Source: Selaginella moellendorffii
Taxonomy: Eukaryota; Plantae; Lycopodiophyta
NCBI RefSeq assembly: GCF_000143415.4
Contig: NW_003314302.1
Span: forward strand, 1,339,752-1,403,751
Direction: 5' to 3'
DNA length: 64,000 bases
Under the pieces are notes generated by a model. That model saw only the letters and a program-made list of their open reading frames with translations. It did no database searches and was not told the DNA's origin. Made by a program: the position numbers and the translations under genes. Below are positions 1 to 64,000 of the stretch, one piece after another. Each line of letters opens with the position of its first letter. Position 1 is the first letter of the stretch.

Positions 1-879
1 AACAAAAATTTAAATTTTTTATGATAACACAAAACTTACATTCAATAATTTAAAAGATTTTATGGTATGGTAAAGGGTGATGATCTTATACAGAAATATA
101 GTTTTAATTTCTAACTATAATAAAAGAGATATAAAAACATTTAATACAAAATTCCTAAATAATTCTTATACATAATTTATTTTTCAAGAAAATAGTTAAT
201 TTTACTTATGGAAAAAGCATAAACTAATAATAATAATAATAATTTACTAAATTTAATTTTTAATAATGTTTTTTAAATATATTTCATAAATTTCATAAAA
301 TAATTAAATAATTGAAATTGTTTTTACATAAAAATACCTTCCTTAGGATGATATATCATTTCTTTTCCTTTGCAAATTAAATATGATTAATATTCTCCTT
401 TGCAATTGGTTACATATGAAATTAGGCAAATCTATATTAATCATAAAAGATTATTCTAAACCATAGTAACCCTTTTAGAAATCAAAAGTGATTATTATCT
501 AAATAATTTTCCATTAAAACTTGTAAATATTTTTTTAATATTAATTATATATATGAATAAATATTTTGATCTTGATTAAATTTATTATTGTTAGGGGCTT
601 TCTTTTGATAGATAAACGTCTAGGAAAAGACATTCACAAAATTCAGTATTTAGTAAAGTATTAGGATGTTTAGTTTTTTCTCTCTCCAATTCTCAATCCT
701 ATTCATTCATTCTCATTTTTTCTAGATGTTGTATTAAATTAAACTTGGAAAAATCCATTTAAAATAAAAAATCAATAGTGATAGATATTATTGATGCACT
801 CCAAAGTGATAACCTTAACAAGGTTGTCTATAAGACTATTTAGACACCATGATTAATATAACACAATTGTGATATAGTT

Positions 880-1790
880 TTTTGGTGTTGATCATCAGAA
901 AGTTAATTACCTTTTCTAGCTATACATTCTATATATGGATACTTTTTTCTTAATTGAGTTAAAGCAATACAAGCAATGCATTGTAACAATATTTGGTATT
1001 TTAACATTCTTATTCAGAGTGGATTCTCTTAAATAATGGTCTAACATTTATGGCTGAGGCATTTTATGTTTAGGGATATAGTACAATTTCACAAATGATT
1101 ATCATCTGGTGGTTTGGTGGAAAAATTAGTTTAGACTTTAAAAAGAATGATTAAGAAGTATGTACTTTTAGTATTTGGATTGAGATAGTTATTTGTTATC
1201 TCTTTGGTATGTATATATTGCAAAGATATAGAGTTCTATTGGTGCTTAAATTTTTATATGGTCATAGTCCAATTTTACTAATGGAGTTTAATTTACTTTT
1301 GCAGTTGCCATAAATTATTAATGCTAGGTTCCTAGAATTAATATTTAAAAATCATTCTTTCATTGGATCAAGTGAAATTTATTAAATACTTGGGCATATA
1401 CAAGTGGGAGAACAGCAACACTATAACTCTTGTTATCATTTAATATATTGTTTTTCTAAAGGGCTTCTTGCTTAAAAAAAGACCATATTAAGTGTTATAT
1501 CAAGTTGGACTATAAATTTATAAATGTTTAACATGTTGATCCTCTTGAAATTGTATATGTGATATGGCTAAAGTGTTTCACATAAAAAGATTAGGAACAT
1601 GCACCATCTATAGAGCCATTAATACCTCTTCCTAATGTTCTTTTAGATTCTGGCCTATCAACTAAAGAACTAAATTTTTTTCCATCCTTTCAAGAGGAGG
1701 GAATGATATGAGGTTCAACTATAATGTCATATGTGGGTTTTTTTGGCTAATTTAATATGCACATTTTTTTATTCCATGCACTCACATCAG
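880..1790 (+). mobile_element. Highly decayed Ty3/gypsy integrase region, PPT and 3' LTR remnant (short-LTR family)
   Basis: Colinear with the integrase-PPT-LTR ends of the copies at 10.7-11.65 kb, 12.8-13.8 kb (-) and 36.2-38.0 kb; PPT 'caagaggagggaatga' at ~1691 followed by degenerate LTR ending 'gcactcaca'. Boundaries approximate. Confidence 0.7.
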
Positions 1791-1892
1791 TTATTGAATA
1801 TATTATTTTTTATTTATTAGTTTTTTATTCTTAAAATAATTCAGAAAAAAAAGCAAACCAATATTCATACATTTATATGGCCCAATGGCTGA

Positions 1893-3760
<1,868 letters not shown>

Positions 3761-6700
3761 CGTATTCTATCGATCTTTTCTCGTTCCTCAGCGACCCTCT
3801 ATATTCAGTCGAAATATATCCATTGTCCTCAGCTGCCAGTCCAGCGTCAAACTTTCAAATCTTACTGCAAATTGTGGGTTTGAGGCTTTCAATGTTTCGT
3901 GGATTGCCCAGTTCCCCCGCTGATCTTTTTGCAAGTCAATTTGATGATCTTCTAGCTAGAAACTCGCTGTCAGATTGACTAAGGTTTAGATTTATCGTTT
4001 TTCTATGGGAAAAGAAAAAGGGAAACGCAAATAACAAAGCACTGTAATAAATGGCGTGATGTGATGGAAGTGGCCAATCATGATCAAGTGAGGCTGTAGC
4101 ATGTGTGTGACAGTGGGAAGAGAAAGCGAAACGTTTTCCTGGGCGGGAGTTCTCAAGAAAGAGATAGCACAGTTCTTCAAGCACTTAGCAGTGGAACTTT
4201 CTACTGGTTTGTTGGGAAGGATTACCACATTTGCATTGTGGTAGCAAAGCATGGTGAGGATCATCACCGCCAGCTCAGGTGAGAGGACTGTTGGGCTTTC
4301 TCCGTCAAGTTCTTAAGCTAACTCATGATGGATATAATTCAGTTGGCAAAACTATTAATGACATAGAGGGCGATGTTTTTTTTGGGAGGGGGAATTTTCA
4401 GGTGGGGCCCCTAAACACATAAAAATAATCTCTAAAAATATCCAAGAATCTCTCTACAGCTAGATTTTTCTTGTCTTTTATAGGTAATAATGCATTGGGA
4501 TAATTTATTTTGGGGGAAGGGGGGACCTAGGCCCCTCCCCCCAAAATTCCAATGCCATGGTCCCCCCTTCCCCCAAATTCCAATGCCATGTCACTGATAG
4601 GGTGCATGAAACAAAAGACCCCACTCTTAGGGAAAATTCATTATAGATTGTGTGCAGTGAGGTAATGCAAGCAACCATTCTCACTTTTCAGCTGAGACAT
4701 TGACTTTAAAAGGATCTGTGACAATTTCAAGTTCAGTATTAGGAGCATTTTGTATTTATCATTTGTATTCATATGATTGTTTGATCAGCCTTTTACTTTT
4801 TGTTTTGCATGAATCCTAAATTTATTGGTTTAGAACTTTTGACCTTTTTAGTTTGCTTGAGGCATATAATTTTTTATTTTTTTCAAAGAGCTGAAACATT
4901 TACAGGTTTAATGATTTTTACAATCCATTGATTTTTCCCATGATGACTTGGATGCTAGATCTATGTGATTATTTGGTATTCAAGTTTGAAAATTGTGGCA
5001 TGCAAGGGTCTAATTTAGAACTGAGACTGTTTAAAGGTTTTCTTCATGCCCATTTAGACATGATTGCAATCCAAAGGCCACTTTCCTATACTTAGTTGGG
5101 TATGTAGTTCTAGGATCATAAGATTCATTCAATGAATCAAACAGTAATCATTTCTCAAATACTAGCCTCTCTAGCTCCACCTCATATGGATGGGGCATTT
5201 TAGTGGTGGAAAGTGGGGGGAGTACCCACAAAGTTTTTGGGCCATAATGTTTCAAAATGTTATTCCAAAATTCTTAACCATATAAAAGAAAAAGAGTAGT
5301 CATCTTGCTTAGTAACTAAGGAAGGTTAGTGGGATTTAGTGGATGGGCTTCAAGCCCTAATTCAGTAATGGTATTGGTGAGCATTGCTATGGATGCTTAT
5401 GTGTTTTATTATTAAGTATATTTAGCTTAGCTTTTGCTCTGTTTTGCATTAGTTTGTCAAGAACCTCTGCATATTAAGACTAATCCCTCAATATCACTAC
5501 ATAATAACTTATCGTATTTGCTAAATATATTAGTTCCATTTGGTGGTTATTTACAAAAAGTGTCTAAATCTACTAGTTAAACATATTTATAGAATATAAA
5601 GATTGTCTTAAATAGAATGGTGTTGCTTTTCCATCTGCAATTTAGCACCATTTTATATTTAATAAGTTTTCATGATTTTTAAGATTGGGGTGAAAGCTTA
5701 AAGTGTGTGTTCCTCAGAGGGGGTAGGTTCCAAATATATAGTAGGGATAGTGAGTAGGTTAAGCATGACCAACTAACTTAGTTTTTGGTTGTGTACTTGT
5801 CTTTATTTTATGTTTGCCTTGGGTCTAAGTCTAAACTCCATACTATATTAGCTAGAGTACTTATATCCTCACGTTAGGCTATTGATATGGTGAAATAGTG
5901 CCAAAATCTAACTCTGTTTGGCTCCGTTTTAAATGTTGGTTTTAACATTGGGATATTAAATATTCTAGGACTATTCTAATGTCACTTCATGCTCTTGTCT
6001 CTTTACTCCCTAGGTTGTACACTTAGAAGTCATTTAATGCTCTACTATATTTCACTTCTTGGTTACATACTCAAAAGTTTGGCTCCATCCCTTTGTTTAA
6101 TGGCCTAAGGCCTTGAAACTTGGGTTTCACTCCACTACCCTTGGCTTATGTGTCCAAAGGTTATAATTCCACTCTGTGGTAATCTTATAGTAAATCATAA
6201 AAACCACATGTATTACATTTTAGGTGTCTAAAGTAAGATTGGACATATGGAACATTTAAACAAAGTGCTCTGTTGGTGTGGCTTTGAGATCACCTCTAGA
6301 GACTAGCAAATTCCCTAAGTCAAAATAAAGATTTATAGAGGTTATGAGTGGGACTCTTCCAAATGGTCAAAAATATCATTAAGTGATTAAAGTATAATGG
6401 AAAATTTAGCCATTTACAAGTGTATTGAATGGGTTGAGCAAGATATATTAACAGAACTTGGCATGACTATAGTTAAGGATTCTCTCATCGTAACTACTCC
6501 CAACATCACTTAACCAGATAAGGGATAAGTTACTTTTCAAACTCTAGATAAAACTTTAGTGCAATATCAAAAACTCATTTAGCAATAGTAGTAGATATAA
6601 GACAAGATCCTCAAGAAGCTAAAAGTCTTACGCTTGCTAGATGTTATGCCATCCCATCCCCTCATATTTTGTTCTCATTACAAAGCTCACAAACATCCAA

Positions 6701-7210
6701 TTGAGGTGTTTAACTCTCTATCTTGAGCAACAGCCAATATACTTATAACAGCAAGTCCTATAGCAATATGGTCAAGACTCAAGATGGTTATGAACAATTT
6801 CTACAATTATTGATAGTATGTATACAGCTATTATTAGGAATGCTAAGAGTTATACTTTGGCTACTTAAGCTTCTCAAGGCTCTATCAACATGATTGATAA
6901 TCCCTTTTTCACCGAAGATTACTTGTATTCCTTGAGATAGTTATCAACACATTGCTGCCTAAGCTTCATACCATAAATTGCATCATAGAATTTGTTAAAT
7001 AAACCCCTTATTTTCTTAAATTTAATCAAGATATATAATATTTTTTCAATTAATAATATTTTATATCATATTTGCTAATATCATCATATTATTTAAATAA
7101 ATAAGTATATAAACTTTTAACTATGATTAAAACACCATTAGTAACCCATTTCATTATTACTGAGAAAGCTTCTGTAAAAGTAATTTTTGTATTAATATAA
7201 AACTTATATC

Positions 7211-10200
7211 TGTGAGGTTCAATATGTCTACAATGCCATATACTAATACTAATGTAGTGGGATTTTAATAACTGTTAGATTGGTTTCAATTTAAATTACT
7301 CACTCATATATAAAGCTAGGGTTTTTGGGCTAAATCTAACTTTTGCATAGTCAAGAATCTCACTTTCTTTATAGCTTTTTTAGTTTCTTCTCTTTTTCTT
7401 TTGTTCATCTTTATGGTAGAGTAGTAGCTTTAACTTTGGAGTAGTAGTTGGTGCAATTACTCAATGCTTTGTGGTTGTAATTTAACAATCAAACTCAGTT
7501 AATGATAGCATTCATGACGTATGGTACAGCTCCTATTCTTACTACCAATTTTCATGTTCGAGTAAAGTTTTTTTGTAAGAATTTTAAGGATGATATGTAT
7601 TATTAGTTTGATCACTTTATGGTGATTACTACTTATCATTCTTGGGATGATACTTGGCATTTATGTGAGTTTCCCACGTGTCTCCAAAAAGCGATATTGC
7701 AATGGTACAATGGTTTGAGTGTAGTTATTCATGTGGATTGGAGCATTCTCCTAAACATCCTTAAATGCACATTTGGACATGTTAACAATTGTGATAATGC
7801 CTTACAATAATCACATTATTTTTATCAAAAGCTATATAAATCATTGATGCAATTTGGCATTTACTTCCAAAGCTTTTTGCTTTGTGCGAAGCATTAGAGT
7901 AGATCAAGTTGGGAATGTTATGACTAGCACTTCGTCAAAATCTTGTGGGACATGTGCATATATTTACTCTAACCACCCTTAATGTTACTCTTTGATTAAC
8001 ATAATATTATGAGAAATCGCCTCTTGCACTTCTTACTATAGATCCTTCAACTCCACTTGTTGTGCAAGATCGTACTATTTCAATAGAAACTAATGCTACT
8101 ACTACTTGTGTATAAAGACAAGAGTGAGGATGTGGTCATGGCTGTGATGTCCATTGTTGAGTATGTAATAAGGTTAATTACACATATTGGCATTATTAGT
8201 GTTTAGCATCTTCAATTTCTCAAGTGGAAGCCTTGGCATCAATGTTGTTCTATTGGTATTGTTGTAAGAAACAAAGAGTTGTATGAGTAGTCAAGGGTTT
8301 TTGCATAATAAGTTAGTGACCCCTTCATACTTCTTTCAAGAGTATTATCAAGGGGTTCACTCGGCATCAATTTATTTAGTGTTTACTTTCCAAATTCGTT
8401 TTGAGAATAAAAGGCTTCATATTATTTTCTCTTTGTTGGTTGATACAAACTTGAGATTATCTTTTATTGCTCGACTTATTATCGCATGTTGCCATCTATA
8501 GTTATATCGTGTGGTAGAACTAGTTTTCATTCTTTATGGCAATAGCCAATATATATATGTGCACGGGATGAGATGGACTTAATTGTGCGTATGTGAATTT
8601 CGAAAGGTTGCGGGTGGTGCTAAGTTAAGCATTCTTGGTATGGATTAGTTGTAATGCAATCATACTAAATGTGACTTTGAGGCTTCTCCCTCTTATTTTA
8701 TACTTCCTTATATTTTTTTCAATCCTCTCACTTTTGTTCTCTTTTATTTCTCTTCTTTTACTTTTACTTTCATCACTTTTGTTTCCTCACGACTTCCTAC
8801 TGTGTTTCCATCTTGCTCCTCTATTCCCTTTCTAGATCACTCCAATGGTCTTTGTGTCATAGTAGTGGACTAACTCAAAGAGTATATTAATTTCTTTAAC
8901 TTTGATATATTGTTTAGGGTTAAGATTGCAACATGTCATTTTATTCTAACTAGGGATGTTCTTCCCATCAAGGGTCTTGTTTAGCATTAGTCATCAAAGG
9001 AGATTAAAATTTTACTCACAAACATCAAGGAGATGTTAGAAAAGGGTGTTATCAAAAAGTAATGAAATCCTTGAGTATGTGAACTTCATTTTATGACAAA
9101 ACTTAATAGGAGTATTTGCTTCTGTATTGACTATCATCTATTAAATGAGATGACTTTCCTAAACATATACCCTCTTCCTCACACTACTAATGTTTTGGAT
9201 CATCTAAAAAGAAGTCATTGGTTCATTAAGTTAAATTTTGCTTCTAGGTATTGGCAAGTGCTAATAGCTAAAGAAGATGTTCCCAAGACTATTTTTCATA
9301 CACTATTTGGTTGTATAAATTTGTGGTATTGCTATTCAATTTTAACAATGCTTTAGCCACATTTCAGTGTATGATGGACAAAGTTCTTTGCGATAAGCTG
9401 AAGATGACTATTAATTTTATTAATGATGTTTTAATCCATTTGAAGGGGACATAAGAGAAGCATATCCATAATGTTCGTAAAGTGTTAGATTAGCTGGGGA
9501 AAGTTAGTTTAAAGTTAAAGCAACTAAAGCGCATGTTTAGGTATAAGGATAAAACTTATCTTGGATACCATATTTCTTATGAAGGTTTGTAAGTTAATCA
9601 TAACAAACTTTTGACTATTTTAAAGTTCCTTACTCTGAAGTGTATAAATGATGTGCAATGCTTCTTAGGTAAGGTGTAATATTTCAGCCGTTTGGTTTAT
9701 CATCTTTCTGATTATATTGCACTATTGCAAGTGTTATTGAAGTCATCAATGTCGTCTTTCATTTAGTCTATAAACTATGAGTGGGCATTTACAGATCTCA
9801 AAAAATTAGTGATAACTCGTCTAATTTTAGTATATCCTAACTACATTTGACCTTTTATTTTGAACATGGATGCTTCTAATATCGATTTTAGAGGTATATT
9901 AGTGCAAGAAAGCCTGAGTGTGCCTAAGCAACACCATCCTATCACATATATCAACCATACATTACAACTAATATAGATAAACTACTTATAAGCAGAGGGA
10001 AAGGGCCCATAAATAAAAGTGCACCTAATTTTCTAATTGGTTAAGGGTCTTAGGATACTTAGGGTTAAATGTCCTTGCGTTTGGGTGACCTCCCGGGAAG
10101 TCCAAACTCAAGATTTTACATTTGGTATTAGAAAAATCTCAAATCCAATTCTATCGATTGGCTAAAAGAATTATACCATATGTTGAAATTGACATCTAGC

Positions 10201-11655
10201 AGGTCTAGTATGCCCTTGACCTAAGGGGTAGGGTGTCTTACGTAAAGGAGTGTTTAGTAGCAATTTAAATTTTTGAAAAGCTTCATATATATTTACATGA
10301 TTCTTAGATATTACTAAAAGTTGATTATATTGTAATTACTTCATTATTGAAGTGGAGGAACTTGATTGTTCATATTATTTGGTGGGCCCTAAATCTTTAT
10401 ATACATGATATCAAGGTTATTTATTACCCGAAGAGTTCTATGGCTGATGTTGATACCATTTCTTAAGCTCCTTTCCTTTCTTCACTCTTTTCTTCTATTT
10501 CTGATAAGCCTATTATTTTAGCATTAATGGGTGCTGTCAATAGTTTTTACACATGATATTTAGTGTTTATAAAGTGTAAAACAAAATTTACTATCTCTTG
10601 ATGAACTTCATGAAGTTTAAAAAGTTGATTTGTGGATCTAAAGACTTAACTTGCTAGATGGAAGTTGGTGCTCTTGATAATGCATTAGTGATTGTTGTTA
10701 AGTACTTCTTAATTGAGTGGTGTTTCAACATTTCTATCTTGACTGGATTTTCTTAGATAATAATCCCGCATTTATGGCTGAGGCATTTCACATTTTAACA
10801 TCTTGATTGGGGATACACCACACTTTTATAAGTGCTTATCATTCACATACAGATGGTTTGGTGAAATAACTTGTTTAAACCTTTAAAAGGATGTCACATG
10901 TACATGAACTTTTAGTATTTGGATTGGGATGGTTATTTGCCATATTTTTTATATGCATATATTATAGAGGTACAAAGTTTTATTGGTGCTTTATTATATA
11001 AACTCCTATATAGTCATGACTTGATACTACAAATAAAATTAAGTTTACCTTTATGATTACCACGAGTTGTTGATATTCGGTCTTGGGATCAGTATTTAAC
11101 AAGCATTATCCCATTTGTTCGAATGGAGTTTATTGAATATTTGGGCTATGTATAAGTGGGTCAAAAATGGCATTACAACTCCCATCATCATCTAGGTGTA
11201 GAGTACAAAGTGGATAATTTAGTGTTAGTCTATTTTCTCAATTTTATGGTATATGGTTTATGTCAAACACTCTTTGTTCAATAGAAGGGACCATATTAGG
11301 TGTTGTAACAAGTTTTACTGCAAGTTTATGAGGTTTAATATAACATTCAACATGTTGATCCTCCAAAAATTATGCATATGCAACAACTAAAATGCTTCAT
11401 ATAAAGGAATTAGGAACAACTAACACCACTTTTGAGACCCACTAACACCTCCTAATATTCCTCCAAATCGCAGCCCATTAGCCAAAGGCCATTACCTTGA
11501 CTACCTTCTATCTTTTTGAGAGGAAGGGATGATGTGGGATTCAAGTGTATATCTATAATAAAATATATTAATATTAGAGTAGTGTTGCTTTTATGGTTTT
11601 TGGGGCTAATGGATATGTATATTTCTATATTCCACTTCCATATTCCTTACAAGCA
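7211..11655 (+). mobile_element. Old, heavily decayed Ty3/gypsy element of the short-LTR family
   Basis: 5' LTR-like 'tgtgaggttcaatatgtctacaatgccatatactaat' at 7211; RT remnant (ICFCIDYHLLNEMT...YPLPH...KLNFASRYWQV, 9093-9356); RNase H and integrase remnants; PPT 'gagaggaagggatga' and 3' LTR at ~11533-11655. Many stops. Confidence 0.8.
9998..10244 (+). mobile_element. Fragment of a 5S-rRNA-bearing (Cassandra-like) TRIM inserted in the gypsy RNase H region
   Basis: Interrupts host 'gcagag|aaggagtgtttag'. Contains tgggtgacctcccgggaagtcc (10082-10103; plant 5S rRNA box-C region as I recall it), then LTR end 'ttttaca' and PBS 'tttggtattaga'. Homologous to the copies at 61.4-62.2 kb. Confidence 0.65.
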
Positions 11656-12579
11656 TATATCAAAAAATTTTAAATATTTAGTTTATATTTTCTAGTGTGG
11701 AGAGTGATGATATTATGCAAGAATATAATTATAATTACTAACTATAACATAAATTTATAAATATTTCTTTTACATAACTAGTAATTTATGTAAGAAACAT
11801 AAACTATTAGTAGGAGTGATTAAGCAAAGTTTAAGTTTTATGATTGAAATCTGAATAGTTTAAATAATAACTAAAAACATTTAAATTATTTATATATTAA
11901 TAATTTGCTGCATAGTGCATGAAACAACACTTGGTTTACTTAATAATAATATAATAATAATTATTTTTAATAATCCAGTAGATTAATAATTATAAATGTG
12001 TTTATAATTTATAAATCAAATATCAATTAAGAACAAATATTAGATGGTAAAATATCCCAAAATATATAAGCATATTTTATCACTACCATCCTAGTCCCCA
12101 TACAAATTTTGCTTAAGTAAACCAGAAATAACTTGTTTAGATTGGTATACCATTATTCTTACTAAATGTGAACAATATTTTTATTTATAATTGCTTAGAT
12201 GTGAACTGAGAGAAGGCATCCATGAGTCCTAGAGAGACATCTCAAAGCTGTTCAAATCCATCAAGGATTATTTTTTTCAGTTGTGGGTATTCCATTAAAA
12301 ATAATATTAATTATATTTTATTTATGTATAAATTTTATTATTACTTCATGAAGTAAGTGGTATTTAGAGAAACTGTTTAATGGATAAACTATTTAATGCC
12401 TTATAATATTATCTAGAGTATGTTTTTATGATATCATAAATTTAGTATTTAATGAACTACTAGTTTGTTTGTTTCTTTTCCTCATCCTTATTCATTTTTT
12501 CTAGATGTCATATCAAATTAAAATATGGTGTTTAATTAGTAAAAATTATTTTAAAATTGAAATAAATTGAAATACATTT

Positions 12580-12790
12580 AAAAGAATTCAAAAAAATCAA
12601 ATTAAATTAAATGAAATCAAATGAAGACAAACGAATTAAAACAAATTAAAATGAATTAAAATGAAAAATAGCCATTCTAGAACCCTAAAATATTGCTCAA
12701 AGTATTTCTGGGCCAATTATTTTTTTGGTTTTAATTTGTTTTAAATTTTTTGTCTTCATTTGATAGTTTGAATTCTTTTGAATTCATTTG
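12580..12790. repeat. AT-rich foldback / MITE-like inverted repeat
   Basis: atcaaatgaagacaaa (~12616) pairs with tttgtcttcatttgat (~12749); ttaaaacaaattaaaa pairs with ttttaatttgttttaa. Similar sequence resumes at 18016-18040 after the gypsy insertion. Confidence 0.45.
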
Positions 12791-12799
12791 AATTTGTTT

Positions 12800-15700
12800 T
12801 GTGAGTGCTTGGATTATGGAAAGGGAATATAGAAAATGTGTGTATCAATTAGCCCAAAAACCCTAGCTTATATACAAAAATAAGTGGTCCGGATTGAAAT
12901 CAGTCCAACAATTACCAAAATCCCACTATGCTAATATTAGTATACAGCATCGTAGTCATACACTTGGCCCTCATATCATCCCCTCCTCTCGAAATAATGA
13001 ACACCATTAGGGTTCTCTTGTAGACGGGCCGGGATCAAAAGGAACGTCAGGAGGAGGCATTGGCAGATTTATAAGTGGTATTAACTGCTTTTGATCCCTT
13101 TATATGAAGTGTTTCAACCATTGCATATGCACAATCTTTAGAGAATTGGCCTGCTGGATGTCATGCCAAACTTCATAATCTTGTGGTCCAACTTGTCGCA
13201 ACACTCGATACAGTCCTTTCCACTGTGCAAAGAGCCCCTTAGATAAACTTTATACTGTAAGATAGGAAAAACGGACTAACACTAAATCATCTACTTTATA
13301 CTCTGTAGGTGGATGATTATGGGAGTTGTAGCGCCGTTGTTGTCCCACTTGTACGTGGCCTAAGTGTTTGGCAGACTCTGCTTGGACAAGTGGAAGAATG
13401 CTCATCAAATACTAATCCCATGACTTAGCATCGGCCACTTATGGCAATCACGAAAGTAAAACCTAGCTCCGTTGGTAATATTGGATTATGACCATATAGG
13501 AGTTTATATGGTGAAGCACTAATAAAACTTTGCACCCCTATGACATATGCATACTGAAAAGACGGCAAATAACCATCCCAATTCGAATGCTGAAACTTCA
13601 CATACTTCACAATCATCCCTTTGAATGTCCGAACGAGCCATTCCACCAGACCGTCTGATTGTGGATGATAAACACTTGTGAAAGTGTGGTGTATCCCCAA
13701 CTGAGATGTCAAAACATGAAATGCCTCAGCTATAAATGCGGGACCATTATCTGAAAGAATCCGCTTTGGACAAGAATGCTGAAACACCACTTGATTGAGG
13801 AGGAAGTATCCGACAGCAGTTGCGAGGCGCTAACAAGAGCACCAACTTCCACCCAACAAGTCAAGTAGTTAGAAGCAATAATAACATATTCATTGCTAGC
13901 AGTCGACTGTGGAAAAGGTCCTATAAGATCAAACGCTACCAACTCAAACGGACGGGAAACGTCAAAACATGAAATGCCTCAGCTATAAATGCGGGACCAT
14001 TATCCGAAAGAATCTGCTTTGGACAAGAATGCTGAAACACCACTTGATTGAGGAGGAAGTATCCGACAGCAGTTGCGAGGCACTAACAAGAGCACCAATT
14101 TCCACCCAACAAGTCAAGTAGTCAGAAGCAATAATAACATATTCATTGCTAGCAGTCGACTGTGGAAAAGGTCCTATAACATCAAACGCTACCAACTCAA
14201 ACGGACGGGAAACTACAATTGACTCCAACCATCTTTGCACGAAGGGAAGTATTACGAGCTTGGCACCAAATGCAACTACGCACATACCAAATAATATCAC
14301 ATTGCATCTCTAGCCAATAGAAAAACCTATGTAACTTCTCGATTACACAATGATGTCCCATATGCCTACCTAGAACAGAAGAATCATGGTAGGCATGGAG
14401 AAACCACAGAATAAAGACAAAAGGCACCACCAATTGTAAATAATCATCATGATCTGTCCCCACAAAATAAAGAAGGCCATCTTCAAGGTGATATTGAGAA
14501 TATAAATGCCGGAAAGGCAAGTCATCAGCAAGTGATGCAAGATTCTCAAACCCATCTCGAAGCCTTTGAATCCACAGCTCAATCTTTTGAGCTTCGTGAA
14601 TGTCATCAAGAGAAGGTAGATCTTGCTCTACGCCTTGTGGACACTGAACATCAAGTACAACAACCACCGACGGCACAGAACCCTCATCTAGAAAATCCAC
14701 AAATGCTGGAACAACAAGCTCGTCAGAAACATGAGAAGAGAGTGGAGAAGGAAGAGGAACTCGAGAAAGGGCATCAGCATCAGCCATAGAACTCCCTAGG
14801 CGATAAATAACATCAAAATCATATATCTGAAGCTTCAAAGCCCATCGAGTAGTATGACCAACCAGGTTCTTCCACTTCAATAATGAAGTAACAGTAGCAT
14901 AGTCACCTTCAAGTAACATTCGAGAACCATGTAGATATGCATGAAGTTTCTCGAAACCCCAGCTACTACTAAACACTCCTTCTCTGTCGTGGAGTAGTTC
15001 ATCTCCATTGGTTGTAATGTATAGCTTATATACGCAATAAGATGGTGCTAACTAAGCACACACGAGCTCTCTTGTATCAACACACATCTAAGATCAATGT
15101 CAGAAGCATCCACGCACAAAATAAAAGGTCGAGTGTAGTTAGGATATGTCAAAACTGGAGTTGTCAATAGCTCTTTGAGATCCAAGAATGCTCGCTAACA
15201 ATCCGGAGACCAGATGAAAAATGACGTTGATGACTTCAGCAATCCTCGCAATAGTGCAGTGCAATCAAAAAAATGATCCACAAAACAACTGAGATACTGC
15301 ACTTTGCCCAAGAAGCGTTACATATCATTCACACACTTCGGAGTAAGGAACTTTAGAATAGCCACAAGTTTGTCAGGATCAACGAGAAATACAGTACCCA
15401 AAATAAGTTGTGTCCTTGGACCCAAACATGCACTTTGACCACTTCAGCTTTAAACCAACGTTGCGTATCTAATCCAACACTTTATAAACATCACAAACGT
15501 GCTCCTCCCACGTCTCCTCCGAGTTGATCAAGACATCATCAATGAAGTCAACAGTCACCTTCGGCATATCACAAAGAACCTTGTCCATCATTTTCTGGAA
15601 AGTTATTGGAGCATTATTCAAACCAAACGGCATCACCAATAACTCATACAAACCAAATGGTGTACAAAAAGCAGTCTTAGGGATATCTTCTTCTGCCATT

Positions 15701-18015
15701 GGTACTTGCCAGTACCCAGAAGCAAGATCTAGCTTGGTGAACTAACGACTTCGCCCTAGATGATTTAAGAGATCAGCAATGTGAGGAAGAGGGTACATAT
15801 CTCGGACTGTCACTTCGTTTAACGGATAATAGTCGATGCAGAAACGAATACTCTCATCAGGCTTCGTCACAAGATGGGGTTCACATGCCCGAGGACTTTG
15901 TGACTTCCGACATCTCCTTGACATTTGCTTGCAAAATTTTGATCTCCTTGGGTGACCAATGACGAACAAAAACCTTAATTAGACGAACATCCCTAGTTGG
16001 AATTGGATGATGTGTGGCAATCTTGGCCCCAAATAATTGGTCAAATTCAAAGAAATCAGAATACTCATTCATGATCTGGTCAACCATTGCAACACAAAAA
16101 TTGCCAAAGGGATTAGAAAAGGGAATAGCAGAACAAAACGGAAACATAGGAGGAAATAGTGGGGGAACAAAAGCAATGGGAGTAAAGGTAGAAGTAGAGG
16201 GATGAAGAGGTATGGAAATGAGAGGAATTGATGAAACATAAGGAAGTATAAGACAGGGGGGAGAAGCCTCAAAGTCACATTTGACATGATTGCACTACAA
16301 CTAATCCATACTAAGAATGATATCAAAAGCTTGACTCGGCATCACCTGGAATGACTACAACTCAAGCTCGAGATCACCCACATGCACAACCAGGTCCACC
16401 TCATCCCATGCACATACATGTGTACAGCTGTTGCTATAAAGAATGAAAACTAATTCCGCCGCACGACGCAAATGTAAACGGCAATGTGTGGCAATAGGTC
16501 AAGCAATAGAAGATAAACTTGAACTTGTATCAACCAACACAGAGAGAATAATAGGAGACCTCTTGTTATAAAAACAAGATTAGAAAATAAACATTGGATG
16601 AACCGGTGCCAAGTGAACCCCTTGATGATACTCCTGAAATAAAGATGGAAGGGTCACTAACTTATTCACGCAAGGTCCCTCCGTTACTCATGTGACTCCT
16701 TGTTTCCCAGTTGCATTTTAGTGTAGACTTTCCATTGCAGTAGCACCAATGGGACGTTGCTGACGCCAAGGTCTCCACCTAGGAAATGGAAGTCACCAAT
16801 CTGGAAAACGCCGACAACGCTAATAAGTATGACCAACTTCATCACACGCCCAGCAGCGAACATCACAACCATGACCACATCCTCGCCCTTGTCCTTGAAC
16901 TCGAGCAGCAGTAGCATCAACCTCCATTGGAACATGACCATCACTTATAGAAAGTGGCACTGAAGGATGTGTAGCAAGAAGTGGAAAAGGCGACGTCTCA
17001 TAATGTTGTGCTAAACGAAAAGCATCGTCAAGGGTGGCAAGAGCAAGTACATGCACAAGTCCGACAAGATCTTGATGAAGTGCTGGCCACAACATTCTGA
17101 GCTTGATCCGCTCTGACATATTTAGCTTTGCATAAAGCAAAAAACTTCGGAAACAAATGCCAAATTGCATCACTGACTCAGATGGCTCTTGGCGAAGACG
17201 ATGCAATTGTTGGAAGGCATCATCATAGTTGTTGGCATGTCCGAAGGCGCGTTTGAAGACGTCCAGGAGAACATTCTAATCCCCACGAGTGGCTGCGCTC
17301 AAACCATTGTACCACTGCAACGCCGTCCTTTGGAGACATGTGGGAAACTCACGCAAACGTCAAACATCATCCTAAACATGATATGTGGCAATCATCGTGA
17401 AGTGATTGAACCAATAGTACACATCATCCCCAGGATTCCTGTGAAAGAACTCCAGTCGAACGCAAGGATTGGCACCAAGAGCAAGAGGAGTTATACCACG
17501 TGCCATGAATGCTGCAATCAACTAAGTTTGGTTGTTCAATTGCAAGCACATAACATCAAGGAATTGTATCAATTATTGCTCCAAAGTCAAAAGAGGAGAT
17601 TGCTAATCTACCATGAAGATGAACGAAAAAGAAAAAGCAAAAGAAGATAAATGACAAAAAGCTAGAAGGAAATGGTAGATCTAGACAATGCAAAAAGTTA
17701 AATCTAAACCAAAATCTTGAAAGGAAAAAACAAAAGAAAGGAAATGAAAAAAACTAAATCTAGACGATACAAAAGCTAGATTTAAACCAAAATTTTAAAT
17801 CCAAGCACTCCTCAGGGACAATCAAAAGTGCCCCTCACCTCCACCAATATAAGTGTTTGGAATATGGAAAAGGAATACAAAAAATGTGCATATCTAAAAA
17901 CTCTAGTTTATATATAAAAATGAGTGGTCCGAATTGAAACCAAGTCGATTGTTACCAAAATCCCACTATACTAATATTAATATATAATATTGTAACTGTA
18001 CACTTGGCCCTCACA
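12800..18015 (-). mobile_element. Full-length, inactive Ty3/gypsy LTR retrotransposon with ~170-bp LTRs
   Basis: LTRs 17848-18015 and 12800-12975; PBS at ~17828-17846; PPT at 12979-12991. Order gag (LRQEPSESVMQF, CWACDEVGH), protease, RT ([38 protein letters not shown]), RNase H, integrase (LGRHMGH..C..C, FDLIGPFP, ILSDNGPAF, YHPQSDGLVE). Multiple stops and frameshifts; no perfect TSD. Confidence 0.92.
13708..14213 (-). repeat. 253-bp tandem duplication inside integrase
   Basis: 13708-13960 and 13961-14213 are near-identical (both start gtcaaaacatgaaatgcctcagc and end gacgggaaac). Confidence 0.9.
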
Positions 18016-18199
18016 ATTTTAATTTATTTGTCTTCATTTATAACTCACTTTTATCTTGGGAAAATCTAAAACCAAAAGTTTAAAAGAGTAAATCAGTGAC
18101 AATCTTAACAAGGTTGTACTGCTTAGAGACCATGCGGAGTAAAAACCAGCAAAGATAGCCAAGGCACCAGAATATTCGACATATGCTTGGCTAGGGTTT

Positions 18200-19168
18200 A
18201 TGGAGCCTGATGAGATCAGTGTGGTGCTCCAACGCGCCTCGGATCTCCACACGCGGATCAACGATGCCATCGAGCGCGCACTCAAATCGGAGTTCCTCCT
18301 CACTGCTGGTAAGGCGCGAGATTCTGTTAGCAGCGCTGCTCGAGATCGAGGCGAGGAGGAGGAGGAGCAAGGGTCAAATGTAGGTCTTCTCGGAGAGCCG
18401 AATGCCGAGGCGAAGAGCCTGGGCGCTATTCGCGATGCGCTCGAGGCCTTGGAAGAACAGCTCGAGTGTCTCCAGGTAAAGAGAAGACGCCTCTAATTGG
18501 TCCATGGATTGATCGCTTTGGATGTCGAATTCCAGGCTCTCCAGCAGCAGCAAAGGATGGATCGAGACACAGCGCTCGCGGAGCTGGAGGAGAGCCGATT
18601 GATTCTTCTCAGCCGGCTAAGAAGCCACCATGGCAAGGAATGGGAGATCATCCACGAAGCTCTGGCGTTCGCTGGAGAGCCCGTGGGGATCGAGCAAGAG
18701 AAGTCTCCAGCGCGGATCACGCAGGCTGGAGAGCCGATTAGAATCGAAGAACAGCACGGCGATCGAAGAGAGATCCACAAGAAGTTCGTGGCGAACTTTC
18801 TCGGGATCCCGATCAAGCTGGGCTTGGACCTGCGAAGATTTGCTGGCCGGCTCTTCGGCCCCGGGGTTGGAGTCACCTCTCGGGCGGCGATGGTGATGGC
18901 GGGTGTTCTTACCACGATCATCCTCTTCTCGGAGATTGGATCCAGGCACGAGAGAAGGAGCTCGAGCGAGGCTACCACTGCTCCTCCAGTGATCCCGACG
19001 CCATCGCTGGCGATTCCTCCGAGAGCTCCAGCTATGGAGGAGCGATGCCCTCCAGGCAAAGTGATGATCTTCGTGGATGGGGTCTCCAAGTGCGTCGTCA
19101 AGGAGCGCATCGAGATCCCATTTCGTGGTGAAGTGAGCTCGCCGGATGTGCTCTACGGGCGTGGCTAG
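18200..19168 (+). CDS. PDV2: Plastid division protein PDV2-like; 2 exons
   Basis: N-terminal coiled coil (EISVVLQRASDLHTRINDAI; SLGAIRDALEALEEQLECLQ|ALQQQQ), TM segment, C-terminal CPPGK...CVVKERIEIPF...PDVLYGRG ending in the conserved Gly. 60-nt GT-AG intron 18476-18535. Confidence 0.9.
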
Positions 19169-19268
19169 ATCAAACAGGGATCCATCCAGTCAACGGTGGC
19201 CAATGATAGTCAAACACATATATATTCAAGTAAAACGTTCACGAGATTAGGGCTTTAGGAAGTCAAGC

Positions 19269-22115
19269 ATGCTGGCATTGCTGCTCCTTCTCGTGCCGCT
19301 AGGGCTCAGCGGCAAATCGACACGGCCATCCGCCGGCGAAATTTCGGAGAATCCAGTCGCGGCGGATCTAACGCTTGCACAGGCGCCCAAATTTTCGGAT
19401 TCTTCACTGTAAGTGAGCGATCGAAGGTCGTGGCCGCTGCCTAATCGATGTTCTTGCGCACTGTAGAGGTTTCAGGCTCACGCCAGATGGTACTGTGCAC
19501 GCGATCGATGACACTGGCAAGTATTTCTGGTCTTTTTCGTCTGGAGGGAGCTCGCTCGTGGAGATTGAGCCGATTGAGCAGTATGCCGACGAGGCGGAGC
19601 ATTTCGACCAGGTATCTTAGGTTCTTAGCCGATACGCGTTTTTAGGGACGTGAATTCTCTTGCAATCCTTTCTCGTTTTTTCTTTCAAGTCTTGATAGAA
19701 GAGTTTCCTCCCAGCACTGTCGAGCTCTTGTAGAATTTGCATTGCCAAGCCTTGTTTTTTTACTTATTTGTGGTTCTGGAGCTCACACTTTTTATTCTTC
19801 ACAGGATTACGAGACTTTAAAGAAGTACATTGCTGAGAGCCCGATCGTGAGCGAGGGTGGCGTGGTGATAGGGGCGTCTTTGAAATCAGTGTTCGTGGTC
19901 GACCCCAGCACCGGGACTCTGATCCACAAGTTTGACATCAACGGAACAACGTCTGGGAAGGATGCGGAGCCGCTGCTATCCTCGATGCTCAAGGACTTTA
20001 AGCCCCTCTTCNNNNNNNNNNNNNNNNNNNNNNNNNNNNNNNNNNNNNNNNNNNNNNNNNNNNNNNNNNNNNNNNNNNNNNNNNNNNNNNNNNNNNNNNN
20101 NNNNNNNNNNNNNNNNNNNNNNNNNNNNNNNNNNNNNNNNNNNNCCAGCTTGACTTTGCTTGTCTCTGATGGAAAGCCATCCAAGCGCAAGTTTCAAGGC
20201 ACGAAATTCACACCGATTATCGTGGAGCCACCGTATTACCTCGACTACCTTGTCAAGAACCACACCTTACCTCCAGTCTCGGCTCCTTCAAATGCGATTC
20301 TGGCACTTCCTAGCGGATCCAATCCCAGAAACAGCACCAACAGCGGCAGGGGAAGCTTTCCAGTTGGGTGGCTTTTCGGTGCACTGCTTGCATGTCTGGC
20401 TGTGGTAACTCTGGTGCTGAAAGGAGTGCTACACTTTGGACAGAAAGAAAAGCAGAAGAAGGAAAAGGAGCAGCAGCAAAAGCGGAAGAAACGCAGAGGT
20501 CCGAAGGGTGATCGAGCCTCTCAAGAAAACGTTAGTAAACAGGTGGATGATGCGAAAGTGGATCAACCGAAAAAGCAGGATGCAGATGGAAGAATTGGGA
20601 GCTTGACGATCTCTAAGATAGTCATCGGTTACGGAAGCCATGGCACCAGGATTCTCGAAGGCAAGCTGGATCAGAGGCAGGTAGCTGTGAAGTCGATACT
20701 TAGCGGCTTTTACCACAAAGCCTCGAAGGAAATAGCTGCTCTCATCGAGCTGGATACTCATCCAAATGTGGTGCGGTACTACTCAATGGAGCAGGACAAC
20801 GACTTCGTCTATATAGCTCTGGAGAGATGCAGCTTTAACCTGGAAACATTTATTCTCGTGCACGCTGCTGGCGCAGACAATCGAACTGAAGTAAACGAGT
20901 TCGAGGAGAAAGAACTCCAGGAAATTTTGCAGCAAAAGCTCACCTTGTGGGATAGGTCCTGCCTTCCAAGCCCGTTGCTCATGAGACTGATGAGGTAGTT
21001 TTCTTGTTGCTGGCTCACGTACTATTTTCTTGTTCGCTTTTCATTACAGAGATGTTTTGGAAGGACTCGTTCATCTTCACAAGCTCGGCTATGTTCATCG
21101 AGACTTGAAGCCTCAAAACGTCTTGATTCTTCGGAGTGGCACTTTTCTGAGCGCAAAAATATCCGATATGGGAATCAGTAAGCGGTTGAATGATGGAGCG
21201 TCAGGCATTGACAAGCTTACTACTGGTACGATTCTATTTGCCAAAAACAAAAGAAAGAGAAAGATTTTACGTACGTTTAAACAGGTATGGGCAGTTCCGG
21301 CTGGCAAGCACCCGAACAAATCCAGGGCGAGCGGCAAACTCGAGCTGTGGATATGTTCAGCGTTGGTTGCCTACTTTACTTCTGCATCACTGGCGGACAG
21401 CATCCATTTGGAGGCCGACTGGAGCGTGACATGAACATTGTGTCTGGTAAAATGGATCTCTTTGCTGTAGATCACTATCCAGAAGCTATCGACATCATTT
21501 CAAGTTTGCTTGCCATGGATCCCAAAGACAGGTACAGCACAATCTTTGGATATATTTCTGATCTTAATCCTTTCTGTTTTACACAGACCAACTTCTATGC
21601 AAGTAAAGCTTCATCCATTTTTCTGGCCCCCGCAACAGCGCTTGCAGTTTCTCATCACTGCTAGCGATCGTGTCGAACGCGAGGATAGAGAAGCCAGCTC
21701 GGCGGTACTGACTGCGCTGGAGGCCGTGGCTCCGACTGCGTTGGGCGGCGCATGGGATGAGAAGCTGGACCCTTTACTCATCAACAACCTCGGCCGCTAC
21801 AGGCAATATAACTATCAGGCCGTGCGGGATTTACTCAGGGTCATTCGTAACAAGGCGAACCATTACAGGGAGCTTCCTGCCGATGTACAGGTAACTCTTT
21901 TCTCCCAAGGTTTACTTCTCTTCTTCTACCGAAGTGCTGAGTTCTTTTTGGTTTCTTTTCAGCAAATACTAGGAAGCATTCCTCAAGGCTACGAGAGCTA
22001 CTTCCGGACTAGATTTCCGAAGCTCCTCATGGAAGTTTACAAAGTTATAGCAGACCACTGTTGGGAGGAGGAAATGTTCCAACCGTATTTCTCCGAGGCC
22101 GACGACTACTTATGA
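19269..22115 (+). CDS. IRE1: IRE1 ER-stress kinase/endoribonuclease; multi-exon, spans an assembly gap
   Basis: Signal peptide MLALLLLLVPLG; luminal motifs (DGTVHAIDDTGKYFWSFSSG, SPIVSEGGVVIG..VFVVDPSTG); TM then basic stretch; kinase IGYGSHGT, HPNVVRYY, HRDLKPQN, KISDMG, GSSGWQAPE; KEN domain VRDLLRVIRNKANHYRELP...YFRTRFPKLLMEVY. Confidence 0.93.
20012..20144. other. Assembly gap (133 N)
   Basis: Run of N within the IRE1 luminal region. Confidence 1.
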
Positions 22116-22439
22116 TACACTCCATTATTATCGGTGTCAGCGAAAGACCACTCGCAGCAGCTCGAGCGCTCTGGGCCTTTAAGATTCGTGCGCTTGCAGA
22201 TAATTCTTTGTCTTGTTTCAACCAGCGCCTGCGAGACAAAGACAAACAAGGTATGGCTCTCTTCCCCTTTATAATCGTTTCGTGGTTTCTTCAAAATATC
22301 TAACGCTTGCTCCTTTTCTCAGGTCTCTTCTTCTCTCCCGTTTTTTAGCTTCTCGAGCTTCTACATTGGTTTCTTCGAAAAGTTTGTAAGTGATTCCATT
22401 CCTTTGGTTTTAAAGTTCTCTCCCAGCATCACGCGAGCA

Positions 22440-23338
22440 ATGCCACCGTCCTCGATCATCCGCCAGGCACTGGAAGCTCTGGCCAGTGGCAAATGCGTCG
22501 CCATTCTCGACTCGGAGCCTCGCCGGGCGCGCTCCGTACGCTCCGTACGCAGGCCGGGGGCGAGCTCTACATCGCCATCGGCAGCGAGGTGGCCACGACG
22601 TTCGGGTTGCCGTACATGGGTCAGGTGCTGGCCATGGCCCATTCCCACCCCGTGCTGCAGTGCAGTGCCAAAGGTACGGCAATGTGCCAGGGCTCATGCT
22701 CGGTTGGAATCTCTTTGGACCACAGGAGCCTCAAGACTGGGGCGTCCGACGTGGAGAGGAGCTACACGTGTCGCCGCCTGGCTGGCCTGTGGCGCGAGCA
22801 CAGCTGTGCCTCCAATGGCAATGGTGGTATTGTCAAGCCTCTTACAAGTGCCCAAGAGGCATTTGGGAGAGAATTTCATGCTCCAGGCCATATTTTTCTC
22901 TGTGTGGAGTGCAAAAGCAGCAGGGATCTCTCCTCTCATGGTAAGCTTTTTCTCTCTATTATTTTTCCTGACTGTTGTAATCATCTGTTAGCTTTGTATG
23001 ATTCTTTTTGCTCTGATTGATATTCCTGTGCTTTCTATGATATTAAGATGCTAACTTGCATGTTTTCTCTCAAGCTTTTCTCTTTTTCTTTCCTTTTTCC
23101 TTTTTTCTTTGACCGTTTTAATTCTGTTAGCTTTGTATGATTCTTTTTCCTCTGATTGATATTCCTGTAATTTCTAGATGCTAACTGATCCTTCTAGGTT
23201 GGCTGTGTGATGCTGTGTAATGAGGGTGATGACTTTGGAGCCCTTCCACCTCAGGATGCCAGATTCTGGGCTGAAAAGCACCAAGTACCATTCTTAGCAG
23301 GCCAAGAGATATTTGATTTCACCAATGGCTTAGCTTGA
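22440..23338 (+). pseudogene. ribB: Stand-alone archaeal-type 3,4-dihydroxy-2-butanone-4-phosphate synthase (RibB)-like gene with two compensating frameshift deletions; 2 exons
   Basis: Blocks in order: IRQALEALASGKCVAILDSE / SPGALRTLRTQAGGELYIAIGSEVATTFGLPYMGQVL / SVGISLDHRSLKTGASDVERSYTCRRLAGL / FGREFHAPGHIFL / AKAAGISPLM|VGCVMLCNEGDDFGALPPQDARFWAEKHQVPFLAGQEI. These are colinear with archaeal RibB as I recall it. Intron 22941-23197; stop 23336-23338. Confidence 0.8.
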
Positions 23339-23399
23339 TTGGAAAGCTGGAAGATAAGTTTCATGAATCTCTAAAGTGGAGAGGTGTTTGCATTTCATT

Positions 23400-24660
23400 C
23401 ATTCATTCGTTAGCTGGGTTTTGCGGTGCCCACCAAGAAGCATGAGACTGACGGATTATAGTAAACCGTTTTGATGATCTTGTGATGCCTCTCCCATCCC
23501 ATGTTTGAAATTCCACTTGTCAACCATTACCCCAACCTTCACGAAAATCCGCATCTCGCCCGTCCTATAATCCCCGCTAATGCTAATGTTGTGTGAAATT
23601 TCACATGATCCATCATTTCTAAAATTCTATTTCTATTTTGAAAAAGATTTTCTCATGGGAACCAACGCACGGTCAGGCAAGTTTTAAATGGTGGAAACGC
23701 ATATTCGCGTTCCATTCATAAATACAAGATGCTCGGAGAAGAGAAGAGAAGAAGCGCTTCTGATCATCTCCATCAATGGTAGTACCTATCGCATTTTTAT
23801 AGCCCATGTGGTTGCCTTCAATAGGCGTGTCCTTGGCGTACGGACGGAGAGAAACTTTTGGCTCCGTGCCGCTAACAAGAAAGAACCTCTGCGAGAGAAT
23901 ATAAGATAAGATACCCACGTTTAGTACCTGGATCTTCCCGGAGCGTGGTTTAGATTGGAACCTTTAGCAAGGACACGGCCCTTCTCGATATTTTCTTCCC
24001 TGGCTCCATCTCGATCTGCAAAGCTTAATCCATGGATATGGCTGGCCAGGCCTGCGAGTAACAATGAGAGTTTGTTAGCCAAATATCAAGGAAATAGATT
24101 TTCTATCGCCCATGGTTTGTCACATGTGGATTCCAACAGACAACGAATAAAACAGCTAAAGACACATTCCCTTCACACTCTCATTGTCCCGACACTATCA
24201 CTGGAAAAGGAGAGGATAGACAAATTTTTCTTCCTTTTTCTATCAGCAGAGGCACTGGATGGATGGTTACTAGCTGGTAGTCTATACTGACGAGCGCACA
24301 AGGAACAAATGGAAAGAAACAAACGCACCTATAGACCAAAGCAAAGGAACTCTCTGCTCTAGGTAGACACCTGCGTCTAAGTGAATCGATTCACAGTACC
24401 TGAAAGAACCAAGTTGCTCTGGCTTTGGACCAGTCGAAGAACATATTTTGATCAGCTGGGATCACGCTCTGGGGTCTGACAAAACAGTGGAAGAATCATG
24501 TCAAGGAGAAGAACATTGTCAGAGTACCTGGATCAGACAGCATTCACGTTGCCTAGAACTCTGTAATGCGGCTCTGCCAAGAAAAGAGAGAAACAAAGCA
24601 AAAGGAAAAGTTAGCCAGGAAGAAAGGAGCTTGCTTTGGGGAAATTCGGTGCCATTGATG
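23400..24660 (-). pseudogene. Probable degenerate multi-exon gene of unknown family
   Basis: Series of GT..AG intron-like segments with pyrimidine tracts separating exon-like blocks on the minus strand (e.g. ~23788-23888, ~23928-24051); no continuous frame or recognisable domain found. Confidence 0.3.
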
Positions 24661-24931
24661 AGCAGCAGCTCCAAAAGGAAGAGAGGTGGCTGCCTGCGCG
24701 ACAGCCGCAATTAACTTCTCACTCTCTCCCTCTCCCTCTCCCTGTCCGCGACGAGCACCGAATTCCCACCTTCACACCCAGAGCAGCATCTCAAGAAACT
24801 GTCCAAAACCGATACTTGTCGCAGCAAAAAGAGCTTTGTGGCTTCTCCAGCAGTAGCAATGCCGCGCCGCCACTACGATACTACTCTAGAGGAAAGATGA
24901 GATCGCAGGAAACGAAGAACCTCTGTGCGCC

Positions 24932-25309
24932 TCAATTGTGGACTCTGATCCGATGATGCAGAGGATCCGGGCCGGAAGGCACCAGGCGGTCGGAAGCCGC
25001 GAAGGCATCGTGCCCCGGAGCTTGGCGGCAATCATCGCCCGGGCAGCTCAAGTGGAAGGACGTCGAGAATCCCGCGGAGCGCCGGAGTAGAAATCTTCTG
25101 TTGTCGCTGGTGATAATCTGCCAGGATCGAGATATTTCGTGAGCGATCGATGAGGAGGGGAGGGATCGAGAGAAAAGAAGAGGATTTCCGGATTTTCTTA
25201 CCGGATTCTTGACTCCCCCGCGCGATGTTGATTCAATGCCGATCGCTAGAAGCAGCAGCAGCAGCAGCAGCGCGAGCGTCGCCGAGGAGCGTGCAAGGGA
25301 AGGCGCCAT
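24932..25309 (-). CDS. CLE: CLE (CLAVATA3/ESR-related) peptide precursor, R-type
   Basis: Signal peptide MAPSLARSSATLALLLLLLLLAIG, variable region, CLE box RLVPSGPDPLHH (24953-24988) and a 6-aa tail RIRVHN; single exon, 125 aa. Confidence 0.9.
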   Translation of the reverse strand: MAPSLARSSATLALLLLLLLLAIGIESTSRGGVKNPVRKSGNPLLFSRSLPSSSIAHEISRSWQIITSDNRRFLLRRSAGFSTSFHLSCPGDDCRQAPGHDAFAASDRLVPSGPDPLHHRIRVHN

Positions 25310-25771
25310 TGCATTGGGATCGATCGATCGCTCCTCTCTTTCTTCTCCACACTGGAAGAGGGGAAACGAGGACGAAGAGTTAGGGTTTAAAACCAAAATG
25401 CTTAAACGCGCGACGAGTACGAACGACGCTTGGTACGTGTACGGCTGCCCGTCCAGTCGCGATGACGGGTGAATCCAACGGTGCCAATTTCATTAAAGAA
25501 GAAAAAAGCCCATGATGGATCGAACCCGAGCCCCAAGAGGAAAACAAAAGATACCGCGGAATCATGCCCGTCACATGGAAGGAATCATACCAATTTCCCG
25601 CGCGAATCTTTTCAAACAAAGTGAATATTCTTTTAGGTCAGGGTTTTGGGATGAAGAGGCGCCACGCTCGAGAGCCGTGGCGGCAGTGGCGCCGCCGCCG
25701 TGATCGCGGCCTCGCAGAGCATCTCCACCGATGTAGATCGTCCCAGCACAGGTTGGAACAGGAAATCTTGG

Positions 25772-27244
25772 ATGGATGAATCGTCGATCAATCGATTCCA
25801 GGCAAGCGAGCATCAGCAGCGATCTAAGCTCTCATTCTTCCCTCTCGTCGCGCTCATCTTCTACGAGGTCTCCGGCGGGCCGTTCGGGGTGGAGGATTCC
25901 GTGAGGGCGGCCGGGCCACTGCTGGCGATTCTAGGGTTCATCATCTTCCCCTTCCTGTGGAGCGTCCCCGAGGCCCTCATCACGGCGGAGCTCGCTACAG
26001 CGTTTCCAGCCAATGGCGGCTACGTCCTCTGGATCTCGGCCGCCTTTGGCCCCTTCTGGGGATTCCAGGAGGGATTCTGGAAGTGGCTGAGCGGCGTCAT
26101 CGACAATGCGCTCTACCCGGTCCTCTTCCTCGACTACATCAAGCGATCGGTGCCAGTCTTCGCCACCGCCGCCGCGAGGTACCCCACGCTCGCGATCCTC
26201 ACGGCGCTGCTCACATTCGTGAATTACAGGGGGCTCACCATCGTCGGCTTGGCGGCCATCCTCTTGGCATTCTTCTCGCTGCTGCCATTCGCGATCATGG
26301 GGATTCTAGCTCTTCCGCGGATCAAACCGCGGCGATGGATCGTCGTGAGCATCCGTGAGACACAGTGGCGCGGGTACCTCAACAGCCTCTTCTGGAATCT
26401 AAACTTCTGGGACAAGGCCAGCACTCTAGCCGGCGAGATCGAGCGACCCAGCGAGACGTTTCCTCGAGCTCTCTTCGCGGCAGTGCTCTTGGTGGTGATC
26501 TCGTATATCATTCCACTCCTGGCGGGCACTGGAGTGCTGGATCTCCACCGCGAGGACTGGGAGGATGGCTACTTCGCGGACATCGGCCGGGAGATTGGAG
26601 GGCAGTGGCTCAAGTGGTGGATCAACTCCGCGGCGGCGCTGTCCAACATGGGTCTCTTCGAGGCCGAGATGAGCAGCGACTCTTTCCAGCTCCTGGGCAT
26701 GGCGGAGATTGGGATGCTCCCTAGGATCTTTGCGAGGCGATCCAAGCACGGCACTCCAGTCCTGGGGATTTTGTGCTCGGCCACCGGGGTGGTGCTGCTG
26801 TCGTGGATGACTTTCCAGGAGATCGTGGAGCTGCTCAACTTTCTCTACTGCGTGGGGATGCTGCTCGAGTTCGCGGCTTTCATCTGGCTGCGAGTGAAGC
26901 GCCCGGATCTCCACAGGCCGTTCAAGCTCCAGCTCGGGACGCTCGGGGTGGTGATGTTTTGCCTGCCACCCTCGGCGTTCCTGGTGCTGGTGATGTGCCT
27001 GGCTTCCATGCGGACGATCTTTGTGAGCTGCGGCGTGGCTGCCGTGGGGATCGTCTTGTACCCGGCGATCATGTTCGTCAAGTCCAAGAAATGGGTGGAG
27101 TTTGCTGTGGACACAGAGATCATTGCTCCTCCTCCTCCTCCTGAACAAGATCACGGCGGCCAGCAGCAGCAGCAGCTGATACAGCTCGTTCCAGATGATC
27201 GAGGAGGTGACCAGCACCGCGAACTGCGAGGACAAGTTTCGTAG
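25772..27244 (+). CDS. PUT: Polyamine uptake transporter (PUT/LAT/RMV1 family, APC superfamily); intronless
   Basis: [84 protein letters not shown]; many hydrophobic segments. First in-frame ATG at 25772. Confidence 0.93.
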
Positions 27245-27721
27245 TTCCGTTATCCACCAGCGTTTTCCTTCGCCACGTCTCTCGATCCTTCGGCTCTTGG
27301 TAAGTTTTCTCGCAGTTTTCTAAATCTTACTCGGTTTGTGAGCCAGAATTTAACGTCGAAAGAACTGGACTATCTTGCGAGAAGTGGGAGAGTTCCAAGC
27401 TACACACACAGTTACAAATGTTATCACAGTAGCATCGATCGTGAATCGTGAATCAATTTTTAAGAGCTTCTTCGCACTCCTTGGAGTTTGTTCCTTGGCT
27501 ATTTCTAGCCAACCTTTCATCTTTGAGTTTTTCCATCTCCGTCTCTAAGTTGCTTCCATCTTACGTTGCTTTTATTTTTTAGTTTTTCTGCTTCCATTCT
27601 ATCTCCAAACTTTTCTGCATTAGCATCTCCGGGTTTTCAGCAACCTTAGCCCCGAGTTTCTAGCAATCTTAGTTTGAGCTTCACTGTTATTCTTGCTAAT
27701 CTCTTTTCGTGTTTTGCTTCC

Positions 27722-28340
27722 AGGACTTCAATGCAGCTCAAGTGGTCGAGCGACTCAACACTTCGGTCGCCGAGCAACGCAAAGCGAATGATCTGAAGGA
27801 ACTGGAACTCAAATGCCTGATGCGCGAAGGAGGAGGAGGAGCTGGAAACCAAGCGCGAGATGCTCAACGTGACTGGAGAAAAGGTGAAGCTAGATCCCAA
27901 GAAGCTCCACACCAAGGAGACGAACGTGCTTGAGCAACGACTTCTATCTTACGGGGCTCGGACAGCCGCTATCTCGACTGGCTGGTGTGTTTGGAAGAAG
28001 CTCATCTCTCAATGCCGTAAGCTTGTGCTCTCAAGCTGGGTGGCCGAGATGAAAAGGTATTGTTTCTCGATTTCCTTGTTTCTTCGTTGTCAATCTCTCA
28101 GCGTTTTATGTCTTTTCTTGATACAGGCTGCTAAATGGTGGGGCTGGAACATAGCTTATCCCAGGAGCTGGTGGTGCTGGAACTTGGAAACCATGCTGTC
28201 CAAGCTGGCCAACAATGCGAAGGACTTATTTTCCATATAGTTCCTGTATGGCGGAGGGCAACATGGGAATGTGGATTCATCTGCAAGGGCCTCTTTTCGA
28301 AGCAGAAGTGGTCAAGTAACGAAGGTAGAGGATAGGAACG
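27722..28340 (+). pseudogene. Fragmented gene remnant with coiled-coil-like segments
   Basis: Exon-like GC content with an intron-like GT..AG at ~28057-28126; coiled-coil text (VVERLNTSVAEQRKANDLKELELK; EEEELETKREML) split across frames. No family recognised. Confidence 0.3.
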
Positions 28341-31300
28341 TCAAACAGGTGTAGGGGACAGGATTAAATTTACATGGTTACATTCTCTCTTCCATAGAGG
28401 TACAAATCAATCGCAGGTCGTTTTAACGATCCTGGACAGCCGCGTGAGCCGTCTGCAAGTCTTGTTTCCAGAAATGATGAACTCCATAGAGAAAGCTTGA
28501 AAGTAATAGAACAAACGCACTACGAATCTCTCCAAAACGAGAGGATAATAGTCCTGCTCCTGGCAATCTCTCGGCGATTGTTTGTCGTGCTCCGTCCCCC
28601 AAAGTTGCGGTTAATCTAGTACATTCAAATGGAATCACTCTTAAAAGCACCAGTAGCTCTCATCATCTAATGTAACTTCTCCCTGGAATTACTTTCCCAA
28701 CGCCATGTTTATAGATTTCGAGACTTTCTGGTCCTCATATTATACACACTCCAAAGGAGAGTAAATATATACATCAAAGGCAAAAGATCAATCCATGCCA
28801 CTTATAAATCGTAATTTGAAGAGAGCATCCAGTAGCTTTGAATTGCTACTACAAATTCTATTTGAATTGGCTTTGAATTGGTAGACTTTGGCCTTGCGTG
28901 AACCCGAATGAGCAAGTAGCAGTCGACATTGAAAACATTTGTCTTAGAATGTATCATGCACACAACATGGAGAACTTCCGAGGTTCCAACTTGCATGCAA
29001 AGTAATGAATCTGCCTAGAGCAGGATGAACAGTCACCATTGTACTATATGATATTATGTATAGTACTACATATGATATCATGTTTTGTGTTACAGTTTGA
29101 TTTGTGTCTTTATATTTTTTCTCTCTTGAGACTTATTGAGTGTCTTGTGTGTGTGTGTGTGTGCGTGTCTTTTTTTTTCTTTTTGTACTTAGGATGAAGA
29201 CTACATTAGCTCCTGATTACATAGTATGAAAACAAAATAATACATCTCTAGTAGCATTGATCCTCAAGATGAAAAAAACAGATGTTAAAGCAAAACAATG
29301 TAAGATAGATGTTTTGTATCCTTAAGCTAAAAAAAATAATATTAGATTAAATAATAGTGCAAGTCAGTTATATATTTCACAACAAACTCATGATTTTTAT
29401 ATAAAATCCAAATGCATCTAGAATTTCATCCAAACTTGTTATAGGGTTTTTTATTAATTTCTACAAGTTGGTGAGCATTATTTATAAAAAGTAAATTATT
29501 ATTAAAAATCAAAATATTAAATTTTGTATGGATTTAATTTAGATTAAATATGTTCATTTAATAATTTTCAAAGTTTTTGTAAATTATTAAATCATTGTGG
29601 CTTATGAGCACATTTTTTATTGGCATTTTATCACTTTATATTAACAAATCATTAAAGGACAGAAAGTTAATCAAATATGTACTTTCATTGGTCTTAGCAC
29701 AAATTATTTCACATTGAATTTATTTTTTTACTATAATGATTTTAGTTAAAATTATTTATTCAGATGTGTGTTAACCTTTTTCCTTTACTAGAACAATAAT
29801 AATTTTAATTATAAAGGTAAAAGGGCTAAAAGTATAATATATTTATAGATTTTATTAACTTTATTTTGTTTTTAATATATTTTTTATTTAGGGCTACTCA
29901 TTTTCTGTTTGAGATATTTAATTTTGTTCAAGAAATAGACATAAAAAAGAATGAATGAACCATAATATAAAAATTGTTTGTAAAGCTATATAACATTTAT
30001 ATGAATGTAATTAAGAAAGTGGTAAACTTTATTAACTTTAAATTTATAATTTCAGAACAAACATTATGGGAGTGATAAATTTCCTTAAAGGATTTACTTA
30101 AACTTAATGACCATGATAACTTTTTAGGTTTCATAACAATTTCAAATTTTATTTGACTTATTACATTAGTTTTCACTGCTATAGCATTAAATGATAGGGC
30201 AATAGCACCAAACAGAGGAAATAGGGGAAGTCTTTTATCAGCAGTTAAAAACCCCTTTATAACACAAGTAGATATAAATGGCTTTTAATTTTAAGTGTTA
30301 CTTAATAACTAAAAATAAAAGTTTGTAAAGATTTAAAAAAAGTTATTAAACATAATTACTCAACCTGAAAGTAAATCATTAAAATATTGAATGTTTTAAA
30401 TTTTTCATGATAACAATTTAAATTTTTTACATAAGGAAATAATGCCCAAATGGCAATAACAAAGGTGTTAAAGTTCTAAAATTAATAACAATTAAATCTT
30501 TTAAACCATATAAGTAATATAAGGTTCATAGCAAATTTGAATAAATTTTAAATACATTTAGATTTGATAATAAGGTCAAGAGTTTATTATAAGGTATTTA
30601 ATTAACTTATTCTATTATTTAATTTAACATTAATTTTTTAAACTCAAACAAGTTTGTGAATTAAGGTAAAACCATATATACCTTCATATCTTATTCACAA
30701 AGAAGTGAGAGTTATATTTGTGAATGTTAGTAATTATATATTTGTTTGAGTTTATTCATTTAATAGGTTTTTAGATTCGAGTGGGAATTCAATTATCCAT
30801 TAACATATAAAAGTTTTTTTTGTTTTGGTTTTTAATAAATTTTTTCTTTCCATTTTTGAAAGGTTCTGTAGTGTTGTTTATTTTTAGTTTTAATGTAGCC
30901 ATTAGTGTCATTTGTGGAATTTTTAAAATTGTTAAATCATATAAATGTTTAATTTTAAATTTATCTTTGTTAGTTTGCTCTTGGATAATTTAAATATTTT
31001 TCAAAAACTTATACTTTAGTAATTTGGTATCACCTATTAGTAATATGGTAAGTTAAAATAAAGTTTTAAATATTAATAAAACTGAAAAAATTGTTACAAT
31101 TTATAAATTTTATAAAACCTTTAAAAGAATTTATCACTCATAAATCATGAAATTTAAAATGAACAAAGTATATTAATTTTCATTTACATTCATATAAACA
31201 TGGTAGAGCTTTTCAAATAAACAAAGTTATATTTTGATTCATCTTATTTTAATATTTATTGCTTAAAACATAAGACAAAAAACTCTTATACACATAAAAA

Positions 31301-31639
31301 ATGTTAAAATGAAAATAATATTAATTAATTTTATATTTAATTGTTTTAGAGGAAAAAATGGGTGAATAATACAAAAGTGGTAAAAAGTGATTAGAATTTT
31401 AAAAACAATTATTCATGAAATCTACTTTTTGTTAAAAAAATTCTATAATTTTTTTTATTCTGAAAATACTTGTGATCATAAAAAACCTAGCTGACGAAGT
31501 TTTAAATTTTTTTTAATAAAAGTGTAGTTTTATTTTAATTTTTTTATATTATTATATCATGCATCTGACTTTTAGTAAAAATGAAATGCTTTGGGAGAGG
31601 ATCAGTGCTGCGGCCGCGATATTCTCAGATCAGGTGCAC

Positions 31640-32130
31640 AAATCGCATGGATCAAGGAATGCGGCAGTGCCAGAGATCTGGAGCAAATCCACCAAGAGGC
31701 ATTCGTAGCGGCTATGGATGCAGCAGTCTGGATGATGCGATCCATCTTCAACGCCATGGGATGAAGAATCGCGACGTGGTGTCGTAGAATTGCTCTAGCC
31801 ATCAAGAAGATCTGCGGGAAGGTCGTCAAGCTCAACTCCCCGTTTTGATATCCACTTGAGAATCCTCTCCAAGAGCAGCTTCGCTGAGCTACACAACCAA
31901 CACGCTCATGGACATGTACACAAAGTGTGGATATTTGACAGGGTGGTTTCGCAAGACGTTGTTTCATGGAACGTCTTGATGCTTGGCTATGCCGAGAACG
32001 GAGAAGAGTCTCTTATGTTGCAGCTACTCCAAGTGACGGCTGGTGCTGCAAGCCCAAGGCTTGCGGCTGTCTCGCCGCCAAAGTAAAAGAAAATTACTGA
32101 GCAGCATTTTCTCTATTGCCTCGCTCCTCG
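31640..32130 (+). pseudogene. PLS-class PPR gene fragment
   Basis: IKECGSARDLEQIHQE; NTLMDMYTKCG; IFDRVVSQDVVSWNVLMLGYAENGE, spread over several frames with stops. Confidence 0.75.
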
Positions 32131-32159
32131 TGTCAAACTATCCTGAGCTTGGATCTCCT

Positions 32160-35100
32160 TGTGACGGTTGTTAGGCGCCAGCTTTGACTACATGGTCAAC
32201 GTCGGTCAAAGGGAGGCTCAAGGGTATATTAAGGCATGTTAGGGTAAGGGACTTAACCTACCCTAGGGCTCACAGTGGAGCGGTGGCGCAGTGGAGCTTT
32301 TGAGGTAGCTCAGGGGTGGTTGGGTGGTGAGGAACCTCAAGAGGTGGCATAGCATAATTTAGGGCAATTAGATCTTTGTCTTTTTGCGCTGGATCATAAC
32401 ATTGGTATCAGAGGATTAGTTACGATGGCCGACCAAGCTGAACACTGGAATCCTATTGTCGATGGTGGTGTCGACGATGGTGCTGACGAAGCTGCGGAGA
32501 TTTGGACTATTCAAGATGTGGTTCATGAGCTGTGAGCCCTTAATCGAAATCAGCAAGAGATGCAAGACAAGATGCATGGCATGATGGATACCATGCGTGG
32601 GCATGTTGAGGCACTCGAGGCTGGACGGGGTAACGCTCCAAGTAAGCCTTCTTTGGTAGATCGACTCAAGATTCCAACCTTTTCCGGTGATGGTGGTGTG
32701 GACGAGTGTCTCGCTTGGCTAGCCAATGTGAAGAAGTTCTTGGCTGCTAGAGGAATTCCAGATGCAGAGGCTTTAGTGGCTATTCCGGTGGTTTTGCATG
32801 ATGCGGGTCTTCAATGGTGGAATTGGCTTGAAGAGTCCCGTGTTGCAGATAAGAAACCACCAGTGTCTACCATGGATGAGTTTGAGGCTGCTTTCCATTT
32901 ACGTTTTGCCCCTCATGACGACGTGGAGAATGCTCGTACAGAACTTTGCCATTTCTAGCAAGGGAAAATGACGCTCGGGGATTATATTGAGAAGCTTACT
33001 CGCTTGATTAGTCGTGTTCCAACGAAGGATCCATATCAGAACAAGTCCTACTTCATTGATGGCCTACATAGTGAGAGCATGCAGCAACACTTGCGTCATT
33101 CTCAGCCTACAAAGAGTTTGGAGGAGCTCTTTGATGCGGCTCGTCGACTTGACAATGACAAGCACAAGTCTCGCAAGCGTTCGTGGAGTCCTTCTGTCAA
33201 GAATCGTCGTGATGATTGCCGTGGACACAAGGATGGGAACAAGCATTACAAGTTGAAGTCGGTGGTGACTACTTCAGATGCAAAGGGGTCCAAGAAGCAG
33301 AAGTTCTTTGTGAAGAATTATAGACAAGGTTGTCATCATTGTGGTGAATTTGGACACTACAAGGCTGATTGTCCACAGTTGAAGAACAAGCAGCAGGACA
33401 AGAAGAATGGCCAATCATCTTCTCACAGTAAGTCAGATACTAAAAAGTTGCAAGCTTTACAGTGTGAGGACGAGAACGACCATTCCGGTCGGAGGAAGAG
33501 ACTTTTGATCGTTGCTCGTCAACTCAACTGTGTATGGAACAAAATGGAGCTCGAGGATACACGTGAATCAGCTTTAATGCTGGAGGGCGTGTTCCGTGGC
33601 GATCTAGTGTGGATTTTACTGGATAGTGGGAGCGATGACAACTTTGTTTCGGCAAAGTTTGTTGCGGAGCATCGCCTGAACACACGTGGAGTTCTTCCAT
33701 ACACAGTGGAAGGTGCGGTTCATCCAGTGTTTACTTTCCAAGCTCATTTTATAACAAGAGGTCTCACATTATTCTCTCCATGTTGGTTGATACAGGTTCA
33801 AGTTTATCTTCTAATGCTCGACATGTTACCACATGTTGCCATCTATACTTGTGTCGTGCGGCGGAACCAATTTTCATTCTTTATGGTGAGCTTGAGTTGC
33901 AGTCATTATGGGTGGTGTCAAGTCAAGCTTTTGACCTCATTTTTGATATGGATTGGTTGCAGTGCAATAATGCCAAGTGTGACTTTGAAGTTTTTCCCCC
34001 TTGTCTCATACTCCTTTATGTTTCATCTATTCCTCTCACTTCTGTACCTTTTCGTTCCTTTACTTCTACCTCTATTTCCATTACTTTTGTTCCCCCACTA
34101 TTTCCTCCTTTGTTTCTGTTTTGTTCTACTCTTCCCTTTTCTAATCCCTTCGACGATCTTTGTGTTGCAACAGTTGACTGGCTCATGAAGGAGTATTCTA
34201 ATCTCTTTGAATTTGACTTATCATCTGGGGCCAAGATTGCCATACGTCATCCAATTCCAACTGGGGATGCTCGTCCAATCAAGGTTCTTGTTTGTCATCA
34301 GTCACTTTAAGAAGATCAAGATTTTACGTGCAAACGTCAAAGAGATGTTGGAGAAGAGCATTATTCAAAAGTTGTGGAGTCTTTGGGCATGTGAACTTTA
34401 TCTTGTGACAAAACTTGATGGGAGTATTTGTTTTTGCATCGACTATTGTCCATTAAAGGAAGTGACGATCCTAGATGTGTACCCTCTTCCTCACACTATT
34501 GATCTTTTGGATCATCTGGGGCAAAGTCATTGGTTCACTAAGCTAGATCTTGCTTCTAGGTATTGACAAGTATCGATGGCCGAAGAAGATATTCTTAATA
34601 CTACTTTTCGTACACCATTTAGTTTGTACGAGTTCTTAGTGATGCCGTTTGGTTTGAACAATGCTTTAGCAAGTTTCTAACGGATGATGGATGAGGTTCT
34701 TTGTGATATGTCAAAAGTAACTGCTGACTTCATTGATGATGTCTTGCTCCACTCGGAGGGGATGTGGGAGGAGCATGTTCGTGATGTTTGTAAAGTGTTG
34801 GATCAGCTACGCGACGTTGGTTTAAAGCTAAAGTGGTCGAAGTGCGTGTTTGGGTCCAAAGACACAAGTTATTTTGGGTACTGTATTTTTCGTGAGGGTT
34901 TGCAAATTGATCATGACAAACTTGTGGTTGTTCTAAAATTCCCTACTCCGAAGTGTGTGAATAATGTGTAGCACTTCTTGGGCAAAGTACAGTATCTTGG
35001 TTGTTTTGTGGATCATCTTTCTGATCGCACTACACCATTGCGAGCATTGTTGAAGTCATCAACGTCATCTTTCATTTAGTCTTTGAATTGTGAATAGGCG

Positions 35101-37986
35101 TTCGTGGATCTCAAAGAGCTATTGATGACTCCTCCGGTTTTGGCATATCTTGACTACACTCGACCTTTTATTTTGCGTGTGGATGCTTTTGACATTGGTC
35201 TTGGAGGTGTGTTGATGCAAGAGAACTCGAGTGTGCTTGGTCAACGCCATCCCATTGCATATATAAGCTGTAAATTACAACTAGTAGAGATGAACTACTC
35301 CACGACAGAGAAGGAGTGTTTAGCAGCAGTCTGGGGTTTTGAGAAACTTCATGCATATCTACATGGTTCTCAGACATTACTTGAAAGTGACCATGCTGTT
35401 GTTACTTCATTATTGAAGCGAAAGAACCTGGTTGGTCGTATTGCTTGATGGGCTTTGAAGCTTCAGATATATAATTTTGATGTTATTCATTGCCTAGGGA
35501 GTTTTATGGTTGATGCTAATGCCCTTTCTCGAGCTCCTCTTCCTTCTCCACTCTCTTCTCATATTTCTGACAAGCCTGTTATTCCAGCATCTGTGGATTT
35601 TCTAAACAAGAATTCTATGCCATCGGCGGTTGCTGTACTTGACGTTCAATGTCCACAAGGCACAAAGCAAAATCTACCTTCTCTTGATGAGGTTCGTGAA
35701 GCTCAAAAGATTGAGTTGTGAATTCGAAGGCTTCATGATGGGTTTGAGAATCCTGCATCACTTGCTGATGACTTGCCTTTCCGGCATTTACATTCTCAAT
35801 ATTGCCTTAAAGACGGCCTTTTCTATTTTGTGGGAACGAATCTTGATAATCATTTATGGCTGGTGGTGTCTTTTAGTTTTATTCTACAATTTCTCTATGC
35901 CTACCATGATTTTCCTGTTCTAGATAGGCATATGGGATATCGTCGTGTAACTGAGAAGCTGTGCAGGTCTTTTTATTGACCGAAAATGCGATATGATATT
36001 ATCCGGTATATGTGTAGCTACATTTGGTGCTAAGCTCGTAATACTCCCCCTCGTGCTGCGGAAGGACGGTTGGAGTCAATTACAATTTCCCATCTATTTG
36101 AGTTGGTGGCGTTTGATCTTATGGGACTTTTTCCACTGGCAATGAATATGTTATATTGCTTCTGACTACTTGACTCGTTAGGTGGAAGTTGGTGCTCTTG
36201 CTAGTGCCTTTGCAACTACTATTGGATACTTCCTCCTCAATTGAGTGGTGTTTCAGCATTCTTGTCCAGAGTGGATTCTTTCGGATAATGGTCCCGTGTT
36301 TATGGCTAAGACATTTCATGTTTTGACGTCTCGGTTGGGGATACGCCACACTTTCACGAGTGTTTATCATTCACAATCAAACAGTTTAGTGGAACAGCTT
36401 GTTCAGACATTCAAAGGGATGATTGTGAAGTATGTGAACTTTCAGCATTCAGATTAGGATGGTTATTTGCCATCTCTTCGGTATGCATGTATCATAGGGG
36501 TGCAAAGTTTAGTTGATGCTTCAACATATAAACTTCTATATGGTCATGATCCAATATTACCAATGGAGCTGAGTTTACCTTTGCGATTGCCACGAGCTAC
36601 CGATGTTAGGTCGTGGGATTAGTTTTTGACGAGCATTCTTCCACTTGTCCGAGTAGAGTTTGCCGAACACTTAGGCCGCGTACAAATGGGACAATAATGG
36701 GGCTACAACTCCCATCATCGTCCACCTGCGAAGTCCAAAGTGGATGATTTGGTGTTAATCCATTTTCCCCATCTTATGGTATGTGGTATATATAAAGGGC
36801 TTCTTAGGTAGTGGAAAGGACCATATCGGGTGTTGCGGCAAGTTGAGTGTAAGGAACCAACTCCCCGAGGTGTCGTAGGCTAAAAGATCCCCGAAAGCAT
36901 GACAAAAATGATAAAGAGTTCATCAGATAGGATTAAGTCTAAGATCGAGTCCAAGACTGAGTTGAGATTAAGATTGGGGCCAAGGGGCCGTGGGTGGGAG
37001 TGAGCATGGACTCAGATGGTGTCGGAGGGGCCACCCAAGGAAGTGCTCAAGAGCAGCTCCCACTCTTGGAAGGGAAACCGATTGCAGTGCTCCCGACTTA
37101 TGTGGAGTGGTGCCCCACTTAAGTACCTTGCGGCTTATTGGTCCTTGCCCTTCCTAGGGGCTTAGGCCTTCCCTGTGGGATGGAAGTGGGGGGGTAGAGG
37201 TACCCATACTGGGCTGTTAGGCCACAGTGTTTCGCCCCAGTGTCCCGAAGCAAGTGTTGCATCCAAGGCTTGGGATTTAAAGGGTCCTATGATCAAGTCT
37301 TGTTGTACCAAGGAATGCTAGGAACCTGGAGGCTTGGTGTGCTTGGCTGCTTGTGCCTACGGGGAGTGTAGCTGAACCTTAAGTCGAATCTAACCTGGAG
37401 AGGGGGATTGGGAGAGATTTGGGAATCCGTGGATGGATGGCTAACACTCTGTTGTTTGTGTAATGAGTAGTTGAACCCAAATAGGACCAAGTAGGAGCTG
37501 GTACAATAAGCGAGAACCTTGGTGAAGGAACTTAGCTAAAGCCAAGGTAGTGTTGGTCGGATAGACAAGGTAAGCTGGCAAATTAGAAAGGAAAAATTTG
37601 TAGTTAACAATGAGGTTCGGCATGACGTCTAGTAGGCCGATCCTCCAGAGATTATGCATGTGTAGCGATTGAAACGCTTCATATAAAGGGATTAGGAGCA
37701 GTTAATACCACCTACAAATCTGCTGATGCCTCTTCCGGATGTTCCTCCAGATCCTGGCCCATCTACAAGATAACCCTGATGGTCTTTCATTATTCCAAGA
37801 GGAGGGAATGATGTGAGAGCCAAGTGTATAGCTACAATGCCATATACTAATATTAGCGTAATGGGATTTTGGTAGCTATTGGATTGGTTTCAATCTGGAC
37901 CACTTGCTTCTATATATAAGCTAGAGTTTTTGAGCTAATTGATATGCACATTTTCTATATTCCCTTTCCATATTCCAAGCACTCAG
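32160..37986 (+). mobile_element. Chimeric Ty3/gypsy: 5' LTR-gag-protease of one family joined to protease-RT-RH-IN-3' LTR of the short-LTR family
   Basis: LTR 32160-32401 (TG..CA) + iMet PBS tggtatcagag (32403); gag RLKIPTFSGD; knuckle CHHCGEFGHYKADC; protease ILLDSGS (~33615). From ~33715 the sequence matches the 12.8-18.0 kb family (second protease VDTGS at ~33786; RT FIDDVLL; integrase ILSDNGP). PPT and 3' LTR 37812-37986 are unrelated to the 5' LTR. Confidence 0.85.
36848..37609 (+). mobile_element. Solo LTR (~760 bp) of a third LTR family nested in integrase
   Basis: tgtaaggaacc...tagttaaca; flanks ttgag/atgag (4/5 TSD). Host integrase resumes at 37610. Homologous to LTRs at 57.4-60.0 kb. 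Confidence 0.8.
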
Positions 37987-37989
37987 AAT

Positions 37990-38330
37990 GCAAAAGCATA
38001 ATTTATATTTTAAAATGTTGATATTTTAAGTGGTAAAGGCCTATATGGCTTTAAAATACACTGTCAAATTTATAACAATATTGCTTCAACATATCCTGTT
38101 GCCAACATGCCATTATCATATAGATAATTTTACATGTTCAATATATATGAGGCTACAAATATTAGAAAGAAAAATTCATTCAACACAAATTGTGATCTTA
38201 ATTTTTTATTACAATTAGATAAGTTGTTAAGAACAATAAACATATATACACAAGCTTTTTAAATGATGTATAATCTTGAATCACAAGAACAATGTCGCTC
38301 AATTAGCACTATAACTTTGAAACATGGTAT
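37990..38330 (+). mobile_element. Helitron RepHel N-terminal fragment (decayed)
   Basis: Homologous to 60156-60500 (-): G.Y..KI...IY.NIAS....LLQLDKLLRTIN.YTQAF..MYNLESQEQ. Confidence 0.65.
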
Positions 38331-39888
38331 TTATATGGTTGTTAGAAATGGAGGTACCTCAATCATAGCCCAGCTGTTCTCAAAGTTCCAAGGGAATGAA
38401 GTGATAGAAGTTAATGTGTTGCCTAGGAATGGTAACTGCGAAAATGATGGAAGATGACAGCCTAATAGATGAATGGTGGAAGAAATTGCTAGTTGATTAT
38501 AATGGAGTCATAGTGGAGGGGATTTGGCACCCTTTGAATATAGTTGAAGTTGTTGGTAGCATGTGTGCTCATTACGGAAGAAGAAAAAAGTTTGTAATCT
38601 TTATGGGCATCTGCTAGAATCATTGTGTTTTTCTACTGTAGGAATATGGGATTGGGTAAAATATCTACCCATAGTAATACTTAGTCTCTTGTGTGCATCA
38701 GGTCTAACCATCTCTCAAAAATCAGCTACTAATTGTCTTAGATTTACCCATACTCACTGCATCAAAATAGTTTAAGTCATATCTTGAGTTTAGCATGTTA
38801 GATTGGCTGCTTTTTGGTGTGGCTATTGCATATAGTGATGATGAATAGAGTGAGATCCCTGAGGCCATGTGTGCATGATGAGAAAAGTGAAGAAATGTGA
38901 ACCAGACAATTGTAGTGAGTGGTAAACAATGGTGTAGTTAGTAATAGAATGAATGATTGTAACTGTAAGTGGTGGAGAGTGATGTTGATGATAGTGGGAG
39001 TGAAATAAAGTGAAAAAAAACCTAGGAACCTTGAGTAGCAAACTGTGAAATGGATGACCTCCCAGATGAGAGGAGTTGATGCAGCCTTAAGGTGAAAGTC
39101 CAAGCTCATGATTACTCCATCCTAGAAACACCATATAAAACAAAGCAAAAAAAATGAAAGAAAGATGGAAAAAGACATTGAAAAGAAAGAAAAAAGGAAG
39201 AAAAGAAAAAATCTCATAACATAGGAAGTTTGGAAAACTCTCTCCTGGAGATTGAATCTATGCCAAGAGATCATAAAGAGTTTTGAAGGAAGCCAAAGAT
39301 GCTGCAAAAGCTAACCATTTCACCCTCCAATGTGTGATGTGTTAGTATTGCCAATATGATGAAATCTGGAGCTTGGCTGTATGTGGTGACCTATGGAGCC
39401 CCTAGAGTATGGAAGGAGGAGTCTCCAAAGTAGTGAACTCAATCAGAAGCGCTCACAAGAATCTAATGGTTAAGTAAATTGTGAGTGACCATAAAAGATG
39501 TTATGCTATGAGTGAGGTCACGGGTAATATCCTGTGGTTAGAGAGGTCTAATGTGATGTCTCAAGGCTGGAGAAGCTTTTGAAAAGAGCTAGGCTAGTGG
39601 TGGAGAAAAAGTGCTACTTTTGCCACCTTTAATGAGTAAATAATCTGCAAGATTTTGGCCTGTATGCACCTTGTCCATCTATTGTGTCAAAGTGTTGTGG
39701 ACTATGGTTAAAGGCTGGAGATGGTCCAAAGAAAAAGTTGTGGCTAGAAACAATCTATGAGTCACTGCAAATGTGTTCTTATCATCACTTAGAAGGTCAC
39801 ATGGTGAAGTACATGTGACTTGGAGATTTTTCTGTAAAGGTGGTTAGTACAACATCACAAACTTCTTGGTGGATATCATCTCCAAAAT
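38330..39888 (-). mobile_element. Decayed repeat-like sequence, possibly a LINE remnant
   Basis: Strongly CpG-depleted with no intact ORF; family not determinable by eye. Confidence 0.25.
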
Positions 39889-40328
39889 GCTCTATTTCGT
39901 TAAAGTGGGAATTGTCATTATCCCACTTGTAAAATAAGGTTTCCAAACCTTTATATAGTATATAAATATAACAAAATTCAACTGCATTGAGACACATGCC
40001 ATTTTATTTTAAACAAGGAAATGTCTACTCAATCACTTCTCCTCCCCCTGCCACTGCTTCACCTCTCTCTTCTCCTTGTCATCGTTGTCCAATTTCTTTC
40101 CATCCTTTTAATATTGGCTCAGTTGCTCCGAGTCTAGGTGGAGCCCAAGTCCCCATTCAATCTTTACTTTCCCCTTATTAATAAAACAACTTCGTAGACT
40201 TCCAATAACATGCTGTAACACTTCTAGTATAATGCAAATCTTCTCAAAGAATTGTCTTTTAATATTAATACAATGGCATGGAACCCCATGCCATAATAAG
40301 TTACATTTTTAAATAAATACATGCCATC

Positions 40329-43300
40329 TCAGACTATTATTTTTTGCCTCCAACGCCTATACAATAATCTTGGAATTTCATCACTCTCCACACTATCAGG
40401 ATTTAAACCCAATAGTAATGCCATCTCTTCTCTAATACGTCCACGCTCATGTTCAGTGGTCGAAGAACCCATCCGGTTGAGTAGATTATGGAGATGCGGA
40501 TAGTGCTTGGCTAGACAATATACATGCCATAAATGATGACTGGTGTCTGTCCGGTCAAATGGCTTCTGATATACCGTTCCATCTGCCATTTGGTTGATTT
40601 CTGCAGCCACCTCCTGGACTGGCCGGTTCTCTATCACCATCGCTCCAAACCGTTTTGCAAGGTCCCCCAGAACATACGGTTTCTTCTCCCTAGTTTCCAT
40701 ACTGCAAGAGATGGGGTGCACTGCATATGTGTGCGTGTTCGCTGCAGTTTTAATCAGCGAGTCATCGATGATGAGGATTTCACTTGACCTAGCAGTCCGG
40801 TTCATCACTACAGCCTTTGGCTTGACGAAGATGGGCTTGCTACCCCTCACATGGACCATAGTCAAGCAATCCTCCTGCGTTAGGAGAAAGTCAAATGGTA
40901 ATATTACTTGCGTCTGATCGTGCATCATCTGTAGCAACGTTAATGCATTGTGGCGCATCATGGATGTCCAAACTCCTAATTGCAAATTGAACCCGGCCCT
41001 CTGTTTTAAGTGTCGCATGGTCATTATTAGATCCCACAGTTTCTCCCGTGTGATTAATGTGAATTTGTCTCTTTTGACCAACTTGCGACCGCAGGCTTTG
41101 GAGGGTGCAGTGACATTCGAGGACGAGCCACGCTCATGGGAGAAAAGGACACCGTTCAGATCAAAAACTATACAGTACCTTCGCCGTGACTCTGAAATGA
41201 AATGCGTCAGCATAAAAAATGGTACAAGTCAATTTTACCATCTACAATATTAGCGAATGGTGCTCCCGATGGTCGTTGAGAGGGTTTTGGTCGAGGAAAC
41301 GTGAAGGGCGGAAATACTCTCTTCTGCAATGTGGGGTCAATCGCATTCGATGGCGTGTGGGCACATGCCATTTCAGCTGTAGACTCTGGTACAACTGGCT
41401 CAACAGTGGCATGGGGTGGTTCCGATGGCGTGTGATCACACGCCATTTCAGCTGGTGCCTCCATTGGCAAAGTGGACATGACCGAACAGGCAGCAGGGGC
41501 GGTGTAGGGAGGTTCCAACGGTGCGTAGTCAGACGATTGAGCACACGTTGAGTCTGTTGGAAATGAGGATACGACCGGCTCGGCGGCTGGGGCGGCCTCT
41601 GCGGCTGGGGCGGCTCAGCCGGGTCACCGTCAATTGGATACGTGGACAAGATTGACTCTGTGGTATGGGCAGCATCAAGTGGAGCGTGGTCAGCTTGCTT
41701 GGCGTTGATATGGATAGTAGCCTCCACCAGCTTTGATGACTCTTGCAGGCAAGTAGAGTCCACTGGCGGATCCATATGCATGTCCAAATATCTCCCTTCG
41801 ATTGAGATGGTATCCTCCCGTGCTACTAAAAACAAACTCATTAGCACATTGAATCGACTATACTGTATTTACCATCAACTGCTATTGAGAAACTAGGACC
41901 GATATCACTTGGGCACACTGCTGATTCTGAAGGATTGGACATACGTTTCGACCTTTGCTTGGCACTATCCTTCCTCGACACTAAAGGCTAGAGTTTGTAT
42001 ATTAATTCAACTGAATAATCTCTACTTACCATTTGCTCTACGACCTACATGGACAATGTTAGAAATGGTAAAAGGTTAGGAATGGATGTACTATTATTTA
42101 CCTGATGGTTTGTCTTGTATGACCTTCCTCTGCTGCTCTTTGGCCACCTCAGGTTAGCCATCGTCGTCATCGTCGTCGTTGTTATTGTGATCGTCACCAT
42201 TGTGAGGACCATCCAAGTCCTCTTTGTCCTCCTCTTCTTCGTCCTCCTCTTCTTTGTCCTCCTCTTCGTCCTTCTGCTCTTCCTGCTCATTATCTTTCTC
42301 TGGCTCCTCATCCCCCTCCTGCATTTCTTCCATAGGCTGCTCAGGCTGGATGGCTTATTCTTCCAGGACCATCTTGGGAAAATCATCTAGCCGAGTCTCC
42401 ATCTCAAAATACAAGACATCCATGGCCTGTTTTAGTGTGTGACCTAGGACTGTATCCTCACCCAACTGTCTTAACATGGTGTCTGCACGTTCTTGCACCC
42501 TTCGAAGACGACGAGATGAGAAAAACATGGCCCTGACTTGAAAAGCATCCCTCATCCATTGTACCTCTCCATTGAGATTGGGGAAGGGGAGTCCACCATA
42601 GGAATCTGAGTCAGGAGGTGGTGACTGGTTGCTTTCACTCAGCCCTTGATCTGCAATGAATGGCATGAGCACACATGCCATAACCGCGAGGCATTACCTA
42701 TCATCTTTTTGTTGCCCTTCTTCCTTTTCAAATCAAACGCCTCTGATCCCGATGACTGTCCAATGTGCTTTTGCTTTTTATGACCACTGTCAGTTTGAGC
42801 TTGGCTGGTGCTTGCCTATTTTGCCTTTGAAGAAGTGTCTCCTGCAAGGAATGGCATGAGACCACACGCCATTGCAAATATAATTTGTACCTCCTTTTTT
42901 CCTATTGCTTGTCTATTTGTCCTTCTTCGACGCGCCACTAGTGCGCTTTTCAGTCCTCGTGTCTGAATATTCACAACGATCTATAATCAAAATGGCGTGA
43001 GGCCTCACGTGACCTTACCTTGTGCAGGTTGTGAGCTCAGCCCAACATGGGTATCTTCAACAGTAGCTGTTAACGCCGTTTCAGCATCTGGGGGTGGCCA
43101 CGCTCCTGCATACAGAGCTTGTGAGATAACATTTAAACTTAAAGTGCGTACTCACCAGGTTCGCAAAGAAGATACTGTTTTTCTTTGGCAACTGTAATTA
43201 TATGCTCCATTGAAGTCACCTCTTCAATGGAGTTTGTCACCGCAACACACGGGACACCCTTGAGTAGTGCGGCTCGAAAGAATAGTCCGCCGCAGTTGTA

Positions 43301-45676
43301 CTCGACAACGCATTTGCCCTTGGAGTCGGAAGCAGGTGACCCACCCGCTATTGCGTTGAAGACCCAGTTGAGCATTTCCCATGCTGCACCTGGAGCTTTC
43401 TCTGGATTCGAAAGCTCCATAGCCGTCTTCAGTTCCTTAGGCACGGGTAAATTGACCTCCCTCAGATCAATTCGATCGGCCTTGTCGAACGAAGCTGGGA
43501 AGTCACTCCAGTCCCACTCTGCTGCAGGACCAATAACAAGGGCGAGTGTGAAGATGCGGACATTCGTCGGTATCTTCTTCTTAGCCATTATCCCATGGAT
43601 CTCCCGCATCTCCTTGCCTTTCAACCGAGCCTTCACCTCGTTCAAGGCCTTCCAGAACTTGTGATAGGATTCGGAGTCGTAGATCATATAGTGGACTGAA
43701 GATTCCACCTCCGCAAGTCCCACCATTAAGTCAATGATGGAGCTGACTTCGTCTGCATGAGTGATCTCCTCGTTTGTGAAGTCCATCACACAAAAGATGT
43801 TCTTGACCTGCTCATCTCTGCGGGAAACGATGCTCCTCCACCTTTGATCCTCATCCGAATTCATGTATACCCGGTAAGGTTCTCGATAGGCCTCTGCTGC
43901 GGGGTTGAGCTGTTTCTGAAGCCGGCAGTCGACATCCCTCTTAATGAAATTTGGATACTGATCCAACTTCTCAGCTTTACTTTTCGTGGCATCCTATAGC
44001 AGATCGATGAACTTGGGGGCCCCCTTCATGTACTCGTCGATGTCTTCATTTGACAACTCCAGCTCTTCCATCATCTCTTGCGTGGTGTCGATGCTCACCC
44101 TCTCCACGGCCACTTGCTCGAAGATCCAATCCTTTAATAGCGCACGAGCTCTCAGAGTCGTGCACAAGTCCTCGTATGTCACAATATGGCCGGGAGTCAT
44201 TTTGGTCTTGTTGAAGACTACCTCACCACGTAGAAGAGCATTAGCCACTGTCAAAAGGTCGTCGTCATCTAGAGACCGCGAGAAACGCAAGGCGTTGAGC
44301 TTCAAATCATTGGGCTTCCGGCCGTCCTCCACACCTATTGAGTTTAGCAACTCCCCGTCATAGTACCTCCTCAGCACATCTACCCATTTGTCAAAAACAA
44401 CTTTTGTCGCGAGTAGAATGTTATGGATGCTGAGTGTGTCATTGACCCCCAGTGTTTTCGAAAGAAGACTCGAGAATTCCTGCAATGGAAATGGCGTGAG
44501 GCCACATGCTATGCCACATGCAACGAGGCTTACCTGCCAAGCGCTAGTTGCTAGTGCACGTCCTTGTCCTAGTTTTTGTGGCTTCTTCAGTTGAACCCAG
44601 AGCTTCCGTGTTCGTGCCAATGTCTCGTGTAGACCCGATTTGTAGCATGTTTCTTGCTTGACATTCTGCGTGTGGGAGATGTATATGATAGATCGGAGGG
44701 GCGAGTTGCCTTTTATCAGGCGGACAACTCTTGTCTTGAAGACTTTCTTCACCTCCTCGCCCACCATAATATCCACAACTATCTCTTGCATCGCCAAGCT
44801 AGAATGCTGCCCGGAGACGGCATAGAACCGGATGTTCTGATCGTCCAACACCTTCCTATTGATCAAGTCTAGAAACCTCGTCTCGCCCTTCATTGTTCAG
44901 TAGTAGGGGATCACGTCTACGATGTCGGGTGTTACTGGACTTGCCAGCATCTTCTGCTTTAGTTTCTCCACCCACTCATCAGATACTAGCCTGTGGTTGT
45001 ATTTGCTTTGGATGTTGATACGGCTCACGTCGATTGTATATACGTTGTTGGAATAGTAACAAGTACTATTATCTGCGACGATTTTTGCTGCCTCTTCTTG
45101 CTCTTTCTGCTCTTTGCGGCTCTTCTTTTTGGTGGGTGTAGTGTTCGAACCCGAGGCAATGGCATCACCGAGTAGCTTCTTTTTTGGAGCAGGAGAGTCG
45201 GACGTCGGCTTGAGCTTGACCACCCTTTTTTGCTTCGGGGTAGTTTCCAGATCGACCCCCTTCCCCTTCGCTTCGCGAACTGGAGGCACTCTCAACGGCT
45301 CAATGTTGGAATATAGTTTTTGAACATCGCCGTAGGTGAGGTCCGTGGATTCCATGTGATCTTCATAGACCCGCAGCGTCTTTGAAATTGTGGGCCTCCT
45401 GGACAACCTCTCCCTAGCTCCCTCTAGGAATTCCTCATAGCCGCTGCCCCCCTCCGGGAAGCCGCTAGGATGTGCAAGGTGGATCTTGAAGGCGGACGCT
45501 GTCTCTACCACAAGTGCCAGTCCATATTCTTGCATGGAACTGCATGGAGTGTCTGTCACTTGGATGAGGATCCCCATGCATTCTTTTCTCCCACCATCTG
45601 TGTTGTACAGCCTCAGATCCTCGCCTTCCATCCCAAAAGTCCAACTGGTGAGCTCCTCCCCCTTCTCTGCATCCAT
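40329..45676 (-). pseudogene. Transposon accessory gene: ParB-like domain + degenerate beta-class DNA MTase fold + acidic/low-complexity linker + FCP1/NIF-like HAD phosphatase; multi-exon, disrupted
   Basis: ParB-like: YTIDVSRINIQSKYNHRLVSDEWVEKLKQKM...FYAVSGQHSSLAMQEI. MTase-like: IFCVMDF...NPEKAPGAAWEMLNWVF...GKCVVEYNCGGLFFRAALLKGVPCVAV. FCP1-like: CIVFDLNGVL...LGVWTS...KPIFVK...ILIIDDSLIK..N. Phase-consistent introns at 44480-44533, 43106-43155, 42981-43018, 42842-42890, 42651-42697, plus likely introns at ~42044-42101, ~41982-42028, ~41826-41872. Several in-frame stops and frameshifts. Confidence 0.65.
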
Positions 45677-46981
45677 ATTGACAGTGGCTAGAAGAAGAAC
45701 GCAATTCCTCGCCTATTCAGAAATGCACAACAATTAGAGCTGACAGATGAAAAGCTAGTAGCTGGAAATAACGTGAGGCCACACGCCATTCACCACTGCA
45801 TCAGATGTCTTGAGGCTACATCCTAAGATGGCGTGAGGCTACACGCCATCTGTAACCGGACTGCACTCAAGAGCCCAATCGGTGTATGCCAATGTTGCTA
45901 CTGAATGGCTTGTGGCCTCATGCCATTTTTTACTTGGCCTAAAAGACTTACCATTTGAAGCCGAATGGAGGCGTGACAATCGAGGCCGGACTCGCTGGCG
46001 AAATGTGCACTGTGTGTGCAGCGGATCATAGCAGCAAGGCTAACTCTGCCACTTACAGTTGGAGAGTGGCACTGAAATCTCCCGGGACGCCAAGTGGGCT
46101 ACGTGTGGGTGGCGGAGTGGGCGGCAGAGTTGGCGGCAAAGTTACAAACTGGGTGTGTCTTGAAGTGGACGCCGATGCACACGAGTGCGATGCGAGCGCG
46201 AGTGTGATGCAAGCGCGAGTGGATGCCAATGCACATGAGGAACCTGTAGAGAAGGTAGATGAGCGCGAATGTGAGCGTGATCGCGAGTGGGAGCGCGATA
46301 CGAGCGCGAGTACGATGCAAAACCTAACCTCACACGCGCGAAATGTCACGACGGTTGGTAATCCCGCAACGTCATCATTCCTCGGACTTGGGCGCCACCA
46401 TTAATTTCTGGATCGCCGCGCGCATGCATGCACGTGAAATCCAAAAGAAATCCGCAACGCCATCATTCCTCGGACTGCATGCATGCGAAATCCAAAAGAA
46501 AGATCATGATTGGGATATCATTTAATACCCTTGCTATATTTATACCATGCATGATTGGATATTCCAAAGCATCTTGTATTTCCAAAAATGCCAGATGTTC
46601 AGCTAAATAAAGAATGGTATACAATGTCCTTCTTGATGACCTTACAAAGAAGCATCTCGATCAGACACCACATGAGACCACACAAGCCTTACAATGTTTT
46701 AGGGGCATTTGCCATAGATCCGACCGTTATTTTGCTCCAAGATTCTACAGTTTGGTGTGTATTGACCTTTCCATCGACACTGCAAAGGGACATCACAATC
46801 AGATGCAAGATCACAAGAAACCAACTTCACTAACTCTGGTTTCACCAAGATCTACGTAAGGAGTTATGAAATGAAAGGACCCTCTCTATTGAAATGTGTT
46901 TATGGTCCTAGGGGCATTGTGACATATCAAAGGATTTTGCATCAAGTTCTGTATTTGCATGTTTATCAAGCTACTGAATTG

Positions 46982-47000
46982 CTAAACCCTAAACCCTAAA
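46982..47000 (+). promoter_or_regulatory. Telo-box / interstitial plant telomere repeat in the divergent promoter region
   Basis: ctaaaccctaaaccctaaa (~2.7 CCCTAAA units) between the two divergent transposon genes. Confidence 0.45.
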
Positions 47001-48295
47001 CATGTGGCAAATGCTGTGTGAAGAAAGATGCCCTTTCTGGGCAAATGCTGTAAGAGGCAGATGCCGAGCAGATGTATCTCAAGCTAGCGAAGGGGACAAA
47101 CGAAAGCCAGCTATAAACATGACGGGATGCAAATAGATTACTAGGCTAGTCCTACGAAAATCAAAAACCATAATTGAAAACATTGAAAATGCAAAAAGAA
47201 AGGTTTATAATATTTTTGAATTTTAAGCAACCAAAGGAATGTAAGTAGGGCATGTATTTGTAAGTTTAAAAATGCCTCAACCATTTAAATTCCCAAGTAA
47301 ATAAAGCTGTTTCTATTTTTGGTACAGGTAAACTTTATAGCATGTGGGCTCATGCAATTTTGAACCCAAAAATGCACCAAAAAATGCTCGACTAGCATTA
47401 TTCTTTGAATGGCGTGTGGCCTTATATTGCCATAAATGGACGTACACACACAGCATAATTATTCCTTTACACGGCGAATAATCTTGGCGCGGATCGCTGA
47501 CATGGCATGGCAAAGTTCGAATCACTAACATGGCATAGCTGGATCGAGGCAAGGACATGATGTGACAAAGTTCAACCTCCGACAGCAAAGTCTAGAAGCT
47601 ACTCAGTTTGAAATTTGTCAGAGGAATCATAAGATCTGGTTTGTCAGAGGATTTGATGTGATGTTCAAGTGTGTGTTTTTTTTGAATTTTCGAACTCATT
47701 CCTAGGTCTATCATTTTTGTGCGCCGTGTTCTTGGTTCCGCTGAGCGCAGTGAGCGTTGCTTGTGTAAGCGGCGTTGTGAGCTGTGGTTTATGCGTCTAC
47801 GAGCGGTTGCGGCATTGCGAGCGCCATTGCGAGCGGCAGTTTATGCGAGTGGCAGTTTGTGCAAGCGGCGCTACGAGCAGTTGCGGTGTTGCGAGCGGTG
47901 CTACGAGTAGTTGCGGTGTTGCGAGCGACACTGTCTTTGGTGTGGCTACCGCTTCCTCTTGATATTCGGCACTTGTGCTTCCTAGTATGTTCACCATGGA
48001 ATGGCTTAGGACCACATTTAGAAATGGCATGAGGCCACATGCCATCTTGGGCCCTTGCAATTTCATGGCTAGCGTATTGTCATGTATGTTTTTACTTGCC
48101 TGCAGCTGTGTGTATATCAAGATGGCATGAGGCCTCATGCCAATTTTGTGAATGCGAAATTTCACGTGGGTGTCAATAGCATGTTTGAATAATGGCATGT
48201 GGCCTCATGCTATTGAGGTTGTTTGGTATGTTATGATTTAGGCCATTCTCTAATCATTTTTTGTATGGTCTTAACTTCTTTTTTGCACTTTCAGA

Positions 48296-51196
48296 ATGGC
48301 CTCCGCAAGTGTGACGCATGTTCCCTTCGTGGATCTTAAGAACCGTGCTACATGGATTCAGGCAAAGGTGTTTCTAAACAACCCCGAGGGAGAGGTGATA
48401 GCTGAGGGCTTAGCCACAGTTGTCGATCCAAGAGATGCGGTTGCTAATCAAGAATTGGGCTGGGATGATATTAGAGTTGCGATTTTAGAGGTTGTTGACA
48501 CAGAAGAAAACAATCTGACTATTAAAAGCATTGTGCAGTGGAAATTGAGGCACTTAGTGTTTGAGAATGTGAAGGATTCACAATCAAACACCACTACAAC
48601 TGATGACAAAACATCTCTTCATGGGAAAAGAAAGTACAGCTTCCTAAAGCGTAGCCAAAGGGATCTGAGCAACGAACCGAAAAGGCAGAAAATGGCGATG
48701 GAGGTTCGAATGGTCTCGACAGTTGCTTGTTGCAAGAGGAGGTGCTGTCAATATGCTGATTGGGATGCTATTGAAGAGGAGAGAGCAAGATACAAGACAT
48801 TGTCCTGGAAGGCAGCTCGCAATTTTGTGTATGAGGCATTCCGGTCATCTGTTGATGCTTCAGAACATCAGGTGGGGGCCATAGTCTTCCAGAGGGGTTT
48901 GGTCTGCATGAAGGAATAGAGAATCATTTATGGAGTCCCTCAAACCACATTCTACAGAATCAAAACTGAGTTCGAGGAACAAAGGGTTCAACAGGCAGTC
49001 CATGGGAACGATGGTACGCACAAAACCAGGGGTCATGTTGTATATGGAGAGGCAATCTTCAAGAGGTTTGTCGAGACATGTAGCGAGTAGCAACCACATA
49101 AAACCCGCCTCTTGGAAGATGGAACACGAGACACCCAACGAGTTCTCCCTTCCATGTATACCAAGGGGGCCATATTGGAAGATGTGAATCGGGAACTCCA
49201 GAGTAATGGCTACAGGAAGCTGAGCCAATCTAGATTTAGTAGATTGTGGAGCAACAGGTTTAGGGATGTGAGTATAGGAAAGTACTCCAGCTTTTCAAAG
49301 TGTGACGAGTGCACTGCTATCAAAATGGCTTTGTCGAAGAATTCTTGCATCGCTCAAGAGCGAGAGACGTTGGTTAGAAGGCGGCTCGACCACAACATCG
49401 AGTAGAGAAGCTGCAGAACTGCATATTATCATAACAGGATTCTCTCCATGGAGAGACCTGACTCTTACCTCTGCATCATCCACGACAAAATGGACCAGAA
49501 AAAGACGTGCTTACCTCCACTCAATCCTGCCCCCAAGGCAATCTCTTCATCCATGCAACTGCCTGTGTCTCTGTTTGGCATAATCGCTCATGGGCATGGT
49601 GCCCAGAACTATGGGAACTTCTTTGTACCTCTATGGGGTGGCGGGGGTGCAAACATGATGATTGCGTCCCTAGCAAAACACTTAAGGTCTCTGCAAAGTG
49701 CGCAGACTGAGCTGAACGGCCAACCCTTGCATAAGGCCCTTGTCAATCGAACCCCATACAAGGTTCAGCTGGAGGAGGAGCAAAGGCTTGCAGTATCGCG
49801 TGGGGCCCCATGCCATCCCAGTGAATATGTTGGCCGTCAGATTGTAGGGTTATCACGTGAGGCCTCATGCCATTCCGACGAGGTTGGTCGCCCGGTGAAT
49901 GCACAGCCTCATCCAAATGAAGCAGAATCTCAAGGAAGTTCTTGCAGCCGATGTGGCCTTCCACCCCATCTTCTGCTCCAAACAGACAATGCTGGCAGTG
50001 AGAACAAAAACATGTACATCTTCACGTACTTGGCGATGCTTGTTGCCAAAGGCATATTTGAAACAGTTACACTTGGCTTTCTCATGGTTGGGCACACTCA
50101 TGAAGACGTTGATGCCATATTCAGTCACCTGGCAGAGTCCCTCCGGCGATCCAATGTCCTCACCCTCCCACAACTCTACGATGAATTCCAAAATTGCATC
50201 AAAGGCACTGTTGAAGCTGCACTTGTGACAGAGGTTCCAGACTTTAAGGGGTTTGTAAGAGGCTACATCAAGGACGGATCCAAAACGCTGATTGGCCACT
50301 CCAAGCCTCTTCAGTTTCATTTCAGCATGCGTGACAGTGCTCCAGTGATGAGGTACAAGATGAGAGAATGGGACACACAGTGTGGCTGCCAGTGGACGGC
50401 ATTGAACTCTTCAAGAGAGATCCCATAACTGGGGAACCTATGATTCCTCAGGGTTCCCCACGGCCGATGCACCCGGATGGACTCAAAGACCAGGAAAGTA
50501 TAGTGGCCGGGATTAGACAGCATATTGCCTTCTGGAAGAGGGGGTTGGTGTTTGGTGGAGAATCCTATTTTCAGAGGTGCAAGCCTTTGCTCGAATACTG
50601 GGAGAAGATTATATCTGCTATCCAAAATGGGCCGGTTGTATATGAAGAATTGGAAAAGTCCTTTTGGCCAGAACCCAGAGCACCAGATAGTAGCAGAACA
50701 ATGTCCTCTGGAAATGCAGTGACAGATAACGATGTTGAGGATCACTATTGTGGGCCGAGGAACAAGAAGCCGGATTCAGCATTCAATCCAGTACAGGTCT
50801 GCAAAGGAATGGTCGTACTTGTCAGACCCAGTAATAAAAAACAAATGATATGGGTGGGGCGTTGCATCACTGATGCAGAGGAGGACGCGGAAACTAACTC
50901 CTTCAATGTAACTGTGGAGTGGTTCAAGCCAAGTTCCGGATATACGAAGGATTGCCTAGAAAAGAGATGGGTGCTGAATCCAAGGGATCCCAGCATGAGC
51001 ATATCGGTGAATAATGTTGTGCATGGTTGGATGCGGAAGCAGAGTGCCACCATCACCTTGACAAACTATGCAAGAGATGCAGAAAGAGCATTCATAACCC
51101 GGGTTCAAGGTGAGATTCATTAATATTCCTTTACTAAGTTTCTAATATATTTTATTTCAAGGTGAACAATCCGAATCTGAATCAGAGGAGGCGTGA
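48296..51196 (+). pseudogene. Sola-like DDD transposase, disrupted
   Basis: One frame from 48296 with three TAG stops (48917, ~49088, 49403) and a frameshift at ~50378. Motifs: CCKRRCC, VHGN, FSKCDECTAIK, LCIIHDKMDQKKT, LLLQTDNAGSENKN, GFLMVGHTHEDVDAIFS; C-terminal beta-rich domain (GMVVLVRP..IWVGRC..VTVEWF). Short last exon ending TGA at 51194-51196. Confidence 0.8.
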
Positions 51197-51836
51197 TGGC
51201 ATGTGGCCTTACGCCATTCCTAGGTGAGATGATACAAATAACAAGTATAAATTCTTAGTTGTTCTAGCAAATCTTACTTAAAGTTCAAGGTGAACAAGCC
51301 GAATATGAATTCATCGAATTGTTATAACAAATTGCGAGGTGATGGCATGAGGCGATACGCCATTTGAGAGTGGTAGCCATTCTTATATGAGGTGAGTGAA
51401 ATATTTATTAGAAATACCTCATTCAATTGTGCACTTCTAAGTCTTGGTCCACTCAGTACTGTTTGCATGTTTTTATTTTAATTCTTTCTCTAAAATGTTA
51501 TTTAGCATGTGGCTTCATGCCATTGCTCTCCACAATCATGCATTGAATTTTTCTATCCTTGCATAATACTTCTCCATATATATAGCATGTGCGCACATGT
51601 GATATGGTTCATTAGGCCTGATATAGTGTGTGAGGTAAAACAAAGATGATGTGACATATGCATTTACCAATCACACGTGCATAAATCTAATAATATGGCG
51701 TGTGGCCCATATTAATGGCACATAAACCCATATTGTGGGCTTACGTGCTTTATGTACCATCATTCCCTTGCAGCGTGTGTGTTGGTTTCCTTTTATAACA
51801 CAACGAACTCCATATTTTAGGGTGAAGAGCGTTCTC

Positions 51837-52094
51837 ATGGCAAGCACAAAATCTGTAAGTGAGGCAGAAAAGGAGACAAAGAAGGAGATAGGTGAAGATG
51901 TAGAATATATAAGTCTTCCAAACTCCCCGTACTATACTCCAGGTGATCATTTTTCTGAACAAACAGCAACATTAACAACTATCGAGAACGCCCTAGTAAT
52001 GTCAGAGACAACAATCCAAAGCAAAACAACTGACCCGGAGAAGGATGATAGTACCGCTGAGAGTACCAAAAAGGAGGTGTCCACTAGCGCTTAG
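51837..52094 (+). CDS. Small acidic/Ser-Thr-rich ORF (85 aa) inside the transposon; possible third gene or exon
   Basis: MASTKSVSEAEKETKKEIGEDVEY...EVSTSA*, preceded by acceptor-like 'attttag' at 51820 and flanked by palindrome copies. No homology recognised. Confidence 0.25.
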   Translation: MASTKSVSEAEKETKKEIGEDVEYISLPNSPYYTPGDHFSEQTATLTTIENALVMSETTIQSKTTDPEKDDSTAESTKKEVSTSA

Positions 52095-52752
52095 GCATAT
52101 AATGGCGTGTGCCCTCATGCCATTTACTTGATCACCAAATACCTTTTTCCCTTTGCACTAGTATATCTTAATACCAGTTTGAGAAATAGAATGGCATGTG
52201 CCCTCAGGCCTTTTACTAAATCACCTTTGAAAGAAATGCAAGCCTCTATGTCGTAAAAAAAAGGTACTAGAGAAATTCCTTAATAATATGAATGTTATTT
52301 AGTTTCATGAAAATGCACTAAGGGTCAAATGAGTTAAATGACTTCTCCAGACTAGCAATGCCTCTTGCTACACCTTCACAATTAGATTCGTTAGAAAAAG
52401 ATAACATTGAATAATATCTAAATGTTCTCACCATTAAGTTATATGTCTGGCTAATAGGAATGACGTTCATCTTGGAAAGCTCACCACACGCTCAATGAAC
52501 AAACAAATAGTGTGTGCGCGCATGCCATCGCTCTTCTTTAGCTTCAGATTCGGCTTGTTCACCTTGACAATGAGATTTATTATACAACCAGATGGACTCA
52601 GTCTGGACACAAAGTCACCGCGCTAGTCACCATGCCCCAGATATGTCTAGCCCCTGGACAAAAAACATATAATTTCACGTCATTTTTAAATACTTGAAAA
52701 TTTGTATTTAGTCCCATTTTACTGAATAAATCCCACTTTAACAAAATAGAGC

Positions 52753-55700
52753 TTCAAGGGAGGAAGAGAAATCATGCTCCATGGCTACAAATCCCTCGGC
52801 AATGTGAATGCGGGTGATGTTGCGTTAATGAGTGAAGTGGTCTCATCCAATGGCCAAGGTTGCATCTCTACCTTATGTGGATGGGCCTTGTGCTCCACAA
52901 GCTTAGGAGCCACTGCTTCTACCTGAAAACTCATACGGATTTTGCTCCTATCGATAGAGTTGTATGGAATCTTTGAGCTAGGAAAAATTGGATTTAGCAC
53001 CTCTAGTTATGTGAGAATGTGTTGTAGAGTGTCCTCTGGTGTCCCTATAGTCTCAAAAAAGTTGCTCTTCAAAGGCATCACAAAAACCGTGTTCTCCTCC
53101 AAGTTGGGCATTTTTGGAATCCCAAGAATCTTGCTTGGATCTTTAGCCACCTAGAGCCAGAGTGAACGTGGTGATGCAAAGTGGATGGAGGAGAAGTCAA
53201 GGATAAAGTTCAGTCTATATACAAAAAATCAATCATATTGCATCTCAAAACTGAGACTCCATCGTCATGCTAACAATTGACGAAGAAGTAACAGATCATT
53301 GTGGAGAGGAGTTCGGTGGTGTTATTGTGACCTTAACCATGTCTTGGGATGCCAAAACCTGCCCCTTATCATTGAGAATTATCACCTAGCTATCTCCTCT
53401 CCCAATTTATAGTTGCTTGTGCTTGAAGTCAAAGACACAAGGTGTTGCATCTAACCATGGCTGCCCCAAGATGACGGACTTCTCCTGTGAGGAGGCTCCC
53501 AAAGCAATGTAATCCACAACAAGGAAGTTAGCTATGGACTCATGATGGTGGATGAGAATGCTGAAATTTCAGCAAATTCCCATAGGTGCTATAGTGATTT
53601 ACAAAGGTCTTTAGCATGACCTTGGAATAGTTTTGGACTTGGAGGCTTACTTGTTGAGAAAGAGTGGAGGAGAGAATGTTTGTGGCTGAGCAGAAGTCAG
53701 CAAGAGCCTCCACATTAATGCCCTGCAATTGCTGTTAAAACTATGAATGTGCCTAAATCAAGAACCACTGTGGCATTGACAATAAAAATGGAAGTCATGT
53801 CTGGGGCTGAAAAAGGCGCTCACTAGGATCTCAAACTGCTAAAGCAAAGCTAGAAATTGTAGACAAAGACCGGCAAGTGTTGTCATGATTAGAATTGTTA
53901 GGACCTGGTCTATAAGATTGCTTGAGTGACAGCTTGACATCAAAAGAGACTTTTCAGGCTACATGTTGGTGAAGTTTGGCATGCATGCAGACACTAGAAC
54001 TCCAGATATCAGCTTTGACACTGACACTACTGCAAATGTCTCTAGGAAGGGCAACTTGTAAGCAGTGAGAACTAGAGGGGAAACAAATGCTAAAACTAGT
54101 GTCAGTGTGGTATCCAACTCCTCTATTGCTATTTGTGCCTTTCTCTAAGCTCAAGTAGCCACCTTGGCTGTCAACTCCTCTGCCATATGAATTGTATTCA
54201 CCAAGAATTTGCTGCGATCATTCGTTAGTGGTGCTTAGATGGCATGGTGATGGAGCATCTCATGGTACTCCATGGAGGTGTCTAGGGCCATATTTTCTGT
54301 AAATGGTTTGTGCTAGATTCTCTACTCACATGGCATCTATCTCTGTAGGCGTAACTCTAAATGTAGCCACCAACAACGAGCTATGCTATGTGACTAAACC
54401 TTGCACTCCTCACACCAACAGAGTTGTCATCAAGGGTGGTCTTGTGCAGCCATCTTCAATTCTCAGAGCTCCTCCATGAACCTGCTCTACTGTTGTTGCT
54501 AAAGGATTGCTTTGTACTCCTTGAACTCCGCTGAGACAGATTTAACTACAACAAACATCTTTTCTATAACTTGCTATGATGTTGTGATGCAAGCAAAGGT
54601 ACAAGGACAAGCTGCTTAGGGTCCCTAGATGAGCTCCTTAATGAAGGAGATACCGAGATCATGGAACATCTGCAACTCAAGCTTCATAGCATGTATATAG
54701 GCGTCAAAGCATTGCTGGTGGTAGTGTTTGGTGACTTTCCTTTGGAGCCCAGGCTTGAGGCCTTGTACAAATGTTGACACTAAGATGGAATCCTCCTGTG
54801 TCACTCTCTTATCAAGGTAAATCTTCCAAAAAGCCTTGAATCACATCATATAGTTCAATATGGACTCATTTGCACCTTGTCAAAATTGGAATAAGTTTTG
54901 GATAAACTGTTGCAAGGGAACCTCCTAAGAGAATGTGCTTATAAACGTTTAGAGGAGAGTGTCAAAGTTTGCTTCTCCTCGGCCTCCAGCATAAGTACCC
55001 ACTATTGTGCATATCCATGCATCGATTAAGTGAATGCCTTGCATTTGGTCATATCATCTGTGATTTGATTGCTGACATAGTAAGAAAAGAATGTTGCAAA
55101 GTGATCCTCCACTAAAATGCCTATCCTTAGCTCGAAGAAAGAGAGCTTGAGACCGCACTATAACACATGCACCATTAGCATGAGTGGTGGAGGTGGTGGA
55201 TGTTGTTGTACCATCCTTGGTTGATTTACAACTATTGATTGGTACTCAAGATCTCTAGAAATGTCTTTTATCCTCTCTGAAAGTGGTCGATCTGAAACTT
55301 GAGGAAAAATCTTAGGCGAGGATACATAATGTGAATTTGCTAGCTTGGTATCTATAGCAGATGGTGAACCCTTTCTCTCTGACAAGGTAGTGTGATAATC
55401 TAGCTCTCATTAAACCCTAAAGAACCTTCTATAAACATGGGGAATTGAGAGAGAACCAAGAACTAGCCACTTTCTTATACTCCTTGTGCATACAAACATG
55501 AAATATGTAAGGTGCAACAAATGCTCAATCATGAGATAAGTCTGGAGGTAACCCCAAGTAGAGCAGAAATAAATTGCTTATGAGGGTAAAGTACTTGCCA
55601 CATGCTTTAGGACATATAACAAAATGCCTAAAAATGCCTTAACACTTGCTCTATACTCAAGAAGTTGTGGAAATGACCTCCTCTTGACCAAATGGTGCTA

Positions 55701-55830
55701 AAATAAAGGAGAAAAAAATGAATTGCAAGGGGTATTCACTCATAAACACTCTTTTGAGTTTTAAAACAAAGTTTATAACAAAAGACTTGCGGCAAAATCA
55801 AAGAAAGAATAAAATCCTTCCTCATTATAG
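52753..55830 (-). mobile_element. Decayed Ty3/gypsy (gag-protease-start of RT), truncated at the transposon TIR
   Basis: gag-like text at ~54700-55150 (DHFATFFSYYVSNQITDDMTKCKAF), protease-like ALADFCSATNILS (~53680), RT-start-like region ending abruptly at 52753. Strongly CpG-depleted. Confidence 0.55.
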
Positions 55831-56040
55831 CCACTAATTAATAAGAATCGAACCCGTGCCATTTACTCCGATACCACATGTAGCGCATCTTATCTCTCTC
55901 CCCTTAAGCCAACTGGAAAAGGGGCAATTATTTGATAAGAGAGCCCTTAGTGGCTATTTTATCCCCATTTATCCCCCAAGGTTCCAAGAATCCATAGTGA
56001 CAGTATATCCAAATCTCATCCCATGATCACATGCGCTACA
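55828..56040 (-). mobile_element. Truncated TRIM copy (LTR + PBS)
   Basis: 162-bp LTR 55879-56040 with 10-bp terminal inverted repeat tgtagcgcat/atgcgctaca, followed on the minus strand by PBS tggtatcggag. Same family as 56142-56894. Confidence 0.85.
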
Positions 56041-56141
56041 CTCATAACCCAAATATAAAAGCACCCTCAGTAGAAAATATATGTAAACTCATGATTTAGG
56101 ATATGAAAATTAATGAGAGTAGATGTAAATAAAGCTTAAAA

Positions 56142-56894
56142 TGTAGCACATGTGATCATGGGATGAGATTTGGATATACTGTCACCATGAATCCTTGGAA
56201 CCTTGGGGGATAAATAGGGATAAAATAGCCACTAAGGGCTCTCTCATCAAGCAATTGCCCCTTTTTCAGTTGGCTTAAGGGGAGAGAGATAAAGTGCATT
56301 ACATGTGGTATCGGAGCAAATGGCATAGGTTCAATTCCCATTTATTAGTGGCTACTTAAAAATATAATATACCCTTGAGTAAGGTATATTCCTACCCCTA
56401 AATTTGAAATCGTACGTATTGGGCATCCATGTGTACGTCCTTCCTTTTGGTGGAACATCCACAGACAAAGGTATCCACCGTGGGACTACGGTACGGGTGG
56501 ATGACTAATTGCCTCATATAGAATAGTTGGTCTACACAATGGAAGATGAAGGTATCCACCGTGGGACTACGGTACGGGTGGATGACTAATTGCCTCATAT
56601 AGAATAGCTAGTCTACACAATGGAAGGATTGGTAGATTTAGTGTGAAAATGGAGGTGTTGGTTCCCCTTGGCTCAGTAGAGGTTGTTAGTTAATAGTCAA
56701 TGAGGACATTAATATCTTTAAAGGGGGGGTGAATGTAGCATATATGATCATGGGATAAGATTTGGATATACTGCCACCATGGATCCTTGGAACTTTGGAG
56801 ATAAATGGGGATAAAATAGCCATTAAGGGCTTTCTCATCAAGCAATTGCCCTTTTTCCAGTTGGTTTAAAAGGAGAGAGATAAAATACACTACA
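56142..56894 (+). mobile_element. Complete TRIM (terminal-repeat retrotransposon in miniature), 753 bp
   Basis: LTRs 56142-56303 and 56734-56894 (TG..CA); iMet-type PBS tggtatcggagc (56306); PPT aagggggggtgaa (56721-56733); exact 5-bp TSD TAAAA; noncoding interior with an 81-bp tandem repeat (56468-56626). Confidence 0.93.
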
Positions 56895-57374
56895 TAAAAC
56901 TATGCAAAAGTGGTTTTAAGAAGTAACCTTCACAAAAAAACTTGAAAAAATTCACTTAATTCTCTCAATCATAGCAAATACTTACCTCAAGAAAGAAATA
57001 CAATAGATCTTGAAGTATATAGTTCCTAAAATCATGCTCTTGGATTTAAAAGAAAGTTTTCCACCTCCTCTATAGCTCTATATAGAAAAATATTGAAAAT
57101 TTCCTCCCAAAAAATGGTGAGAAGCTCAAAAACCTTTTCCCACACTCGAAATAAACAATTGTAAGAGAAAAACTATTCCAAATCCTCCTTAATTCAAAAT
57201 TCAAAAACTTAATTCAAATCTCATATGCAAACCCTTCAAAAATAGCTTGTGAGTAGATTTATCATAAGAGCCCAAAAAAAAAAAAAATGCAAGTGTATCT
57301 AGCTTTCTAAATTTATTGTTGTGTACACCATGAAAACTGAAAGTTACATGTGTTAATTCTGGCATTTTGGTTTA

Positions 57375-60155
57375 GAGGCCTTGGGTGGGAATGAGCATGG
57401 ACTCAAGTGGTACCAGGGACACCACCTAAGGAAGTGCTCAAGAGCAGCTCCCACTCATAAGATACTTATAACAAGTTGTTAGGCCACGATGTTTCCCCTA
57501 TGGTCTTGAAGTAAAAGATATAAAGGTCAAGATTTAGAGGGTTTTATAATCAACTCTTGTGGTATCAAGGGAGGTTAAAAACCTGAAGGCTTAGTGTGTT
57601 TGGCTGCTTGTGCTTACGAGGAATATAGCTAAACCTTAAGTCTAGTCTAACCCAGAAAGAGGGATTAGGAAAGAATTTGGGAATTCGTGGATGGATGGCT
57701 AACACTTCATTGCTCATGTAGTGAGTAGTTGAATTCAAATAAGACCAAGTATGAGTTGGTATAATATACAAAAGACTTGGTAAAGGAATTTAATTGAGGC
57801 TAAGGCATAAGCTGGCAAATTAAAAAGGAAAAATTTGTGGTTTACAATTTGGTATTAGAGCTTTTTTCAGTTCATTCAAAGGATATAAGCGGATTTCTGG
57901 GAGATGGCTAAGGCAAGGCACAAGTGAAATAAAGGAGAGACAAAACCTCTTGCATAGAGCTTTTGGTTGAACAACTATGGATGAAAAATCCTTGCATGAG
58001 GACAACTCCAATGAGGAAATTTCCAAATAGAAGTTTAATGCTAGATTTAGTTGTCCAAGGCACAATTAAATTCTTTAGAAGGACAATTAGCACTAACCAA
58101 TGCCCTATTAAAGACCCTTGTATGCAAGTTAAAGCATAACAAGAAGTGAAATAAAATGCAAAAGACTGCAAATATTAGCAATGTAAAAAGCATGAACCCT
58201 TTGGCAAGGACTGAGGCTAAACCAAACAAGGTCAATCAAATTGAAATAAAGTTAGTCCCCCAAGCAATTCCCAAGTACAAACCAAAGTCTTTAAAAGAGT
58301 GAATTACTATAAAGTGGTGGAGGATTAATTTTACAATAGTGAAGATTACTTTTAAGTATTGTAGTTACTAAGTTCGAAAAAGGTCCCATGTGTAAAACTA
58401 TACTTAGAAGATAATGTTAAATTTTGGTGAAGAACAATAGAAGCCAATAAAGGATTGGTAGCCACTTGAGAAGTGATGAAGACGAGGATCTATATAACTT
58501 ATGTTCTTCTAAATGTTATTTTGCACTTAAGGGATGAGTTGAGTAGGCTGAATAAGATAGGAACCATTCATGAGTATATGAATGCATTTATGGCCAAGAG
58601 GATCTTTATTATAGATATGAACAATTGTAAACCATAAATTTTTCCTTTCCAATTTGCTAATTTACTTCGTCTATCCAACCACCACTACTTTAGCTTTAGT
58701 TAATTTCCTTTGCTAAGATTCCTGCCTATTATATTAACTCTTATTTAGTCCTATTTGGTTTTAACTACTCACTACACAAGCAATATAGTGTTAACCATCT
58801 ATCCATAAATTCCTAAATTCTCTCTCAATCCCCCACCCTAGATTAAACTAGATTTAAAGTTTGGTTACACTCCCCACATGCATAAACACCCAAGCATATC
58901 AAGCCTCTAGATTTTTAACATCCCTTGGTACAATAATTCTTGATTATGAGATGAATTCTAAATCCCAATCCTTAGGTGAATTTCTTTCTTTGGGACCCTG
59001 GGGGGAAACACTATGGCCTAACAACTCAATATGAGTACCTTTACTCCCCCATTTCCATCACAAAGGGAAGGCCTAAGCCCTTGGGAAGAAGTGAGGACCA
59101 ATGCATTGCATGGTACTCAAATGGGGCACCACTCCACATGAGCTAGGAGCACTATAGTCGTTTTCCTTTTTGAGAGTGAGAGTTTCTTTTGAGCACTTTC
59201 TTAGGTGGCTTCTTTGGCACCACCCAAGTCTATGCTTACTCCCGCCCAAGGCCCCTAACCCTTAATTTCAATTTGGAAGCACCATTAGAGAGTTTCATTC
59301 CTTTAATCCTTTAAAATTAGTTCTTAAACCTTACCATCCCTACTATACTTTTAGAACCCTCTGCAGCCTCCCTCCGCCCCCCGCAGGGGATGATTGCTTT
59401 GGGCTTTCACACCATTATCTGTATTAGCCTATGTTAGTATTCAGACTTAGTCTCAGACTTGATCTTAGATTTAGTCTTAGACCCGATCTCAAATCTTCGA
59501 ACTCAATCTCAAACTCAGTCTCGGAGTTGGTCTTAGACTCGATCTTGGACTCTGTCTCATCTGATAAACTCTTTATTATTTTAGTCGTGGTTTCAAGGAT
59601 CCTTTAGCTTACAACACCTTGAGGAGTTGGTTCTTACAGCAATATAGATGTGTTCCATGCCTTCATATCTAAACTCAGGGTGAGGTGATGCATTAGAACC
59701 CAACCAATTACAAAGAAGCATTAGAAAAACCAATCTAACCCTACGAAGGGGATTGCAAAAAAAATTAGTAATTTATGGATGGATGGTTAACACTTTATTA
59801 CTTGTGCAATGAATAGTTGAAATCAAGTAAGACTAAGTAGGAGTTAGTACATTAGATGGAAATCTTAGCAAGAAAACTTAATTGAGGCCAAGGTAGAGAT
59901 GGTTAGATAGACAAGTTTAATTGGCAAATTAGAAAGGAAAAATTTATGGCTAACAATTTGGTATTTAAACTTTTTCTTCAATTCTTGCAAAGGATAGAGG
60001 CGGATTGTTAGGAGATGGATAAAGTAAAACGTAAGCAAACCAAGGCAAAGACAGAACCTCCTATAGAAATGGAGCTTCTGGTCAAACAAGAAGGTATGAA
60101 TGAGGAATCCTTGTATGAGGAGGACTTTAGTGAGGAAAATTCAAAATAGGAGTTT
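57375..60155 (+). mobile_element. Nested cluster of the third LTR family: partial LTR+PBS+gag, antisense solo LTR, second partial LTR+PBS
   Basis: LTR ends at ~57846 and ~59955, each followed by tttggtatt(ag/ta) PBS and the same gag start. Antisense LTR 58626-59638 has flanks acaat/gcaat and interrupts gag; 12-bp minisatellite at ~59440-59560. Confidence 0.75.
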
Positions 60156-60800
60156 AATGTTGAGGTTCAATTGATTTATATTGTTCTTGTGATTCAAGAT
60201 TATATATCATGTAAAAAGCTTGTGTATATGGGTTTATTGTTGTTAGCAACTTATCTAATTGTAATAATAAATTAGGATCAAATTTTGTGTTGAATGAATT
60301 TTTCTTTTTAATATTTATAGCCTCAAATGCATAAAGCATATATATTCATCCATATAATGGTGGCATATTGACAACAGAATATGCTGAAGCAGTATTATAA
60401 TAAATTTGACTATGTATTCTAAAGAAATATAGGCCTTTATCACTTAAATTATCAACATTAGCACCCATTAATGCAAAAGCCAAAGCATTGTTGAAATTTG
60501 TTATGTTAATTTTAAAGTTGGAGTTTTTATTTTCATTAAAAAGCATATGCAATATAGTAGGTAAGTTGCAGAAGGGAAACTTTTTCATTCTAGCAACACA
60601 TTGAGCTTGACCCATTTTCAAAATGTAATGCACCACAAAAAACATATATAGATGACATATTTCTAATATGAAACATATGTGTTGTATGGTCCTTATAATT
60701 TTTTTGATGTGCTAATTTATAAATAGTATAGCTATGATGATTACATGCATTTGTATTAGTTTTATTAACATTTTCAAGGTTTATATTTATATGAGCTTCA
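60156..60800 (-). mobile_element. Helitron RepHel N-terminal fragment
   Basis: VFCGALHFENGSSSMCC; FKINITNFNNALAFALMGA; GLYFFRIHSQIYY; PPLYG*IYM; LLLQLDKLLTTINPYTQAF, matching the conserved Helitron N-terminal region. Confidence 0.8.
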
Positions 60801-60819
60801 TTAGTGATTGGCACACCTT

Positions 60820-61368
60820 TTCCAGGTCGTGATGAGCACTTAAAAAGCCTCCCATGCTTTCCATTGTATCTTAACCACCACTGTAAAAGCATAAGTGAGC
60901 CCAGTATGCTGATCAAGAACTTGAGTTGATCACACTTGTCTCCTGGAACACTCTAAATGCAGAGAATAGGCAGGAAGATTAGGCTCTCGAGTTTTTGAAT
61001 AGGATAGAGAATGAAGGAGGCAACTGTGTAATAGATGATACAAGCTACACTACTGATTTCAAGGCTTGCTCAGGGCTGGCAGCTTGAGAAGAAGGCAAGG
61101 AGCTCAATGGGTAACTTGTCAAAGTTTTGGAGAATACAATGATGCTTGAGATGTGAGAGGTGAATGGGGTTTGCAAACTATAGCTTTGAGAACTTGGTAA
61201 GGATCCATTTCTTTAATAATTGGTATAATTCTGATCCTAGTTGCTTTAATGCTCTTTGGGTTAACATTGACTCCTTCCCCAATAGCTTGCCCAGGTACAT
61301 AATTTTGATCCTAGTTACTTTAATACTCTCTAGGTTAGTATTGACTCTTTGCCAATAGGCCACCCAGG
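60820..61368 (-). mobile_element. LINE reverse-transcriptase C-terminal remnant
   Basis: IKIMYLGKLLG...LLKKW..KFSKL resembles the L1-type RT domain-7 YLG motif and thumb; decayed. Confidence 0.4.
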
Positions 61369-61563
61369 TGTAAACAACTAAAGAGAACAATTTAAGAAAC
61401 AATTTACAAAAATTCAAATACAAAGGAAAAGGGCTCATGAATAAGAGTGCACCCTCTTTTCCAATCGGTTAAAGGTCTTGGGATATTTAGAGTTAAGTGT
61501 CTTTGGGTTTGAATAATACTGAGTTAGGTGACTTCTTACAAAGTCCAAATATAAAAGTTTACC
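61369..61563 (+). mobile_element. Solo LTR carrying a 5S rRNA internal-promoter segment (Cassandra-like)
   Basis: 61491-61546 aligns without gaps to the plant 5S rRNA box A-IE-box C region as I recall it (39/56 by hand count; mismatches mostly C>T/G>A). Confidence 0.7.
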
Positions 61564-61780
61564 TCAAATACATCATTCCCTTAGCCTCTTTTATTATTTC
61601 TCGTACCTCACTATCTCAAAATCCTATACCAAGTAAAGTATAGAAGCACATACTTAATGATTGTTGAGATGTTAGCTTTTGGAAGTTTGTTTCTCATCAC
61701 AAGTTTGTTCAAACTACTAGATGAGGAAGTTTATCATCATGTTTCTCATGCTAAAGATGCTCATTACTATTAATAATTAC

Positions 61781-62246
61781 CTTAAGTAACCTTAACCATT
61801 TGGAAAAGGGGGCACTTTTGTTCATGAGCTATTTCTCTTTATATTTGAATCTTTATAAATCATTTTTTGAGTTATTCTTTTTAGTTGTTTATAATTCACA
61901 ATACTTCCTTGCAAATTTATACCCTCATGAATTGAAGTTGAAAGTTATAATTTTCCTGAAAGCCTTGCTCTCTTGATACCTTACCCCTCAAGTCAACCCT
62001 AGCCAAACTAAACTAGACTATCAAATATTAATTTTAACATATGGTCTAGACCCCCTTTTAATACTAAATATAATCTTTTAAATTTAGATTTTTCTAGATG
62101 TTAGTATTACTCAAACCCAAGGACATTTAACCCCAAGTATCTCAAGACCCTTCACTATTTTGAAAAACATTTATTCATGGGTTTTTTCCCTTTATATCTA
62201 AACCTTTACAAATCATTTTTCATGTCATTTTCTTTAGTAATTTATA
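61781..62246 (-). mobile_element. Cassandra-like TRIM: LTR, PBS, ~175-bp interior, partial 3' LTR
   Basis: LTR 62069-62246, decayed PBS tttagtatta, interior homologous to 10120-10240, purine-rich tract, second LTR 61781-61893. Confidence 0.65.
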
Positions 62247-63134
62247 TTGAGTCTTTTCTTTATGCTCTTTCACACCTTTAGGGTAACTCAATTTTCCACC
62301 ATTCATGGGATTTATTTTGATATTCTATATTTCTTTATTAGAAAATTATTGTGCCCTTTTTTATCCCACTTATATTCCACCACCACCTCAAATTATTAGT
62401 AGTGAGCAAAAGTTTTGAGGTTGTTATCATTGTTGACTCAAAGTGCCAGTATTGAAGACTATATTATTTGGTCAATTTGTTTGGATGTTTTATTAATGAT
62501 TGTACTTGAGAGTTTGTTAGATAGAAGCCAACAAAGTGCCCCCACGCTTCCATCTCTAGGCAAGTGAATCAAAGGGACAAGTGATTGACTTATCAGTGAC
62601 TCAAGCCAACTCCTCAAATTGAGCCCCATTAGTGCCATCTCTCTACAAGAGCTTAGCTTGCATAGCAATTGGCTTGTATTGGCTGTTATGCAAGTTATCT
62701 CAGTGGATAGTTGAGGTCTGCTAGTGCCTTATTAGATGGTAGAAGAAATTAGAATATACTACAAAGTGTTTAAAATAGTTTATCAATTATTAATACAAGA
62801 TTAAGCTAAATGAATAACAATCATTGAATGGTAAAATATTGTAGAATATCCAAGTATATTCTAAGTTCATTCATTACCACTTCAGACACTCTACATGTTT
62901 TCTTAAGCAAATAAAAATTTAAATTAAATTTATTTTATTATTCGATGTAATCACAAAGATAATAACTTTATTAATATTTTATTGATATATTTGATCATAT
63001 ATTTATGTGTTTTTACTATTGCTAAATAACTTTGGAATTGTCATCCATTAAAATATAAAGCTTAGTCATTGATTTATAAAAAATTTATTATATAAAAAAG
63101 TTTTTATTTACAGATTTACTTTAAAATAAAAATA

Positions 63135-63959
63135 ATGAAAGTTCAAAACTATATTAAATTTTTAAGTTTAATTATAATTCTTCTGTCTTTAAATTTTATT
63201 TTCCTTAATACAGCTAAGCCTAAATTTGGACAGCTTCATGTTCTACAACCAGAAGACATGAGAACAATTATTCAAGGTATATGGAATTTAATTGGAAAAA
63301 TTCATTTAAGAAAGTTTTATCCTGCAACTTATTCAAATTCAAAAGTTATCTTGACTTCACTAGGAAATATTGAAATAATTATAAAATGTAAAGATACATG
63401 TTCTAGTTCTACAGAAGAGATCAAAGGAAACAATATTATATATGGGCTAGAAAATATTCTTCAGAAAAACTTAGTTATTTTAAATGAAAAGCTATCTAGC
63501 TATTTTGAGAATGAATCTCTTAAGTATTCAATAAGATATGCCTTAGTAGATAATTCTAATTCTAATTCTAATTCTTTATATTTTAGTTATGAAAAGTATA
63601 CTACAATAAAAAATTTAGATAATTGCTATTTTATTAATAGTAATTTATATCATGGTTCAGCTCTTTATTCTGAAAACTTTTTAATTTCTCCAAACTCTAA
63701 GGTTATACTCTATTTGACTTTATCTTGTCATTTAATTTTATTTTACAAAAATTTAGAAATTTGGAGAGTTAGGCCTATAGAAAAGAATATATTTAACTGT
63801 ATTTTAATTTTAGAAAATCAAGCTAATTTAGTTTTAAAATATAATACAAAATTATTATGGTCAACAAGAAAATATTGTAAAATCAGTGCTTGGCATCTGA
63901 AAAGGCGTGTGCGTCAGGCCATGAAGCGTGCGGTCCGTCGTGCGGGCTCGGTAAGCTAA
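63135..63959 (+). CDS. AT-rich intronless ORF: signal peptide, unknown domain, bulb-type (B-) lectin-like domain; 3' end probably disrupted
   Basis: MKVQNYIKFLSLIIILLSLNFIFL; C-terminal LISPNSKVILYLTLSCHLILF...IWRV...CILILENQANLVLKY..KLLWST follows B-lectin repeat spacing. The last ~24 codons come from a GC-rich segment starting ~63883. Confidence 0.5.
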   Translation: MKVQNYIKFLSLIIILLSLNFIFLNTAKPKFGQLHVLQPEDMRTIIQGIWNLIGKIHLRKFYPATYSNSKVILTSLGNIEIIIKCKDTCSSSTEEIKGNNIIYGLENILQKNLVILNEKLSSYFENESLKYSIRYALVDNSNSNSNSLYFSYEKYTTIKNLDNCYFINSNLYHGSALYSENFLISPNSKVILYLTLSCHLILFYKNLEIWRVRPIEKNIFNCILILENQANLVLKYNTKLLWSTRKYCKISAWHLKRRVRQAMKRAVRRAGSVS

Positions 63960-63961
63960 AA

Positions 63962-63994
<33 letters not shown>

Positions 63995-64000
63995 CTTTTT

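What the first reader, a model, noticed from the sequence alone, without database searches (positions are those of the whole stretch)
22440..23338. Stand-alone archaeal-type RibB homologue in a land-plant genome (HGT candidate)
Plants normally encode DHBP synthase as part of plastid-targeted bifunctional RIBA. This gene is monofunctional in size, has no transit peptide, and has one spliceosomal intron inside a host gene island, so it is not contamination. It carries features I recall from Methanocaldococcus-type RibB: the GLPYMGQVL..HPVL insert (cf. GIPFMVDIL..FKVL), DHRSLKTG (cf. NHRKTFTG), FGREFHAPGH (cf. FGKEFRSPGH) and WAEKHQVPFLAGQEI (cf. YAEKHNLIYLSGEEI). The conserved GLIC and CEM positions read GELY and CVM, hinting at altered function even before the deletions.
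Basis: partly seen in the sequence, partly recalled or inferred. Interest (0 to 1): 0.8.

Follow-up and report, generated by a model that had tools for sequence, protein, structure and literature searches.

The report
Broken allele of known archaeal-type RibB gene
This is a transcribed but disabled copy of a Selaginella gene for an archaeal-type RibB-like protein; the family occurs throughout green algae and seedless land plants and was published in 2012 as an ancient transfer from archaea, so the core claim is correct but not new.

Summary
Window 22440-23338 encodes a stand-alone PF00926 (DHBP synthase) homologue of the archaeal type, with no transit peptide and one coding intron that RNA-like contigs splice out. 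It lies next to an IRE1-like gene.

It is a disabled copy of Selaginella moellendorffii LOC9657162 (XP_024538363.1, 245 aa, about 98% identical). A 43-nt deletion removes the REGETD loop and a 53-nt deletion removes RxGHTE. Each shifts the frame; together (96 nt) they restore it. Both the deleted and the intact form occur in RNA-like contigs. The intact form is linked to the same upstream gene, so this is most likely a null allele.

The family is not a land-plant novelty. It occurs in mosses, a liverwort, Selaginella, zygnematophytes and many chlorophytes. That clade (100/100) is sister to Poseidoniales (marine group II) RibB (99/91). Yue et al. 2012 (PMC3493653) already list ribB as the one archaeal (euryarchaeote) acquisition in Physcomitrella.

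Possibly new: every eukaryotic member has Val where all sampled archaeal sequences and E. coli RibB have Glu (M. jannaschii position 185), plus GGELY and an MCQGxCSVG loop. This suggests a re-wired or changed activity. The scan noted this same stretch once before (s1-433323).

The parts
21960..22115 (+). End of the upstream IRE1-like gene (last coding stretch, stop at 22113-22115). This is context: RNA-like contigs run from here into the RibB-like exon.
   Evidence: Ribonuc_2-5A and Pkinase hits. Contigs of 2.9-3.1 kb cover 21960-22248 joined to 22321-22942.
22249..22320 (+). 72-nt GT..AG intron between the IRE1-like stop codon and the RibB-like ATG. It is either a 5'UTR intron of the RibB-like gene or a 3'UTR intron of the IRE1-like gene.
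   Evidence: Joint 22248->22321 in all 4 runs.
22440..22517 (+). Codons 1-26 (MPPSS...ILDSE), identical to the intact protein P0124.
22517..22518 (+). Junction of deletion 1. 43 nt are missing (S27-T40 plus 1 nt), which removes the invariant R28, E29, E31 and D33 of the REGETD metal-binding loop and shifts the frame.
   Evidence: tblastn against P0124. An X12 contig continues after 22517 with 30 letters that encode SREGETDLFF.
22518..22909 (+). Middle coding remnant, matching residues 41/42-171 of P0124 at 97.7% identity. It is out of frame relative to the ATG. It holds GGELY, MCQGSCSVG, DHR and EFHAPGH.
22909..22910 (+). Junction of deletion 2. 53 nt are missing (N172-A188 plus 2 nt), which removes R179, G181, H182, T183 and E184 (the RxGHTE metal/phosphate motif). 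The frame returns to that of the ATG.
   Evidence: Contigs with extra letters between 22909 and 22910 occur in X4, X10 and X12.
22911..22940 (+). Codons for AKAAGISPLM (residues 190-199 of P0124), the end of exon 1.
22941..23197 (+). 257-nt GT..AG intron, phase 0. It contains a direct duplication (22984-23056 and 23123-23186).
   Evidence: Spliced joint in 4 runs, with intron-retaining contigs also present. Repeat found.
23198..23338 (+). Exon 2 coding part (VGCVML...NGLA, then stop), matching residues 200-245 of P0124 at 97.8% identity. Val stands where archaeal RibB has the catalytic Glu.
23339..23677 (+). 3'UTR. RNA-like contigs end between 23548 and 23677.
   Evidence: table 8.

Best explanation
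The window holds a transcribed loss-of-function version of the Selaginella moellendorffii gene LOC9657162. It is most likely the second haplotype's allele. The gene belongs to a RibB-like family found throughout green algae and seedless land plants, and that family descends from one ancient transfer of an archaeal ribB. The closest living relatives of the donor gene are in Poseidoniales (marine group II).

Shown: two deletions (43 and 53 nt) cut out the two motifs that carry the metal and phosphate ligands. They put about 130 codons out of frame. The mRNA is still made and spliced, and because 43+53=96 and the shifted frame has no stop codon, it keeps a 213-codon open frame.

Inferred: the product cannot fold or act as a RibB-type protein. 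Any function in this plant comes from the intact copy. The intact family protein keeps the Mg2+ and sugar-phosphate binding residues but has a re-wired active site (Glu185 to Val, Cys55 to Tyr, Leu53 to Glu, and a new Cys-x-Gly-x-Cys loop, in M. jannaschii numbering). It therefore probably acts on a sugar phosphate with altered chemistry or specificity, alongside the canonical plastid RIBA enzymes.
For: Identity to the intact gene: pieces are 97.7-100% identical to P0124 (XP_024538363.1), and there is no second copy in the window.

Deletions: they remove 9 of the conserved columns of A3 (7 of its 15 invariant ones plus 2 nearly invariant).

Both forms in RNA-like contigs: the deleted form has 0 mismatches in X1, X4 and X10. 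The intact form is seen as the SREGETDLFF-coding extension at 22517 in X12 and as extra letters at 22909|22910 in X4, X10 and X12. The X12 contig that carries the intact form also covers the IRE1-like exon and the 72-nt intron, with only 4 differences in 486 nt.

Splicing of both introns.

Family distribution.

Archaeal type.

All 80 best loci among one genome each of 185,579 GTDB prokaryotic species are Poseidoniales or MGII-like MAGs (four carry bacterial bin names), at 41-45% identity.

Tree: eukaryotes 100/100, Poseidoniales 100/98, the two together 99/91, Selaginella among streptophytes.

Motif dichotomy: Val in every eukaryotic row that is complete at that position, Glu in about 80 archaeal rows and in E. 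coli RibB.

Published HGT: PMC3493653.

Canonical RIBA genes exist in Selaginella: PMC3509567.
Against: Allelic status is inferred from short contigs, not from a phased assembly; a very recent segmental duplicate that includes the IRE1-like gene would look the same. X1 shows only the deleted form, though contigs drop rare variants. The organism names of the runs are coded and the window's species is inferred from about 98% protein identity. No activity data exist for any member of the green clade, so 'altered chemistry' rests on sequence alone. The role of Glu185 is taken from memory of the M. jannaschii and Magnaporthe structural papers, which were not held. The archaeal sample in the tree came from the best hits to the moss protein, and the only outgroup is one long E. 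coli branch.
Confidence: 0.8

Rival explanations
1. The copy is a paralogous pseudogene, a recent duplicate of LOC9657162 elsewhere in the haploid genome, rather than an allele.
For: Two forms coexist in single runs. There are four amino-acid differences besides the deletions. No annotated protein corresponds to the window's open frame.
Against: The contig carrying the intact form shares the same upstream IRE1-like exon and 72-nt intron, with under 1% difference. A duplicate would therefore have to include the neighbouring gene. From background knowledge, the published S. moellendorffii assembly is known to contain both haplotypes. The window has an N gap typical of a draft scaffold.
Confidence: 0.12
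2. The gene was recently transferred horizontally into a land plant (lycophyte or embryophyte level), which is the implication of the finding's title.
For: It is of archaeal type and has no seed-plant homologue (PMC3493653 lists 'No' for an Arabidopsis locus).
Against: Orthologues with the same derived motifs occur in chlorophytes, prasinophyte-like algae and zygnematophytes. The eukaryotes form one clade with a long stem, and Selaginella sits among streptophytes.
Confidence: 0.03
3. The window copy is functional. Its 213-codon frame (RibB N- and C-termini around a novel out-of-frame middle) is translated and has a use, and the ORF-preserving pair of deletions is not a coincidence.
For: The two deletions sum to 96 nt, and the shifted 131-codon frame has no stop, which happens in about 2% of codon shuffles. 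The transcript is abundant and spliced.
Against: The stop-free alternative frames are a property of the parental sequence, not something that evolved after the deletions. The out-of-frame product is Arg/Trp/Pro-rich, as expected for GC-rich frameshifted sequence, and matches no protein except through its in-frame ends. Both catalytic motifs and most of the fold are lost.
Confidence: 0.04
4. The deletions are assembly or sequencing artefacts and the locus is really intact.
For: The window is a draft-type scaffold with an N run. The intact form is present in the same runs.
Against: Contigs from independent studies reproduce both deletion junctions with zero mismatches: X1 across both, X4 and X10 across the first, X12 across the second. 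20 of 24 listed runs hold most of the stretch's 31-mers.
Confidence: 0.02

Closest known systems
[quoted passage not shown]
   Same: The same gene. The retained pieces are 97.7-100% identical, with the same intron position, the same N- and C-termini and the same neighbouring IRE1-like gene.
   Different: The window copy lacks 43 nt and 53 nt, which removes the REGETD and RxGHTE motifs and shifts the frame between them. It also carries four substitutions: T42S, V to A, G to R and L to P.
Physcomitrella/Physcomitrium ribB listed as acquired from Euryarchaeotes (Yue et al. 2012, Nat Commun 3:1152, PMC3493653, Table 1 and Fig. S13)
   Same: Orthologous family. P0004 is 61% identical to the intact Selaginella protein, with the same derived motifs. 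The conclusion of archaeal origin is the same.
   Different: That paper files it under riboflavin biosynthesis and names the donor only as Euryarchaeotes. Here the sister group is specifically Poseidoniales, and the catalytic-site substitutions are pointed out.
Methanocaldococcus jannaschii RibB (PDB 1pvw, 1pvy, 1snn), the characterised archaeal DHBP synthase
   Same: The same fold: TM 0.85/0.94 and rmsd 1.8 A for the model of the intact protein. The score is 122 bits over the full length. It shares the archaeal-specific insert (HPVL.. in the plant, FKVL.. in M. jannaschii), and the REGETD, NHR/DHR, PGH and RxGHTE motifs.
   Different: In M. jannaschii numbering, the green clade has Glu185 to Val, Cys55 to Tyr/Phe, Leu53 to Glu, Arg143 to His, Asn106 to Asp, and the loop YDEKSSFS replaced by MCQGSCSV. 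It scores below both NCBIfam equivalog cut-offs.
Plant RIBA (bifunctional, plastid-targeted DHBPS/GTP cyclohydrolase II)
   Same: Both contain a PF00926 domain.
   Different: The window gene has no GTP cyclohydrolase II domain and no transit peptide, and its sequence and fold are of the archaeal rather than the bacterial type. Selaginella has RIBA genes of its own (PMC3509567).

Membership tests
DHBP synthase superfamily (Pfam PF00926) | Profile match above Pfam's gathering score | tested here: met
   The window's middle piece scores 37.8 bits against a cut-off of 26.4. All homologues carry PF00926.
DHBP synthase superfamily (Pfam PF00926) | RibB alpha+beta fold | tested here: met
   For the intact allele P0124: pLDDT 93.9 and pTM 0.91. 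The top 47 PDB matches are all RibB structures. This does not apply to the window copy, whose middle third is out of frame.
Functional DHBP synthase (RibB equivalog, TIGR00506 / NF004437) | Score above NCBIfam's curated equivalog cut-off | tested here: not met
   P0001 scores 145.1 against 177.45 and 123.3 against 262; P0004 scores 144.3 and 127.7. The haloarchaeal P0098 passes TIGR00506 with 216.6.
Functional DHBP synthase (RibB equivalog, TIGR00506 / NF004437) | Metal ligands: Glu of the REGETD loop and His of GHTE (Glu39/His154 in V. cholerae RibB, PMC9305975) | tested here: not met
   Both are deleted in the window copy. They are present in the intact allele and in almost all orthologues.
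Functional DHBP synthase (RibB equivalog, TIGR00506 / NF004437) | Active-site Glu of the C-E-M/L motif (M. jannaschii Glu185, E. coli Glu174; role recalled from the literature, not re-read) | tested here: not met
   Val in the window (23207-23209) and in every eukaryotic member that is complete at that position. Glu in about 80 archaeal sequences and in E. coli RibB.
Functional DHBP synthase (RibB equivalog, TIGR00506 / NF004437) | Conversion of ribulose 5-phosphate to DHBP and formate | not testable with these tools
Archaeal-type (as opposed to bacterial, fungal or plant-RIBA type) RibB | Closer in sequence, fold and tree position to archaeal than to bacterial or fungal RibB | tested here: met
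   122 bits against at most 54 bits. TM 0.85 against about 0.7. The clade is nested among archaeal rows and sister to Poseidoniales at 99/91. Plant RIBA itself could not be included.
Plant RIBA | Fused GTP cyclohydrolase II domain and plastid transit peptide | tested here: not met
   The 245-aa protein has PF00926 only. The alignment starts at residue 5-7 and ends at the C-terminus.
HGT-derived plant gene by the criteria of Yue et al. 2012 | Green-plant plus donor clade with at least 80% support, and homologues otherwise restricted to the donor group | tested here: met
   Eukaryote plus Poseidoniales clade at UFboot 99 / SH-aLRT 91. The nearest non-green relatives are all archaeal.

The most novel reading that the evidence does not exclude
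The RibB-like clade of the green lineage is not a DHBP synthase any more. After transfer from a Poseidoniales-like archaeon it evolved rapidly (stem of about 1 change per site). It then froze a new active site: Val for the catalytic Glu, a Glu two residues before the old Cys position, and a Cys-x-Gly-x-Cys loop over the substrate pocket. It now carries out a different Mg2+-dependent sugar-phosphate reaction that seed plants lost, and which Selaginella (null allele) and Sphagnum (degenerate copies) are in the course of losing.
Probability: 0.4. Interest if true: 0.55.

Novelty: already known. Interest (0 to 1): 0.27.

Why it matters
The headline claim, an archaeal ribB in a plant nuclear genome, is a published example of archaea-to-plant gene transfer, and the intact gene is annotated, so nothing changes there. 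Three smaller points may be useful.

1. The donor side can now be narrowed from 'Euryarchaeotes' to relatives of marine group II (Poseidoniales). From background knowledge these are planktonic archaea that live alongside marine phytoplankton. This fits an acquisition by an early marine green alga rather than during land colonisation.

2. The family's annotation as 'riboflavin biosynthesis' is doubtful, because a position that is Glu in every sampled archaeal RibB and in E. coli RibB is Val in all eukaryotic members. A simple assay could uncover a new activity.

3. The window shows a natural, expressed null allele in the reference Selaginella clone. That suggests the gene is dispensable, at least in heterozygotes.

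Tried and rejected
- The look-up of encoding contigs for P0001 found nothing on record. The intact allele's DNA could therefore not be aligned, and the exact deletion end-points and any microhomology remain inferred from the protein and from a 30-letter contig overhang.
The narrower A2 worked.
- The M. jannaschii mutagenesis and structure papers (PMID 12200440, 12904291) are not held. Recent RibB papers name only the metal ligands. The role of Glu185 therefore rests on memory plus its conservation here.
- The supplement of Yue et al. (Fig. S13) is not held.
- A search with the window's shifted open frame found no annotated protein other than the intact gene, through the shared ends.
- TRF missed the duplication in the intron; the repeat finder found it.
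- The big representative search was not used, since the word search and family scans settled the identity.
- Rejected readings: contamination (introns, splicing, IRE1-like neighbour); plant RIBA or fungal RIB3 affinity (scores, fold, tree); tiny introns as the cause of the two gaps (the window is genomic, and the missing stretch starts AGCC, not GT).

Full report
**What is in the window.**

Reading 22000-23800 and translating the pieces gives three stretches that belong to one protein:
- 22440-22517: MPPSS...ILDSE.
- 22518-22909, in another frame: ..PGALRTLRTQAGGELY...EFHAPGHIFLCVE.
- After a 257-nt intron, 23198-23338: VGCVML...NGLA, then stop.

The middle stretch matches Pfam DHBP_synthase above threshold (37.8 against 26.4 bits). 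It also matches TIGR00506 and the archaeal-type model NF004437. Against all PDB sequences, both the middle piece and the exon-2 piece find M. jannaschii RibB and no bacterial or fungal RibB.

**It is a damaged copy of a known gene.**

The word search with the middle piece returns SELMODRAFT_176418 of Selaginella moellendorffii at 90% identity. The same cluster holds the RefSeq model XP_024538363.1 (LOC9657162, 245 aa, P0124). tblastn of P0124 on the window gives:
- residues 1-26 at 22440-22517;
- residues 42-171 at 22520-22909 (97.7% identity);
- residues 200-245 at 23198-23335 (97.8% identity).

Residues 190-199 read at 22911-22940, and there is no further copy in the 64 kb.

Two gaps follow from this:
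- 43 nt are missing after 22517 (S27-T40 plus one base).
- 53 nt are missing after 22909 (N172-A188 plus two bases).

The first gap removes R28, E29, E31 and D33 of the REGETD loop. The second removes R179, G181, H182, T183 and E184. These are 9 of the conserved columns of a 62-sequence alignment: 7 of its 15 invariant ones plus 2 nearly invariant ones. They include the Glu and His that ligate the catalytic metal in RibB (Glu39/His154 of the V. cholerae enzyme, PMC9305975).

Each gap shifts the frame. Their sum is 96 nt, so the frame of the ATG is regained at 22911, and that frame happens to be open throughout (195-aa ORF). The result is a 213-codon frame whose central 131 codons are out-of-frame sequence. 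A search with it finds nothing except the intact gene, through the shared ends.

**Transcription, splicing and the second form.**

Twenty of 24 listed public runs hold most of the stretch's 31-mers. Contigs of four runs from four studies were laid on 21900-24100. They show the following.
- The coding intron is removed, with the joint at 22939/40 to 23197/98 and GT..AG ends, in all four runs. Intron-retaining contigs are also present.
- A further 72-nt GT..AG intron (22249-22320) is removed in all four runs.
- Contigs of 2.9-3.1 kb run from the IRE1-like gene's last exons straight into the RibB-like exon.
- The deleted form is reproduced with zero mismatches. X1 covers both junctions, X4 and X10 cover the first, and X12 covers the second.
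- The intact form is also present. In X12 a contig leaves the window at 22517 with AGCCGCGAGGGCGAGACCGACTTGTTCTTC, which encodes SREGETDLFF. In X4, X10 and X12, contigs carry extra letters between 22909 and 22910.

The X12 contig with the intact sequence also covers the IRE1-like exon and the 72-nt intron, with only four differences in 486 nt. The two forms therefore share their upstream neighbourhood at over 99% identity. That is what two haplotypes of one locus would look like. A recent segmental duplication is the alternative.

The spliced joints show that these runs contain RNA. The run records do not state this, and the organism names are coded. The window has an N run near 20000-20130, as in a draft scaffold.

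**Genomic setting.**

The upstream ORFs carry protein-kinase and Ribonuc_2-5A (KEN) domains, so the neighbour is an IRE1-like gene ending at 22115. The RibB-like protein starts at the first residues of the domain: residue 7 aligns to model position 5, and the alignment to 1pvw begins at residue 5. There is no room for a transit peptide. Contamination is excluded by the two spliced introns and the eukaryotic neighbour.

**The family.**

A search with the moss orthologue finds full-length relatives at 52-79% identity in these groups:
- mosses: Ceratodon, Sphagnum;
- a liverwort: Calypogeia;
- Selaginella;
- zygnematophytes: Mesotaenium, Closterium, Spirogloea;
- chlorophytes and prasinophyte-like algae: Scenedesmus, Chromochloris, Tetraselmis, Prasinocladus, Pseudoscourfieldia, a pedinophyte.

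No seed plant appears among the named hits, although NCBI nr and UniRef are in the database.

The next best hits, at 41-45% identity, are marine group II archaea (a Poseidonia MAG is named). Haloarchaea follow at 36-40%. A scan of one genome for each of 185,579 prokaryotic species gave 544 relatives. All of the best 80 are Poseidoniales or MGII-like MAGs; four of them carry bacterial bin names.

The moss protein scores 122 bits against M. jannaschii RibB and at most 54 bits against any bacterial or fungal RibB in the PDB. An AlphaFold model of the intact Selaginella protein (pLDDT 93.9) superposes on 1pvy with TM 0.85/0.94 and rmsd 1.8 A. For bacterial and fungal structures the values are about 0.7/0.8 and 3-5 A.

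**Tree.**

The tree used IQ-TREE with LG+C20+F+G4 (PMSF), 73 rows and 259 columns, with E. coli RibB as outgroup.
- All eukaryotic sequences form one clade: 100/100, with a stem of 1.07 changes per site.
- The Poseidoniales form one clade: 100/98.
- The two are sisters: 99/91. They sit inside the other archaeal sequences.
- Selaginella falls with the bryophytes and zygnematophytes.

Caveats apply. The bootstrap had not fully settled. The archaeal rows are the best hits to the moss protein rather than a balanced sample. The single outgroup is a very long branch. No plant RIBA sequence could be fetched for the tree.

This pattern fits one old acquisition in the green lineage, vertical descent and later losses. 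It does not fit a transfer into land plants.

**Prior publication.**

Yue et al. [quoted passage not shown] They state that only one of their 57 families came from archaea. The HGT interpretation is therefore already in the literature, and the intact Selaginella gene is annotated. Hiltunen et al. 2012 (PMC3509567) show that Selaginella also has two ordinary RIBA genes. The canonical route to DHBP is thus present independently.

**A point that may be new: the active site.**

In an alignment of all retrieved sequences, every eukaryotic member differs from every archaeal member and from E. coli RibB at the same places. In M. jannaschii numbering, derived:

| Archaeal RibB | Eukaryotic clade |
|---|---|
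| Glu185 | Val (GCVML; archaeal sequences have xCEML or GAEML) |
| Cys55 (Cys or Phe) | Tyr or Phe |
| Leu53 | Glu (GGELY against GGLIC or GGLLF) |
| Arg143 | His (EFH against EFR) |
| Asn106 | Asp (DHR against NHR) |
| substrate-covering loop YDxRSSFS | MCQGxCSVG |

The metal and phosphate motifs (REGETD, PGH, RxGHTE) are kept. The plant and algal proteins score below both NCBIfam equivalog cut-offs. From memory of the M. jannaschii and Magnaporthe structural work, Glu185/Glu174 is a proposed acid/base catalyst. I could not re-read those papers.

A long stem followed by strict conservation of the new residues across chlorophytes and streptophytes is the usual signature of a change of function under selection.

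My odds for the intact family protein:
- about 40-45%: a changed reaction or substrate;
- about 35%: still a DHBP synthase, with the acid relocated to the new Glu;
- the remainder: a non-catalytic role.

No functional study of the clade was found.

**Verdict.**

The archaeal-type assignment is confirmed. The 'HGT candidate in a land plant' reading is right about origin but wrong about timing, and it is not new. The copy in this window is a transcribed null version, most likely an allele, of an annotated gene.

Noticed in passing
window 21960-22942: RNA-like contigs of 2.9-3.1 kb in four runs join the last exons of the IRE1-like gene (stop at 22115) to the RibB-like exon 1, through a 72-nt intron (22249-22320) that lies between the two ORFs. 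Either the UTRs overlap, or the RibB-like ORF rides on the IRE1-like transcript's 3' end. Contigs cannot tell which.
   Followed up: partly
window 22523-22909: The 387-nt middle coding part is free of stop codons in all three forward frames. Codon shuffles give this in 2% (offset 1) and 0.2% (offset 2) of trials. This is why the double-deletion allele keeps an open frame. As a property of the parental gene it is unexplained.
   Followed up: partly
window 22984-23056 and 23123-23186: There is a direct duplication inside the coding intron, with 139-nt spacing and 94% identity over 54 nt.
   Followed up: yes
window about 20000-20130: A run of N (seen as X in the ORF translations) lies inside the IRE1-like gene. 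It is an assembly gap.
   Followed up: no
P0008, P0038, P0047, P0061 (Sphagnum magellanicum / S. balticum): Several Sphagnum copies have degraded motifs (KEAKSN or REAKTD for REGETD, NGHIE for GHTE, and truncations). The family seems to be decaying there too, or the gene models are poor.
   Followed up: no
P0059, P0065, P0066, P0068: There is a second eukaryotic subgroup with RGELY, MVQGKCSVG, DFR/DYR and GTVMV. One member is a 371-aa transcriptome protein with a long N-terminal extension. The subgroup is nested inside the green clade on a long branch, which may indicate secondary spread to another algal group. The organisms are not named.
   Followed up: no
P0001 versus P0124, window 22826-22855: The older JGI model SELMODRAFT_176418 lacks 10 residues (GIVKPLTSAQ) that RefSeq and the window retain. 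That stretch is a lower-confidence loop in the model (pLDDT about 73 for residues 141-150). It is probably a gene-model difference, not a real indel.
   Followed up: partly
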